DNA of 10,075 nucleotides, taken from IMG/VR virus record IMGVR_UViG_3300014890_000017. One strand, written 5' to 3'. Below are positions 1-10,075 of the stretch, in pieces. The DNA is from a virus. Its lineage: Duplodnaviria > Heunggongvirae > Uroviricota > Caudoviricetes. Both the position numbers and the translations under genes were made by a program. The notes under the pieces are model-generated. The model saw only the letters and a list, made by a program, of their open reading frames with translations, did no database searches and was not told the DNA's origin. How positions within the stretch are numbered: the first letter of the stretch is position 1; every line of letters starts with the position of its first letter.

Positions 1-1251
1 GTGCTTACCGATACAAAATTAAAAAACCTCAAGCCGCAGGACAAACTGTACAAGGTCTCCGATCGTGACGGGCTGTATGTAGCTGTGCTTACGTCAGGAA
101 CGGTCTCGTTTCGCTATGACTACCGTATCAACGGTCGCCGCGAAACACTGGTAATCGGGCAGTATGGGCGTGACGGTATCAGTCTGGCAGAAGCGCGAGA
201 AGAACTGATTGCTGCAAAGAAGCTGCTTAAAGCAGGCCAGTCGCCGGCTGCGGCTAAACGTGACGGTATCAAAAAGATTCGTGGTGCCGAGACGTTTGCG
301 GTACATACCGACAGTTATATGAAACACGTCATCCTGGCTGACAGTACCCGCGCAATGAAGCAGTCGGTGATCGACCGTGACATACTTCCGGTTCTTGGCA
401 ACAAAATGATGGCTGAAATTACCACATCGATGGTTCGTGATTTGTGTGACCGGATTGTCGAACGCGGTGGCCGTGCAACAGCAGTACAGGCCAGGGAGAT
501 CATCAGCAGCGTATACCGTCACGCCAATGACCGTGGTCATGGTTTGTTTAATCCTGCGGCTGACATTAAACCTTCGTCTATCGCCATATTTAAACCACGA
601 GAGCGAACACTGACACCAGAAGAAATTGGCCTGTTCTTCCGCACGCTGGATGCCATTGGTGCAATGGGCACTATGAAAATGGCTTTAAAGCTGGTGCTTA
701 TCACTATGGTTCGTAAAGGTGAATTCACCAATGCAACGTGGGACGAAATAGATTTTAAAAAATGGACATGGACAATTCCTTCAGACCGCATGAAGGGAAG
801 CCGGGCGCACGTTATTTACCTGCCTAAACAGGCACAGGATATATTGGTCGGGTTGCAGATGTGCGCTGGTGGAAGTGAATATCTGGTTCCTGGTCGTTAC
901 AACTTCCGGAAGCCATTATCTAATGCCGCGCTGAACTCTCTGATCGACAGAACGGTGAAAATAATAAATGAAGATGGTGAGCATATTCAGGACTTCACCG
1001 TACACGATATGCGCCGTACAGCCAGTACGTTGTTGCATGAGGCTGGTTATCCTTCAGACTGGATTGAAAAGGCTCTGGCACATGAGCAGAAAGGTGTGCG
1101 CGCCGTATATAACAAAGCGGAATACGCCAGACAGCGCGCCTACATGTTGCAGCAGTGGGCCGATATGATTGATTCCTGGATTAACGGGGAGCATACGGAT
1201 CTGATTCCGTTCTCCCCGTCGAAGTTTGAGAAGTGGATGGCGGGGGAATAA
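1..1251 (+). CDS. int: Phage integrase, tyrosine recombinase (P4-like N-terminus)
   Basis: 416-aa ORF opening with GTG at position 1 (true start may lie at or just upstream of the window edge). N-terminus LTDTKLKNLKP...YKVSDRDGLY resembles P4-family integrase arm-binding domains; C-terminus has HDMRRTASTLL (His-x-x-Arg) and VRAVYNKAEY (tyrosine nucleophile). Stop TAA at 1249-1251. Confidence 0.9.
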   Translation: MLTDTKLKNLKPQDKLYKVSDRDGLYVAVLTSGTVSFRYDYRINGRRETLVIGQYGRDGISLAEAREELIAAKKLLKAGQSPAAAKRDGIKKIRGAETFAVHTDSYMKHVILADSTRAMKQSVIDRDILPVLGNKMMAEITTSMVRDLCDRIVERGGRATAVQAREIISSVYRHANDRGHGLFNPAADIKPSSIAIFKPRERTLTPEEIGLFFRTLDAIGAMGTMKMALKLVLITMVRKGEFTNATWDEIDFKKWTWTIPSDRMKGSRAHVIYLPKQAQDILVGLQMCAGGSEYLVPGRYNFRKPLSNAALNSLIDRTVKIINEDGEHIQDFTVHDMRRTASTLLHEAGYPSDWIEKALAHEQKGVRAVYNKAEYARQRAYMLQQWADMIDSWINGEHTDLIPFSPSKFEKWMAGE

Positions 1252-1254
1252 CGT

Positions 1255-1449
1255 TTAATTATTCTGCTGATTTTCTTCCATCTCGGCTTCTGCTGCCAGT
1301 GATTCAATTTTGTCTGCGAATATTGCTGACAGCGTTGCAAATTCAGCATCAGTGACAGCGGGAATGGGAACAAACCTGATCCCGCTGTGTGCAAGCATGT
1401 TTGCAGTTTCAAGGCATTTCCTTAAATCTGCTGGTGATGCCCGGTTCAT
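1255..1449 (-). CDS. Hypothetical small acidic protein (64 aa), translationally coupled to the methyltransferase
   Basis: Internal ATG (MNRASPADL...) of the 1255..1569 ORF; forms an ATGA start/stop overlap with the upstream methyltransferase stop at 1446-1448. Acidic C-terminus (AEAEMEENQQNN). Ends 3 bp from the convergent integrase stop. No family recognised. Confidence 0.45.
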   Translation of the reverse strand: MNRASPADLRKCLETANMLAHSGIRFVPIPAVTDAEFATLSAIFADKIESLAAEAEMEENQQNN

Positions 1450-2096
1450 GCTGCACGCTCCCGCCCCTGGTTGTCTGTTGGTGACAGCGGAGCATTGCTG
1501 AATGCATTTGTTAATCTGGCAATATCCAACGCGTATCCAGGGTGTAGTTGCACTGCCGGGTCTTCGCACTGATTACCCCAAACATCGAAGCCATGAGACG
1601 ACTGGCGGGCGAACAGTTCAATGCGAGAAACATCGCCTAACAATTGCACAAGTTTTTCACGAGCGATATCTGGCTTTCTTGAATGCTCAAGCCGCGGTGC
1701 GGTAAATGACTGAACGATCCCTGCATTAATGCGCGTAGGTAGTTTTCCCTTTACCGCAAACAGGCAATCTTCACTATTGGCGCGAGTCATGTGCCCCATA
1801 CCCATAACCAGTTTATCTGGTTGTCGACTACCACATTTTATCCACGTGAAGCCCTTCATCGTCATCAGACGAAATCCCCAGGCTTCAACAACTTTTAGTG
1901 CTTCGAGTGGTTGTGTTGGCACCCACCACATGGCCAACAGACAGTTTTCATCGGCCAAATCCCACACAGGAAGGCGGCAGATATCCAGCACACTCATAAC
2001 CGGATATTTAAAACCGGCACCGCGATTACCATCTGCGGCTTTGTCCCGGTATACCCAGGGTGGATCTGCATAGATTAGTGTGTATTTCTTAGTCAT
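1446..2096 (-). CDS. MT-A70-family DNA N6-adenine methyltransferase (phage orphan methylase)
   Basis: Conserved DPPW motif (LIYADPPWVY) near the N-terminus, typical of MT-A70/beta-class adenine MTases. ATG at 2096 (MTKKYTLIYADPPW) preferred over the ORF-track GTG at 2108. No adjacent restriction endonuclease gene. Confidence 0.8.
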   Translation of the reverse strand: MTKKYTLIYADPPWVYRDKAADGNRGAGFKYPVMSVLDICRLPVWDLADENCLLAMWWVPTQPLEALKVVEAWGFRLMTMKGFTWIKCGSRQPDKLVMGMGHMTRANSEDCLFAVKGKLPTRINAGIVQSFTAPRLEHSRKPDIAREKLVQLLGDVSRIELFARQSSHGFDVWGNQCEDPAVQLHPGYALDIARLTNAFSNAPLSPTDNQGRERAA

Positions 2097-2388
2097 AAAC
2101 CACCCCACAACATCCTATGCCGCTATAGTCGCCACGGCGAAGGCCGTTACCTTTTGTGATACATTGGTCCCTGCGAACCGCGATCCTTGCACGCTCAACA
2201 TCACCAGAAGCAACATCCATACACTGAAGCCAAAGGTGGGCGGCAATGCGGAACTGCCCTTTTTTCTCTCTTTCAATCGCGCGTTTTTCGATCTCTATCG
2301 CCGCAGGAGTAACGGCAACAACCTTTGAAGGGCTGCGCATTGAAACCTTGTTCATGTGATATTTTTCAAGTCGGCTTAACTTTCTCAC
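2089..2388 (-). CDS. Hypothetical protein (99 aa), coupled to the downstream methyltransferase
   Basis: GTG start at 2388 preceded by GAGGG about 9 nt upstream; stop TAA at 2089-2091 overlaps the methyltransferase ATG (ATGACTAA arrangement). No family recognised. Confidence 0.45.
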   Translation of the reverse strand: MRKLSRLEKYHMNKVSMRSPSKVVAVTPAAIEIEKRAIEREKKGQFRIAAHLWLQCMDVASGDVERARIAVRRDQCITKGNGLRRGDYSGIGCCGVVYD

Positions 2389-2497
2389 TTAATCCAACCC
2401 TCTCTGAAAATTAATGCCAGCAGATAAAGCCATGCTGAAACAGAGGCCAGGAATAAGTACCATCCTGACCATTTGCTCCAGTGCCTTAGCAGCGCAC

Positions 2498-2746
2498 TCA
2501 TGCAGCGTTGCTCACAGGACGATATACACGTTGCTGAACAGGAGGCTTTTTACCCTGGAACTCTGCCGGGCTTGCTGCCTGACGTTCATCAAGCCAACGC
2601 TCAACTTCGTCACGGTTCCATGCGCAGCGTTTGTCAGTGATATACCAGCGTTTAGGAAATTCCCCTGCGCGCTCCATACGGTCGATAGTGCTCCATGACA
2701 GTGGCACCACCGCCAGGAGTTCCTTCTTACCTAATGCACCTTTCAT
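2498..2746 (-). CDS. AlpA/excisionase-family DNA-binding regulator (Xis-like winged helix)
   Basis: 82-aa ORF; LLAVVPLSWSTIDRMERAGEFPKRWYITDKRCAWNRDEVERWLDER matches the AlpA/TorI/Vis excisionase-type HTH pattern (S-x-S-T-I...G-x-FP...W...E-V-x-x-W). SD-like AGAGAGG upstream of ATG at 2746. Confidence 0.75.
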   Translation of the reverse strand: MKGALGKKELLAVVPLSWSTIDRMERAGEFPKRWYITDKRCAWNRDEVERWLDERQAASPAEFQGKKPPVQQRVYRPVSNAA

Positions 2747-2768
2747 AAATACCTCTCTTGGTTGCAGT

Positions 2769-2787
2769 GCGGCGCGTGTTGCGCCGC
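2769..2787. other. GC-rich hairpin (7-bp stem GCGGCGC / GCGCCGC, 5-nt loop) between recT-like stop and alpA-like start
   Basis: Perfect inverted repeat read directly from sequence; no flanking T/U tract on either strand, so not a canonical intrinsic terminator. Confidence 0.3.
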
Positions 2788-2795
2788 GGTGGTGG

Positions 2796-3677
2796 TTACA
2801 TAGATGTTTCGTTTAATTCTTCCCGACGAACGCTGTAAACGTCGGTGGCTTTTGCCAGCAGCTCGTCATCATCTGAAAGTTTTTGTGCAATGTATTTGTA
2901 AGCCTTATCCAGTTCGGAGACAGTGCTGTAATTCATCGCTGCGCTGGTAAAGGCCATCAGCATTTCTTCTGGATCACGGCTATCCGCTTTACGCGTTTGC
3001 TCATCATGCTTTTTCGCTGGTTTAGCGTTGATCAGACTGTTCATTCCCGCAGCAGTAGTCGTTTGCGGAGTAATGTCTCGCTCAACGCGCGGTGCCGTTT
3101 CCTGTAATTCGTCTGGGGTGTAAACACCGAGAAGTACATCAGGAGCGTGCAGGCGAGCCCATCGTTTCGTGCAAAGATAGGCAAGTTGCTGGCGCGGATC
3201 CTGTTCCCACAATGGAGAGTTACGCACTCCGGCTTGCGCCATACTGATGGTAAGCTCACGGGGTTCTGCTTCTCCTTTAAGAACTGCTGACACAGTTACC
3301 GTCAGATTCGGTGATTTATCTGTTTTGCCGTTAACATTCGACCAGTCACCGCTCCAGCGATAATTCAGGCGTGTCGCTAGCAGGCTGGAAGAGGATACGA
3401 CCGCGTTTACCAACTGTGCTTCGTAGCCTAACGTTCCGTTTACCACATGCGTTTTCTGCGCCACGGCGAAAGGGTTCATTCCCCACTGTGCCGCCTGCAT
3501 GGTCACCGCCAGACAATCGGCAGGTTTGCCTTCAAGATGTTTCGGTACAGTCGCTTTGCTTTGTGACATCAACTCCGCGAAACGCACCAGTTGATTCATG
3601 CCCTCCGGGCTGAAGATTGCCGCAGCAGTACCTACAGTTGCGCCTGGTTGTGATGTGATTGCGATATCATTGCTCAT
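2796..3677 (-). CDS. RecT/Bet-family single-strand annealing recombinase
   Basis: 293 aa; segment AAQWGMNPFAVAQKTHVVNG resembles the lambda Bet / RecT core (Bet has QYGLNPW); lies immediately downstream of, and start-overlaps (ATGA), a PD-(D/E)XK exonuclease, the canonical exo-annealase pair. Confidence 0.75.
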   Translation of the reverse strand: MSNDIAITSQPGATVGTAAAIFSPEGMNQLVRFAELMSQSKATVPKHLEGKPADCLAVTMQAAQWGMNPFAVAQKTHVVNGTLGYEAQLVNAVVSSSSLLATRLNYRWSGDWSNVNGKTDKSPNLTVTVSAVLKGEAEPRELTISMAQAGVRNSPLWEQDPRQQLAYLCTKRWARLHAPDVLLGVYTPDELQETAPRVERDITPQTTTAAGMNSLINAKPAKKHDEQTRKADSRDPEEMLMAFTSAAMNYSTVSELDKAYKYIAQKLSDDDELLAKATDVYSVRREELNETSM

Positions 3678-4495
3678 ACGTACATATCCTGTTTACGTGC
3701 CCAGTCAGGGCGTTTAATAATTTCCACGCCGCCCCATTCATCATTGATGCGGCATTCGTGATAGGTATTCAGATCCCGGCGGAACAGAGCGTGCCCGGCA
3801 TCGACATCCGGCGCATCCAGCTCGAACACGCGTACCGGATACCGACCACAATCAATGCTTTCGCTCACGGCAAGAAAGAAAAAACCATGCGGCTGACCAG
3901 TAACCCTCATTGCGCCTTCGCGGTACATTGCGTCCTGCACGTGGTAGCGGAATTCCTCGATGTGGCGTGCAAAACGGTCCATATCTGCAACCTTTTTCAC
4001 GTCGACGATCACGTTGTGCTCGTTCAGCCATTTGTCTGGACGAATGCGGCACAACTCACCAGTCTCTTCATCGTTCCAGTACATTGATGCTTCGCAGTAA
4101 CCAGGTGCTTCCAGCATCCAGCGTGCCGCCGGGTGAGCCATTGCGCTATCACGCATCAGCTCCAGTTTCCGCCACTGCTCGGCATCAAGTACCGTAATCC
4201 CCATATCCGCTACATCACGAAGAAATGCCTCTTCGTCAGCTTTACCTTGTTTTGTCCGACGATCGAATTTCGGTGAAACGATGAAGCGTTTGTCAAACTC
4301 TCCAGGTTCCAGAAGCAGACAGTGCAGAGCAGTACCCATGTCCAGTGCAGACTTCTTCTCTTCGTCTTCTGGTGCTGCCTGAACCCATTTAAGAAGCGCC
4401 GGATTCTTGGCAACCATGTCCAGTTGCGACTTACTCACGCCGTCCCCGGCGTGGTAGTCTTCGTTGCTGATGTCGAAATAAATTCCCGGTTTCAT
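3674..4495 (-). CDS. PD-(D/E)XK exonuclease (exodeoxyribonuclease VIII / RecE-C-terminal-like)
   Basis: 273 aa; N-terminal YFDISNEDYHAGDGVSKSQL and catalytic-like RIRPDKW ... IVDVKKV motifs fit prophage exonuclease VIII-type PDDEXK nucleases; paired with the annealase. Confidence 0.75.
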   Translation of the reverse strand: MKPGIYFDISNEDYHAGDGVSKSQLDMVAKNPALLKWVQAAPEDEEKKSALDMGTALHCLLLEPGEFDKRFIVSPKFDRRTKQGKADEEAFLRDVADMGITVLDAEQWRKLELMRDSAMAHPAARWMLEAPGYCEASMYWNDEETGELCRIRPDKWLNEHNVIVDVKKVADMDRFARHIEEFRYHVQDAMYREGAMRVTGQPHGFFFLAVSESIDCGRYPVRVFELDAPDVDAGHALFRRDLNTYHECRINDEWGGVEIIKRPDWARKQDMYV

Positions 4496-4791
4496 GCCGC
4501 TTCCCTCTGCCCATCAATCCGATCCGCCAGATCCCAGCGGGCGATAATTGCCATTGCCTCGCGACGGTAGGCATCCATCAGTTCTTCGAACTCAGGGCTG
4601 TCTTTAGCAGCCTCCAGTACTTCCTGACGAACGCCTTTGCCTGTTACAACGTCGAAAGTTGAGGACAGTTGATGAAGTCGGATGCTCTCAATCAGTTCAA
4701 CTTGTCGGTCATATAGCTGTTCTGACAGGCGGTAGTCCTTATCGAATGCCAGCATGATTTTTTGAAGATTTTTCTGCTGATTAACGTTCAT
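4492..4791 (-). CDS. Hypothetical protein (about 100 aa), immediately upstream of and coupled to the exonuclease
   Basis: ATG at 4791 preceded by GGGAGGG; ATGA overlap with the exonuclease start at 4495. No family recognised; occupies the position of Gam-like host-nuclease inhibitors. Confidence 0.6.
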   Translation of the reverse strand: MNVNQQKNLQKIMLAFDKDYRLSEQLYDRQVELIESIRLHQLSSTFDVVTGKGVRQEVLEAAKDSPEFEELMDAYRREAMAIIARWDLADRIDGQREAA

Positions 4792-4793
4792 TA

Positions 4794-4946
4794 TCAGCCC
4801 TCCCATATCTCGTTATCGTTGGCCACATCGCGAGCTTCTTTGCTGACGAAAGCCCACTTAATGCCTTCCTGTAAGGTGCGGAACTTCCAGCTCATGAATC
4901 CGCATGCAGTAACGCAGTACCAACCGTTGATGATTTTCCACTGCAT
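4794..4946 (-). CDS. Small Trp-rich ORF (50 aa), first gene of the leftward operon
   Basis: Hand-translated, not in the ORF track because under 60 aa: MQWKIINGWYCVTACGFMSWKFRTLQEGIKWAFVSKEARDVANDNEIWEG. ATG at 4946 preceded by GAGGTAA about 7 nt upstream; stop TGA at 4794-4796, 2 nt before the next gene's ATG. Confidence 0.35.
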   Translation of the reverse strand: MQWKIINGWYCVTACGFMSWKFRTLQEGIKWAFVSKEARDVANDNEIWEG

Positions 4947-4965
4947 AACTTGTTACCTCGGTCTG

Positions 4966-4980
4966 TTACCGTTGAGGTAA
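4966..4980. promoter_or_regulatory. Operator-like palindrome TTACC-GTTGA-GGTAA (leftward promoter, downstream site)
   Basis: Perfect 5+5+5 inverted repeat read from sequence; an extra TTACC half-site sits at 4953-4957. Confidence 0.6.
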
Positions 4981-5008
4981 TAATTATGCTTATTTGGTTT
5001 GGTGTCAA
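4980..5008 (-). promoter_or_regulatory. Candidate leftward early promoter (PL-like)
   Basis: Minus strand shows consensus -35 TTGACA (plus 5003-5008) followed by an A/T-rich -10 candidate (CATAAT/ATAATT/TAATTA, plus 4981-4988; spacer 14-16 nt, so exact -10 is uncertain). Flanked by operator palindromes on both sides. Confidence 0.45.
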
Positions 5009-5027
5009 TAGATATGAGTTAAAAAAA

Positions 5028-5042
5028 TTACCCGTAAGGTAA
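5028..5042. promoter_or_regulatory. Operator-like palindrome TTACC-CGTAA-GGTAA (leftward promoter, upstream site)
   Basis: Perfect inverted repeat; centre is 62 bp from the centre of the 4966-4980 site. Confidence 0.6.
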
Positions 5043-5052
5043 TCTATCTGGC

Positions 5053-5077
5053 AATAAAAAAGCCGCCATGAGGCGGC
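5053..5077 (-). terminator. Rho-independent terminator downstream of the repressor gene
   Basis: Stem GCCGCC / GGCGGC with loop ATGA (5062-5077); on the minus strand it is followed by TTTTTTATT (plus AATAAAAAA, 5053-5061). Confidence 0.6.
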
Positions 5078-5099
5078 TTACTTGCTGAAAACTATAGTT

Positions 5100-5684
5100 T
5101 TATTGTTTGCTTTTTTCGTTCTGGTTGATGACAAATTCAATGTAACTTTCGATCTTTGCTTTCTCTGTTTCAGGTAACAATGCGTAGCGCGAGCGGTCAT
5201 AGTTGATAGTTGCAGGGTCGTGCGGGTGAATCAGTAGTTCATATCCGTGACGCCCGAATGCAGATGCAACATTCTCCAGGGTGGAAATGGAAACGCTGAC
5301 CTCATTGTTTAACAGGCGGCTGATTGTCACCTGGGCTACGCCGGATGCGCGGTGAAGTTTTCCCTGTGTTGAAAGGTCGCGGCTTTCGCTCATCCAGCGT
5401 TCCAGGTTGTGAGCCGCCAGCTGACCAATGTCGCTTGGTCCGACAGGCTGAAAACCCTCCTGAGAAAGCGAGCGATCGATATCAAGCCAGTTACGTGGTT
5501 TATTGGCGGCAGCTTCAATTTTTCGTGCAACCTGGTCGCCGATAACCTTCTTGCCAAGAGCCCAGCGGTTTACCAGATTTGCCTGAGTTCCAAGTTTTTC
5601 TGCCATCCGCGTCTGAACACCATTGAATTCACGGTCGATCAAGTCGTTGAGATTTTGCCTGCGGACGTCCTGGATACTTTTCAT
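5100..5684 (-). CDS. Prophage repressor candidate with two tandem XRE-type HTH domains (CI-like by position)
   Basis: 194 aa; HTH-like segments NGVQTRMAEKLGTQANLVNRWALGKK and LHRASGVAQVTISRLLNNEVSVSISTLENVASAFG; divergent from a Cro-like gene across an operator-rich intergenic region; no LexA/S24 peptidase-like motif recognised. Confidence 0.7.
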   Translation of the reverse strand: MKSIQDVRRQNLNDLIDREFNGVQTRMAEKLGTQANLVNRWALGKKVIGDQVARKIEAAANKPRNWLDIDRSLSQEGFQPVGPSDIGQLAAHNLERWMSESRDLSTQGKLHRASGVAQVTISRLLNNEVSVSISTLENVASAFGRHGYELLIHPHDPATINYDRSRYALLPETEKAKIESYIEFVINQNEKSKQ

Positions 5685-5739
5685 TTTCTGGAAAATCGCC
5701 TCATATATGAATCAGTAGATGATTCAATTTAAAGCAATA

Positions 5740-5754
5740 TTACCCAACAGGTAA
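5740..5754. promoter_or_regulatory. Operator-like palindrome TTACC-CAACA-GGTAA (divergent region)
   Basis: Perfect inverted repeat in the repressor/cro intergenic region; a degenerate adjacent site gcACC-TCATA-GGTAA lies at 5757-5771. Confidence 0.6.
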
Positions 5755-5784
5755 ATGCACCTCATAGGTAACTATCCTTGATTT

Positions 5785-5813
5785 TTGTTACCTTATGGGT
5801 GAATATTTATTAT
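5785..5813 (+). promoter_or_regulatory. Candidate rightward early promoter (PR-like)
   Basis: -35 TTGTTA (5785-5790), 17-bp spacer, -10 TATTAT (5808-5813); the 5788-5802 operator lies within the spacer. Confidence 0.5.
5788..5802. promoter_or_regulatory. Operator-like palindrome TTACC-TTATG-GGTgA (one mismatch)
   Basis: Near-perfect copy of the TTACC-N5-GGTAA motif overlapping the PR-like promoter; centre 48 bp from the 5740-5754 site. Confidence 0.5.
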
Positions 5814-5838
5814 CTGAAATAAATATCAGGCAATAGCT

Positions 5839-6069
5839 ATGAGCGATAACGGACATTTCGATTTCAAAAAGCACTGGCTTGCACTTACTCCGGATGAGCG
5901 TGAAGCCTTCGCACAGGAAGCCGGAACGACGAGTCACTATATCCAGACTCACTTAACAGGTAAGCGCAAAATGCCAGGTAAAGTATTGATGAATGGGCTT
6001 TTTAAAGCCTGTAAAACAAGACAATGGCTGCGCTCAAAAGCAGAACTGGCATACTTCTTCTACTCATGA
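5839..6069 (+). CDS. Cro-like small HTH regulator (Cro/CI-type, YdaS-like)
   Basis: 76 aa; first gene rightward of the repressor; segment EAFAQEAGTTSHYIQTHLTGKRKMP is HTH-like, resembling Cro/cII-type DNA-binding helices. Confidence 0.65.
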   Translation: MSDNGHFDFKKHWLALTPDEREAFAQEAGTTSHYIQTHLTGKRKMPGKVLMNGLFKACKTRQWLRSKAELAYFFYS

Positions 6070-6090
6070 TATCCAGCTACAACCCTCTGT

Positions 6091-6118
6091 AGACCGCCAC
6101 CCGGCGGTCTTTTCATAT
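6091..6118 (+). terminator. Rho-independent terminator after the cro-like gene (tR1-like position)
   Basis: 8-bp stem AGACCGCC / GGCGGTCT with loop ACCC (6091-6110) followed by TTTCATATCT. Confidence 0.55.
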
Positions 6119-6219
6119 CTATTCGTACCTCAAAGGTAATAAATAACCAAATCTGGTTGATCTTTTTTTTGTGTCAGCACAAAATGACCGTAATCCCAAT
6201 ACTAATAACAGGGCTTACC

Positions 6220-6420
6220 ATGGAAATCATTACACGTATTGATGCCGCAAAGCGCGGACTTAAACGCTACTACACCGGAAAACCATGTAAGCACGGACAT
6301 GACAGTGAACGCTGGGTTTACAACGGACACTGTGTTGAGTGCACCATGGAATCAAACCGTCGTATCAGGGCAGAGATTAAGCAGATCATGATTAATTCCT
6401 CCCCACAACATTCAAGCTGA
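6220..6420 (+). CDS. Small zinc-ribbon protein (66 aa) in the cII position
   Basis: ATG at 6220 (MEIITRIDAAKRG...) chosen over upstream TTG/ATG starts that lack an SD; Cys/His cluster CKHGH ... CVEC suggests a zinc ribbon. Function unknown. Confidence 0.5.
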   Translation: MEIITRIDAAKRGLKRYYTGKPCKHGHDSERWVYNGHCVECTMESNRRIRAEIKQIMINSSPQHSS

Positions 6421-6435
6421 TAGCGGAGATTAATC

Positions 6436-7251
6436 ATGAGCAGACATGCAACAGATTGGGCCTGGGAGACAGATCCAGGTAGCTCGTCATTAAAGCTCAT
6501 ACTGCTCTCGATGGCTGACAGAGCCGATGAATATAACCTCTGCTACCCCAGCATAGAACGCCTCGTTAAAGACACTTGCCTGAATAAAAAAACCGTGCAG
6601 GCCGGGCTTATATCGCTCATGAAAATGGGGCTTATTTCAGATACCGGAGAGAGAAAGGGAGCGACGAAAAGAGTGCGGGTTTTCTCTCTTAATATAACCA
6701 AAAACGGGAACATTAAAGGCAACCGGGAAGGGGGTAATGGACCCGAAAACGGTAATGTTACCGAAAACGGGAATATACCCAAAAACGGGATGTTGAATGA
6801 TCCCAAAAACGGGATGTTGAATGATCCCAAAAACGGGATCCAGAACCAGTCATATAACCAGTCATTTAACCAAGAGAGGGAGAGCAGGACAAAAAGCGGG
6901 GATTCTGTGCCTCATGACCCCGGCGCAAACAACGCCGTGATGAATAACTTTGTTCCTCCTGGTGGGCCAGGGCAATTAGGCAAATTTGTCATGCATGAAC
7001 AATGGCAGCCATCAGATGACTTTCTTCGGAAAAGCTCATTGCAGGGGATCTACCTGGACAGTCTGCCAACGGCACAGGAACTTGCAGAGTTCAGAATTTA
7101 CTGGATGGCTGAGGGTAAGGCATACCATCAGGCACAGTGGGAGCAGAAGCTGGCAAGGCGGCTGCAGATTAGCAGACAGAAGCAATCAACATTACCTGAT
7201 AACAACGTTCCGCACTGGAACAGCCCTGAAGCATGGGAGGATTTCTTGTGA
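6436..7251 (+). CDS. Replication initiator, lambda O-like (N-terminal HTH, internal ori iterons, DnaT-like C-terminus)
   Basis: 271 aa; GGAG SD 7 nt upstream of the ATG; N-terminal HTH-like region (SLKLILLSMADRADEYNLCYPSIERLVKDTCLNKKTVQAGL); low-complexity NG-rich linker encoded by a DNA direct-repeat array; immediately precedes and overlaps (GTGA) a lambda-P homologue. Confidence 0.75.
   Translation: MSRHATDWAWETDPGSSSLKLILLSMADRADEYNLCYPSIERLVKDTCLNKKTVQAGLISLMKMGLISDTGERKGATKRVRVFSLNITKNGNIKGNREGGNGPENGNVTENGNIPKNGMLNDPKNGMLNDPKNGIQNQSYNQSFNQERESRTKSGDSVPHDPGANNAVMNNFVPPGGPGQLGKFVMHEQWQPSDDFLRKSSLQGIYLDSLPTAQELAEFRIYWMAEGKAYHQAQWEQKLARRLQISRQKQSTLPDNNVPHWNSPEAWEDFL
6696..6850. repeat. Iteron array (putative origin of replication) inside the O-like gene
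   Basis: Six copies of the core AAAACGG(G/T)A at 6701, 6746, 6764, 6782, 6806 and 6830, including two perfect tandem 24-bp repeats CCCAAAAACGGGATGTTGAATGAT (6778-6801 and 6802-6825). Confidence 0.7.
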
Positions 7252-8033
7252 ACAACGTTTTTACCGCGATACAAAACCGTGACGGAGAAGCCCTTTCTCG
7301 CATGTCAGGTTATGAGCATCAGTACGTCAACAATGACAATGTGGTGAACATGTCAGCAGAGAGGCTTGTTGATGCCCTTTTTAAACAGCTGAAACAATTG
7401 TTTCCGGCGGCAGTGGTAACCAACCTGAAGACGCCAGAGCAGGAAGTTGCTGCAAAACAGCAGTGGATTGCTGCGTTTGCCGAAGGGGGGATCCGAACCC
7501 GTGAACAGGTTTCTGCTGGTATGCGCCACGCCCGCGCCAGTGAATCTCCGTTCTGGCCGTCGCCTGGGCAATTCATCAAGTGGTGTAAAGACAGCAAGAT
7601 GGTTCTTGGCGTCACCATTGACGATGTGATGGCGGAGTTTCACCGGTACAGCAAGGAAAAAAGTTTATATCCTGGTGGTCCCGAAAGATTCCCGTGGCGA
7701 CATCCGGTTATGTACTGGGTCGTATGTGATACCCGCCGTGCAATGTATCAGCGCCAGCTTAGCGAGATTGAGGTTGAGAAACACGCGCGCAGGCTGCTCG
7801 ATGATTGGGCGAAAAAGGTGGCTTCCGGACAGCAGATACCCGATCCGGTGATCAGCATACAGGCAAAGCCAGAGCCCATGAGTACGCCTCCGGACACAGG
7901 GAGAGATGTTTACCATCCACCAGGGCAAAGTTTCGGGTGCATGCCTAACGCCGCCACCCTGGGGGGAATAACACCGGCGCAGTGGCTGATGGAGGAATAC
8001 AGGCGAGGAAAGGCGGCAGGATTTATCAAGTAA
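7248..8033 (+). CDS. Replication protein P homologue (DnaB helicase loader)
   Basis: Segment WIAAFAEGGIRTREQVSAGMRHARASESPFWPSPGQFIKWCKD aligns from memory with lambda P (WVLAFRENGITTMEQVNAGMRVARRQNRPFLPSPGQFVAWCRE). GTG at 7248 with GGAGG 7 nt upstream preferred over the ORF-track ATG at 7233; GTGA overlap with the O-like stop. Confidence 0.85.
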   Translation: MNNVFTAIQNRDGEALSRMSGYEHQYVNNDNVVNMSAERLVDALFKQLKQLFPAAVVTNLKTPEQEVAAKQQWIAAFAEGGIRTREQVSAGMRHARASESPFWPSPGQFIKWCKDSKMVLGVTIDDVMAEFHRYSKEKSLYPGGPERFPWRHPVMYWVVCDTRRAMYQRQLSEIEVEKHARRLLDDWAKKVASGQQIPDPVISIQAKPEPMSTPPDTGRDVYHPPGQSFGCMPNAATLGGITPAQWLMEEYRRGKAAGFIK

Positions 8034-8038
8034 TACCA

Positions 8039-8058
8039 GCGCGATAGCGCATTTTTTT
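8039..8058 (+). terminator. Weak candidate terminator after the P-like gene
   Basis: Short stem GCGC-GATA-GCGC (8039-8050) followed by A + TTTTTTT (8052-8058); the stem is only 4 bp. Confidence 0.3.
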
Positions 8059-8070
8059 ACGTCTATATGA

Positions 8071-8085
8071 TTACCTGGAAGGTAA
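8071..8085. promoter_or_regulatory. Operator-like palindrome TTACC-TGGAA-GGTAA (distal promoter, upstream site)
   Basis: Perfect inverted repeat; centre is 62 bp from the 8133-8147 site, the same spacing as the leftward-promoter pair. Confidence 0.55.
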
Positions 8086-8104
8086 TAAAATATTCTAATC
8101 TCTA

Positions 8105-8133
8105 TTGATTTCATGTCTTATGTGGTTTTTAAT
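8105..8133 (+). promoter_or_regulatory. Candidate promoter for the distal rightward operon
   Basis: -35 TTGATT (8105-8110), 17-bp spacer, -10 TTTAAT (8128-8133); operators lie upstream of the -35 and across the -10/+1. Confidence 0.45.
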
Positions 8134-8147
8134 TACCTGAGGGGTAA
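8133..8147. promoter_or_regulatory. Operator-like palindrome TTACC-TGAGG-GGTAA overlapping the -10/+1 and the SD of the next gene
   Basis: Perfect inverted repeat ending 3 nt before the ATG at 8151; its central GAGGGG also serves as the ribosome-binding site. Confidence 0.55.
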
Positions 8148-8150
8148 ATC

Positions 8151-8498
8151 ATGAGAAAACAGATACAGGCTCTTGGTCGACTCAAAACAGGCCAGATGAA
8201 CAAAACAGAATCTGCGTATTGCCAGCACCTTGAGCTGCGTAAACGTGCAGGGGAAATCGCCTGGTATCGATTCGAGGGTATCAAGCTGCGGTTAGCTAAT
8301 AACACGTTCTATACGCCCGATTTCGCTGTGATGCTCGCCACCGGCGAGATGGAGCTGCACGAAGTGAAAGGGGGATTCTGGACCGATGACGCCAGAGTGA
8401 AAACCAAAGTCGCCGCAGATCAGTATCCGTTCCGAATCATCGGGGTAACGGTTAAACCAAAGAAAGCAGGTGGTGGCTGGAACATCGAAGAGTTCTGA
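8151..8498 (+). CDS. DUF1064 / VRR-NUC-like small PD-(D/E)XK-fold protein
   Basis: 115 aa; LELRKRAGEI ... YTPDFAV ... ELHEVKGG matches the conserved pattern of phage DUF1064/VRR-NUC nuclease-like proteins (D ... E-x-K). Confidence 0.65.
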   Translation: MRKQIQALGRLKTGQMNKTESAYCQHLELRKRAGEIAWYRFEGIKLRLANNTFYTPDFAVMLATGEMELHEVKGGFWTDDARVKTKVAADQYPFRIIGVTVKPKKAGGGWNIEEF

Positions 8499-8559
8499 AT
8501 CGACGATCTATTTAGTTATCAATGTAATCAATAAGTTATGTGGATAAGCGAGGGTAAAG

Positions 8560-9141
8560 ATGGAAAGTAATATCAAAGGGTTAGTTGCCGCCGGGCATGA
8601 GATGGCTTCGGAACTGAAAGCAGAATGTGGTGCCGTTGATATGCGTAGTGTGGCAAAGCTGATCAGCGATTTGGCAACGCAACTGGAAGTGCAACTGGTG
8701 CGTGCTAATGCGCTGGCAGCGGAGAATGCAAAGCTGAAGACAGCACATCCTCAACCATTCGGACCTGAAATGATGAAGGCTCTTGATGCGTATGAGAAGT
8801 ATCAGGATGAAGTGCCGGAGGCTGGAATGCTTGATGCATTTTTCATCTTGCGCGACAGCATCCGTGTTGAAACCCCAGCCACCGACGCTTTCCTGGCTGA
8901 AGTACGTGCGGAGGCTCGCAACGAGGGGATTAACTATACCGCAAGCCGTCTTGCTGCTGCTTTCAACCACGGATTTATCAATAAGTCTTTACGTGAAGTT
9001 TTCGACGTTACACGCATGATTCTGTCAGCGAAAGAAGAGTTGGCTAATGAACCGCACCCGATTGATGGCCTGTCCGGTGAATATGCGGAGAAATCCCTTG
9101 AAGAATGGGCGGAACAGATTCGCAAAGGAGCTGACAAGTGA
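8560..9141 (+). CDS. Hypothetical phage protein (193 aa)
   Basis: ATG at 8560 with GAGGGT SD 4-5 nt upstream; acidic, alpha-helical-looking composition; no family recognised. Confidence 0.55.
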   Translation: MESNIKGLVAAGHEMASELKAECGAVDMRSVAKLISDLATQLEVQLVRANALAAENAKLKTAHPQPFGPEMMKALDAYEKYQDEVPEAGMLDAFFILRDSIRVETPATDAFLAEVRAEARNEGINYTASRLAAAFNHGFINKSLREVFDVTRMILSAKEELANEPHPIDGLSGEYAEKSLEEWAEQIRKGADK

Positions 9142-9548
9142 AGAAGATGATTTTTGTCGCGGCATTGTTGGTGAATATCCAACAAGTGCATGCTTCAGCA
9201 GCTATTGTAGCCTCTACCGCCGCGACTACGGCTGCTGTAGCTGCTGCGAACTCTGCGAATATCGCAAACCAACAGGCACAGCGTGCTGCTAATGCATCAG
9301 CCAGCGTTCACTCAATCACCATTAAGAGCAGTAAGCAAAATCTGGGATTCATAACGTGCGGCACGCGTTCTAATGAAGCTGTAGGTTCACTTGGATGTAC
9401 GGTATATGGGGGTAGTGAGAATAGAGAAATTCCATGGAAAACGTGGCCCGGATACGTTCTTGGCTCGAAGCTCCCGGCCAGTTATGAAGTAAACGCCGTA
9501 TCGTTTGATCACTATAACGGCGTGGCAACGGTCTATTTTGCATATTGA
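9138..9548 (+). CDS. Predicted secreted/periplasmic small protein with N-terminal signal peptide
   Basis: GTG start at 9138 (AAGGAG 8 nt upstream; GTGA overlap with the upstream stop). N-terminus MKKMIFVAALLVNIQQVHA-SAA is a typical Sec signal with an AxA cleavage site; Ala/Thr-rich low-complexity segment then a two-Cys domain. Confidence 0.6.
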   Translation: MKKMIFVAALLVNIQQVHASAAIVASTAATTAAVAAANSANIANQQAQRAANASASVHSITIKSSKQNLGFITCGTRSNEAVGSLGCTVYGGSENREIPWKTWPGYVLGSKLPASYEVNAVSFDHYNGVATVYFAY

Positions 9549-9556
9549 GGCTCCGC

Positions 9557-10075
9557 ATGAAATTCTCCAAATTTTCTGAGTTGGTGAATCGTATTTTGTC
9601 CAACAACCACAGCCATCGTCGCGATATGGATGTAACGATCGTTGTTCATTCGCCTGGCAGCATTGGTTCAACACCCTCAGTTGAGGTTCAGTCAATTCAC
9701 GCTGGTTTTGATTGGGATTCCGGGAAAGTGCTGATTTTCCCAGCACAGCCACTGACCACGCTAACACCAGAACAGATTACTGATATTACTGATAGTGTGC
9801 GCAAAGGTCAGTCCTGGCACGCATATCAGGAATACAAGAAGCATAAAGAGCAGTTGGAAAAATTATCGATTGAACTTGATACCGCAAAACAGCGCATTGC
9901 AGAGCTGGAGAGCAATCGCGCGGCGCTGGCGGCGGAGCATGGTATTCAGATTGCAATAAATGAACTGCTTGCTCTGGCCCCGCGTCTGGATAAACGAGCG
10001 GTGGATGCACTCTCTGTGGCTGTGGAGCACCTGTGTAAACTGATTAAGAAGGAGGCAGTCAGTGAGCAAAATTAA
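9557..10075 (+). CDS. Hypothetical phage protein (172 aa) with C-terminal coiled-coil-like region
   Basis: ATG at 9557 with GAGG 6 nt upstream (ORF-track start at 9545 is TTG and overlaps the upstream stop); C-terminal half (EQLEKLSIELDTAKQRIAELESNRAALAAEHG) looks coiled-coil; stop TAA at 10073-10075. Confidence 0.55.
   Translation: MKFSKFSELVNRILSNNHSHRRDMDVTIVVHSPGSIGSTPSVEVQSIHAGFDWDSGKVLIFPAQPLTTLTPEQITDITDSVRKGQSWHAYQEYKKHKEQLEKLSIELDTAKQRIAELESNRAALAAEHGIQIAINELLALAPRLDKRAVDALSVAVEHLCKLIKKEAVSEQN

What the first reader, a model, noticed from the sequence alone, without database searches (positions are those of the whole stretch)
1255..2388. Orphan MT-A70 methyltransferase coupled to two unknown small proteins
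The DPPW-motif methyltransferase has no cognate restriction enzyme nearby and is translationally coupled on both sides: an ATGACTAA overlap with a 99-aa upstream protein and an ATGA overlap with a 64-aa acidic downstream protein. Orphan phage adenine methylases commonly protect phage DNA from host restriction; the roles of the two coupled partners (specificity, regulation, or a separate anti-defence function) are unknown.
Basis: partly seen in the sequence, partly recalled or inferred. Interest (0 to 1): 0.5.

Follow-up and report, generated by a model that had tools for sequence, protein, structure and literature searches.

The report
Known phiV10 prophage methylase gene trio
The three overlapping genes are real, but they are an already catalogued piece of the common E. 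coli prophage phiV10: a PerC-type regulator, an orphan adenine methylase whose close relative has been studied in Shiga-toxin phages, and a copy of phage lambda's Orf63. The tight gene overlaps are normal for this operon and do not mark a special three-part machine.

Summary
Three minus-strand ORFs occupy 1255-2388: 99 aa, 216 aa with a DPPW motif, and 64 aa. They are joined by an ATGACTAA overlap and an ATGA overlap.

- **Flanking proteins.** They are not unknown. The upstream one is a PerC-family protein (PF06069). The downstream one is a homologue of lambda Orf63 (DUF1382, solved structure 8DSB).
- **Origin.** The stretch is 98.6% identical to phage phiV10 genes p34-p33-p32 and occurs in 561 of 5426 complete E. 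coli genomes.
- **Methylase.** No restriction enzyme lies in the window, and none is annotated in phiV10, so it is an orphan. Residues 1-187 are 83% identical to the Stx2a-phage enzyme M.EcoPA8orf6770P/M.EcoGV. That enzyme is reported to methylate GATC when overproduced, and 16S rRNA when bound to its upstream partner PNB-2. PNB-2 is absent here.
- **Coupling.** Overlaps are operon-wide (7 of 8 junctions), and the neighbours are swappable. At the same ATGA junction, 80 near-identical contigs carry DUF1382 (60), a NinI-type phosphatase (16) or an unrelated 82-aa gene (4).

Best reading: a mosaic early-left accessory segment with three largely independent functions. It is already known, and interest is low. 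The residual lead is that PerC or winged-helix proteins recur as coupled upstream neighbours of this methylase clade.

The parts
2089..2388 (-). PerC-family small protein, 99 aa from a GTG start. The model has four helices; the core three resemble MIT/TPR-like bundles. The conserved C-terminus is GVVYD.
   Evidence: Pfam PF06069 scores 6e-7, 30.1 bits against a cut-off of 22.6. PHROG 868 'transcriptional activator' scores 6.5e-62 over positions 1-99 of 99. The NCBIfam ANR model scores 23.6, below its cut-off of 32. In 51 homologues, 17 columns are invariant and the N-terminus is conserved. The AlphaFold2 model has pLDDT 76, and no PDB match is significant.
1446..2096 (-). Orphan MT-A70 family N6-adenine methyltransferase, 216 aa, with DPPW at residues 11-14. 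The C-terminal tail (about residues 188-216) is variable and ends in -RERAA.
   Evidence: Pfam PF05063 scores 6.5e-22 over positions 1-172 of 172. PHROG 359 scores 2.5e-120. PADLOC MTase_II scores 3e-77. Residues 1-187 are 156/187 identical to the phage PA8 enzyme, and the tails are unrelated. The AlphaFold2 model has pLDDT 80.6 and pTM 0.80. Foldseek finds METTL3 at 1.7e-13 (TM 0.66) and Tetrahymena MTA1 at 2.9e-12.
1255..1449 (-). Lambda Orf63 homologue (DUF1382), 64 aa, acidic
   Evidence: Pfam PF07131 scores 1.3e-30 over positions 1-60 of 60. PDB 8DSB (lambda Orf63) scores 5.8e-13 over residues 2-62. V27, I29, E36 and K47, which PMC10869804 highlights, are conserved.
2089..2096 (-). 8-nt overlap ATGACTAA: the methylase start lies inside the last codons and stop of the PerC gene
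   Evidence: Read directly from the sequence. The same junction carries the start of other genes in relatives, such as DUF1317 (MTN...).
1446..1449 (-). 4-nt overlap ATGA: the DUF1382 start overlaps the methylase stop
   Evidence: Read directly from the sequence. Three alternative downstream genes start at this same ATGA in 80 near-identical contigs.
2385..2501 (-). 38-aa predicted membrane protein. It overlaps the PerC GTG start (GTGA) and the AlpA stop (ATGA).
   Evidence: Translation. It is annotated as a membrane protein in phiV10 (p35) and epsilon15 (gp32).
2498..2746 (-). AlpA/excisionase-like helix-turn-helix protein, 82 aa, ending in -SNAA
   Evidence: Pfam PF05930 scores 3.1e-5. PHROG 66 'excisionase and transcriptional regulator' scores 2e-16.
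2796..4495 (-). Recombination pair: RecT (2796-3677) and a PD-(D/E)XK exonuclease (3674-4495), ATGA-coupled
   Evidence: Pfam RecT scores 1.3e-31 and DUF3799 scores 4.2e-22. The junction was read.
4492..4946 (-). The first two small genes of the operon, 50 aa and 104 aa. The 104-aa protein ends in -REAA.
   Evidence: ORF list. They correspond to phiV10 p39 and p38. Junctions were read.
4980..5008 (-). Promoter-like site (TTGACA, 17-nt spacer, AATTAT) that would drive the whole leftward operon down to 1255
   Evidence: No minus-strand terminator-like site was found between it and 1255. The position matches the repressor-operator region annotated in epsilon15. Promoter function is inferred.
5060..5684 (-). 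Repressor-like protein with two helix-turn-helix motifs (5100-5684) and its terminator-like hairpin (5079-5060)
   Evidence: Pfam HTH_3 scores 1.2e-9. Terminator-like site. phiV10 p40 and its annotated terminator are.
1..1251 (+). Tyrosine integrase, convergent with the operon. Its stop lies 3 nt from the DUF1382 stop.
   Evidence: Pfam Phage_integrase scores 1.3e-19 and Arm-DNA-bind_3 scores 3.9e-20. In related genomes it sits next to guaA.

Best explanation
The region is the promoter-distal end of the early-left operon of a phiV10-like (Uetakevirus) prophage. This operon is the counterpart of lambda's exo-xis accessory region.

**Expression (inferred).** On infection or induction, one leftward transcript starts at the repressor-controlled promoter near 5008-4980. 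It runs through the recombination genes, the AlpA/excisionase-like gene, a 38-aa membrane protein, the PerC-family gene, the methylase and the Orf63 homologue. Overlapping stop and start codons let ribosomes pass from gene to gene. This is how the whole operon is packed and is not a mark of a dedicated complex.

**Function (inferred from homologues).** The three products most likely act largely independently.
- The PerC-family protein is a small helical protein-binding modulator of transcription.
- The MT-A70 enzyme is an orphan SAM-dependent N6-adenine methyltransferase. It most likely methylates DNA, probably GATC as reported for its 83%-identical relative M.EcoGV. That would keep replicating phage DNA fully methylated and protected.
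- The Orf63 homologue promotes lytic development through a still unknown partner.

**Shown.** Gene identities, overlaps, mosaic neighbour exchange, and absence of a restriction enzyme and of PNB-2.

**Inferred.** The promoter, the timing of expression, the substrate of the methylase and the independence of the three products.
For: **Identity and spread**
- The stretch is 98.6% identical in DNA to phiV10 and 100% identical to several E. coli chromosomes. It is present in 561 of 5426 complete genomes.

**Operon structure**
- 7 of 8 junctions overlap.
- A promoter-like site lies at 5008-4980, and no minus-strand terminator-like site was found down to 1255.
- epsilon15 has annotated repressor operators at the equivalent place.

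**Mosaicism**
- In 80 contigs with 97-100% identical methylases, the gene downstream at the same ATGA is DUF1382 in 60, a NinI-type phosphatase in 16 and an unrelated 82-aa protein in 4. The gene upstream is PerC in 78 and a DGQHR protein in 2.
- Six Uetakeviruses keep PerC and the methylase but place 0-2 different genes between them.
- In nin-region contexts the same methylase clade sits between NinB-like and RusA-like genes, assigned from N-terminal sequence motifs only.
- DUF1382 is found in 372 phage records. In lambda, 933W and Stx1 phages it follows DUF1317, not a methylase.
- The long C-terminal tail of the methylase occurs with all neighbour types, so the tail and the partner do not co-vary.
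- A natural deletion (P0239) fuses PerC to DUF1382 without the methylase.

**Orphan status**
- No nuclease of restriction type is in the window. None is annotated in phiV10.

**DNA as likely substrate**
- M.EcoGV is listed as GATC-specific (PMC6602927 Table 3; PMC10810198).
- A DndB-like DGQHR protein is ATGA-coupled upstream of the methylase in SPN1S and in L004 and L017.
- By sequence, the best solved relatives are the Tetrahymena DNA 6mA enzyme chains at 1e-12, against METTL3 at 2e-5.
Against: - **No methylation data.** None exist for this protein or for phiV10.
- **The nearest studied homologue points away from DNA.** It showed only weak DNA activity in vitro, preferred 16S rRNA when bound to the product of its upstream, ATGA-coupled gene, and changed spontaneous induction rather than restriction sensitivity (PMC10810198).
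- **All solved MT-A70 enzymes work in heteromeric complexes**. A partner for this one cannot be excluded.
- **Recurrent neighbours.** The methylase-DUF1382 adjacency recurs in two unrelated phage groups, phiV10-like and Stx2a phages. PerC or winged-helix-PerC fusion proteins recur as coupled upstream neighbours in distant genera.
- **No sign of GATC selection.** GATC is neither depleted nor enriched in phiV10 (153 observed, 152 expected).
- **The promoter is only a consensus match.**
Confidence: 0.62

Rival explanations
1. **Two-subunit enzyme with PerC.** The methylase works only as a heteromer with the product of the gene translationally coupled upstream. Here that product is the PerC-family protein, which would take the role PNB-2 plays in Stx2a phage PA8. 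It would direct the enzyme to a specific substrate, possibly 16S rRNA, and so tune prophage induction rather than protect DNA.
For: - In phage PA8 the 83%-identical methylase forms a 1:1 complex with the ATGA-coupled upstream protein PNB-2. It then prefers 16S rRNA (PMC10810198; layout).
- The upstream coupled neighbours of this clade repeat a small set of types.
  - Winged-helix proteins: PNB-2, and Tyrion gp30 (HTH_24, 2.8e-6).
  - PerC proteins: the window, L031, and L037 (PF06069, 7.8e-9).
  - Fusions of a sub-threshold MarR-like winged-helix N-terminus with a PerC domain: L026, L028 and L030.
- The PerC model is a helical MIT/TPR-like bundle, a typical peptide-binding module rather than a DNA binder, although no PDB match is significant.
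- Solved MT-A70 enzymes are all heteromers.
- A natural in-frame PerC-methylase fusion exists in two assemblies (P0005).
Against: - PerC and PNB-2 are unrelated in sequence. No PNB-2 is present in the window or in phiV10.
- In five other Uetakeviruses, and in variants of this prophage, other genes sit between PerC and the methylase. These include DUF1317, the DGQHR protein, and Tyrion gp31 and gp30.
- The methylase tail that Gong et al. suspect of docking PNB-2 does not co-vary with the upstream gene.
- Many clade members in nin regions have no PerC or winged-helix neighbour.
- The PerC C-terminus and the 8-nt junction are conserved whatever gene follows.
Confidence: 0.15
2. **Methylase plus Orf63 as a functional pair.** The Orf63/DUF1382 dimer would bind the C-terminal tail of the methylase in its helix-binding cleft. 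It would then regulate, stabilise or retarget the enzyme. On this view the pro-lytic effect of Orf63-type proteins in these phages runs through methylation.
For: - The methylase is followed directly by DUF1382 in phiV10-like prophages (60 of 80 contigs).
- The same is true in Stx2a phages such as PA8 and PA28, where the two genes overlap by 41 nt.
- Orf63 has a cleft that binds a short amphipathic helix, and its natural partner is unknown (PMC10869804).
- The methylase model has a short helix at residues 192-200, followed by a disordered end.
Against: - The same methylase with the same tail is followed by a NinI-type phosphatase or an unrelated 82-aa gene in 20 of 80 near-identical contigs. 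In BUCT554 nothing follows it.
- The PA8-type tail is unrelated in sequence yet also precedes DUF1382.
- Lambda, 933W and Stx1 phages carry DUF1382 with no MT-A70 next to it.
- Orf63 has its phenotype in lambda (PMC10869804). By my own recollection, not checked here, lambda encodes no methylase.
Confidence: 0.08
3. **Silent passenger.** The methylase is not expressed, or is non-functional, in this prophage, and the segment is drifting.
For: - Prophage-borne orphan methylases are often transcriptionally silent in lysogens (PMC4659465; PMC5778455).
- Deletion and fusion variants exist: P0003, P0005 and P0239.
- IS629 disrupts the homologue in phage PA2 (PMC10810198).
Against: - The ORF is intact.
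- 50 columns are invariant across 67 homologues, including P12 and W14 of the DPPW motif.
- The gene is kept in all six Uetakeviruses examined.
- It is 97-100% conserved in at least 80 independent contigs and in 537 genomes.
- Silence in the lysogen is expected for an early lytic gene and does not mean loss of function.
Confidence: 0.07

Closest known systems
Escherichia phage phiV10 (Uetakevirus) genes PhiV10p34, p33 and p32
   Same: 98.6% DNA identity over 1200-2800. The gene order is the same (AlpA, 38-aa membrane protein, PerC, methylase, DUF1382, convergent integrase). The 8-nt and 4-nt overlaps are the same. All three genes are already annotated with these families.
   Different: - phiV10 annotates the PerC gene from a later ATG (88 aa). 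Homologue conservation supports the 99-aa GTG form.
- phiV10 annotates the exonuclease and RecT as one fused 586-aa protein. In the window they are two ATGA-coupled genes.
M.EcoPA8orf6770P-PNB-2 holoenzyme of Stx2a phage PA8 (Gong, Chakraborty and Koudelka, PMC10810198), and M.EcoGV of E. coli O104:H4
   Same: - MT-A70 enzyme with a DPPW motif and 156/187 identical residues in the catalytic core.
- It lies close to the integrase.
- It is followed by a DUF1382 gene.
- It is preceded by an ATGA- or ATGACTAA-coupled small gene.
   Different: - The last 29 residues are unrelated.
- The upstream partner here is a 99-aa PerC-family protein, not the 143-aa winged-helix PNB-2. PNB-2 is absent from the window and from phiV10.
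- The host phage is a podovirus of a different genus, without Shiga toxin.
- No biochemical data exist for this variant.
Lambda exo-xis region and Orf63 (PDB 8DSB, PMC10869804)
   Same: - The 64-aa protein aligns to Orf63 over residues 2-62 (5.8e-13) with V27, I29, E36 and K47 conserved.
- It sits in an early, integrase-proximal accessory region of small, tightly packed genes.
   Different: - In lambda-type phages Orf63 follows DUF1317 (annotated in lambda-type records), and no MT-A70 is listed next to it in those records.
- Here it follows the methylase and is the last gene of the operon.
PerC of enteropathogenic E. coli, the Pch regulators of enterohaemorrhagic E. coli, and the ANR family
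   Same: It matches the Pfam PerC model above the curated cut-off over the conserved helical core. Like the pch genes, it is encoded on a prophage (PMC4764244, PMC6265319).
   Different: - It is a divergent subfamily (PHROG 868) with an extra conserved N-terminus and a conserved C-terminus...DYSGIGCxGVVYD.
- It scores below the NCBIfam ANR cut-off.
- No evidence shows that it regulates the LEE island or any host gene.
Eukaryotic MT-A70 complexes (METTL3-METTL14; Tetrahymena MTA1-MTA9-p1-p2)
   Same: Same catalytic fold and DPPW motif. Foldseek gives 1.7e-13 at TM 0.66 for METTL3 and 2.9e-12 for MTA1. Sequence search gives 1e-12 to MTA-type chains.
   Different: - 20-26% identity.
- No inactive paralogue partner is encoded nearby.
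- It is a single-domain protein of 216 aa.
- The fold match does not discriminate between a DNA and an RNA substrate.

Membership tests
MT-A70 methyltransferase family (PF05063) | Match to the family profile above the curated cut-off over the whole domain | tested here: met
   78.7 bits against a cut-off of 23.9. Residues 5-176 match profile positions 1-172 of 172.
MT-A70 methyltransferase family (PF05063) | Catalytic DPPW motif | tested here: met
   DPPW lies at residues 11-14. P12 and W14 are invariant, and D11 and P13 are at least 90% conserved, in 67 homologues.
MT-A70 methyltransferase family (PF05063) | MT-A70 catalytic fold | tested here: met
   The AlphaFold2 model has pTM 0.80. Foldseek finds METTL3 at 1.7e-13 (TM 0.66) and MTA1 at 2.9e-12.
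MT-A70 methyltransferase family (PF05063) | SAM-dependent N6-adenine methylation, and its substrate (DNA or RNA) | not testable with these tools
   This needs methylome sequencing or an enzyme assay.
M.EcoGV / M.EcoPA8orf6770P subgroup (Stx2a-phage MT-A70) | High identity over the catalytic core | tested here: met
   156 of 187 residues are identical to the phage PA8 protein. tblastn gives 83-84% identity to more than 100 Stx2a phages.
M.EcoGV / M.EcoPA8orf6770P subgroup (Stx2a-phage MT-A70) | The C-terminal region that Gong et al. link to holoenzyme formation | tested here: not met
   The last 29 residues (YALDIARLTNAFSNAPLSPTDNQGRERAA) are unrelated to the PA8 tail (IVKFLEKTNERKNDVDKGITS).
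M.EcoGV / M.EcoPA8orf6770P subgroup (Stx2a-phage MT-A70) | PNB-2 partner gene immediately upstream | tested here: not met
   tblastn of PNB-2 against the window and phiV10 gives nothing better than E = 6. The upstream gene is a PerC-family gene.
Type II restriction-modification system | A cognate restriction endonuclease encoded next to the methylase | tested here: not met
   No restriction-type nuclease domain was found in any window gene. None is annotated among the 55 phiV10 coding sequences. The methylase is therefore an orphan.
PerC family (PF06069) | Match to the family profile above the curated cut-off | tested here: met
   30.1 bits against a cut-off of 22.6, over residues 35-80.
PerC family (PF06069) | Transcriptional activation of target promoters (ler/LEE1 for PerC and Pch) | not testable with these tools
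The name comes from distant family members.
ANR (AraC negative regulator) family, NCBIfam NF033650 | Match above the curated cut-off | tested here: not met
   23.6 bits against a cut-off of 32.
Lambda Orf63 / DUF1382 (PF07131) | Full-length match to the family profile and to the solved Orf63 sequence | tested here: met
   105.7 bits over positions 1-60 of 60. PDB 8DSB scores 5.8e-13 over residues 2-62.
Lambda Orf63 / DUF1382 (PF07131) | Core and dimer-interface residues named in the structure paper (V27, I29, L44, E36, K47) | tested here: met
   V27, I29, E36 and K47 are identical. Position 44 is F instead of L (alignment; residues from PMC10869804).
Lambda Orf63 / DUF1382 (PF07131) | Pro-lytic developmental effect | not testable with these tools
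   This needs phage genetics.
phiV10-like (Uetakevirus) prophage early-left operon | Near-identity and shared gene order with phiV10 and epsilon15 | tested here: met
   98.6% identity to phiV10. Order from repressor to integrase is shared with epsilon15, SPN1S, Tyrion and BUCT554.

The most novel reading that the evidence does not exclude
PerC-family proteins, alone or fused to a winged-helix domain, would be accessory subunits of phage MT-A70 methyltransferases. On this reading the 99-aa protein binds the methylase and sets its substrate or activity, as the unrelated PNB-2 does in Stx2a phages and as METTL14 or p1/p2 do in eukaryotes. That would give the PerC family a biochemical role other than transcription activator. 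It would also make this prophage a natural PNB-2-free test case for the DNA-versus-rRNA dispute.

A side possibility is that the conserved C-terminal Ala-Ala of the methylase is an ssrA-like degradation signal that keeps the enzyme short-lived.
Probability: 0.12. Interest if true: 0.55.

Novelty: already known. Interest (0 to 1): 0.2.

Why it matters
As it stands, this is an ordinary, already annotated segment of a prophage carried by about one in ten sequenced E. coli strains. Its value is mainly as context.

- **A natural test case.** The methylase is a close relative of an enzyme whose substrate is disputed: GATC in DNA, or 16S rRNA with the partner PNB-2. That enzyme also affects spontaneous induction of Shiga-toxin phages. 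The phiV10 version has the same catalytic core but a different tail and a different upstream neighbour. A simple methylome and pull-down experiment on it would help settle how this phage methylase clade chooses its substrate.
- **A caution for genome scans.** Start-stop overlaps in phage early operons are not, on their own, evidence of a functional complex.

Tried and rejected
1. **Structure prediction of the natural PerC-methylase fusion P0005, to look for docking.** Three attempts to build a paired alignment failed. MAFFT laid the PerC homologues over the methylase body. I dropped the experiment and modelled the two proteins separately.
2. **Co-variation of the methylase C-terminal tail with the upstream or downstream gene.** None was found. 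The long tail occurs with PerC, DGQHR or winged-helix genes upstream, and with DUF1382, phosphatase, winged-helix or 82-aa genes downstream.
3. **PNB-1 or PNB-2 elsewhere in the window or in phiV10.** None was found.
4. **GATC over- or under-representation in phiV10.** None: 153 observed against 152 expected.
5. **Programmed frameshift from the PerC frame into the methylase frame at GGTTTATG.** I considered this because of fusion P0005. I rejected it because there is no recognisable slippery site or stall codon. The fusion is explained by a 1-nt deletion.
6. **Defence or anti-defence models (PADLOC) for the small proteins.** No hits.
7. **Fold search with the PerC model.** Only non-significant MIT/TPR-like matches were found, best E = 0.25.
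8. **The original M.EcoGV paper (Fang et al. 2012).** It is not held in the library. The GATC assignment is therefore cited second-hand from PMC10810198 and PMC6602927.
9. **The ST131 methylome paper.** It contains no MT-A70 data.
Full report

Yes. The ORF list and the sequence show three consecutive minus-strand genes.
- A 99-aa ORF from GTG 2388 to the stop at 2089.
- A 216-aa ORF from ATG 2096 to the stop at 1446, with YADPPW near its N-terminus.
- A 64-aa ORF from ATG 1449 to the stop at 1255.

The reverse complement of 2089-2108 reads GTG GGG TGG TTT ATG ACT AA. The methylase ATG therefore sits inside the last codons of the upstream gene (...V Y D stop), which gives the 8-nt overlap ATGACTAA. 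At the other end...CGT GCA GCA TGA contains the ATG of the 64-aa gene, which gives the 4-nt overlap ATGA. Both were confirmed.

The 64-aa protein has 10 acidic and 5 basic residues. Purine-rich Shine-Dalgarno-like runs precede both downstream starts.

All three ORFs are real genes by homology. For the 99-aa protein, 51 homologues conserve the first 16 residues (MxKLxRLEKYH...). This supports the GTG start over the shorter database calls of 83-88 aa.

**2. Where does it come from?**

The stretch 1200-2800 is 98.6% identical to Escherichia phage phiV10, a Uetakevirus and a relative of Salmonella phage epsilon15. It is 100% identical to several E. coli chromosomes. It is present in 561 of 5426 complete E. 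coli genomes.

In phiV10 and in RefSeq the three genes are already annotated. The labels are PerC family transcriptional regulator, MT-A70 family (DNA) methyltransferase and DUF1382 family protein.

The window holds the following.
- The integrase (1-1251, plus strand).
- The whole leftward early operon, converging on the integrase: two small genes, a PD-(D/E)XK exonuclease, RecT, an AlpA/excisionase-like protein, a 38-aa membrane protein, PerC, the methylase and DUF1382.
- The repressor, followed by the rightward replication genes.

A promoter-like site lies at 5008-4980, just after the repressor gene's terminator-like hairpin. No minus-strand terminator-like site follows it down to 1255. epsilon15 has annotated repressor operators at the equivalent place. 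A single early-left transcript under repressor control is therefore the likely mode of expression. This is inferred, not shown.

**3. What are the three proteins?**

*The methylase.*
- It matches Pfam MT-A70 over the whole model (6.5e-22) and PADLOC's Type II methylase model (3e-77).
- The AlphaFold2 model is good (pLDDT 80.6, pTM 0.80). Residues 192-200 form a short helix and the last 16 residues are disordered.
- The model superposes equally well on METTL3, an RNA m6A enzyme, and on Tetrahymena MTA1, a DNA 6mA enzyme. The fold therefore does not reveal the substrate.
- Residues 1-187 are 156/187 identical to the MT-A70 enzyme of Stx2a phage PA8. The last 29 residues are unrelated.

*What is published on the PA8 enzyme.* Gong, Chakraborty and Koudelka studied it as M.EcoPA8orf6770P (PMC10810198).
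- Alone it has weak activity on DNA.
- It forms a 1:1 complex with PNB-2, the product of the upstream ATGA-coupled gene.
- The complex prefers 16S rRNA.
- The gene raises spontaneous prophage induction and virulence.
- The same paper, and PMC6602927 (Table 3), report that the highly similar M.EcoGV methylates GATC when overproduced.
- The substrate of this clade is therefore disputed in the literature.

*The 64-aa protein.*
- It is a full-length DUF1382 (1.3e-30). It aligns to the solved structure of lambda Orf63 (8DSB, 5.8e-13) with V27, I29, E36 and K47 conserved.
- Orf63 is an early exo-xis-region protein and a dimer with a helix-binding cleft. It promotes lytic development, and its partner is unknown (PMC10869804).

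*The 99-aa protein.*
- It matches Pfam PerC above the curated cut-off and PHROG 868 over its full length. It scores below the NCBIfam ANR cut-off.
- Its model has four helices. The core resembles MIT/TPR-type three-helix bundles, with no significant PDB match.

**4. Is it a dedicated three-gene cassette?**

The evidence says no.

*Overlaps are the rule in this operon.* 7 of 8 junctions overlap by 4, 8 or 13 nt.

*The neighbours change while the junctions stay.*

| Position, in 80 contigs with 97-100% identical methylases | Gene | Contigs |
|---|---|---|
| Downstream, starting at the same ATGA | DUF1382 | 60 |
| Downstream, starting at the same ATGA | NinI-type Ser/Thr phosphatase | 16 |
| Downstream, starting at the same ATGA | unrelated 82-aa protein | 4 |
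| Upstream | PerC | 78 |
| Upstream | DndB-like DGQHR protein | 2 |

*Relatives place different genes between PerC and the methylase.*

| Phage | Gene order |
|---|---|
| epsilon15 | PerC, gp30, methylase, gp28 |
| SPN1S | PerC, DUF1317, DGQHR, methylase, 59-aa gene |
| BUCT554 | PerC, DUF1317, methylase, then nothing |
| Tyrion | PerC, gp31, winged-helix gp30, methylase, gp28 |
| Klebsiella prophage | PerC, DUF1317, methylase, two small genes |

*The junction is a module boundary.* The PerC C-terminus GVVYD and the sequence ATGACTAA are conserved whatever follows. The next gene always starts MT(K/N).

*DUF1382 does not need a methylase.* It is present in 372 phage records. In lambda, 933W, VT2-Sakai and Stx1 phages it follows DUF1317, not a methylase.

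*The methylase moves between operons.* In other Enterobacterales the same clade sits in nin-type regions between NinB-like and RusA-like genes, judged from N-terminal sequence motifs only.

*The tail does not track the neighbours.* The long methylase tail is found with every neighbour type.

*The methylase can be lost.* A natural deletion joins PerC to DUF1382 without it (P0239).

**5. Is it an orphan methylase?**

Yes.
- No restriction-type nuclease is found in the window.
- None is annotated among the 55 coding sequences of phiV10.

**6. Best explanation and rivals**

*Best explanation (0.62).* This is a mosaic early-left accessory segment, the phiV10-lineage counterpart of the lambda exo-xis region. 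Its three products act largely independently.
- For the methylase I commit to DNA N6-adenine methylation, probably at GATC, on replicating phage DNA.
- The reasons are the M.EcoGV report, the recurrent coupling of a DndB-like DNA-associated protein upstream, and the closer sequence relation to the ciliate DNA 6mA enzyme than to METTL3.
- This step is inferred and could be wrong.

*Rival: PerC as accessory subunit (0.15).* The PerC-family protein would stand in for PNB-2.
- Support comes from the PA8 precedent and from a pattern I did not expect.
- The coupled upstream neighbours of this clade are repeatedly one of three types: winged-helix proteins (PNB-2, Tyrion gp30), PerC proteins (window, L031, L037), or proteins that join a sub-threshold MarR-like winged-helix N-terminus to a PerC domain (L026, L028, L030).
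- Against it, the adjacency is broken in most relatives.

*Rival: methylase-Orf63 pair (0.08).* This rests on the adjacency recurring in phiV10-like and Stx2a phages. It is weakened by the gene swaps at the same junction.

*Rival: silent passenger (0.07).* This is unlikely given the strong conservation.

**7. Novelty and verdict**

- The sequence, the gene calls and the family names are all in public records. The nearest homologue of the methylase has a dedicated paper. I rate the finding as already known and of low interest (0.2).
- It remains useful as a natural variant, with the same core, a different tail and no PNB-2, for settling the DNA-versus-rRNA question.
- The most novel reading left open is PerC as an MT-A70 accessory subunit. 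I give it a probability of about 0.12.

**8. Things seen in passing**

- **C-terminal Ala-Ala.**
  - 51 of 106 methylase homologue clusters end in Ala-Ala, although their tails are otherwise diverged.
  - The penultimate Ala codon varies synonymously.
  - AA persists where the next gene does not overlap.
  - In phiV10 only 3 of 55 proteins end in AA, and all three are in this operon.
  - This fits an ssrA-like ClpXP degradation signal (own knowledge), or else a junction sequence preference.
- **Convergent integrase.** The operon converges on the integrase with 3 nt between the stop codons and no terminator-like site. Early-left transcription would therefore run antisense into int.
- **Origin-like repeats.** The DnaT-domain replication gene contains perfect 24-bp tandem repeats typical of an origin.

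Noticed in passing
window 1446-1460 (methylase C-terminus), also 2498-2510 (AlpA) and 4492-4504 (104-aa protein); L130 (phiV10): 51 of 106 methylase homologue clusters end in Ala-Ala, although the preceding 15-30 residues are highly diverged. The penultimate Ala codon varies (GCA, GCC or GCT). AA is kept even where the next gene does not overlap as ATGA (L015, L023, L036, L039). In phiV10 only 3 of 55 proteins end in AA, and all three lie in the early-left operon, each at a GCNGCATGA junction. The modelled tail is disordered. This could be an ssrA-like ClpXP degradation signal (own knowledge) or a junction sequence preference.
   Followed up: partly
L004 3391-4458; L131 (SPN1S) 1786-2781; L017: Some relatives carry a DGQHR (DndB-like, PADLOC DndB 2.1e-37) protein directly upstream of the MT-A70 gene and ATGA-coupled to it. 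This pairs a DNA-modification-associated protein with this methylase clade.
   Followed up: partly
L026, L028 and L030, immediately upstream of the methylase at about position 4001; L007 2284-2511: In Buttiauxella and Dryocola prophages the ATGA-coupled upstream gene encodes a 147-170 aa protein. A MarR-like winged-helix N-terminus (sub-threshold matches) is joined to a PerC domain (L028: PF06069, 25.5 bits, above the cut-off). Their downstream gene encodes a LexA-type DNA-binding domain. In phage Tyrion the upstream gene is a plain winged-helix protein.
   Followed up: partly
window 2089-2100, and PerC homologues P0121-P0218: The PerC-family C-terminus ...GVVYD, with the DNA sequence ATGACTAA, is almost invariant in 51 homologues. 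It always carries the start (MTK or MTN) of whichever gene follows, whether methylase or DUF1317. It behaves like a conserved module boundary for mosaic exchange.
   Followed up: partly
P0005 (L133 3001-3894), P0003, P0239, P0233: Several natural rearrangements occur at these junctions.
- P0005 is an in-frame PerC-methylase fusion caused by a 1-nt deletion in GGTTTATG, seen in two assemblies.
- P0003 is a deletion fusion.
- P0239 is a PerC-DUF1382 fusion that lacks the methylase.
- P0233 is a PerC-DUF1317 fusion.

   Followed up: partly
L003 1554-2213, and 16 of the loci L050-L129: In about 20% of near-identical prophages, DUF1382 is replaced by a NinI-type Ser/Thr phosphatase. In 5% it is replaced by an unrelated 82-aa protein (MKQIMVAHNG...). 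Both start at exactly the same ATGA.
   Followed up: yes
window 1249-1257: The integrase (plus strand) and the early-left operon (minus strand) converge, with only 3 nt between their stop codons and no terminator-like site. Early-left transcription would run antisense through int.
   Followed up: no
window 2796-4495 compared with phiV10 p37: phiV10 annotates one 586-aa RecE-RecT fusion protein. The window, epsilon15, Tyrion and RefSeq E. coli genomes have two ATGA-coupled genes instead: an exonuclease of 273 aa and a RecT of 293-313 aa. The phiV10 fusion call is probably a frameshift or an annotation artefact.
   Followed up: no
window 6733-6872, inside the 271-aa DnaT-domain replication gene (6436-7251): Tandem repeats of 18, 24 (2.6 perfect copies) and 12 bp encode an Asn/Gly/Pro-rich stretch. 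They look like origin iterons inside the initiator gene, as in lambda O.
   Followed up: no
window 2089-2388: Public annotations start the PerC gene at later ATGs (88 aa in phiV10, 83 aa in RefSeq). Conservation of the first 16 residues in homologues that start with ATG at the equivalent position supports the 99-aa GTG start. That start also makes a GTGA overlap with the 38-aa gene.
   Followed up: yes

What the first reader, a model, noticed from the sequence alone, without database searches (positions are those of the whole stretch)
4492..4791. Unknown 100-aa protein in the Gam position upstream of exo and recT
It is translationally coupled (ATGA) to the PD-(D/E)XK exonuclease and precedes the annealase, where lambda encodes the RecBCD inhibitor Gam, but shows no resemblance to lambda Gam that I can recognise. 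It may be a non-homologous host-nuclease inhibitor or recombination accessory factor.
Basis: inference. Interest (0 to 1): 0.45.

Follow-up and report, generated by a model that had tools for sequence, protein, structure and literature searches.

The report
Cryptic lambda Gam homolog in prophage
The unknown 99-residue protein ahead of the prophage's recombination genes is a highly diverged, so far unannotated relative of phage lambda's Gam protein (an inhibitor of the host DNA-degrading enzyme RecBCD), but the phages that carry it are unexpectedly rich in the Chi sites that RecBCD recognises, so whether it shuts RecBCD down as Gam does remains open.

The parts
4492..4791 (-). Gene for the 99-aa acidic (pI 4.9) all-helical protein; a diverged Gam-fold protein (phiV10 p38 / epsilon15 gp36 family, PHROG 856)
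4798..4804 (-). Shine-Dalgarno GGGAGGG, 6 nt upstream of the ATG at 4791
   Evidence: read from the sequence
4492..4495 (-). ATGA stop/start overlap between the Gam-like gene and the exonuclease gene (translational coupling)
   Evidence: the same 4-nt overlap occurs in phiV10, epsilon15, L084, L086, L087, L088, L089
3674..4495 (-). RecE-like PD-(D/E)XK exonuclease (DUF3799; PHROG 412 'exonuclease VIII')
2796..3677 (-). RecT single-strand annealing protein, ATGA overlap with exo
4794..4946 (-). 50-aa Trp-rich ORF (PHROG 898, unknown function), first gene of the operon; stops 2 nt before the Gam-like gene
   Evidence: conserved in phiV10, epsilon15, L084, L086, L087
4980..5008 (-). Promoter-like site TTGACA-17-AATTAT, candidate early-left promoter, in the region where epsilon15 has annotated repressor operators
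   Evidence: consensus scan only; epsilon15 operator annotation
5100..5684 (-). Double-HTH prophage repressor, followed by a terminator-like hairpin at 5060-5079

Best explanation
The gene encodes a highly diverged member of the lambda Gam superfamily, a third sequence type alongside canonical Gam (PF06064) and phi80 GamL (PF28165). Shown here: it is a conserved, acidic, all-helical protein of about 99 aa. Its residues 31-87 are homologous to GamS residues 33-90. Its predicted fold superposes on the GamS crystal structure. It always sits at the head of a phage recombination module (RecE-like or YqaJ exonuclease and/or RecT) in the repressor-controlled early-left operon, usually translationally coupled to it. 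Inferred: like Gam, it acts as a dimeric DNA mimic that occupies the DNA-end-binding site of a host double-strand-end-processing enzyme. RecBCD is the prime candidate. This would keep the linear ends and rolling-circle tails that RecE/RecT work on from being degraded after the phage early genes switch on. Because its N-terminal helix differs from Gam's RecB-channel plug, and because carrier phages keep many Chi sites, inhibition may be partial, restricted in time, or directed at a different enzyme surface than Gam's.
Against: No experiment exists. The family fails the curated Pfam Gam threshold. The N-terminal 30 residues, which in Gam form the helix that fills the RecB 3'-ssDNA channel (PMC5218532), are not detectably conserved except for an aromatic pair (F16/Y20 against W15/Y19). 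GamL, the proven second inhibitor, keeps exactly that N-terminal segment. Chi: phiV10, epsilon15, HEMP4 and Tyrion have 8, 6, 9 and 10 Chi sites, against 1.6-3.1 expected under synonymous-codon shuffling (P<=0.007 each). Lambda has 0. [quoted passage not shown] Foldseek searches did not retrieve Gam. Mog is also followed by other, unrelated small proteins in 29 of 80 loci, so the Mog link is suggestive rather than specific. The window's own prophage has no mog.
Confidence: 0.6

Rival explanations
1. It is a Gam-fold DNA mimic that has been retargeted. With a replaced N-terminal helix it does not block RecBCD outright. Instead it binds another DNA-binding host enzyme or defence protein (for example SbcCD or a Kiwa KwaB-like protein), or it modulates RecBCD in a way that leaves the Chi response intact. 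The phage would then still rely on Chi for protection from RecBCD.
For: The N-terminal plug helix is not conserved, although it is the one segment shared by the two proven inhibitors Gam and GamL. Chi is significantly enriched and almost entirely on one strand (34 of 35 sites) in carrier genomes, the signature of phages on whose DNA RecBCD stays active (PMC3784561; PMC12315714). Lambda Gam itself is promiscuous and also binds KwaB of Kiwa (PMC11785009).
Against: The same hosts and the same genomic slot as Gam and GamL, the link to Mog, and mutual exclusivity with canonical Gam all fit most simply with the same target. Chi avoidance is a statistical correlate with acknowledged exceptions (11 of 27 HK75-type phages) and no known cause. 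The Klebsiella member shows no Chi enrichment.
Confidence: 0.25
2. It is an accessory subunit or regulator of the phage recombinase itself, for example a partner of the RecE-like exonuclease or of RecT, rather than an inhibitor of a host enzyme.
For: Tight translational coupling to the exonuclease, or directly to RecT, in nearly all loci. This coupling often accompanies stoichiometric partners.
Against: The partner downstream changes family (DUF3799, YqaJ, RecT) while this protein stays the same, which is hard to reconcile with a specific physical partner. The only homolog of known function, Gam, acts on host RecBCD and not on Exo or Beta. In Tyrion a 45-aa ORF separates it from exo.
Confidence: 0.1
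3. The resemblance to Gam is a chance match between two short, acidic, helical proteins, and the protein has an unrelated function.
Confidence: 0.04

Closest known systems
Lambda Gam / GamS (Pfam PF06064, PDB 2UUZ, 5MBV), host-nuclease (RecBCD) inhibitor
   Same: About 98-99 aa, acidic, all-helical. Residues 31-87 are homologous to GamS 33-90, including the invariant Gly (G53/G56) and the acidic E-F-x-E motif (E67-F68 / E71-F72). The predicted fold superposes at 1.5 A. The gene lies in the early-left operon immediately ahead of the recombination genes, with a kil gene upstream in some relatives.
   Different: It fails the Pfam model. The N-terminal helix sequence is different (MNxxQQxxLKKIM..F..DY against MNAY..DRIE..W..HYQQ). 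It is paired with RecE-like/RecT rather than Exo/Beta. Its carrier phages are Chi-rich whereas lambda has no Chi. There are no functional data.
phi80/Lula GamL (Pfam PF28165, PHROG 1050) with its partner Mog/Agt
   Same: A second diverged Gam-fold sequence type in the same slot. Some members of the present family have a Mog homolog directly upstream, exactly as gamL does.
   Different: No detectable sequence similarity to GamL (hhalign score 13, within the null). GamL shares Gam's N-terminal 26 residues and differs in the body, whereas this family shares the body and differs at the N-terminus. The window's prophage has no mog.
P22 Abc2, Mu Gam (Ku-like), T7 gp5.9: non-homologous anti-RecBCD proteins
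   Same: Small early phage proteins that neutralise RecBCD and are often linked to recombination modules.
   Different: Unrelated folds and sequences; there is no similarity to this protein (no Pfam hits).

Membership tests
Lambda Gam family (PF06064) | Match to the curated Pfam Gam HMM above its gathering threshold | tested here: not met
   No hit for the window protein at E<=1. Among 15 diverse family members only one gives a sub-threshold hit, E 0.0042, although that is the best Pfam hit of any member.
Lambda Gam family (PF06064) | Homology detectable by profile methods | tested here: met
   hhalign prob 87%, E 3.7e-6; real score 36.1 against shuffle maxima of 19-22; reciprocal HMM hits at P about 1e-8 to 1e-9; reciprocal best ORF in genome-wide scans.
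Lambda Gam family (PF06064) | GamS three-dimensional fold | tested here: met
Lambda Gam family (PF06064) | Conserved N-terminal helix that inserts into the RecB ssDNA channel | tested here: not met
   A helix is predicted (residues 3-36 with a kink at 18-19), but its sequence is not alignable with Gam's beyond an aromatic pair. Gam and GamL share this segment at E 7.5e-8, and the target does not.
Lambda Gam family (PF06064) | Small acidic protein of about 98 aa (GamS form) | tested here: met
   99 aa, pI 4.86, net charge -5. The family ranges over pI 4.55-5.19, against 4.57-4.99 for Gam.
Lambda Gam family (PF06064) | Encoded in the early-left operon directly upstream of the phage recombination genes | tested here: met
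Lambda Gam family (PF06064) | Homodimer | not tested
Lambda Gam family (PF06064) | Binds RecBCD and inhibits all its activities | not testable with these tools
   Requires biochemistry or genetics.
Lambda Gam family (PF06064) | Correlate, not a defining feature: the carrier phage genome avoids Chi | tested here: not met
   Chi is enriched in 4 of 5 carrier genomes under a codon-aware null, while the lambda control has 0.
phi80 GamL family (PF28165) | Sequence membership | tested here: not met
   The precomputed Pfam column is empty for all 52 relatives, whereas GamL relatives all carry PF28165. hhalign of A2 against A5 gives score 13.0, with a null maximum of 16.7. The local Pfam copy lacks PF28165.
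phi80 GamL family (PF28165) | Mog/Agt partner gene immediately upstream | tested here: inconclusive
   Absent from the window. Present upstream of the divergent members in L084, L086 and L087.
Abc2 (PF11043) / Mu Gam / T7 gp5.9 | Sequence membership | tested here: not met
   No Pfam, NCBIfam or PDB sequence hits.

The most novel reading that the evidence does not exclude
The Gam scaffold is modular. Gam and GamL share the RecB-plugging N-terminal helix but have different bodies, while this family keeps the Gam body and carries a different N-terminal helix. The protein would then be a retargeted DNA mimic that spares RecBCD's Chi response, or acts on another end-binding enzyme or defence system. 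That would explain why Uetakevirus-type phages carry their own RecET, a Gam-fold protein and a selected excess of co-oriented Chi sites all at once, a combination that current 'manipulate or supersede' models treat as mutually exclusive.
Probability: 0.25. Interest if true: 0.65.

Novelty: new member of a known kind. Interest (0 to 1): 0.4.

Why it matters
First, the gene is in about 10% of complete E. coli genomes and in Salmonella, Klebsiella, Enterobacter and Citrobacter phages, yet it is 'hypothetical' in RefSeq, Pfam, NCBIfam and PHROGs. A name and a testable function can now be attached to it. Second, surveys that relate phage recombination strategy to Chi content scored RecBCD inhibitors by the Pfam Gam and Abc2 models or by known sequence types (PMC3784561; PMC12315714). 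This family would be missed, so some 'recombinase but no inhibitor' phages may be misclassified; L088, a lambdoid-type background, is a candidate. Third, if it does inhibit RecBCD, these Chi-rich carrier phages are exceptions to the rule that inhibitor-encoding phages avoid Chi. If it does not, it shows the Gam fold being reused for another target. Fourth, a native Gam-type partner of a compact RecE-like/RecT pair could be useful for recombineering and for protecting linear DNA in cell-free systems.

Tried and rejected
- Pairwise BLASTP against lambda Gam gave only a 33-residue match (E 0.002) in a register that the profile and structure analyses do not support, so I discarded it.
- phmmer and a narrow-profile hmmsearch against PDB sequences found nothing relevant; the CRASP-2 hits at E about 0.6 are noise.
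- The first AF2 model, built from a shallow alignment, was poor (pLDDT 70), and its Foldseek PDB search was uninformative. Rebuilding with divergent members raised pLDDT to 93.
- Foldseek against BFVD gave a TM 0.78 hit to an unnamed UniParc entry that I could not identify, and did not list Gam.
- The exhaustive 1.84-billion-protein profile search used the narrow alignment A1. It found only 30 representatives and did not reach Gam.
- The Chi counts were first judged against Markov models. I repeated them with synonymous-codon shuffling to exclude a codon-usage or strand artefact, and the enrichment survived ((timed out)).
- The hypothesis that Mog is always followed by a Gam-fold gene was rejected: 29 of 80 loci have other small proteins there (one search was flawed by an ORF-start filter and was redone).
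- The 50-aa upstream ORF was tested as a Kil, KilR or cIII analogue, with no similarity.
- Papers I could not obtain: Court et al. 2007 (GamS structure), Kropinski et al. 2007 (epsilon15 genome) and Rotman et al. 2012 (GamL/Mog). The supplements of Zheng et al. 2025 are not held.
- No paper mentions the protein by accession or PHROG number.

Full report
WHAT IS THERE. The window is the integrase-to-replication segment of an E. coli prophage of the phiV10/epsilon15 type (genus Uetakevirus). It matches hundreds of E. coli chromosomes at about 97% identity over 93-95% of its length and is syntenic with phiV10 and epsilon15. On the minus strand the order is as follows:
- a double-HTH repressor (5100-5684) with a terminator-like hairpin;
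- a promoter-like site, TTGACA-17-AATTAT (5008-4980), where epsilon15 has annotated repressor operators;
- a 50-aa ORF (4946-4794);
- the target (4791-4492);
- a DUF3799 RecE-like PD-(D/E)XK exonuclease (4495-3674);
- RecT (3677-2796);
- an AlpA-type excisionase, a PerC-like activator, an MT-A70 methyltransferase and a DUF1382 protein, with the integrase on the plus strand.

The target has a GGGAGGG Shine-Dalgarno sequence 6 nt before its ATG. Its TGA overlaps the exo ATG as ATGA, and exo overlaps recT in the same way.

IT IS A REAL, CONSERVED, UNANNOTATED GENE. The protein is phiV10 p38 / epsilon15 gp36. All 36 phage records that carry it call it 'hypothetical', where they are annotated at all, as does PGAP in 543 of 5,426 complete E. 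coli genomes. Pfam and NCBIfam give nothing, and its PHROG (856) is 'unknown function'. The family is small. A profile search of 1.84 billion representatives found 30 clusters, all enterobacterial as far as they are named. Lengths are 97-102 aa and identities go down to 33%.

IT IS A REMOTE HOMOLOG OF LAMBDA GAM. I fetched lambda gam and built a profile of true Gam proteins, all carrying PF06064, and a diverse profile of the target family. Several lines of evidence agree.
- hhalign gives 87% probability and E 3.7e-6 over 57 co-linear columns, target 31-87 against GamS 33-90.
- The score of 36.1 compares with maxima of 19.4 (200 column shuffles), 22.2 (200 block shuffles) and 18.5 (reversed profiles). 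Reversing both profiles restores the signal.
- HMMER agrees in both directions: the Gam HMM hits member P0057 at 24 bits, and the family HMM hits many Gams at 20-22 bits.
- As an unbiased test, I scanned every stop-to-stop ORF. Among 871 lambda ORFs the family HMM's best hit is gam (E 0.004). Among 198 window ORFs the Gam HMM's best hit is this ORF (E 0.006). The ortholog ranks first in each of four complete Uetakevirus genomes.
- Pfam's own Gam model is the best weak hit of any family member.
- With the diverse alignment, AlphaFold2 gave a confident model (pLDDT 93, pTM 0.77; helices 3-17, 20-36, 39-52, 56-63, 66-98).
- Both families are about 98-100 aa with pI 4.5-5.2.

WHICH PART IS CONSERVED. 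The similarity lies in the C-terminal two-thirds: the invariant Gly, the E-F-x-E motif and the last long helix. The first 30 or so residues align only weakly, through an aromatic pair (F16/Y20 against W15/Y19). According to the RecBCD-GamS cryo-EM study, Gam is a dimer whose acidic surface overlaps the duplex-DNA site on the RecB arm and whose N-terminal helix fills the 3'-ssDNA channel of RecB (PMC5218532). So the plug is the diverged part.

Zheng et al. 2025 (PMC12315714) describe a second Gam-fold sequence type, phi80 GamL, which blocks RecBCD. I fetched it and built its profile. The three-way comparison is complementary:
- Gam and GamL share only the N-terminal 26 or so residues (E 7.5e-8).
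- Gam and the target share only the body (E 3.8e-6).
- GamL and the target share nothing above noise.

The target family is thus a third sequence type, and it is not covered by PF06064, PF28165 or the two PHROGs labelled 'gam-like host nuclease inhibitor'.

CONTEXT SUPPORTS A GAM-LIKE ROLE. The position is conserved far beyond the phiV10 clade.
- At 38-45% identity the gene still overlaps a DUF3799 exonuclease followed by RecT (L084, L086, L087).
- In a lambdoid background with an S24 repressor, the order is KilR-target-exo-RecT (L088), mirroring lambda's kil-gam-bet-exo.
- In L089 and in some E. coli genomes the partner is a YqaJ (lambda-Exo-type) nuclease.
- In the most divergent member the gene overlaps recT directly (L085).
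- None of 89 loci with this gene has a canonical Gam within 5 kb.
- In L084, L086 and L087 the gene immediately upstream is a full-length homolog (45-68% identity, E down to 9e-119) of phi80 Mog/Agt, annotated as 'modifier of Gam' and as the antitoxin without which GamL is toxic.

A survey of 80 Mog loci tempers this last point. GamL follows Mog in 51 of them, but other unrelated small proteins occupy the same slot in 29. The window's prophage has no mog.

COUNTER-EVIDENCE: CHI. Bobay et al. 2013 (PMC3784561) found that lambdoid phages with a recombinase and Gam or Abc2 avoid Chi (median O/E 0-0.3), whereas those with a recombinase but no inhibitor over-represent it (2.5). Zheng et al. [quoted passage not shown]

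I counted GCTGGTGG in five complete carrier genomes from four host genera. My second-order Markov expectation for lambda reproduces the published value (2.70 against 2.703). Expected values in the table are from 400 synonymous-codon shuffles that keep protein sequences and codon usage.

| Genome | Chi observed | Expected | P (>= observed) |
|---|---|---|---|
| phiV10 | 8 | 1.6 | 0 of 400 shuffles |
| epsilon15 | 6 | 2.1 | 0.007 |
| HEMP4 | 9 | 3.1 | 0 of 400 shuffles |
| Tyrion | 10 | 2.4 | 0 of 400 shuffles |
| Klebsiella Kp4865-1 | 2 | 3.7 | 0.95 |
| lambda (control) | 0 | 2.6 | 1.0 |

Of the 35 sites, 34 are on the strand of the structural genes. These phages therefore look like phages on whose DNA RecBCD remains active. 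The correlation has exceptions (for example 11 of 27 HK75-type phages) and no accepted cause, so it does not refute inhibition. It does lower my confidence that the protein is a full functional equivalent of Gam. Together with the replaced N-terminal helix, it keeps open a retargeted or partial-inhibitor reading. Lambda Gam itself is known to bind at least one other DNA-binding defence protein, KwaB (PMC11785009).

CONCLUSION. Homology to Gam in sequence, predicted fold and genomic slot is well supported (about 0.95). The mechanism is inferred: a dimeric DNA mimic that blocks a host dsDNA-end-processing enzyme so that RecE/RecT substrates and rolling-circle tails survive. I rate this about 0.6 with RecBCD as the target and about 0.25 for a different or modified target. 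It is a new member (a third sequence type) of a known kind, not a new kind of system. Interest is moderate. The gene is common and unannotated, it may confound published classifications of 'inhibitor-less' recombinase phages, and the co-occurrence of a Gam-fold protein with selected Chi sites is a small, testable puzzle.

Noticed in passing
L090-L094 (complete phiV10, epsilon15, Kp4865-1, HEMP4, Tyrion genomes); window 865-872 (+): Uetakevirus genomes carry 2-10 Chi sites (GCTGGTGG), and 34 of 35 lie on the strand of the structural genes. Four of the five genomes are significantly enriched under synonymous-codon shuffling. The window's single Chi lies in the integrase gene.
   Followed up: yes
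L097-L176 (Mog loci), e.g. L100, L128, L142, just downstream of the Mog match: The phi80 Mog/Agt homolog (PHROG 1376, no Pfam) is followed 9-11 nt downstream by a variable small gene. It is GamL in 51 of 80 loci, a 65-aa protein (MNITCECVD...) in about 22, a 60-aa protein in 4, a 63-aa protein in 2, or the present family in L084, L086 and L087. The alternatives have no Pfam hit and could be further inhibitor or toxin types partnered with Mog.
   Followed up: partly
window 4794-4946 (-): A 50-aa Trp-rich ORF (PHROG 898, unknown function) is the first gene after the putative early-left promoter. It is conserved in phiV10, epsilon15, L084, L086 and L087, and shows no similarity to lambda Kil, phi80 Kil, KilR or cIII.
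   Followed up: partly
L096 7555-7836 (phi80 gamL) against the lambda Gam family: Gam and GamL share only their N-terminal 26 or so residues (MNAYLTYDRIE..RW; hhalign E 7.5e-8) and are otherwise unalignable. This complements the target family, which shares only the C-terminal body with Gam, and suggests modular evolution of the Gam fold.
   Followed up: partly
L002 4797-6557 (phiV10 p37) against window 2796-4495 (-): The phiV10 RefSeq record annotates RecE and RecT as a single fused 586-aa CDS. In the window, and in epsilon15, Tyrion and the metagenomic loci, they are two genes with a 4-nt overlap, so the phiV10 fusion may be a frameshift or an annotation artefact.
   Followed up: no
window 6733-6872 (+), inside the DnaT-like replication initiator gene 6436-7251: Three adjacent tandem-repeat arrays lie here: an 18-bp unit x3.1, a perfect 24-bp unit x2.6 and a 12-bp unit x2.4. 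They encode an Asn/Gly/Pro-rich linker (…NGNIPKNGMLNDPKNGMLNDPKNG…). They look like origin iterons embedded in the initiator gene, as in lambda O.
   Followed up: partly
L094 33585-33722 (Enterobacter phage Tyrion gp37): In Tyrion a 45-aa ORF is inserted between the Gam-like gene and the exonuclease, overlapping each by 4 nt. It was the only locus seen where the two are not directly coupled.
   Followed up: no
window 1255-1569 (-): This is a DUF1382 protein, the same family as lambda orf63 in the b-region side of the early-left operon. It shows that small lambda-like accessory genes are shared between this podovirus-type prophage and lambda.
   Followed up: no

What the first reader, a model, noticed from the sequence alone, without database searches (positions are those of the whole stretch)
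4953..5802. Recurring 15-bp palindrome TTACC-N5-GGTAA marks the immunity-region operators
Perfect copies occur at 4966-4980, 5028-5042 and 5740-5754 and a one-mismatch copy at 5788-5802, all in intergenic DNA flanking the repressor gene and overlapping candidate -35/-10 elements of divergent early promoters. A specific 10-bp-defined palindrome is expected by chance about 0.02 times in 10 kb on both strands, so this density is not random. The layout resembles lambda OL/OR but with a different operator sequence and only two clear sites per side (plus a degenerate one at 5757-5771). The leftward pair is spaced exactly 62 bp centre to centre.
Basis: seen in the sequence. Interest (0 to 1): 0.7.

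Follow-up and report, generated by a model that had tools for sequence, protein, structure and literature searches.

The report
Known-type prophage repressor operators
The repeated TTACC-N5-GGTAA palindrome is real and is almost certainly the binding site of this phiV10/epsilon15-type E. coli prophage's repressor, a motif already annotated in phage epsilon15, so the finding is correct but ordinary.

Summary
Perfect TTACC-N5-GGTAA copies lie at 4966, 5028 and 5740, and a one-mismatch copy at 5788 (0.01 expected by chance).

The window is a phiV10-like Uetakevirus prophage, present in about 10% of complete E. coli genomes. Its 194-aa repressor is a full-length homologue (E 3.5e-42) of the Salmonella phage SPC32H Rep, whose structure is solved (PDB 5D50). 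Rep acts as a tetramer and is inactivated by a small antirepressor.

The epsilon15 GenBank record already annotates ATTACC-N5-GGTAAT as repressor-binding sites. SPC32H and four other relatives carry the motif at the same positions and spacings. ACC/GGT is invariant in 43 distinct sites, while the central 5 bp drift.

The layout is not lambda-like. Two operators 62 bp apart bracket the core promoter at PL and at a third promoter, here called P3. Three sites lie between rep and the cro-like gene.

A matching full prophage has 9 perfect sites, 8 of them intergenic. 108 kb of host DNA has none.

Verdict: operators, and a new member of a known kind. Interest is low. The conserved 62-bp bracketing pairs suggest one tetramer bridging each pair, but that is untested.

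The parts
4966..4980 (.). PL-proximal operator (TTACCGTTGAGGTAA). It overlaps the last base of the PL -10 hexamer and the predicted transcription start.
   Evidence: perfect copy, syntenic in 6 phages.
4980..5008 (-). PL, the leftward early promoter: TTGACA (5008-5003), 17-nt spacer, AATTAT (4985-4980).
   Evidence: 10 of 12 consensus matches; the -35 'ctaTTGAC' sits in the same register in all six phages.
5028..5042 (.). PL-distal operator (TTACCCGTAAGGTAA), 19 nt upstream of the PL -35 and 62 bp from the proximal site.
5060..5079 (-). Intrinsic terminator of the repressor gene.
   Evidence: Annotated in phiV10.
5100..5684 (-). Repressor (Rep), 194 aa: N-terminal HTH DNA-binding domain, a middle HTH_3-fold dimerisation domain, and a C-terminal tetramerisation and Ant-binding domain.
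   Evidence: translation. (Pfam HTH_3; YdaS-like HTH below threshold). (PDB 5D50, E 3.5e-42, residues 1-190). (recognition helix N36-L-V-N-R-W41 invariant). Domain names from PMC9986798.
5740..5754 (.). OR3, a perfect site nearest the repressor gene. It probably overlaps the repressor's own promoter.
   Evidence: The promoter assignment is inference only.
5757..5771 (.). OR2, a two-mismatch site (GCACC left arm) 17 bp from OR3.
   Evidence: orthologous to perfect sites in epsilon15, SPC32H and the Klebsiella phage. The GCACC variant is conserved in the four phiV10-type phages.
5778..5783 (+). Conserved TTGATT, the likely -35 of PR, the rightward early promoter. The -10 is inferred at 5801-5806 (GAATAT).
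   Evidence: TTGATTTTT is invariant in six phages. The scan tool's alternative is TTGTTA 5785-5790 / TATTAT 5808-5813.
5788..5802 (.). OR1, a one-mismatch site (GGTGA right arm) in the -35/-10 spacer of PR, 31 bp from OR2.
5839..6069 (+). Cro-like small HTH protein, 76 aa, first gene of the rightward operon.
   Evidence: (phrog_35 transcriptional repressor, E 5.6e-13). (HTH AGTTSHYIQ.HLTG invariant).
6091..6110 (+). Intrinsic terminator after the cro-like gene.
   Evidence: Annotated in phiV10.
6125..6139 (.). One-mismatch site (GTACCTCAAAGGTAA) just after the terminator. A possible weak operator.
   Evidence: Syntenic one-mismatch copies in phiV10, Tyrion and the Klebsiella phage. Function unknown.
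8071..8085 (.). P3-distal operator (TTACCTGGAAGGTAA), 19 nt upstream of the P3 -35.
   Evidence: The orthologous epsilon15 site is annotated as repressor-binding.
8105..8133 (+). P3, a rightward promoter after the replication genes: TTGATT (8105-8110), 17-nt spacer, TTTAAT (8128-8133). Same register as PL.
   Evidence: read by eye. The scan tool did not call it because the -10 lacks A at position 2.
8133..8147 (.). P3-proximal operator (TTACCTGAGGGGTAA), 62 bp from the distal site. It contains the Shine-Dalgarno sequence of the DUF1064/resolvase gene that starts at 8151.

Best explanation
The TTACC-N5-GGTAA palindromes (extended form ATTACC-N5-GGTAAT) are the operators of the prophage maintenance repressor encoded at 5100-5684. 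That protein is a member of the Rep family of epsilon15/SPC32H-type podophages (genus Uetakevirus).

In the lysogen, pairs of Rep N-terminal helix-turn-helix domains are inferred to bind each 15-bp palindrome and shut off at least three sigma-70 promoters in this window:
- PL, leftward, driving the recombination genes. It is bracketed by operators at 5028 (upstream of the -35) and 4966 (on the -10 edge and the start site).
- PR, rightward, driving the cro-like and replication genes. Its operator at 5788 lies in the -35/-10 spacer, with 5757 and 5740 upstream.
- P3, rightward, after the replication genes. It is bracketed by 8071 and 8133 in exactly the PL geometry.

Rep is a tetramer with two DNA-binding pairs. 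The 62-bp spacing, about six helical turns, is conserved across the genus. I therefore infer that one tetramer bridges the two operators of a pair and encloses the core promoter. This step is inferred, not shown.

Induction would not be by RecA-mediated cleavage. It would be by the small LexA-controlled antirepressor Ant, encoded outside the window, which takes the Rep tetramer apart.
For: Shown here:
- Five perfect copies in 10 kb against 0.01 expected.
- A matching complete prophage has 9 perfect copies in 39.7 kb (0.04 expected). Eight are intergenic although 92.5% of that 48-kb stretch (prophage plus host flanks) is coding (binomial P about 8e-9). 108 kb of host chromosome has none.
- Rep aligns over residues 1-190 with SPC32H Rep, PDB 5D50 (E 3.5e-42).
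- The epsilon15 GenBank record annotates four 'protein_bind: repressor' sites, and all read ATTACC-N5-GGTAA(T).
- SPC32H, epsilon15, Tyrion, BUCT554, Klebsiella BUCT711 and phiV10 carry the motif at syntenic positions. The PL pair is 62 bp apart (63 in one phage), the P3 pair 62 bp in all, OR3-OR2 17 bp, and OR2-OR1 30-31 bp.
- ACC and GGT are invariant in 43 distinct sites. The central five bases are only 39-76% identical between orthologous sites.
- The Rep recognition helix NLVNRW is invariant although the proteins fall to 43% identity.
- PL is a 10/12 consensus promoter whose -10 ends on the first base of the proximal operator. The -35 sits in the same register between the operators at PL and P3 in all six phages.

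From the literature: Rep binds palindromic DNA as a tetramer, with the DNA-binding pairs formed across dimers, and Ant breaks the tetramer (PMC9638917). The domain architecture is DBD-MDD-tetramerisation domain (PMC9986798).

The Ant homologue in phiV10 (p24) matches SPC32H Ant at E 2.9e-46 and has a LexA box (CTGTATAAATACACAG) upstream.
Against: - No binding assay exists for this phage's Rep on these sites. The assignment rests on homology and conservation.
- The primary SPC32H and epsilon15 papers were not available in the library. I could not confirm which operators were footprinted or what basis the epsilon15 annotation has.
- The cro-like protein's HTH is equally invariant, so conservation alone cannot say which protein reads the sites.
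- The P3 promoter was not called by the consensus scan.
- The tetramer-bridging step is inference. Part of the 62-bp constancy follows from promoter geometry: a 17-nt spacer plus a fixed overlap of the operator with the -10.
Confidence: 0.88

Rival explanations
1. The sites are read mainly or also by the 76-aa cro-like protein (5839-6069). As with lambda CI and Cro, the two proteins would share operators with different affinity orders.
For: - The cro-like protein belongs to a phage 'transcriptional repressor' family (phrog_35).
- Its HTH is invariant across the genus, like the operator arms.
- The strongest (perfect) site in the rep/cro intergenic region is OR3, next to the repressor gene. That is where a Cro-type protein would be expected to act first.
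Against: - Sites at PL, at P3 and upstream of the late and accessory operons make sense as targets of the lysogenic repressor.
- The epsilon15 record assigns them to the repressor.
- No data of any kind exist on the cro-like protein's DNA specificity.
- Exclusive binding by the cro-like protein would leave Rep without operators.
Confidence: 0.3
2. Each operator is bound independently by its own Rep oligomer, with no bridging or looping. The 62-bp spacing is then a by-product of placing one site on the start point and one on the UP-element region of a standard promoter.
For: - The -35/-10 geometry already fixes 28 of the 47 intervening bases.
- One pair (Klebsiella PL) is 63 bp apart, not 62.
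Against: - The remaining 19 nt between the distal operator and the -35 show no insertions or deletions in 11 of 12 promoter copies, although the sequence itself diverges strongly.
- Rep is a tetramer with two DNA-binding pairs and a p53-like tetramerisation domain, a fold that in pLS20 Rco mediates looping.
- 62 bp is about 5.9 helical turns, which puts the two sites on nearly the same face of the helix.
Confidence: 0.4
3. The palindromes are chance repeats or serve a function unrelated to transcription, such as host-factor sites or replication, packaging or recombination signals.
For: None found. One perfect copy lies inside the annotated terminase small-subunit ORF.
Against: - 0.01 copies expected against 5 observed.
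- Strict intergenic placement at promoters.
- Arms conserved while the centre varies, across seven phages.
- The 'coding' copy lies downstream of a terminator hairpin inside a probably mis-called N-terminus.
Confidence: 0.01

Closest known systems
Rep/Ant lysis-lysogeny switch of Salmonella podophage SPC32H (Kim & Ryu 2013, J Virol; Kim et al. 2016, PNAS; PDB 5D50, 5D4Z)
   Same: - The repressor is homologous over its full length (E 3.5e-42).
- SPC32H carries the same operator motif at the same positions and spacings.
- The same small Ant is present in phiV10-type genomes (E 2.9e-46), with a LexA box upstream.
- Gene order is the same: rep, cro-like gene, replication genes.
   Different: - Rep is only about 43% identical, whereas Ant is about 85% identical by my count from the alignment.
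- The OR2 and OR1 mismatch patterns differ: GCACC/GGTGA here, against a perfect OR2 and a GGTGA OR1 in SPC32H.
- SPC32H and epsilon15 have a third site 76 bp downstream of PL that is absent here.
- The central 5 bp are A/T-rich in the Salmonella phages and mixed here.
Repressor-binding sites annotated in the phage epsilon15 genome record (AY150271.2)
   Same: The motif is identical, ATTACC-N5-GGTAAT. The annotated sites include the PL pair (62 bp apart) and the distal P3 site.
   Different: The epsilon15 record annotates only four sites. It omits the three sites between rep and the cro-like gene and the proximal P3 site, all of which are present in its sequence. The phiV10 record annotates none.
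Bacteriophage lambda CI/Cro with OL and OR
   Same: Divergent repressor and cro-like genes are separated by a region with three palindromic sites, and there are further operators at the leftward early promoter. The operators overlap core promoter elements.
   Different: - The repressor has no S24/LexA-like autocleavage domain and is controlled by an antirepressor.
- The left and P3 operators are pairs 62 bp apart that bracket the promoter, not tandem sites about 20-24 bp apart.
- A third regulated promoter lies after the replication genes.
- The best site at OR is the one nearest the repressor gene.
Rco repressor of Bacillus plasmid pLS20 (DBD plus p53-like tetramerisation domain, DNA looping)
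   Same: An N-terminal HTH DNA-binding domain is combined with a C-terminal tetramerisation domain of the same fold. The repressor is countered by an antirepressor.
   Different: Rco loops DNA over longer distances using several tetramers. Looping by Rep is only inferred here. Rep has an extra middle dimerisation domain.

Membership tests
Uetakevirus (epsilon15/SPC32H-type) Rep repressor-operator system | Repressor homologous to SPC32H Rep over all three domains (DBD, MDD, C-terminal tetramerisation/Ant-binding domain) | tested here: met
   E 3.5e-42, query residues 1-190 against chain residues 2-197; invariant residues in every domain, including Y162, D163, Y167, L170, P171, E174, K175 at the C-terminus.
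Uetakevirus (epsilon15/SPC32H-type) Rep repressor-operator system | Operators of the form ATTACC-N5-GGTAAT at the early promoters | tested here: met
   same motif, syntenic positions, same spacings as in epsilon15 and SPC32H.
Uetakevirus (epsilon15/SPC32H-type) Rep repressor-operator system | Small LexA-controlled antirepressor Ant in the same genome | tested here: inconclusive
   The gene lies outside the 10-kb window. In phiV10 (97.6% identical over the immunity region), p24 matches SPC32H Ant at E 2.9e-46 and a LexA box lies upstream. The matching prophage L007 has an 85-aa ORF at the same position, which I did not compare by sequence.
Uetakevirus (epsilon15/SPC32H-type) Rep repressor-operator system | Rep physically binds the palindromes as a tetramer | not testable with these tools
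   Known for SPC32H only through secondary sources. Needs EMSA or footprinting and SEC-MALS with this protein.
Uetakevirus (epsilon15/SPC32H-type) Rep repressor-operator system | Genome is a Uetakevirus with the conserved int / rec / rep / cro-like / replication gene order | tested here: met
Lambda-type CI/Cro switch | Repressor with a C-terminal S24 (LexA-like) autocleavage and dimerisation domain | tested here: not met
   only HTH families are hit; the C-terminal part matches the Rep MDD and tetramerisation domain.
Lambda-type CI/Cro switch | Three operators between divergent repressor and cro genes | tested here: met
   sites at 5740, 5757 and 5788 (0, 2 and 1 mismatches).
Lambda-type CI/Cro switch | Tandem, closely spaced operators at the leftward promoter that are bound cooperatively by dimers | tested here: not met
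   two sites 62 bp apart with the whole core promoter between them.

The most novel reading that the evidence does not exclude
The operator pairs are conserved across the genus at exactly 62 bp and enclose the -35 and -10 of PL and P3. They could be the docking sites of a single Rep tetramer whose two trans-formed DNA-binding pairs clamp the promoter in a micro-loop of about six helical turns. That repression geometry differs from lambda-type tandem cooperativity and, as far as I could check, has not been described for this family.

A corollary follows from the invariance of the half-site and of the recognition helix across Reps only 43% identical, from phages of E. coli, Salmonella, Klebsiella and Enterobacter. 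All these phages may share one operator specificity, and so may cross-repress one another. Individuality would then reside in the Rep C-terminal domain and its pairing with Ant.
Probability: 0.3. Interest if true: 0.45.

Novelty: new member of a known kind. Interest (0 to 1): 0.2.

Why it matters
This immunity region is present in about 10% of complete E. coli genomes (562 of 5426). An operator map is therefore useful for annotating phiV10-type prophages and for predicting their induction and cross-immunity. In the sources I could reach, no operators are annotated or defined for these prophages.

It does not change understanding, because the repressor family, its antirepressor control and the operator motif are already known from SPC32H and epsilon15.

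The mildly interesting residue has three parts:
- the strictly conserved 62-bp promoter-bracketing geometry;
- the third repressed promoter after the replication genes;
- one operator specificity apparently shared across phages of four host genera.

Tried and rejected
- **Primary papers.** I tried to read the epsilon15 genome paper, the SPC32H J Virol 2013 paper and the PNAS 2016 paper by PubMed id, PMC id and DOI. None is held. Statements about Rep biochemistry therefore rest on secondary sources and on my memory of the abstracts.
- **Literature searches for a defined operator.** The phiV10/operator search led to the vB_EcoP_ZX5 paper, which predicts promoters but defines no operator. The epsilon15/operator, TTACC/GGTAA, SPC32H/operator and Uetakevirus/repressor searches gave nothing further.
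- **The cro-like protein.** It has no Pfam hit and no relative of solved structure. Only phrog_35 matched.
- **Consensus promoter scan.** It found PL. It did not call P3 or a promoter for the repressor gene, so those assignments are by eye and by conservation.
- **Terminator-like call at 4950-4983.** I rejected it as a side effect of the repeated half-sites.
- **RNA hairpin reading.** I considered that the palindromes might act as RNA hairpins and rejected it. The stems are only 5 bp, and the arms are conserved as sequence, with no compensatory changes.
- **Repressor-gene promoter.** I could not assign it with confidence. My best guess is TTTACC (5755-5750), 17 nt, TTAAAT (5732-5727) on the minus strand, overlapping OR3. 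That is only 4/6 + 4/6 consensus matches.

Full report
**Observation**

The palindrome TTACC-N5-GGTAA occurs perfectly at 4966-4980, 5028-5042 and 5740-5754. Dinucleotide-preserving shuffles give 0.01 perfect copies per window, and no shuffle reached five.

Two perfect ones lie at 8071-8085 and 8133-8147, again exactly 62 bp apart. A one-mismatch copy lies at 6125-6139, just after the terminator that follows the cro-like gene.

**Where the window comes from**

The region is 97.6% identical to Escherichia phage phiV10 and its relatives (genus Uetakevirus, the epsilon15-like podophages). It is 100% identical to a prophage integrated next to guaA in E. coli JNE25-001. This immunity region is present in 562 of 5426 complete E. 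coli genomes.

Gene order in the window matches phiV10:
- integrase;
- leftward accessory and recombination genes;
- the repressor (5100-5684, minus strand);
- the cro-like gene (5839-6069);
- DnaT-like and P-like replication genes;
- a DUF1064/resolvase gene (8151-8498).

**The repressor**

The 194-aa protein has an N-terminal Cro/YdaS-like HTH and a second HTH_3 fold. It aligns over residues 1-190 with the repressor Rep of Salmonella phage SPC32H, PDB 5D50 (E 3.5e-42).

Secondary sources describe Rep as follows:
- It binds palindromic DNA as a tetramer.
- The DNA-binding pairs are formed between different dimers.
- It is inactivated by a tetrameric antirepressor, Ant, which breaks the tetramer (PMC9638917).
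- Its architecture is a DNA-binding domain, a middle dimerisation domain and a p53-like tetramerisation/Ant-binding domain (PMC9986798).

The second source also notes that the structural mechanism of repression 'has not been extensively characterized'. The primary papers were not available.

**The motif is already known in this genus**

The epsilon15 GenBank record carries four 'protein_bind: repressor, lysogeny' features. All of them read ATTACC-N5-GGTAA(T).

I scanned the immunity regions of phiV10, Tyrion, BUCT554, Klebsiella phage BUCT711, epsilon15 and SPC32H. The same motif appears at syntenic positions:
- a pair at the leftward promoter, 62 bp apart (63 in the Klebsiella phage);
- three sites between rep and the cro-like gene, with OR3-OR2 17 bp apart and OR2-OR1 30-31 bp apart;
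- a pair 62 bp apart after the replication genes, in every genome.

Among 43 distinct sites, ACC and GGT are invariant and the outer TT/AA are about 90% conserved. The central five bases are only 39-76% identical between orthologous sites. This is the footprint expected of a protein that reads the arms.

The N-terminal recognition helix of Rep (N36-L-V-N-R-W41) is invariant although the proteins drop to 43% identity. This fits the invariant half-site.

The 'degenerate' site at 5757-5771 is orthologous to perfect sites in epsilon15, SPC32H and the Klebsiella phage. Its GCACC variant is itself conserved in the four phiV10-type phages. It is therefore a real third site, probably of tuned, lower affinity.

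**Promoter geometry**

*PL.* The leftward promoter is TTGACA-17-AATTAT on the minus strand (5008 to 4980; 10 of 12 matches). The last base of the -10 is the first base of the proximal operator. The distal operator ends 19 nt upstream of the -35.

*P3.* The region at 8071-8147 has the same construction in the same register: TTGATT at 8105-8110 and TTTAAT at 8128-8133. Both cassettes line up column for column in all six phages. The scan tool did not call P3 because its -10 lacks A at position 2. The proximal P3 operator also contains the Shine-Dalgarno sequence of the downstream gene.

*PR.* At the rightward promoter the invariant TTGATTTTT (5778-5783) precedes the operator at 5788-5802, which fills the -35/-10 spacer. 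The tool's alternative is TTGTTA/TATTAT at 5785-5813.

*Repressor promoter.* I could not assign it with confidence.

In the complete matching prophage (39.7 kb) there are nine perfect copies against 0.04 expected. Eight are intergenic, although 92.5% of the fetched 48-kb stretch (prophage plus short host flanks) is coding (P about 8e-9).

The ninth lies in the annotated N-terminus of the small terminase subunit. It sits downstream of a terminator hairpin, so that start codon is probably mis-called.

In 108 kb of the same strain's chromosome there are no perfect copies. The motif is therefore not a general feature of coding or host DNA.

**Mechanism**

*Shown.* The sites are non-random, promoter-associated and conserved in their arms. 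They are identical to the sites annotated for a homologous repressor.

*Inferred by homology.* Rep N-terminal domain pairs bind each palindrome. Induction is by the LexA-controlled Ant. The phiV10 p24 protein matches SPC32H Ant at E 2.9e-46 and has a LexA box upstream.

*Inferred from geometry only.* One tetramer bridges each 62-bp pair (about 5.9 helical turns) and encloses the promoter.

*Open rivals.* One is independent binding at each site, with the spacing dictated by promoter geometry. The other is shared use of the sites by the cro-like protein, whose HTH is equally invariant and which belongs to a phage repressor family.

**Comparison with known systems**

This is a member of the SPC32H/epsilon15 Rep-operator system. 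The repressor homology, operator motif, synteny and genus criteria are met. Ant is outside the window, and binding is untestable here.

It only loosely resembles the lambda system. It has three sites between divergent genes, but it lacks an S24 cleavage domain and tandem left operators.

**Verdict**

The thing is a further instance of a known system, so interest is low.

What this analysis adds:
- the third operator pair;
- the three-site structure of the right operator region;
- the genus-wide 62-bp bracketing geometry;
- the wider nine-site distribution across the prophage.

Noticed in passing
window 8120-8127; L007 9991, 10370, 11523, 30403, 36731 (all on one strand): The 8-mer ATGTGGTT lies just upstream of the P3 -10. 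It recurs five times on the same strand of the full prophage, against roughly 0.7 expected per strand. Four of the five copies lie 32-44 nt downstream of a TTACC-N5-GGTAA site, upstream of the DUF1064 gene, the head-gene operon, the tail-fibre gene and an accessory operon. It looks like a second shared promoter element of unknown reader.
   Followed up: partly
L002 (phiV10) 20484-20524: A 41-bp perfect palindrome, GGAGTGCTTATAT-TTACCTTTGCGGTAA-ATATAAGCACTCC, is centred on an operator motif. It lies between the small ant gene (p24) and the Bro-domain 'anti-immunity' gene p23. It could be an operator embedded in a hairpin or terminator.
   Followed up: no
L002 (phiV10) 20824-20839 and 20543-20800: A LexA box, CTGTATAAATACACAG, lies just upstream of p24. 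That protein is about 85% identical to SPC32H Ant by my count from the alignment (E 2.9e-46), whereas the cognate repressors are only about 43% identical. The antirepressor is far more conserved than the repressor it targets.
   Followed up: partly
L002 (phiV10) 41-123; L007 33708-33786: The annotated start of the small terminase subunit places three features inside the ORF: a terminator hairpin (ccgccaactatggcgg + T-run) and two adjacent operator-like sites 18 bp apart. The real start is probably the ATG at phiV10 121. That would put the sites directly upstream of the late packaging genes.
   Followed up: partly
window 8071-8498, compared with L003, L004, L005, L006: The P3 promoter-operator cassette is conserved base-register for base-register, but the first gene behind it differs. 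It is a DUF1064/resolvase gene in the window, phiV10, BUCT554 and the Klebsiella phage. SPC32H has a gene of the same length at that position, annotated as a restriction endonuclease, which I did not compare. Epsilon15 and Tyrion have a RuvC-like resolvase there. This is a non-orthologous replacement behind a fixed regulatory module.
   Followed up: partly
window 6125-6139: A one-mismatch site, GTACCTCAAAGGTAA, lies 15 nt after the terminator of the cro-like gene. It is conserved, with one mismatch, in phiV10, Tyrion and the Klebsiella phage but not in epsilon15. It might regulate read-through or a weak promoter for the replication genes.
   Followed up: partly
window 2796-4495, compared with phiV10 29722-31482: The window and the JNE25-001 prophage encode separate PD-(D/E)XK exonuclease and RecT genes. 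The phiV10 record annotates a single fused 'recET' ORF at that position.
   Followed up: no

What the first reader, a model, noticed from the sequence alone, without database searches (positions are those of the whole stretch)
6696..6850. Iteron array embedded in the O-like initiator gene: likely origin of replication
Six copies of AAAACGG(G/T)A at 18-24 bp spacing, including two perfect tandem 24-bp repeats, sit in the linker between the N-terminal DNA-binding domain and the C-terminal domain of the initiator. The repeats also produce the repetitive peptide PKNGMLNDPKNGMLND. This mirrors ori-lambda inside the O gene, with an unrelated iteron sequence.
Basis: partly seen in the sequence, partly recalled or inferred. 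Interest (0 to 1): 0.5.

Follow-up and report, generated by a model that had tools for sequence, protein, structure and literature searches.

The report
Phage replication origin inside initiator gene
The repeats are real and are very probably the binding sites that mark the replication origin of a phiV10-type E. coli prophage, placed inside its own initiator gene as in phage lambda; this is an ordinary arrangement, not annotated in the related records I inspected.

Summary
AAAACGGKA occurs six times in the window, all between 6701 and 6838 (0 of 200 shuffles reach six). The start-to-start spacing is 45, 18, 18, 24, 24 bp, so the first copy lies apart from the rest.

The copies fall in the linker of a 271-aa initiator. 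That protein has an N-terminal winged helix (Pfam HTH_36) and a C-terminal DnaT-like domain, and a lambda-P-family gene follows it. The window is a phiV10/Uetakevirus-type prophage beside guaA.

The decisive evidence is comparative:
- In 76 of 77 homologous loci from diverse Proteobacteria, the densest direct-repeat cluster of the locus sits just after the winged-helix coding region.
- In 47 of 59 arrays some spacings are not multiples of three, so the repeat is kept as DNA and not as peptide.
- Against a Superficieibacter homologue, third-codon identity is 37/38 in the array and 57% elsewhere.

Each iteron is about 18 bp, a CC-N6-GG core with an A-tract centre. It resembles the lambda iterons, so "unrelated sequence" is not accurate.

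I also found three conserved roughly 12-bp GAAYC repeats plus a purine-rich tract directly downstream. These may be the unwinding region.

Verdict: a lambda-type intragenic origin, a new member of a known kind. No replication experiment exists.

The parts
6436..7251 (+). Initiator gene (271 aa): N-terminal winged helix, repeat-encoded linker, C-terminal DnaT-like domain
   Evidence: ORF. Pfam HTH_36 E 1.8e-10 and DnaT E 1.2e-15. PHROG 1032 'replication initiation protein' E 2.6e-108. RefSeq annotates the same CDS in E. coli JNE25-001.
6436..6696 (+). Coding region of the winged-helix DNA-binding domain (aa 1-87), the presumed iteron reader
   Evidence: AlphaFold2 on a 65-sequence alignment: mean pLDDT 87.3, elements H-H-H-H then a beta hairpin, disordered from aa 90. 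Foldseek finds only generic winged-helix matches, best E 2e-3.
6694..6711 (+). Iteron 1 (ATAACCAAAAACGGGAAC), the distal copy, 45 bp before iteron 2
   Evidence: The same '45-46 bp, then 17/17, then 22-24' layout recurs in homologues L037, L044, L057, L058, L060 and L086.
6739..6756 (+). Iteron 2 (GGACCCGAAAACGGTAAT)
6757..6774 (+). Iteron 3 (GTTACCGAAAACGGGAAT), directly abutting iterons 2 and 4
6775..6792 (+). Iteron 4 (ATACCCAAAAACGGGATG)
6799..6816 (+). Iteron 5 (GATCCCAAAAACGGGATG), preceded by the 6-bp spacer TTGAAT
   Evidence: A GATC site lies at 6799.
6823..6840 (+). Iteron 6 (GATCCCAAAAACGGGATC), with perfect 6-bp inverted arms around AAAAAC
   Evidence: GATC sites lie at 6823 and 6837.
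6843..6878 (+). Three roughly 12-bp repeats (GAACCAGTCATA / TAACCAGTCATT / TAACCAAGAGAG); candidate unwinding or helicase-entry element
   Evidence: Tandem Repeats Finder reports 6844-6872 with period 12. In the family, 63 of 77 loci have at least three [GT]AAYC units chained at 11-13 bp just after the last iteron, against 0 of 1628 control windows. In 54 of those 63 loci the copies are read in two reading frames. The function is inferred.
6868..6903 (+). Purine-rich tract (83% A+G on the + strand)
   Evidence: It ties for the most purine-rich 36-nt stretch of the window, 99.9th percentile. AT skew reaches 0.56 at 6840-6899. The lambda A+T-rich region is likewise purine-rich on one strand (sequence).
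6976..7230 (+). Coding region of the DnaT-like C-terminal domain (aa 181-265)
   Evidence: phmmer against the PDB: DnaT/primosomal protein 1 C-terminal domain, E 6e-21 to 7e-19 (9zbt, 6aep, 4ou6, 4ou7, 2ru8, 9zbu).
7233..8033 (+). Lambda-P-family helicase loader gene (RefSeq starts it at the GTG at 7248)
   Evidence: PF06992 E 1.5e-56. PHROG 109 'P-like helicase loader'. BLASTP to lambda P: 31% identity, E 2e-35. RefSeq annotation.
5785..5813 (+). Sigma-70-like promoter upstream of the cro-like gene; possible pR analogue reading through the origin (weak)
   Evidence: Consensus scan, 9 of 12 matches, but the number of such sites in the region is at chance level. Its position between the divergent repressor (5100-5684, - strand) and the cro-like gene (5839-6069) matches the phiV10 and lambda layout.

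Best explanation
Bases 6694-6840 carry six roughly 18-bp iterons. Each has an invariant CC-N6-GG core with an A-tract centre and partly palindromic arms. I propose they are the binding sites of the winged-helix N-terminal domain of the protein whose linker they encode. Together with the three 12-bp repeats and the purine-rich tract directly downstream (6843-6903), they would form the vegetative replication origin of this phiV10-type prophage.

Proposed mechanism:
1. After derepression, rightward transcription produces the initiator and the P-like protein. The gene order is shown; the transcription is inferred.
2. Initiator molecules, probably dimers, fill the back-to-back iterons 2-4 and the spaced iterons 5-6 and build an O-some-like complex (inferred).
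3. This complex strains and opens the adjacent 12-mer/purine-rich segment (inferred).
4. The DnaT-like C-terminal domain holds the single strand, docks the P-like protein carrying host DnaB, or does both (inferred from homology to DnaT and lambda P).

Because the linker is disordered, whole 8-aa (24-bp) units can be gained or lost. Iteron number therefore varies between strains.
For: **In this window**
- The repeats are non-random and confined to one place. That place is the densest direct-repeat cluster of the window.
- The same scan picks ori-lambda in the lambda control locus.
- The gene is a replication initiator, and a lambda-P homologue follows it.
- The N-terminal domain gives a confident winged-helix model, disordered from aa 90.

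**Across 77 homologous loci with complete ORFs**
- The loci come from Gamma-, Beta- and Alphaproteobacteria and from Desulfovibrionaceae. In 76 of them the densest 240-bp repeat window starts 90-360 nt after the initiator ATG; chance is about 7% per locus.
- 59 loci have at least four copies of a 10-mer. In 47 of these some spacings are not multiples of three (17, 22 or 23 bp), so the copies are read in different frames.
- The commonest layout, found in 22 of 48 loci, is two close spacings (17-18 bp) followed by two wide ones (22-24 bp). The window has the same layout.
- Iteron sequence is uniform within a locus and differs between loci. The subfamily with a shortened wing has the most divergent iterons.

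**Other lines**
- Against Superficieibacter L013, third-codon identity is 37/38 in iterons 3-6 plus the 12-mers, and 120/210 elsewhere (Fisher p = 2e-7).
- Among 120 near-identical E. coli proteins, the linker carries about 5 to 11 iteron-encoding units. This parallels four iterons in lambda against six in Stx phages (PMC7466680).
- The window iterons resemble the lambda iterons.
- Published HHpred places the lambda O N-terminus in HTH_36 (PMC5509034).
Against: - There is no experimental evidence for replication, binding or unwinding in this phage group. I found none in the open-access library searched, and the phiV10 RefSeq record shows no origin feature in the stretch inspected.
- There is no clear A+T-rich unwinding element. 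The 12-mer region is about 67% A+T over 30 bp, and richer stretches exist elsewhere in the gene and between genes. The family average rises only from 0.54 to 0.61-0.66.
- In this window all six copies are in one reading frame, so the window alone cannot separate a DNA repeat from a peptide repeat.
- Dyad symmetry is strong only in iterons 5 and 6.
- The high third-codon identity to L013 could also come from a recent recombination patch. Copies within an array are also not independent observations.
- My own profile comparison with lambda O was not significant (hhalign probability 4%).
Confidence: 0.8

Rival explanations
1. The iterons are true binding sites of the initiator, but they serve regulation (autorepression, copy control or handcuffing, or titration) and replication starts elsewhere in the phage genome.
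For: Iterons in plasmids have both roles (established knowledge). There is no strong A+T-rich tract next to the array. More A+T-rich intergenic stretches exist at 8084-8123 and 5703-5742.
Against: No other repeat cluster or iteron-like site exists in the window. The array keeps a fixed polarity and a conserved downstream 12-mer module in 63 of 77 loci, as expected for an origin with a defined opening side. In lambda and Stx phages the equivalent intragenic array is the origin (PMC7466680).
Confidence: 0.1
2. The repeat matters only at the protein level: a low-complexity [PT][KE]NG linker that grew by slippage, with no role for the DNA sequence.
For: In the window all copies are in frame and encode a regular peptide. 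The linker is predicted to be disordered. Copy number drifts between strains.
Against: In 47 of 59 homologous arrays the same DNA motif is read in two or three frames. Third-codon positions are almost invariant against L013 (37/38 against 57% elsewhere). The CC-N6-GG palindromic form is a property of DNA, not of a peptide.
Confidence: 0.05
3. The array is a neutral by-product of recombination at a module boundary, where N- and C-terminal domains are shuffled. It is kept by concerted evolution and not by selection for binding.
For: The C-terminal domains and partner genes are highly mosaic. Only 3 of 77 loci have a DnaT domain. Partner genes include DnaB-like (10), lambda-P (9) and IstB/DnaC-like (3) among 55 scored. 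Unit number is unstable.
Against: Neutral repeats would not keep the same core, polarity, two-tier spacing and distance from the winged helix across Alpha-, Beta- and Gammaproteobacteria and Desulfovibrionaceae.
Confidence: 0.05

Closest known systems
ori-lambda inside gene O of phage lambda, with the six-iteron origins of Stx phages P27 and 933W
   Same: - The iteron array lies inside the initiator gene, between the DNA-binding and partner-binding domains.
- Iterons are 18 bp with an A-tract centre and C-rich/G-rich arms (lambda ATCCCTCAAAACGAGGGA; here GATCCCAAAAACGGGATC).
- Spacing is 20-24 bp in lambda and 18-24 bp here.
- A P-family helicase loader gene follows the initiator gene.
- A purine-rich tract follows the array.
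- Iteron number varies between relatives.

   Different: - The initiator is Pfam HTH_36, not Phage_rep_O. BLASTP to lambda O shows no significant similarity.
- The two half-sites are 3 bp closer together than in lambda.
- The C-terminal domain is DnaT-like, not the lambda O C-terminal domain.
- Three 12-bp repeats stand where lambda has its roughly 40-bp A+T-rich tract.
- There are six iterons, three of them back-to-back.
DopC/DopE, the pair described by Brezellec et al. 2017 (PMC5509034) as domesticated lambda O/P-like genes
   Same: The two-gene architecture is the same: an HTH_36 N-terminus plus a DnaT C-terminal motif, followed by a P-family protein.
   Different: The authors report no iteron-like sequences in dopC and place chromosomal initiation elsewhere. 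Here the gene sits in a phiV10-type prophage and carries a full iteron array.
Iteron origins of plasmids (RK2, F, pPS10) and oriC, which have 13-mer repeats in the unwinding element
   Same: A set of initiator-binding repeats lies next to three or four short tandem repeats of about 12-13 bp, where the duplex opens and where initiators can bind single strands (established knowledge; PMC4081077 was listed).
   Different: Those origins lie outside the rep gene and their Rep proteins belong to other families. No DnaA box lies near this array; the only one in the window is at 8539 and is at chance level. The 12-mers here are only moderately A+T-rich.

Membership tests
Lambda-type intragenic phage origin (works like ori-lambda) | An array of at least four direct repeats inside the initiator gene, between its two domains | tested here: met
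   Six copies at 6694-6840, encoding about aa 87-135, between HTH_36 (aa 18-67) and DnaT (aa 184-252).
Lambda-type intragenic phage origin (works like ori-lambda) | The repeats are kept as DNA, independently of the reading frame | tested here: met
   47 of 59 homologous arrays have spacings that are not multiples of three. Third-codon identity to L013 is 37/38 against 57% elsewhere. The window alone cannot show this, because its copies are all in one frame.
Lambda-type intragenic phage origin (works like ori-lambda) | An A+T-rich unwinding region directly downstream of the last iteron | tested here: inconclusive
   The window reaches about 67% A+T over 30 bp at 6844-6873, which is not among the richest stretches. 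The family mean rises from 0.54 to 0.61-0.66. A conserved 12-mer triple and a purine-rich tract are present instead.
Lambda-type intragenic phage origin (works like ori-lambda) | A helicase loader or helicase gene immediately downstream of the initiator gene | tested here: met
   7233-8033 is PF06992, E 1.5e-56, with 31% identity to lambda P.
Lambda-type intragenic phage origin (works like ori-lambda) | The initiator binds the iterons, and the fragment replicates autonomously when the initiator and loader are supplied | not testable with these tools
   This needs EMSA or footprinting and a plasmid replication assay.
Pfam Phage_rep_O (PF04492), the lambda O protein family | A sequence match to the family model above its threshold | tested here: not met
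   The window protein matches only HTH_36 and DnaT, whereas lambda O matches PF04492 at E 5.7e-36. BLASTP shows no significant alignment. hhalign gives probability 4%, although the helix-3/helix-4/wing region aligns in a plausible register. Published HHpred links the lambda O N-terminus to HTH_36 (PMC5509034).
Pfam HTH_36 (PF13730) winged-helix initiators | A match above the gathering score and a winged-helix fold | tested here: met
   40.9 bits against a cutoff of 25. AlphaFold2 pLDDT 87.3 with helices followed by a beta-hairpin wing. All 77 homologues match HTH_36.
DnaT C-terminal single-strand-binding domain (PF17948) | A sequence match to DnaT C-terminal domains of solved structure | tested here: met
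   Pfam 57.5 bits against a cutoff of 25. PDB matches at E about 1e-21 to 1e-19 to 9zbt, 6aep, 4ou6, 4ou7, 2ru8 and 9zbu over aa 180-265. Single-strand binding itself was not tested.

The most novel reading that the evidence does not exclude
The three roughly 12-bp GAAYC repeats just after the last iteron (family consensus GAAYCTAYCAAT) may be a distinct origin element that I did not find described. They are conserved across HTH_36 phage initiators of Alpha-, Beta- and Gammaproteobacteria and Desulfovibrionaceae. That conservation does not depend on the iteron sequence, the C-terminal domain or the helicase partner, and the copies are read in two frames. They could be the site where the duplex opens and where the initiator or the helicase engages single-stranded DNA, comparable to the 13-mers of oriC and RK2. 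The fixed two-tier iteron spacing (17-18 bp, then 22-24 bp) would set the geometry that directs opening to that side.
Probability: 0.35. Interest if true: 0.6.

Novelty: new member of a known kind. Interest (0 to 1): 0.4.

Why it matters
It gives a concrete, testable origin for the phiV10/Uetakevirus-type prophages. A close match to the initiator and P-like genes occurs in 537 of 5426 complete E. coli genomes, and the phage and RefSeq records I inspected carry no origin feature there.

It also shows that putting the origin in the initiator's linker extends well beyond lambda-O-family proteins, to a broad HTH_36 family paired with P-like, DnaB-like or DnaC-like partners.

The family data yield a reusable signature for annotating such origins: a winged helix, then close-close-wide-wide CC-N6-GG iterons, then three GAAYC 12-mers. 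They also point to a conserved element next to the iterons whose role is open.

For a specialist the main conclusion is expected and not surprising.

Tried and rejected
- **Literature.** Searches for phiV10 or epsilon15 with origin or iteron terms, and for the repeat sequences themselves, found nothing relevant. ACCGAAAACGGT only retrieved papillomavirus E2-site papers, which I take as coincidence. The epsilon15 genome paper could not be opened under the PMC id I tried.
- **Related-locus scan.** The search for related loci with the 10-sequence alignment failed because no stretch was conserved enough. A 5-sequence alignment worked.
- **Scripts.** My first repeat scan timed out and was rewritten. 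In one search the window itself was dropped because an alignment record with the same name overwrote it (diagnosed). The family counts therefore exclude the window; its layout comes.
- **Homology to lambda O.** The test by BLASTP and hhalign was not significant.
- **Fold search.** The winged-helix model gave only generic MarR/ArsR/TFE-like matches, with two plasmid Rep N-terminal domains far down the list. No specific structural relative emerged.
- **DnaA boxes.** Only one lies in the window, at 8539, which is chance level.
- **Promoter and terminator scans.** Site counts were at chance level. The minus-strand 'terminators' at 6786-6829 are simply the palindromic iterons followed by the T-run.
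- **Minus-strand ORF.** The ORF at 6543-6830 (95 aa) looks like a by-product of the repeats. I did not test it separately.
- **Protein-iteron covariation.** I considered a formal test and rejected it as non-discriminating, because the two are physically linked and co-inherited. I report only the qualitative pattern.

Full report
**1. The observation**

The motif AAAACGGKA occurs six times in the 10,075-bp window. All copies are on the + strand, at 6701, 6746, 6764, 6782, 6806 and 6830. The chance expectation is 0.18, and none of 200 dinucleotide-preserving shuffles reaches six.

Start-to-start spacing is 45, 18, 18, 24, 24 bp. Tandem Repeats Finder reports a perfect 24-bp repeat at 6778-6839 (2.6 copies).

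A longer pattern with two mismatches allowed finds no convincing copy elsewhere in the window. The repetitive peptide PKNGMLNDPKNGMLND is present.

**2. Context**

The window is a prophage of the phiV10 (Uetakevirus) type.
- The initiator and P-like genes are 97-99% identical to the best-matching phiV10-type records, such as phiV10, EC.W1-9, phiv142-3 and PAS61.
- A close match occurs in 537 of 5426 complete E. coli genomes.
- In strain JNE25-001 the element sits next to guaA.
- The gene order is integrase, methyltransferase, RecT, nuclease, repressor (minus strand), a cro-like gene, a small ORF, the initiator, the P-like gene and a DUF1064 gene.
- None of the records I inspected carries an origin feature in the stretch shown.

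**3. The protein around the repeats**

ORF 6436-7251 (271 aa) has three parts.
- *N-terminus.* It matches Pfam HTH_36 at aa 18-67. AlphaFold2 on a 65-sequence alignment models a winged helix: four helices and a beta hairpin, mean pLDDT 87.3, with disorder starting at residue 90. A fold search returns only generic winged-helix proteins.
- *C-terminus.* It matches Pfam DnaT at aa 184-252. It is homologous to the solved DnaT C-terminal domain at E about 1e-21.
- *Linker.* The repeats encode roughly aa 87-135.

The protein is not a member of Pfam Phage_rep_O, which lambda O matches at E 5.7e-36. BLASTP and hhalign against lambda O are not significant. A published HHpred analysis does assign the lambda O N-terminus to HTH_36 (PMC5509034).

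The next gene, 7233-8033, is a clear lambda-P homologue: PF06992 at E 1.5e-56 and 31% identity to lambda P.

**4. DNA element or peptide repeat?**

In this window all spacings are multiples of three, so the window alone cannot decide. I therefore collected homologues of the N-terminal domain.
- Nine diverse phages came from GenBank.
- 74 loci came from one genome per species. They span Enterobacterales, Vibrio, Pseudoalteromonas, Acinetobacter, Marinomonas, Betaproteobacteria, Sphingobium, Roseibium and Desulfovibrionaceae.

Results:
- 77 loci have a complete ORF. In 76 of them the densest 240-bp cluster of direct repeats in the whole 3-4-kb locus begins 90-360 nt after the initiator ATG. Chance is about 7% per locus.
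- The same scan picks the annotated ori-lambda iterons in a lambda control locus.
- 59 loci have at least four copies of a 10-mer. In 47 of these some spacings are 17, 22 or 23 bp, so the same DNA motif is read in different reading frames.
- Spacings cluster at 17-18 bp and at 22-24 bp.
- The commonest layout is two close spacings followed by two wide ones, in 22 of 48 loci scored. Several loci also have an extra copy 45-46 bp upstream. The window has exactly this layout: 45, 18, 18, 24, 24.
- Against the closest non-E. coli homologue (Superficieibacter, L013), third-codon positions are identical at 37 of 38 sites across iterons 3-6 and the 12-mers. Elsewhere in the gene the figure is 120 of 210 (Fisher p = 2e-7). 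A recombination patch could contribute to this, and the repeat copies are not independent observations.

Taken together, the array is conserved as DNA, with fixed geometry, and is tied to the winged-helix domain.

**5. Anatomy of the iterons**

Aligned across loci, the unit is about 18-20 bp. It has an invariant CC-N6-GG core, an A-rich centre and partly palindromic arms. The family consensus is roughly AGTcCCAAaAacGGgACT.

In the window the six units are 6694-6711, 6739-6756, 6757-6774, 6775-6792, 6799-6816 and 6823-6840.
- Units 2-4 abut back-to-back.
- Units 4-6 are separated by the spacer TTGAAT.
- Unit 6 (GATCCCAAAAACGGGATC) has perfect 6-bp inverted arms and unit 5 has 5 of 6. The others are weaker (read).

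The lambda iterons (ATCCCTCAAAACGAGGGA and variants, spacing 20/24/23) have the same arms and A-tract, with half-sites 3 bp further apart.

Iteron sequence is uniform within a locus and differs between loci. The subfamily whose wing is four residues shorter has the most divergent iterons. This fits recognition by the N-terminal domain, but it is not an independent test, because protein and sites are co-inherited.

**6. What lies beside the array**

There is no strongly A+T-rich tract. The 30 bp after the array are about 67% A+T, and richer stretches exist elsewhere. Two other features are present instead.
- *A triple of ~12-bp repeats.* 6843-6878 holds GAACCAGTCATA, TAACCAGTCATT and TAACCAAGAGAG.
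  - In the family, 63 of 77 loci have at least three [GT]AAYC units chained at 11-13 bp just after the last iteron, against 0 of 1628 control windows.
  - In 54 of those 63 loci the copies are read in two frames.
  - The positions not fixed by the search pattern are also conserved (T6 0.76, C9 0.68, A10 0.92).
- *A purine-rich tract.* 6868-6903 is 83% purine and ties for the most purine-rich stretch of the window. This recalls the purine-rich strand of lambda's A+T-rich region.

The 12-mer triple is conserved whatever the iteron sequence, C-terminal domain or downstream partner.
- C-terminal domain: only 3 of 77 loci have a DnaT domain.
- Downstream partner: DnaB-like in 10, lambda-P in 9 and IstB/DnaC-like in 3 of 55 scored.

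Mean A+T across the family rises from 0.54 to 0.61-0.66 in this segment. I read it as the likely opening or helicase-entry side of the origin. This is inference.

**7. Mechanism proposed**

*Shown:* the gene order, the domains, the array and its conservation as DNA.

*Inferred by analogy with lambda and Stx phages* (PMC7466680):
1. The initiator, probably as a dimer, binds the iterons through its winged helix.
2. The resulting complex strains the adjacent 12-mer/purine segment.
3. The DnaT-like domain binds the exposed single strand, docks the P-like protein carrying host DnaB, or does both.

The disordered linker tolerates gain and loss of 8-aa units. This explains about 5 to 11 iteron-encoding units among 120 near-identical E. 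coli proteins (7 is commonest and the window has 6). It parallels four iterons in lambda against six in Stx phages.

**8. Rivals**

- *A purely peptide-level repeat.* Contradicted by the frame data and the third-codon data.
- *A neutral recombination by-product.* Does not explain conserved core, polarity and spacing across classes of bacteria.
- *Binding sites that only regulate, with initiation elsewhere.* This cannot be excluded without experiments. It is less economical, because there is no other repeat cluster and the array has a conserved, polar downstream module.

**9. Comparison with known systems, and novelty**

It works like ori-lambda. It is not a member of the lambda O protein family by Pfam criteria. 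Its two-gene architecture (HTH_36 plus DnaT C-terminal domain, followed by a P-like gene) is the one described for the domesticated DopC/DopE pair, which was reported to lack iterons. Here the phage form carries a full array.

I found no description of an origin for phiV10-type phages in the open-access library. That library omits most subscription journals, including the original phiV10 and epsilon15 genome papers.

I rate the finding a new member of a known kind. The main conclusion is expected by specialists. The conserved 12-mer triple and the two-tier spacing are the parts that might be new.

**10. Verdict**

- Confidence that this is the initiator-bound origin: about 0.8.
- Interest: 0.4.

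Noticed in passing
window 6843-6878; homologous loci L004-L086, just after the last iteron: Three tandem repeats of about 12 bp starting [GT]AAYC (family consensus GAAYCTAYCAAT) follow the iteron array in 63 of 77 homologous loci, against 0 of 1628 control windows. In 54 of those 63 loci they are read in two frames. They are conserved whatever the iteron sequence, C-terminal domain or helicase partner. They may be the unwinding or helicase-entry element.
   Followed up: partly
window 6739-6840; loci L013-L086: The iteron arrays share a two-tier geometry: two or three units at 17-18 bp (back-to-back), then two or three at 22-24 bp with a conserved TTGAAY spacer, often with one extra unit 45-46 bp upstream. 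The pattern close-close-wide-wide occurs in 22 of 48 loci scored.
   Followed up: partly
window 6644-6680 and 6868-6903: Two purine-rich tracts (83% A+G on the + strand, top 0.1% of the window) lie close to each side of the iteron array.
   Followed up: partly
window 6799, 6823, 6837: Three GATC (Dam) sites fall within 42 bp, inside iterons 5 and 6; the window average is about one per 280 bp. Two of them come from the duplicated unit. A link to Dam/SeqA control is conceivable, and the prophage also encodes an MT-A70 methyltransferase (1446-2108, minus strand).
   Followed up: no
window 6723-6732: A degenerate CC-N6-GG site (CCGGGAAGGG) lies in the 45-bp gap between iterons 1 and 2. It could be a decayed seventh iteron.
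   Followed up: no
proteins P0001-P0120 (E. coli homologues of window 6436-7251): Protein lengths range from 279 to 311 aa among these 120 proteins (263 aa in phage BP9 and 275 aa in phiV10), through gain or loss of whole repeat units. This gives about 5 to 11 iteron-encoding units; 7 is the commonest and the window has 6. phiV10 also has one extra 12-mer unit (QNQSYNQSYNQSF).
   Followed up: yes
L004 (Edwardsiella phage GF-2) 1501-2343, compared with L087 (lambda): The GF-2 initiator joins an HTH_36 N-terminus, with iterons and 12-mers, to a C-terminal part that reads like lambda O (RPDAAIQRGTKWGT against lambda KPDAAIQSGSKWGT). A P gene follows. This looks like domain shuffling at the origin/linker boundary.
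   Followed up: partly
L002 = PP488543.1 133437-138010 (Escherichia phage BP9, filed as Vequintavirus, 138 kb): A phiV10-type repressor, initiator and P-like module (97% identical to the window) sits at the end of a record classified as a large lytic Vequintavirus. This looks like an assembly chimera or a contaminating prophage sequence.
   Followed up: no
KP869108.1 and KP869107.1 (O157 typing phages 10 and 9), hits H9, H10, H38, H39: In these records the initiator gene is split. The N-terminal 90 codons lie near the start of the record, and the part from about nucleotide 285-301 onward lies far away (at the record end in phage 10). The break is at the iteron array. It may be an assembly break at the repeats or an arbitrary linearisation point.
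   Followed up: no
window 6436-8033, compared with PMC5509034: The pair 'HTH_36 + DnaT C-terminal domain' followed by a P-like protein is the architecture reported for the domesticated DopC/DopE genes of Cellvibrionales and Oceanospirillales. The phiV10-type phages carry it with an intact iteron array. The DnaT-domain fusion may therefore predate domestication.
   Followed up: partly
window 6743-6754 and 6761-6772: ACCGAAAACGG(T/G) matches the papillomavirus E2 binding-site form ACCG-N4-CGGT. A literature search on the sequence returned only HPV papers. I take this as coincidence.
   Followed up: no
window 6157-6420 (+): A small ORF sits in the position of lambda cII. It matches PHROG 1081 (unknown function, E 1.9e-42) and has a Cys/His-rich stretch (CKHGHDSERWVYNGHCVEC). 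It has no Pfam match.
   Followed up: no

What the first reader, a model, noticed from the sequence alone, without database searches (positions are those of the whole stretch)
8034..8150. A third operator-controlled promoter between the replication genes and the distal module
Two further perfect palindromes (8071-8085 and 8133-8147) bracket a TTGATT-17-TTTAAT promoter directly upstream of the DUF1064 gene, with the same 62-bp centre-to-centre spacing as the leftward-promoter pair. The downstream operator spans the -10/+1 and contains the gene's SD (GAGGGG). In canonical lambdoids, genes beyond P are reached by antiterminated read-through from PR, not by their own repressor-controlled promoter, so this suggests the same DNA-binding protein directly gates a separate downstream operon.
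Basis: partly seen in the sequence, partly recalled or inferred. Interest (0 to 1): 0.65.

Follow-up and report, generated by a model that had tools for sequence, protein, structure and literature searches.

The report
Repressor-gated promoter after phage replication genes
The two inverted repeats are very probably real binding sites for the prophage's main repressor, flanking a promoter that restarts early transcription after a terminator; this is the normal design of epsilon15/phiV10-type phages, and one of the two sites is already annotated in the epsilon15 record.

Summary
TTACC-N5-GGTAA occurs at 8071-8085 and 8133-8147, 62 bp centre to centre. The two sites flank TTGATT(8105-8110)-17-TTTAAT(8128-8133), just upstream of the ATG at 8151. 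The motif has 7 hits in the window against 0.17 expected.

The window is a phiV10-like (Uetakevirus) prophage at guaA, not a classical lambdoid. Its repressor (5100-5684, minus strand) is a full-length homologue of Salmonella phage SPC32H Rep (PDB 5D50). The cassette [quoted passage not shown] aligns without gaps to the PL cassette. It is present, always at 62 bp, in 101 of 106 related Rep-encoding loci, whatever the flanking genes.

In 68 regions retrieved without reference to operators, the half-sites and both hexamers are invariant while neighbouring bases vary freely. The epsilon15 GenBank record already marks the homologue of 8071-8085 as a repressor-binding site.

Most likely mechanism: Rep, probably one tetramer bridging both sites, shuts a re-initiation promoter (P3) for the distal early operon. 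Caveats: the -10 in this lineage lacks the key A, the leader would be only about 10 nt, and nothing has been tested experimentally. It is a new member of a known kind, of modest interest.

The parts
8039..8058 (+). Weak intrinsic terminator after the P gene: GCGC-GATA-GCGC, then A and T7.
   Evidence: The 4-bp hairpin gives -6.5 kcal/mol in the epsilon15 homologue, where it folds alone; the window fold of -8.4 kcal/mol includes extra outer pairs. phiV10 annotates the homologous site as a putative rho-independent terminator. GCGC-N4-GCGC-A/G-T7 is kept in divergent cassettes while the loop varies. Entropy is 0.08 bits.
8071..8085 (.). O1, the promoter-distal Rep operator (TTACC TGGAA GGTAA), centred about 62 bp upstream of the expected start.
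   Evidence: Exact motif match. Half-sites are invariant and the centre hypervariable in 68 independently retrieved regions. The homologue in epsilon15 (35906-35922) is annotated protein_bind 'repressor'.
8105..8110 (+). -35 hexamer TTGATT, within the conserved CTATTGA.
   Evidence: Entropy 0.02 bits. CTATTGA is shared with PL (CTATTGACA) at the same distance from both operators. P3 ranks 11th in the window by position-weight scoring.
8116..8127 (+). 'TGTGG box' TCTTATGTGGTT inside the promoter spacer; a second recurring motif of unknown role.
   Evidence: YCNTWTRTGGWT recurs upstream of the head, tail-fibre and lysis genes and at P3 in phiV10, and at the head, lysis, P2 and P3 regions in epsilon15. 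The pattern was derived after seeing the sites, so the statistics are partly circular.
8128..8133 (+). -10 hexamer TTTAAT, weak because position 2 is T rather than A.
   Evidence: Invariant in the lineage. The consensus scan skipped it because of the T at position 2. Salmonella relatives have TTGAAA-18-TAAATT, which scores as high as PL.
8133..8147 (.). O2, the promoter-proximal Rep operator (TTACC TGAGG GGTAA), covering the last -10 base, the expected start and the ribosome-binding site.
   Evidence: Exact motif match. Half-sites are essentially invariant. The junction is the same as at PL and P2: the last T of the -10 is the first T of TTACC. This site is not annotated in epsilon15.
8151..8498 (+). 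First gene of the P3 unit: DUF1064 / Holliday-junction-resolvase-like nuclease.
   Evidence: Pfam DUF1064 and PHROG 190. In epsilon15 and Tyrion a RuvC-type resolvase occupies the same slot behind the same cassette.
5100..5684 (-). Rep, the prophage repressor presumed to bind all these sites.
   Evidence: Full-length match to SPC32H Rep, PDB 5D50, E=3.5e-42. The putative recognition-helix motif N-L-V/I-N/S-R-W is kept across homologues of 41-100% identity.
4966..5042 (-). PL cassette: operators 4966-4980 and 5028-5042, -35 TTGACA 5003-5008, -10 AATTAT 4980-4985. It is preceded on the minus strand by the rep terminator at 5060-5079.
   Evidence: top-scoring promoter in the window; gap-free alignment with the P3 cassette.
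5740..5813 (.). OR region: operators 5740-5754 and 5788-5802, and PR TTGTTA-17-TATTAT at 5785-5813.
   Evidence: rank 2.
6091..6185 (+). P2 cassette after the cro-like gene: terminator 6091-6115, operator 6125-6139 (one mismatch), TTGATC (6157-6162)-17-CAAAAT (6180-6185), then the half-site TGACC at 6185-6189.
   Evidence: -15 kcal/mol; rank 4. It is conserved in epsilon15.

Best explanation
8034-8150 is a self-contained regulatory cassette of a phiV10/epsilon15-type temperate phage.

Proposed sequence of events:
1. A weak terminator ends the replication-gene transcript.
2. A sigma-70 promoter (P3) re-initiates transcription into the distal early genes. These run from the resolvase-like gene, through the Eae/Ead-like genes, to a PHROG-536 regulator just before the terminase genes.
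3. In the lysogen, two operators of the SPC32H-type repressor Rep keep P3 shut. O2 covers the -10 end, the start site and the ribosome-binding site. O1 lies over the A/T-rich region upstream of the -35.
4. The operators sit 62 bp apart, about six helical turns. Rep is a tetramer with two DNA-binding units, so one tetramer probably holds both sites and wraps the promoter DNA between them, exactly as at PL.
5. Induction would follow LexA-controlled synthesis of the small antirepressor Ant, which takes Rep off the DNA.

What is shown: the motif, its geometry, its conservation, and the homology of the repressor. What is inferred: that Rep occupies these two sites, that P3 is active, and that the DNA is looped.
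For: - Motif enrichment: 7 hits against 0.17 expected in the window. There are 14-18 sites per 39-kb genome against about 1.2 expected in phiV10, epsilon15 and SPC32H, most of them in intergenic control regions.
- The P3 cassette aligns without gaps to the PL cassette from the T-run to O2.
- In 68 distinct regions retrieved through the DUF1064 protein rather than the operators, entropy is 0.00 bits for three of the four half-sites and 0.04 for the O2 right half. It is 0.02 for the -35 and 0.00 for the -10. By contrast it is 1.18 and 0.59 bits for the two operator centres and 0.59 for the gap between terminator and O1.
- 101 of 106 non-redundant Rep-encoding loci carry a pair 1.5-4.5 kb to the right of rep, all at exactly 62 bp. 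This holds although the replication module varies from 1.6 to 2.7 kb and the next gene is either DUF1064 or RuvC-like.
- The epsilon15 record annotates the O1 homologue as a repressor-binding site.
- Rep homology to PDB 5D50. Rep is described as binding DNA as a tetramer whose DNA-binding pairs come from different dimers (PMC9638917). It has a looping-type tetramerisation domain, with its domain pairs about 100 Angstrom apart (PMC9986798).
- Position-weight promoter ranks in the window are PL 1, PR 2, P2 4 and P3 11. In epsilon15 and SPC32H, P3 ranks 6 and 5, equal in score to PL.
- phiV10 has an Ant homologue (88% identical) preceded by a LexA box.
Against: - In this lineage the -10 is TTTAAT or TTAATT, lacking the A at position 2 that sigma-70 normally needs. 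P3 ranks only 53rd in the whole phiV10 genome.
- A start about 7 nt after the -10 would leave a leader of only about 10 nt, beginning at the ribosome-binding site.
- One relative (L074) has lost the 44 bp between the operators and keeps terminator, O1, O2 and ATG. The promoter is therefore dispensable at least there.
- The terminator is weak (a 4-bp stem), so read-through from upstream may supply much of the expression.
- A second conserved motif (8116-8127), shared with late promoters, hints at an additional regulator.
- No binding or transcript data exist for this site. The primary SPC32H and epsilon15 papers could not be read.
Confidence: 0.68

Rival explanations
1. The two sites bind Rep, but in this lineage there is no useful local promoter. 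They act as a roadblock and terminator reinforcement against read-through from PR/P2 into the distal genes, or as anchors for long-range loops to OR and OL.
For: - Weak -10 and a very short predicted leader.
- The sites lie directly behind a weak terminator.
- L074 keeps both operators without the promoter.
- Rep is a tetramer with a looping-type domain.
- OR lies about 2.3 kb away.
Against: - The -35 and -10 hexamers are invariant while nearby bases vary.
- The geometry is identical to the strong PL promoter.
- In Salmonella relatives the same cassette has a promoter scoring as high as PL.
- A roadblock would not need a 62-bp pair flanking hexamers.
Confidence: 0.2
2. The sites are mainly targets of another phage regulator that shares or overlaps the motif, such as the Cro-like protein (5839-6069) or the factor that recognises the TGTGG box. 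On this view P3 is chiefly a lytic-phase, activator-dependent middle promoter.
For: - The 76-aa protein matches PHROG 35 'transcriptional repressor'.
- The TGTGG box is shared with the head, tail-fibre and lysis promoters.
- The P3 unit ends in a PHROG-536 regulator.
- A weak -10 fits dependence on an activator.
Against: - The half-sites are those of OL and OR next to rep, and are annotated as repressor sites in epsilon15.
- Cro-type proteins usually share the repressor's operators, so this adds to the main model rather than replacing it.
- The box statistics are post hoc.
Confidence: 0.08
3. The repeats have no regulatory role. They are chance palindromes, or a conserved linker kept only because it promotes recombination between phage modules.
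For: - The cassette sits at a mosaic junction: different replication genes upstream and different nucleases downstream.
- The stretch from the terminator tail to the O1 centre is unusually variable.
Against: - Chance is excluded.
- A recombination linker would not keep 5+5 bases and two hexamers invariant while letting the bases between them vary, nor keep an exact 62-bp spacing.
Confidence: 0.03

Closest known systems
Repressor-binding sites annotated in Salmonella phage epsilon15 (NC_004775.2), in particular the one at 35906-35922; Rep/Ant switch of phage SPC32H (PDB 5D50, 5D4Z)
   Same: - Same phage genus and homologous repressor.
- Same 15-17-bp operator, ATTACC-N5-GGTAAT.
- Same position: after the replication genes and a GCGC-N4-GCGC-T7 terminator, before a resolvase-type gene.
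- Same 62-bp partner site and same PL design.
   Different: - The epsilon15 record marks only the upstream site and no promoter. The downstream site, the 62-bp pairing and the parallel with PL are not annotated.
- The flanking genes differ here (lambda-P-type loader and DUF1064, against a DnaT-like gene and RuvC-like gene).
- The -10 is weaker in the E. coli lineage.
- As far as I could read, Rep binding has been studied in SPC32H but not at this site.
Rco of Bacillus plasmid pLS20: a tetrameric repressor looping DNA between two operators 75 bp apart
   Same: Both have an N-terminal helix-turn-helix domain plus a C-terminal looping-type tetramerisation domain. Two operators less than 100 bp apart embrace a promoter, and an antirepressor partner relieves repression (PMC9986798).
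   Different: Rco operators are arrays of direct repeats, whereas these are single inverted repeats. Rco looping involves several tetramers. There is no sequence similarity in the operators. Looping by Rep is inferred, not shown.
Phage lambda early right operon (tR2 terminator and nin region after P, reached by N antitermination from PR)
   Same: The gene order is the same: repressor, cro-like gene, replication genes, terminator, then nin-like genes including a resolvase-type nuclease. The repressor has operators at PL and PR.
   Different: No N-like or Q-like protein was recognised by Pfam or PHROGs. Terminators are followed by their own repressor-controlled promoters (P2, P3) instead of being read through. 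The repressor is not cleaved by RecA but is removed by an antirepressor (SPC32H system; my knowledge of that literature).
Dispersed-operator repressors: P1 C1 (many operators across the genome) and mycobacteriophage L5 gp71 'stoperators' (from my own knowledge, not checked here)
   Same: One repressor directly controls many separate transcription units through sites spread over the whole genome, rather than through a single switch plus a cascade.
   Different: The proteins and operator sequences are unrelated. L5 stoperators are asymmetric and act by blocking elongation. Here the sites are symmetric and positioned over promoters.

Membership tests
Uetakevirus (epsilon15/SPC32H/phiV10) Rep regulon operator | The genome encodes a Rep homologue: an N-terminal helix-turn-helix domain, a middle dimerisation domain and a C-terminal tetramerisation domain. 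| tested here: met
   Window 5100-5684 (minus strand) matches 5D50 chain A over residues 1-190, E=3.5e-42.
Uetakevirus (epsilon15/SPC32H/phiV10) Rep regulon operator | The site matches the operator consensus (A)TTACC-N5-GGTAA(T) also found at OL and OR beside rep. | tested here: met
   Both sites are exact matches. The same motif occurs at 4966, 5028, 5740 and 5788. The epsilon15 annotated sites have the same sequence type.
Uetakevirus (epsilon15/SPC32H/phiV10) Rep regulon operator | The site is homologous in position to an annotated repressor site in a reference genome. | tested here: met
   epsilon15 protein_bind 'repressor' at 35906-35922 lies in the same cassette: terminator, site, CTATTGA, site, ATG.
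Uetakevirus (epsilon15/SPC32H/phiV10) Rep regulon operator | The half-sites are under purifying selection. | tested here: met
   Entropy is 0.00-0.04 bits in the half-sites against 0.59-1.18 bits in the centres, in 68 regions not selected on operators.
Uetakevirus (epsilon15/SPC32H/phiV10) Rep regulon operator | Rep physically binds the site and represses the adjacent promoter. | not testable with these tools
   This needs gel-shift or footprinting assays, ChIP and reporter assays. No accessible paper reports it for this site.
Uetakevirus (epsilon15/SPC32H/phiV10) Rep regulon operator | The operators change together with the repressor's specificity in heteroimmune relatives. | tested here: inconclusive
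   All Rep homologues found (41-100% identity) keep the putative recognition-helix motif and the same half-sites, so no contrast was available.
Sigma-70 promoter | -35 and -10 hexamers with a 16-18-bp spacer, including A at -10 position 2 and T at position 6. | tested here: inconclusive
   TTGATT-17-TTTAAT matches 9 of 12 positions but has T at position 2, so the consensus scan rejected it. It ranks 11th in the window by position-weight scoring. Relatives have TTGAAA-18-TAAATT, with the A, ranking 5-6 genome-wide.
Lambda-type antitermination-dependent early operon | An N-like or Q-like antiterminator, with distal genes expressed only by read-through from PR. | tested here: not met
   No such family was found among the early proteins tested. 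Terminator-plus-promoter cassettes lie after cro and after P. Absence of a recognisable homologue is not proof of absence.
Known RNA elements (Rfam) | A match to a curated RNA family in 4700-8700. | tested here: not met
   There were only two sub-threshold hits, near 5000-5150, and nothing at 8034-8150.

The most novel reading that the evidence does not exclude
The cassette may be more than an operator pair. It could be a portable 'terminator, O, P, O' module, duplicated at PL and P3, in which two things go beyond ordinary repression.
- A second regulator would recognise the TGTGG box (8116-8127). That box is shared with the head, tail-fibre and lysis promoters, which would tie P3 into the late-gene circuit, possibly through the regulator encoded at the end of the P3 unit as a feed-forward or autoregulatory loop.
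- The non-contacted bases of the distal operator and its terminator-side flank may be under diversifying pressure, or be a local mutation or gene-conversion hotspot, which would set phage-specific repression thresholds.
Probability: 0.15. Interest if true: 0.5.

Novelty: new member of a known kind. Interest (0 to 1): 0.3.

Why it matters
The cassette shows how this common group of E. coli and Salmonella prophages organises early transcription without a recognisable antiterminator. About a tenth of the complete E. coli genomes searched (562 of 5426) carry a match to this region.

The early right arm is cut into terminator-insulated units (PR, P2, P3), each restarted by its own promoter and each held off directly by the same tetrameric repressor. 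That gives tight silencing of the genes leading to the late regulator. It also predicts simultaneous, not sequential, derepression when the antirepressor appears.

In practice, the 62-bp operator pair is a ready test bed for DNA looping by SPC32H-type Rep. The compact cassette may also be useful to people engineering phiV10-based reporter phages. It does not change current concepts.

Tried and rejected
- Literature: the epsilon15 genome paper, the phiV10 paper and both SPC32H Rep/Ant papers are not held. Text searches for the operator sequence or for Uetakevirus operators found nothing relevant. The ZX5 paper gives no operator or P3 data.
- Covariation test in heteroimmune relatives: the Rep alignment was too diverse for the locus finder. 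The protein search returned only homologues of at least 52% identity. All Rep relatives in hand use the same half-sites, so the test could not discriminate.
- Leftward promoter AAGACA-16-TAGAAT (8119-8092): it lies in a variable stretch and is absent from the epsilon15/SPC32H cassettes, so I rejected it.
- Extended -10, TRTG-type and sigma-54 readings of TGTGGTTTTT: no register gives a consistent element across lineages. This was checked by hand on the sequences.
- Direct or inverted repeat between the O1 flank and the O1 centre: it appears in a few sequences only, so I dropped it.
- Known RNA families: none.
- The idea that the long complementarity between GCGCATTTTTT and AAAATATGCGCA in other lineages acts as an antiterminator: it would form only after the termination point, and it is absent from this window.

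Full report
**What is in the sequence.** Positions 8034-8150 are the 117-bp spacer between a lambda-P-type replication gene (7248-8033, Pfam Phage_lambda_P) and a DUF1064 gene (8151-8498). The DUF1064 gene also matches PHROG 190, 'Holliday junction resolvase'. The spacer contains, in order:
- GCGC-GATA-GCGC-A-T7 (8039-8058)
- TTACCTGGAAGGTAA (8071-8085)
- TTGATT (8105-8110)
- a 17-bp spacer
- TTTAAT (8128-8133)
- TTACCTGAGGGGTAA (8133-8147)
- the ATG at 8151

The motif TTACC-N5-GGTAA occurs 7 times in the window at up to one mismatch, against 0.17 expected. The other copies are at 4966 and 5028, 5740 and 5788, and 6125. The 4966/5028 pair also lies 62 bp apart, around the best promoter in the window, the leftward TTGACA-17-AATTAT. 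The 5740/5788 pair lies between the repressor gene and the cro-like gene. Two small corrections apply: the arms are 5 bp around a non-palindromic centre, and the hexamer coordinates are those given above.

**What the element belongs to.** The window is 97% identical to phage phiV10. It is 100% identical to a prophage next to guaA in E. coli JNE25-001, and 562 of 5426 complete E. coli genomes carry a match to this region. These are epsilon15-like podoviruses (genus Uetakevirus), not classical lambdoids. The 194-aa protein encoded at 5100-5684 on the minus strand matches Rep of Salmonella phage SPC32H (PDB 5D50) over its full length, E=3.5e-42. phiV10 also encodes a homologue of the SPC32H antirepressor Ant (88% identical) preceded by a LexA box.

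**Already annotated in a relative.** The epsilon15 GenBank record carries 'protein_bind, repressor' features at three sites left of its repressor gene. It carries further ones before the terminase, head and tail-fibre genes, and one at 35906-35922. That last site is ATTACCAAAAGGGTAAT. It lies behind GCGC-AGTA-GCGC-A-T7 and ahead of CTATTGAAA...TAAATTACCTGAGAGGTAAATCATG, so it is the homologue of window 8071-8085. The second site, the promoter and the 62-bp rule are not annotated there.

My own scan finds 14-18 motif copies per 39-kb genome in phiV10, epsilon15 and SPC32H, against about 1.2 expected. Most of them sit in the intergenic control regions, and in all three genomes there is a pair 62 bp apart after the replication genes.

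**Comparative test.** A pattern scan of viral contigs returned more than 120 loci. Stacked, the post-replication cassettes share the following:
- the terminator stem, with a variable loop
- O1
- CTATTGA
- a T(A/G)TGG element
- an A/T-rich -10
- O2
- the start codon

The upstream gene is either a DnaT-like gene alone or one followed by a P-like gene. The downstream gene is either DUF1064 or a RuvC-type resolvase.

That set was selected on the operators themselves, so I also fetched 80 loci through the DUF1064 protein. In 60-68 distinct sequences, entropy is 0.00 bits for three of the four half-sites and 0.04 for the O2 right half. It is 0.02 for the -35, 0.00 for the -10 and 0.09 for the spacer. 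By contrast it is 1.18 bits for the O1 centre, 0.59 for the O2 centre and 0.59 for the gap between terminator and O1. Invariant half-sites and hexamers embedded in freely varying bases are the signature of a protein-contacted operator and a used promoter.

Among 106 non-redundant loci with a Rep gene and enough sequence to its right, 101 have a pair 1.5-4.5 kb downstream, and every one is at exactly 62 bp. One exception is instructive. L074 has lost the 44 bp between the sites and keeps terminator, O1, O2 and ATG.

**Design shared with PL.** The reverse complement of 4944-5085 aligns to 8034-8153 without gaps from the T-run to the second operator. The order is terminator of the preceding gene, distal operator, (T)CTATTGA, -10, then a proximal operator whose first T is the last T of the -10.

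The unit after the cro-like gene is a looser version. It has a strong terminator at 6091-6115 (-15 kcal/mol), an operator at 6125-6139 and TTGATC-17-CAAAAT, whose last T starts a half-site TGACC.

A simple position-weight scan ranks PL 1st, PR 2nd, this P2 4th and P3 11th among about 100,000 placements in the window.

**How strong is the promoter call?** In epsilon15 and SPC32H the cassette reads TTGAAA-18-TAAATT and scores as high as PL, at genome-wide ranks 6 and 5. In the E. coli lineage a single A-to-T difference leaves TTTAAT/TTAATT without the A at position 2. The consensus scan therefore rejected it, and it ranks 53rd in the phiV10 genome.

A start about 7 nt after the -10 falls inside O2 and would give a leader of about 10 nt beginning at the ribosome-binding site. 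The terminator is weak: a 4-bp GC stem, -6.5 kcal/mol where it folds alone in epsilon15. Read-through therefore probably contributes. I conclude that P3 is a genuine but, in this lineage, probably weak or helper-dependent promoter.

**Mechanism.** Secondary accounts of the SPC32H work state that Rep binds DNA as a tetramer, and that the two DNA-binding domains contacting one palindrome come from different dimers. They also state that Ant dismantles the tetramer (PMC9638917). Rep has a looping-type tetramerisation domain like Rco of pLS20, which loops between operators 75 bp apart, and its domain pairs point in opposite directions about 100 Angstrom apart (PMC9986798).

A tetramer thus offers two operator-binding units. 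Sixty-two base pairs is about six helical turns, which places both operators on one face of the DNA. The simplest model is one tetramer holding O1 and O2, with the promoter wrapped between them. O2 blocks open-complex formation and the ribosome-binding site region, and O1 covers the A/T-rich upstream region. This looping step is inference.

The biological logic follows. The early right arm is divided by terminators into PR, P2 and P3 units, each restarted by its own Rep-controlled promoter. No N-like or Q-like antiterminator was recognised. The P3 unit ends in a PHROG-536 transcriptional regulator just before the terminase genes, so silencing P3 keeps the route to late genes closed.

**Rivals.**
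- Operators without a working promoter (roadblock or loop anchors). This fits the weak -10 and L074. It does not explain the invariant hexamers or the strong promoter in relatives.
- Control mainly by another regulator. This is suggested by a second motif, TCTTATGTGGTT (8116-8127). It recurs upstream of the head, tail-fibre and lysis genes in phiV10, and at the head, lysis and P2 regions in epsilon15. The pattern was defined after seeing the sites, so this is a lead only.
- Chance, or a purely recombinational linker. This is excluded by the statistics and by the pattern of constraint.

**What could not be done.** There are no transcript or binding data. A covariation test failed for lack of relatives with a different specificity, because Rep proteins from 41% to 100% identity all keep the N-L-V/I-N/S-R-W motif, the putative recognition helix, and the same half-sites.

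**Verdict.** The finding is correct and its interpretation is supported. It describes the normal, partly annotated regulatory architecture of a known phage group. It is a new member of a known kind, of modest interest. Two open side observations remain: the TGTGG box and the hypervariable distal-operator patch.

Noticed in passing
After the cro-like gene come a strong terminator (6091-6115, -15 kcal/mol), the operator GTACCTCAAAGGTAA (6125-6139), TTGATC-17-CAAAAT (6157-6185; 4th-best promoter score in the window) and a half-site TGACC starting on the last T of the -10. It is conserved in epsilon15.
   Followed up: partly
window 8116-8127; L005 3307, 20920, 24738, 35115; L006 2987, 24750, 33749, 35952: A second recurring motif, YCNTWTRTGGWT (near-palindrome CCATATATGG). 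In phiV10 it lies 31-43 bp downstream of a Rep operator at P3 and at the head, tail-fibre and lysis promoters. At the head and tail-fibre promoters it is followed by N5+GGTAA. There are 5 hits against 0.39 expected in phiV10, but the pattern was derived after seeing the sites. It may be the site of an activator or second regulator.
   Followed up: partly
window 8059-8080 and 5033-5048: The stretch from the terminator tail through the centre of the promoter-distal operator is far more variable than its surroundings, at both P3 and PL. There are 26 and 13 different 5-bp centres in 68 sequences. For sequence pairs whose flanks differ by less than 1%, the P3 patch differs by 12%. The half-sites inside it never change, and the OR operators are nearly invariant, centres included. 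The cause is unknown.
   Followed up: partly
L074, about 2665-2740 bp to the right of rep: A natural variant in which the 44 bp carrying the P3 -35 and -10 are missing. O1 and O2 are left 18 bp apart, directly before a RuvC-like gene.
   Followed up: no
window 8151-8498 compared with L003 11988-12452 and L127 9815-10279: The first gene behind the cassette is either a DUF1064 protein (PHROG 190, resolvase-like) or an unrelated RuvC-type Holliday junction resolvase. The same function seems to be kept in the same slot by non-homologous genes, behind an unchanged regulatory cassette.
   Followed up: partly
L003 11924-11936 and most non-E. coli cassettes: In most other lineages O1 is followed by AAAATATGCGCA, which contains the palindrome ATGCGCAT. 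This is complementary to the terminator's 3' arm plus U-tract (GCGCATTTTTT). The window lineage has ATATTCTAATCT instead.
   Followed up: no
window 6690-6881: At least six 18-bp iterons (ATATAACCAAAAACGGGA and variants, spaced 18-24 bp) lie inside the DnaT-like replication initiator gene. They are presumably the phage origin.
   Followed up: no
L005 20543-20837: phiV10 gene p24 encodes a protein 88% identical to the SPC32H antirepressor Ant. It is preceded by a LexA box (CTGTATAAATACACAG), so the E. coli lineage shares the LexA-Ant-Rep induction route.
   Followed up: yes
L108, L026, L015, L056: Unrelated-looking viral contigs carry the same TTACC-N5-GGTAA motif. Two have four copies around a TTGACA...TATATT promoter with a GGAGG ribosome site (Gram-positive style). 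Two have tandem arrays of GGTTACCAAAACGGTAAC.
   Followed up: no

What the first reader, a model, noticed from the sequence alone, without database searches (positions are those of the whole stretch)
9138..9548. Signal-peptide protein encoded in the repressor-gated distal operon
A Sec signal peptide with an AxA site, an Ala/Thr-rich low-complexity linker and a compact two-Cys domain is unusual among cytoplasmic phage early proteins. It could be a superinfection-exclusion or envelope-modifying factor, or a moron.
Basis: partly seen in the sequence, partly recalled or inferred. Interest (0 to 1): 0.5.

Follow-up and report, generated by a model that had tools for sequence, protein, structure and literature searches.

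The report
Exported small phage protein, function unknown
This prophage gene really does encode a small protein that is almost certainly exported to the bacterial periplasm; it belongs to a rare, uncharacterised family that moves between very different enterobacterial phages, and what it does there (perhaps blocking rival phages) is still untested.

Summary
Window 9138-9548 (+) is a real 136-aa gene under purifying selection. It has a GTG start behind a conserved AAGGAG, an N-terminal Sec-type signal peptide (MKK / MIFVAALLVNI / QQVHA|S), a 38-residue Ala-rich linker and an ~80-residue C-terminal domain with two invariant cysteines.

The signal peptide is kept in 99 of 102 full-length homologues, even where the sequence has diverged to ~35% identity. 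The linker is variable or absent.

AlphaFold models the domain confidently (pLDDT 88.6) as a small alpha+beta fold. It has no significant match in the PDB or BFVD, and no Pfam, NCBIfam or PADLOC hit; the only family match is PHROG 8805, function unknown.

The gene is a rare accessory gene (97 of 5426 complete E. coli genomes). It sits in the early gene blocks of five unrelated phage types:
- epsilon15-like prophage at guaA (this window)
- P1-like phage-plasmids
- Mu-like prophages
- the virulent myovirus Av-05
- 45-kb phages

It is tightly packed with its neighbours, has no promoter or terminator of its own and has ordinary GC content, so the 'moron' reading is not supported.

An early-expressed periplasmic effector acting on a host envelope component is the best inference, with superinfection exclusion the leading guess. 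That function is untested.

The parts
9125..9130 (+). Shine-Dalgarno AAGGAG, 7 nt upstream of the GTG start
   Evidence: Sequence. The same SD and spacing are kept upstream of homologues in Av-05 and Mu-like prophages, despite different upstream genes.
9138..9548 (+). Whole ORF: 136-aa exported protein (identical to WP_000738196.1, PHROG 8805). GTG start overlaps the stop of the upstream ORF (GTGA).
   Evidence: dN/dS is 0.1-0.5 overall.
9138..9194 (+). Signal peptide, residues 1-19: MKK / MIFVAALLVNI / QQVHA. Predicted signal peptidase I cut after Ala19.
   Evidence: Equivalent peptides with AxA-type sites are present in all diverged homologues.
9195..9308 (+). Ala-rich low-complexity linker, residues 20-57. 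Its length varies and it is absent in distant homologues. A conserved aliphatic V/I pair follows the predicted cleavage site.
   Evidence: AlphaFold gives only a low-confidence helix here (pLDDT 54-66).
9309..9545 (+). Conserved C-terminal alpha+beta domain, residues 58-136: four beta strands, one helix, two beta strands, ending in the conserved C-terminus VYFxY.
   Evidence: AlphaFold pLDDT 88.6, pTM 0.74. Invariant G70, T73, C74, G75, C87, P104, Y116, D124, T131, Y133, F134, Y136. dN/dS 0.07 for residues 98-136.
9357..9398 (+). Codons of Cys74 (9357-9359) to Cys87 (9396-9398). The two invariant cysteines bracket a sequence-variable 12-residue loop and probably form a disulfide.
   Evidence: Invariance. 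The loop positions have high entropy. C74 ends strand 1 and C87 begins strand 3 in the model. The disulfide itself is inferred.
8560..9141 (+). Upstream co-oriented gene (PHROG 614, unknown function), translationally coupled to the target
   Evidence: It is the upstream neighbour in 38 of 63 loci.
9557..10075 (+). Downstream co-oriented gene (PHROG 6026 N-terminal domain plus Ead/Ea22-type coiled coil). It runs off the window. It is co-inherited with the target, including in Av-05.
5785..5813 (+). PR-like sigma-70 promoter (TTGTTA-17-TATTAT) that probably drives the rightward early operon containing the gene. The operator-like repeats at 5742-5754, 5759-5771 and 5788-5800 lie across it.
5100..5684 (-). 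CI-like HTH repressor gene, divergent from the rightward operon
   Evidence: Pfam HTH_3, E = 1.2e-9. RefSeq annotation in VR50.

Best explanation
The gene encodes a small secreted protein of a phage-borne family confined, as far as sampled, to phages of Enterobacterales.

Proposed mechanism:
1. It is transcribed as part of the repressor-controlled rightward early operon, so it is made after induction or infection rather than in the quiescent lysogen.
2. The precursor is translated from GTG 9138.
3. The N-terminal signal peptide targets it to the Sec translocon.
4. Signal peptidase I cuts it after Ala19.
5. It is released into the periplasm.
6. There the two invariant cysteines (C74, C87) form a DsbA-type disulfide that closes a variable loop on a compact alpha+beta domain.
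7. The domain then binds a host envelope component that is common to Enterobacterales and independent of the carrier phage's own receptor.

Because the protein is made only after the phage's own DNA is inside, the most likely benefit is protection of the already-infected cell. Superinfection exclusion, in the manner of T4 Spackle or P1 Sim, is the leading candidate.

Shown here:
- the gene is real and under purifying selection
- the signal-peptide features are present and conserved
- the cysteines are invariant
- the fold is predicted confidently and has no known relative
- the gene sits in early-operon contexts in five phage types

Inferred: the export itself, the cleavage site, the disulfide, the expression timing and the target.

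Sub-confidences: exported to the periplasm about 0.85; soluble after cleavage about 0.7; superinfection exclusion as the function about 0.3.
For: Signal peptide:
- The n, h and c regions with V-H-A at -3 to -1 are present.
- The feature is kept in 99 of 102 homologues.
- It survives with a completely different sequence in homologues of 35-50% identity, such as KW1E (...TSTAANA|VVITKP) and KLB16 (...TTAANA|AVIV).
- Other annotators independently flagged an export signal.
- The GTG start with its SD is conserved.

Domain:
- The cysteine pair is invariant and the core is strongly constrained (dN/dS 0.07). The loops at 57-69 and 87-97 are much less constrained (0.77 and 0.52).
- The AlphaFold model is confident (pLDDT 88.6).

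Context:
- The gene is always co-oriented inside early or semi-essential gene blocks: this window and VR50, P1-like plasmids, Mu-like prophages between the transposase genes and gemA/mor, Av-05 and 45-kb phages.
- No gene neighbour is shared across all contexts, so it can act as a single-gene module.
- Its carriers are phages of different morphologies (podovirus-like, P1-like and rV5-like myoviruses, Mu-like). From general knowledge these use different receptors, which argues for a general host target.
- Promoter, operators and repressor lie upstream, and no promoter or terminator hit lies near the gene.
Against: There is no experimental or homology-based evidence for any function:
- Pfam, NCBIfam, PADLOC and PDB sequence searches are all empty.
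- No PHROG of a known exclusion protein is hit.

Other weaknesses:
- The signal-peptide call rests on a home-made heuristic plus conservation, not on SignalP.
- The Ala-rich segment after the cleavage site is mildly hydrophobic (Kyte-Doolittle about 1.5), so some membrane association cannot be excluded.
- Known receptor-blocking exclusion genes sit beside receptor-binding genes. This one does not.
- Expression timing is inferred from gene order only.
Confidence: 0.4

Rival explanations
1. Lysogenic-conversion 'moron'. The protein is made constitutively from the prophage and changes the host surface or fitness (as Bor and Lom of lambda do), rather than acting during lytic growth.
For: It is an exported protein in a swappable accessory slot. 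A near-identical prophage in E. coli E1 carries different genes at this position. The gene is rare: 97 of 5426 genomes.
Against: - No promoter-like or terminator-like site lies near the gene.
- The start overlaps the upstream stop, and only 8 nt separate it from the next gene.
- GC content is 0.48-0.49, like the flanks.
- Homologues occur in the virulent Vequintavirinae phage Av-05 and, just upstream of the terminase gene, in 45-kb phages isolated on laboratory hosts.
Confidence: 0.1
2. A diverged phage copy of the enterobacterial DUF1471 / YhcN (BhsA, McbA, SrfN) or RcsF-like periplasmic stress-protein fold. It would modulate envelope stress signalling or biofilm behaviour.
For: - Both families are small, Sec-exported and alpha+beta, and both are typical of Enterobacterales.
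- The C-terminal 'SY-V-a-S....aTVY' stretch resembles DUF1471 'GA-Y-I-s....tA-iY' and is the only segment hhalign aligns.
- DUF1471 is structurally similar to the disulfide-containing sensor RcsF (PMC4092069).
Against: - hhalign probability is only 4.3%.
- None of the 29 family members hits Pfam DUF1471, even at E <= 10.
- DUF1471 domains lack cysteines, whereas this family has an invariant pair.
Confidence: 0.1
3. A membrane-tethered protein rather than a soluble periplasmic one. The N-terminus would act either as an uncleaved signal anchor or as a lipoprotein signal, with the Ala-rich segment as a stalk holding the domain away from the membrane.
For: - Residues 4-37 are moderately hydrophobic throughout (19-residue Kyte-Doolittle windows 1.5-1.6).
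- The P1-plasmid subfamily (P0075) contains a lipobox-like LSAC.
- AlphaFold draws residues 2-54 as one long helix, although at low confidence.
Against: - The strongly hydrophobic core is only 11 residues long and is followed by N, Q, Q, H and an AxA-type site.
- The lipobox cysteine is replaced by Ser in sister sequences P0099, P0100 and P0102, and is absent from the window protein.
- Distant homologues have no Ala-rich segment at all.
Confidence: 0.12
4. A periplasmic regulator of the phage's own lysis or of envelope integrity. It could act as an antiholin or lysis-inhibition-type sensor like the periplasmic domain of T4 RI, or as an inhibitor of a host periplasmic hydrolase or protease.
For: An exported protein made before lysis could act on holin, endolysin or spanin periplasmic parts. 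In the 45-kb phages it is followed by small two-TM proteins.
Against: The carrier phages belong to unrelated groups, and the gene is never adjacent to the annotated holin or endolysin genes. In Mu-like prophages it lies about 2.5 kb upstream of them, with gemA and mor in between. It shows no similarity to any lysis PHROG.
Confidence: 0.1
5. Not exported at all. The hydrophobic N-terminus would be a chance feature or a buried helix of a cytoplasmic protein.
For: No dedicated predictor (SignalP, DeepTMHMM) could be run. Two other window ORFs also pass the crude test.
Against: The signal-like N-terminus is kept in 99 of 102 homologues while its sequence is not conserved. This is the pattern expected of a targeting signal, not of a folded core. 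An invariant cysteine pair also fits an oxidising compartment.
Confidence: 0.05

Closest known systems
T4 Spackle (Sp, gene 61.3), a periplasmic superinfection-exclusion protein (comparison from general knowledge)
   Same: It is a small protein of about 100 aa with a cleavable Sec signal peptide. It is made early in infection, is released into the periplasm, works as a single gene and protects the infected cell from secondary phages.
   Different: There is no sequence relationship: no exclusion PHROG was hit. Spackle is all-helical, whereas this model is alpha+beta with six strands. Spackle's target is the T4-type tail lysozyme, whereas this family rides on phages of at least five unrelated types.
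P1 Sim (superimmunity) protein (comparison from general knowledge)
   Same: It is a phage-encoded precursor processed in a Sec-dependent manner to a periplasmic form that blocks a post-adsorption step. The present family is frequent on P1-like phage-plasmids.
   Different: Sim is much larger, about 25 kDa. tblastn of the query against the phage collection found no match in any P1 record. The locus in P1-like plasmids is the variable Ead/Ea22-DUF551 region upstream of hot and humD, not the sim locus.
Cor (phi80, N15, T1) and Llp (T5), receptor-blocking outer-membrane lipoproteins (comparison from general knowledge)
   Same: They are small exported phage proteins. Llp carries a disulfide and is expressed early. 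They prevent superinfection by masking FhuA.
   Different: They require a lipobox cysteine and are encoded beside the tail or receptor-binding genes. The window protein has no lipobox and lies among replication and accessory genes. No sequence or fold match was found.
DUF1471 / YhcN family (BhsA, McbA, SrfN, YahO, YdgH) and RcsF
   Different: The profile-profile probability is 4% and there is no Pfam hit. This family has an extra N-terminal beta-hairpin unit with an invariant cysteine pair. DUF1471 has no cysteines (PMC4092069).
HXS bacterial defence system (periplasmic effector that blocks phage DNA entry; PMC13128918, seen)
   Same: The concept is the same: a signal-peptide-bearing periplasmic effector acting on incoming phage at the envelope.
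   Different: HXS is host-encoded, needs maturation by a radical-SAM enzyme and has His-x-Ser repeats. None of these features is present here. The comparison is conceptual only.

Membership tests
PHROG 8805 (phage protein family, unknown function) | Full-length match to the family profile | tested here: met
   E = 7.3e-86, residues 1-136 against profile positions 1-136.
Sec / signal peptidase I secretory precursor | Positively charged n-region, hydrophobic h-region of 7-15 residues, polar c-region with small residues at -3 and -1 | tested here: met
   MKK / MIFVAALLVNI / QQVHA|S. Met by 99 of 102 homologues.
Sec / signal peptidase I secretory precursor | No lipobox cysteine at +1 and no twin-arginine motif | tested here: met
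   There is no Cys before residue 74 and no RR in the n-region. The LSAC of the P0075 subgroup is not conserved.
Sec / signal peptidase I secretory precursor | Demonstrated translocation and cleavage | not testable with these tools
   This needs PhoA or Bla fusions, cell fractionation or N-terminal mass spectrometry.
Cor / Llp receptor-blocking lipoproteins | Lipoprotein signal with a lipobox cysteine | tested here: not met
Cor / Llp receptor-blocking lipoproteins | Gene adjacent to tail-fibre or receptor-binding genes | tested here: not met
   In all contexts examined the neighbours are replication genes, Ead/Ea22, DUF551, methylase or early Mu genes.
Cor / Llp receptor-blocking lipoproteins | Sequence or fold similarity | tested here: not met
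T4 Spackle | Sequence similarity and helical-bundle fold | tested here: not met
   No sequence hit. The model has six strands and one helix.
DUF1471 / YhcN (PF07338) | Match to the Pfam model or to a profile of E. coli paralogues | tested here: not met
   0 of 29 members hit DUF1471 at E <= 10. hhalign probability is 4.3%.
DUF1471 / YhcN (PF07338) | Shared fold (four-stranded 2-4-3-1 sheet plus helix) | tested here: inconclusive
Moron (autonomous lysogenic-conversion cassette) | Own promoter and terminator flanking the gene | tested here: not met
   The gene overlaps the upstream stop and ends 8 nt before the next gene. In the 4800-10075 scan, the only + strand promoter-like site is at 5785-5813, and no terminator-like site lies downstream of 7222 on either strand.
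Moron (autonomous lysogenic-conversion cassette) | Base composition different from the surrounding phage genes | tested here: not met
   GC is 0.48-0.49 across 9001-9600, against 0.46-0.51 in the flanking windows.
Moron (autonomous lysogenic-conversion cassette) | Expression from the repressed prophage | not testable with these tools
   This needs RNA-seq or a reporter in a lysogen.
Known anti-phage defence proteins (PADLOC-DB) | Match to any defence-system model | tested here: not met
   0 families at E <= 1.

The most novel reading that the evidence does not exclude
The family is the founding example of a new, structurally unprecedented class of portable single-gene periplasmic effectors. 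In this reading it is a disulfide-stapled mini-domain whose variable Cys-bracketed loop recognises a conserved Enterobacterales envelope component. Candidates include the DNA-entry route, or an envelope-stress sensor such as the Rcs or sigma-E machinery, given the OMP-like aromatic C-terminus ...VYFxY. It would give receptor-independent exclusion of, or tolerance to, secondary phages, and it would be traded freely between temperate, transposable, plasmid-borne and virulent phages.
Probability: 0.2. Interest if true: 0.65.

Novelty: new variant of a known kind. Interest (0 to 1): 0.38.

Why it matters
Nearly all early accessory genes of phages encode cytoplasmic proteins, and only a handful of exported ones have a known function (for example Spackle, Sim, Llp and Cor).

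This is a small exported protein with no known fold relative. It has been kept under purifying selection while moving between five unrelated phage lineages. It is therefore a cheap and well-defined candidate for a new envelope-level phage-phage or phage-host interaction.

If it blocks infection independently of the receptor, it would matter for how phage cocktails are designed against E. coli. It would also help explain why P1-like phage-plasmids and prophages carry it.

If it has no phenotype, it is one more ORFan. On present evidence it is a solid but modest lead.

Tried and rejected
Searches that found nothing:
- Pfam, NCBIfam, PADLOC and PDB sequence searches with the single protein and with profiles.
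- HMMER search of 1.84 billion cluster representatives with the C-terminal domain. It gave 15 hits at E <= 0.001, about ten of them true family members. The five long multi-stretch hits look like low-complexity noise.
- Scan of 185,579 species-representative genomes. It found one locus: a 3.2-kb contig labelled as an Actinomycetes MAG at 88% identity, probably mis-binned coliphage DNA. Only one peptide pattern was used, so sensitivity was limited.
- Literature searches for the accession, the PHROG number and 'prophage exported protein' returned 0 papers. A broader search on exported exclusion proteins found nothing about this family.

Structure:
- The first AlphaFold run, on a shallow alignment of near-identical sequences, failed (pLDDT 43.6). 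It was rescued by a diverse alignment trimmed to the domain.
- The AlphaFold database library was not available.

Hypotheses tested and dropped:
- DUF1471 / YhcN relationship. I built an alignment of seven E. coli K-12 paralogues and ran hhalign. The probability was 4.3%, so this is rejected as a membership claim and kept only as a weak lead.
- Lipoprotein. The lipobox occurs in only one subgroup and is not conserved.
- Slippage-prone tandem repeats in the DNA encoding the linker. None were found.
- A conserved functional partner gene. The upstream (38 of 63 loci) and downstream (41 of 71 loci) neighbours are shared only within the closely related block, and are absent from Mu-like, P0075-type and 45-kb phage contexts.
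- Positive selection in the loops. dN/dS rises to 0.5-0.8 but never exceeds 1.
Full report
**1. What is at 9138-9548**

The ORF listing and the raw sequence show one ORF of 136 codons on the + strand with exactly the reported coordinates. The start is GTG 9138. AAGGAG (9125-9130) lies 7 nt upstream, and the GTG overlaps the TGA of the upstream ORF (GTGA). The next gene starts 8 nt after the stop.

RefSeq annotates the identical protein, WP_000738196.1, with the same start in E. coli VR50 and on plasmid pDEC12A-1. The SD-7nt-GTG arrangement recurs in Av-05 and in Mu-like prophages behind unrelated upstream sequences. In Av-05 the in-frame ATG three codons downstream is replaced by ATC. The GTG is therefore the real start, and the MKK n-region belongs to the protein.

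Pairwise dN/dS among five homologues is 0.1-0.66. It falls to 0.07 in residues 98-136 and 0.03 in the GFITCG motif. The long antisense ORFs are not kept in homologues. This is a genuine coding gene.

**2.

(a) Signal peptide.
- The n-region is MKK (+2), the h-region is MIFVAALLVNI and the c-region is QQVHA, giving V-H-A at -3 to -1 before Ser20. There is no lipobox and no twin arginine.
- I could not run SignalP, so I wrote a crude von Heijne-type test. It passes 99 of 102 full-length family members. The three failures are sequences annotated from the internal ATG.
- Among the 54 window ORFs of at least 60 aa, 3 pass. The target scores highest by far.
- The N-terminus stays signal-like in homologues whose sequence there is unrelated. 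Examples are KW1E MKKIVIALSLALLTSTAANA|VVITKP, KLB16 ...FTTAANA|AVIV, P0059 ...SGTARA|VVITKP and P0070 ...ASPAQA|VVVAA.
- The KLB16 depositors independently noted a signal peptide. UniProt names some members 'Prophage exported protein'.

(b) Linker. Residues 20-57 contain 17 Ala plus Ser, Asn, Thr, Val and Gln. The segment varies in length: it is 16 residues longer in P0099 (152 aa against 136) and absent from the 45-kb-phage homologues. No DNA tandem repeat underlies it.

(c) Two-Cys domain. C74 and C87 are invariant, together with G70, T73, G75, P104, Y116, D124, T131, Y133, F134 and Y136.

'Ala-rich' is more accurate than 'Ala/Thr-rich'.

**3. Structure**

A first AlphaFold run on a shallow alignment failed (pLDDT 43.6). 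I then collected diverged relatives in two steps:
- a HMMER scan of 1.84 billion cluster representatives with the C-terminal domain;
- a profile search of the 5.8-billion-cluster database, which returned 112 proteins.

The domain (residues 57-136) modelled confidently with these (pLDDT 88.6, pTM 0.74). In full-length numbering the elements are b1 69-74, b2 80-82, b3 86-91, b4 94-99, helix 103-111, b5 117-124 and b6 129-135.

C74 ends b1 and C87 begins b3. A disulfide would therefore close the 12-residue loop between them. This is inferred, because I had no access to the coordinates. That loop and the 87-97 turn are the most variable parts of the domain, in entropy and in dN/dS (0.24 and 0.52, against 0.07 in the core). 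Nothing exceeds 1.

Fold searches gave nothing significant:
- Foldseek against PDB: best E 0.23.
- BFVD: only the protein's own KW1E homologue.
- The AlphaFold database library was unavailable.

**4. Family and distribution**

There is no Pfam, NCBIfam, PADLOC or PDB sequence hit. The only family match is PHROG 8805, function unknown (E = 7e-86).

The family is small: about ten 50%-identity clusters among 1.84 billion representatives. The named sources are Escherichia, Salmonella, Shigella, Citrobacter, Cronobacter, Rahnella and Klebsiella/Escherichia phages.

It occurs in 97 of 5426 complete E. coli genomes, at 47 chromosomal and 54 plasmid places. All 66 plasmid hits in PLSDB are non-mobilisable, and those listed are 85-110 kb in size.

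**5. Genomic context**

The window is a prophage integrated next to guaA. In the equivalent prophage of VR50 the downstream structural genes are epsilon15-like: Bbp16 cement protein and gp10 'capsid staple'. The window layout is:
- integrase at 1-1251
- a leftward block with DUF1382, MT-A70 methylase, PerC, AlpA, RecT and a PDDEXK nuclease
- a CI-like HTH repressor at 5100-5684 (-)
- a PR-like promoter at 5785-5813, overlapped by three operator-like ACC-N6-GGTAA repeats
- a cro-like gene, followed by a terminator-like hairpin at 6091-6110
- the O/DnaT-like and P replication genes
- DUF1064
- a PHROG 614 gene
- the target
- an Ead/Ea22-type gene

No promoter-like or terminator-like site lies near the target. 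Its GC content equals that of its flanks. 'Repressor-gated distal operon' is therefore a fair description. A self-contained moron is not.

In the near-identical prophage of strain E1 the slot holds ead/Ea22 plus DUF4752 instead, so this is a swappable accessory position.

The same gene, or a diverged homologue, also sits in four other settings:
- in the variable Ead/Ea22-DUF551-DUF968 region of P1-like phage-plasmids, upstream of hot, humD and phd/doc
- in the early semi-essential region of Mu-like prophages, between the transposase/ATPase genes and gemA/mor
- in an early-looking block of small genes in the virulent Vequintavirinae phage Av-05
- just upstream of the large terminase gene in 45-kb phages (KW1E_UTAR, KLB16 and a Logan contig)

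In every case it is co-oriented with its neighbours.

A neighbour census over 71 loci found no partner common to all contexts. The PHROG 614 gene lies upstream in 38 of 63 loci. The PHROG 6026/Ead gene lies downstream in 41 of 71 loci, including Av-05, where it is 61% identical. These form a co-inherited block only within the closely related 136-aa subgroup.

**6. How it most likely works**

Shown:
- a real, selected gene
- a conserved Sec-type signal with an AxA-type site
- an invariant cysteine pair
- a confidently predicted compact domain
- placement in early operons of five phage types

Inferred:
- transcription from PR after derepression
- Sec export, with signal peptidase I cleavage after Ala19
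- release into the periplasm
- DsbA-dependent disulfide formation
- binding of a host envelope component

A protein made only after the phage genome has entered cannot help that entry. Its possible roles are therefore narrow:
- excluding secondary phages
- protecting progeny from debris
- regulating lysis
- tuning envelope stress
- lysogenic conversion

The carriers are phages of different morphologies. From general knowledge these use different receptors, which argues against a receptor mask tailored to one phage and for a general host target. I therefore rank a Spackle/Sim-like periplasmic exclusion function first, at about 0.3. Export itself I put at about 0.85. All functional readings remain untested.

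**7. Rivals**

- Moron: disfavoured, because the gene has no promoter or terminator, is tightly packed with its neighbours, has normal GC content and occurs in virulent phages.
- Membrane-tethered or lipoprotein. The hydrophobic core is only 11 residues long and is followed by N, Q, Q and H. The LSAC lipobox of one subgroup is replaced by LSAS in sister sequences.
- Lysis regulator: the gene is never adjacent to lysis genes.
- Not exported: contradicted by the conservation pattern of the N-terminus.

**8. Novelty and verdict**

Exported phage accessory proteins are a known kind. This family is uncharacterised, has no detectable sequence or fold relative, and is unusually promiscuous across phage lineages.

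I rate it a new variant of a known kind, with interest about 0.38. It is a clean and inexpensive experimental lead, but no evidence yet points to a surprising mechanism.

Noticed in passing
window 6690-6842: There are six 24-nt iteron-like direct repeats (core CCCAAAAACGGGA, spacings 18-45 nt) inside the O/DnaT-like replication gene (6436-7251). They encode the repeated PKNGMLND peptide. This is probably the phage replication origin, as in lambda O.
   Followed up: partly
window 5742-5813: Three operator-like copies of ACC-N6-GGTAA (5742-5754, 5759-5771, and 5788-5800 inverted) overlap the PR-like promoter at 5785-5813, between the CI-like and cro-like genes.
   Followed up: partly
window 9557-10075, L004 4420-4950: The downstream gene (PHROG 6026 N-terminal domain fused to an Ead/Ea22-type coiled coil) travels with the exported-protein gene in 41 of 71 loci. 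This includes the virulent phage Av-05, where it is 61% identical. The two may form a two-gene block. The partner is absent from Mu-like, P0075-type and 45-kb phage contexts.
   Followed up: partly
L018 10057-11144 (E. coli E1), compared with window 8560-9548: A prophage about 97.7% identical over most of the window (93% of it covered, from the integrase onward) carries ead/Ea22 plus DUF4752 in place of the PHROG 614 gene and the exported-protein gene. This slot is a recombination-swappable accessory cassette site.
   Followed up: partly
L002 4246-4452, L010 6339-6527, L003 4233-4737: In the 45-kb phages the exported-protein gene is followed by one to three very small genes encoding predicted membrane or signal-peptide proteins, directly upstream of the large terminase gene. 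Their function is unknown.
   Followed up: no
residues +1 to +5 after the predicted cleavage site (window 9195-9209 and homologues): The first residues of the predicted mature protein keep an aliphatic V/I pair across the family (SAAIV, VVITK, AVIVQ, AIIAA, VVVAV, NVIIS), even where the rest of the linker is absent. I have no explanation for this. It could be a strand that docks onto the domain or onto a partner.
   Followed up: no
L080 (JAFAFN010000164.1): The only hit among 185,579 species-representative genomes is a 3.2-kb contig of an 'Actinomycetes bacterium' MAG, 88% identical to the E. coli gene. It is probably a mis-binned coliphage fragment.
   Followed up: no
window 6091-6110: A strong terminator-like hairpin (8 bp stem with 6 GC pairs, followed by a T run) lies directly after the cro-like gene and upstream of the replication genes, at a tR1-like position. 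No N-like or Q-like antiterminator was identified in the window.
   Followed up: no
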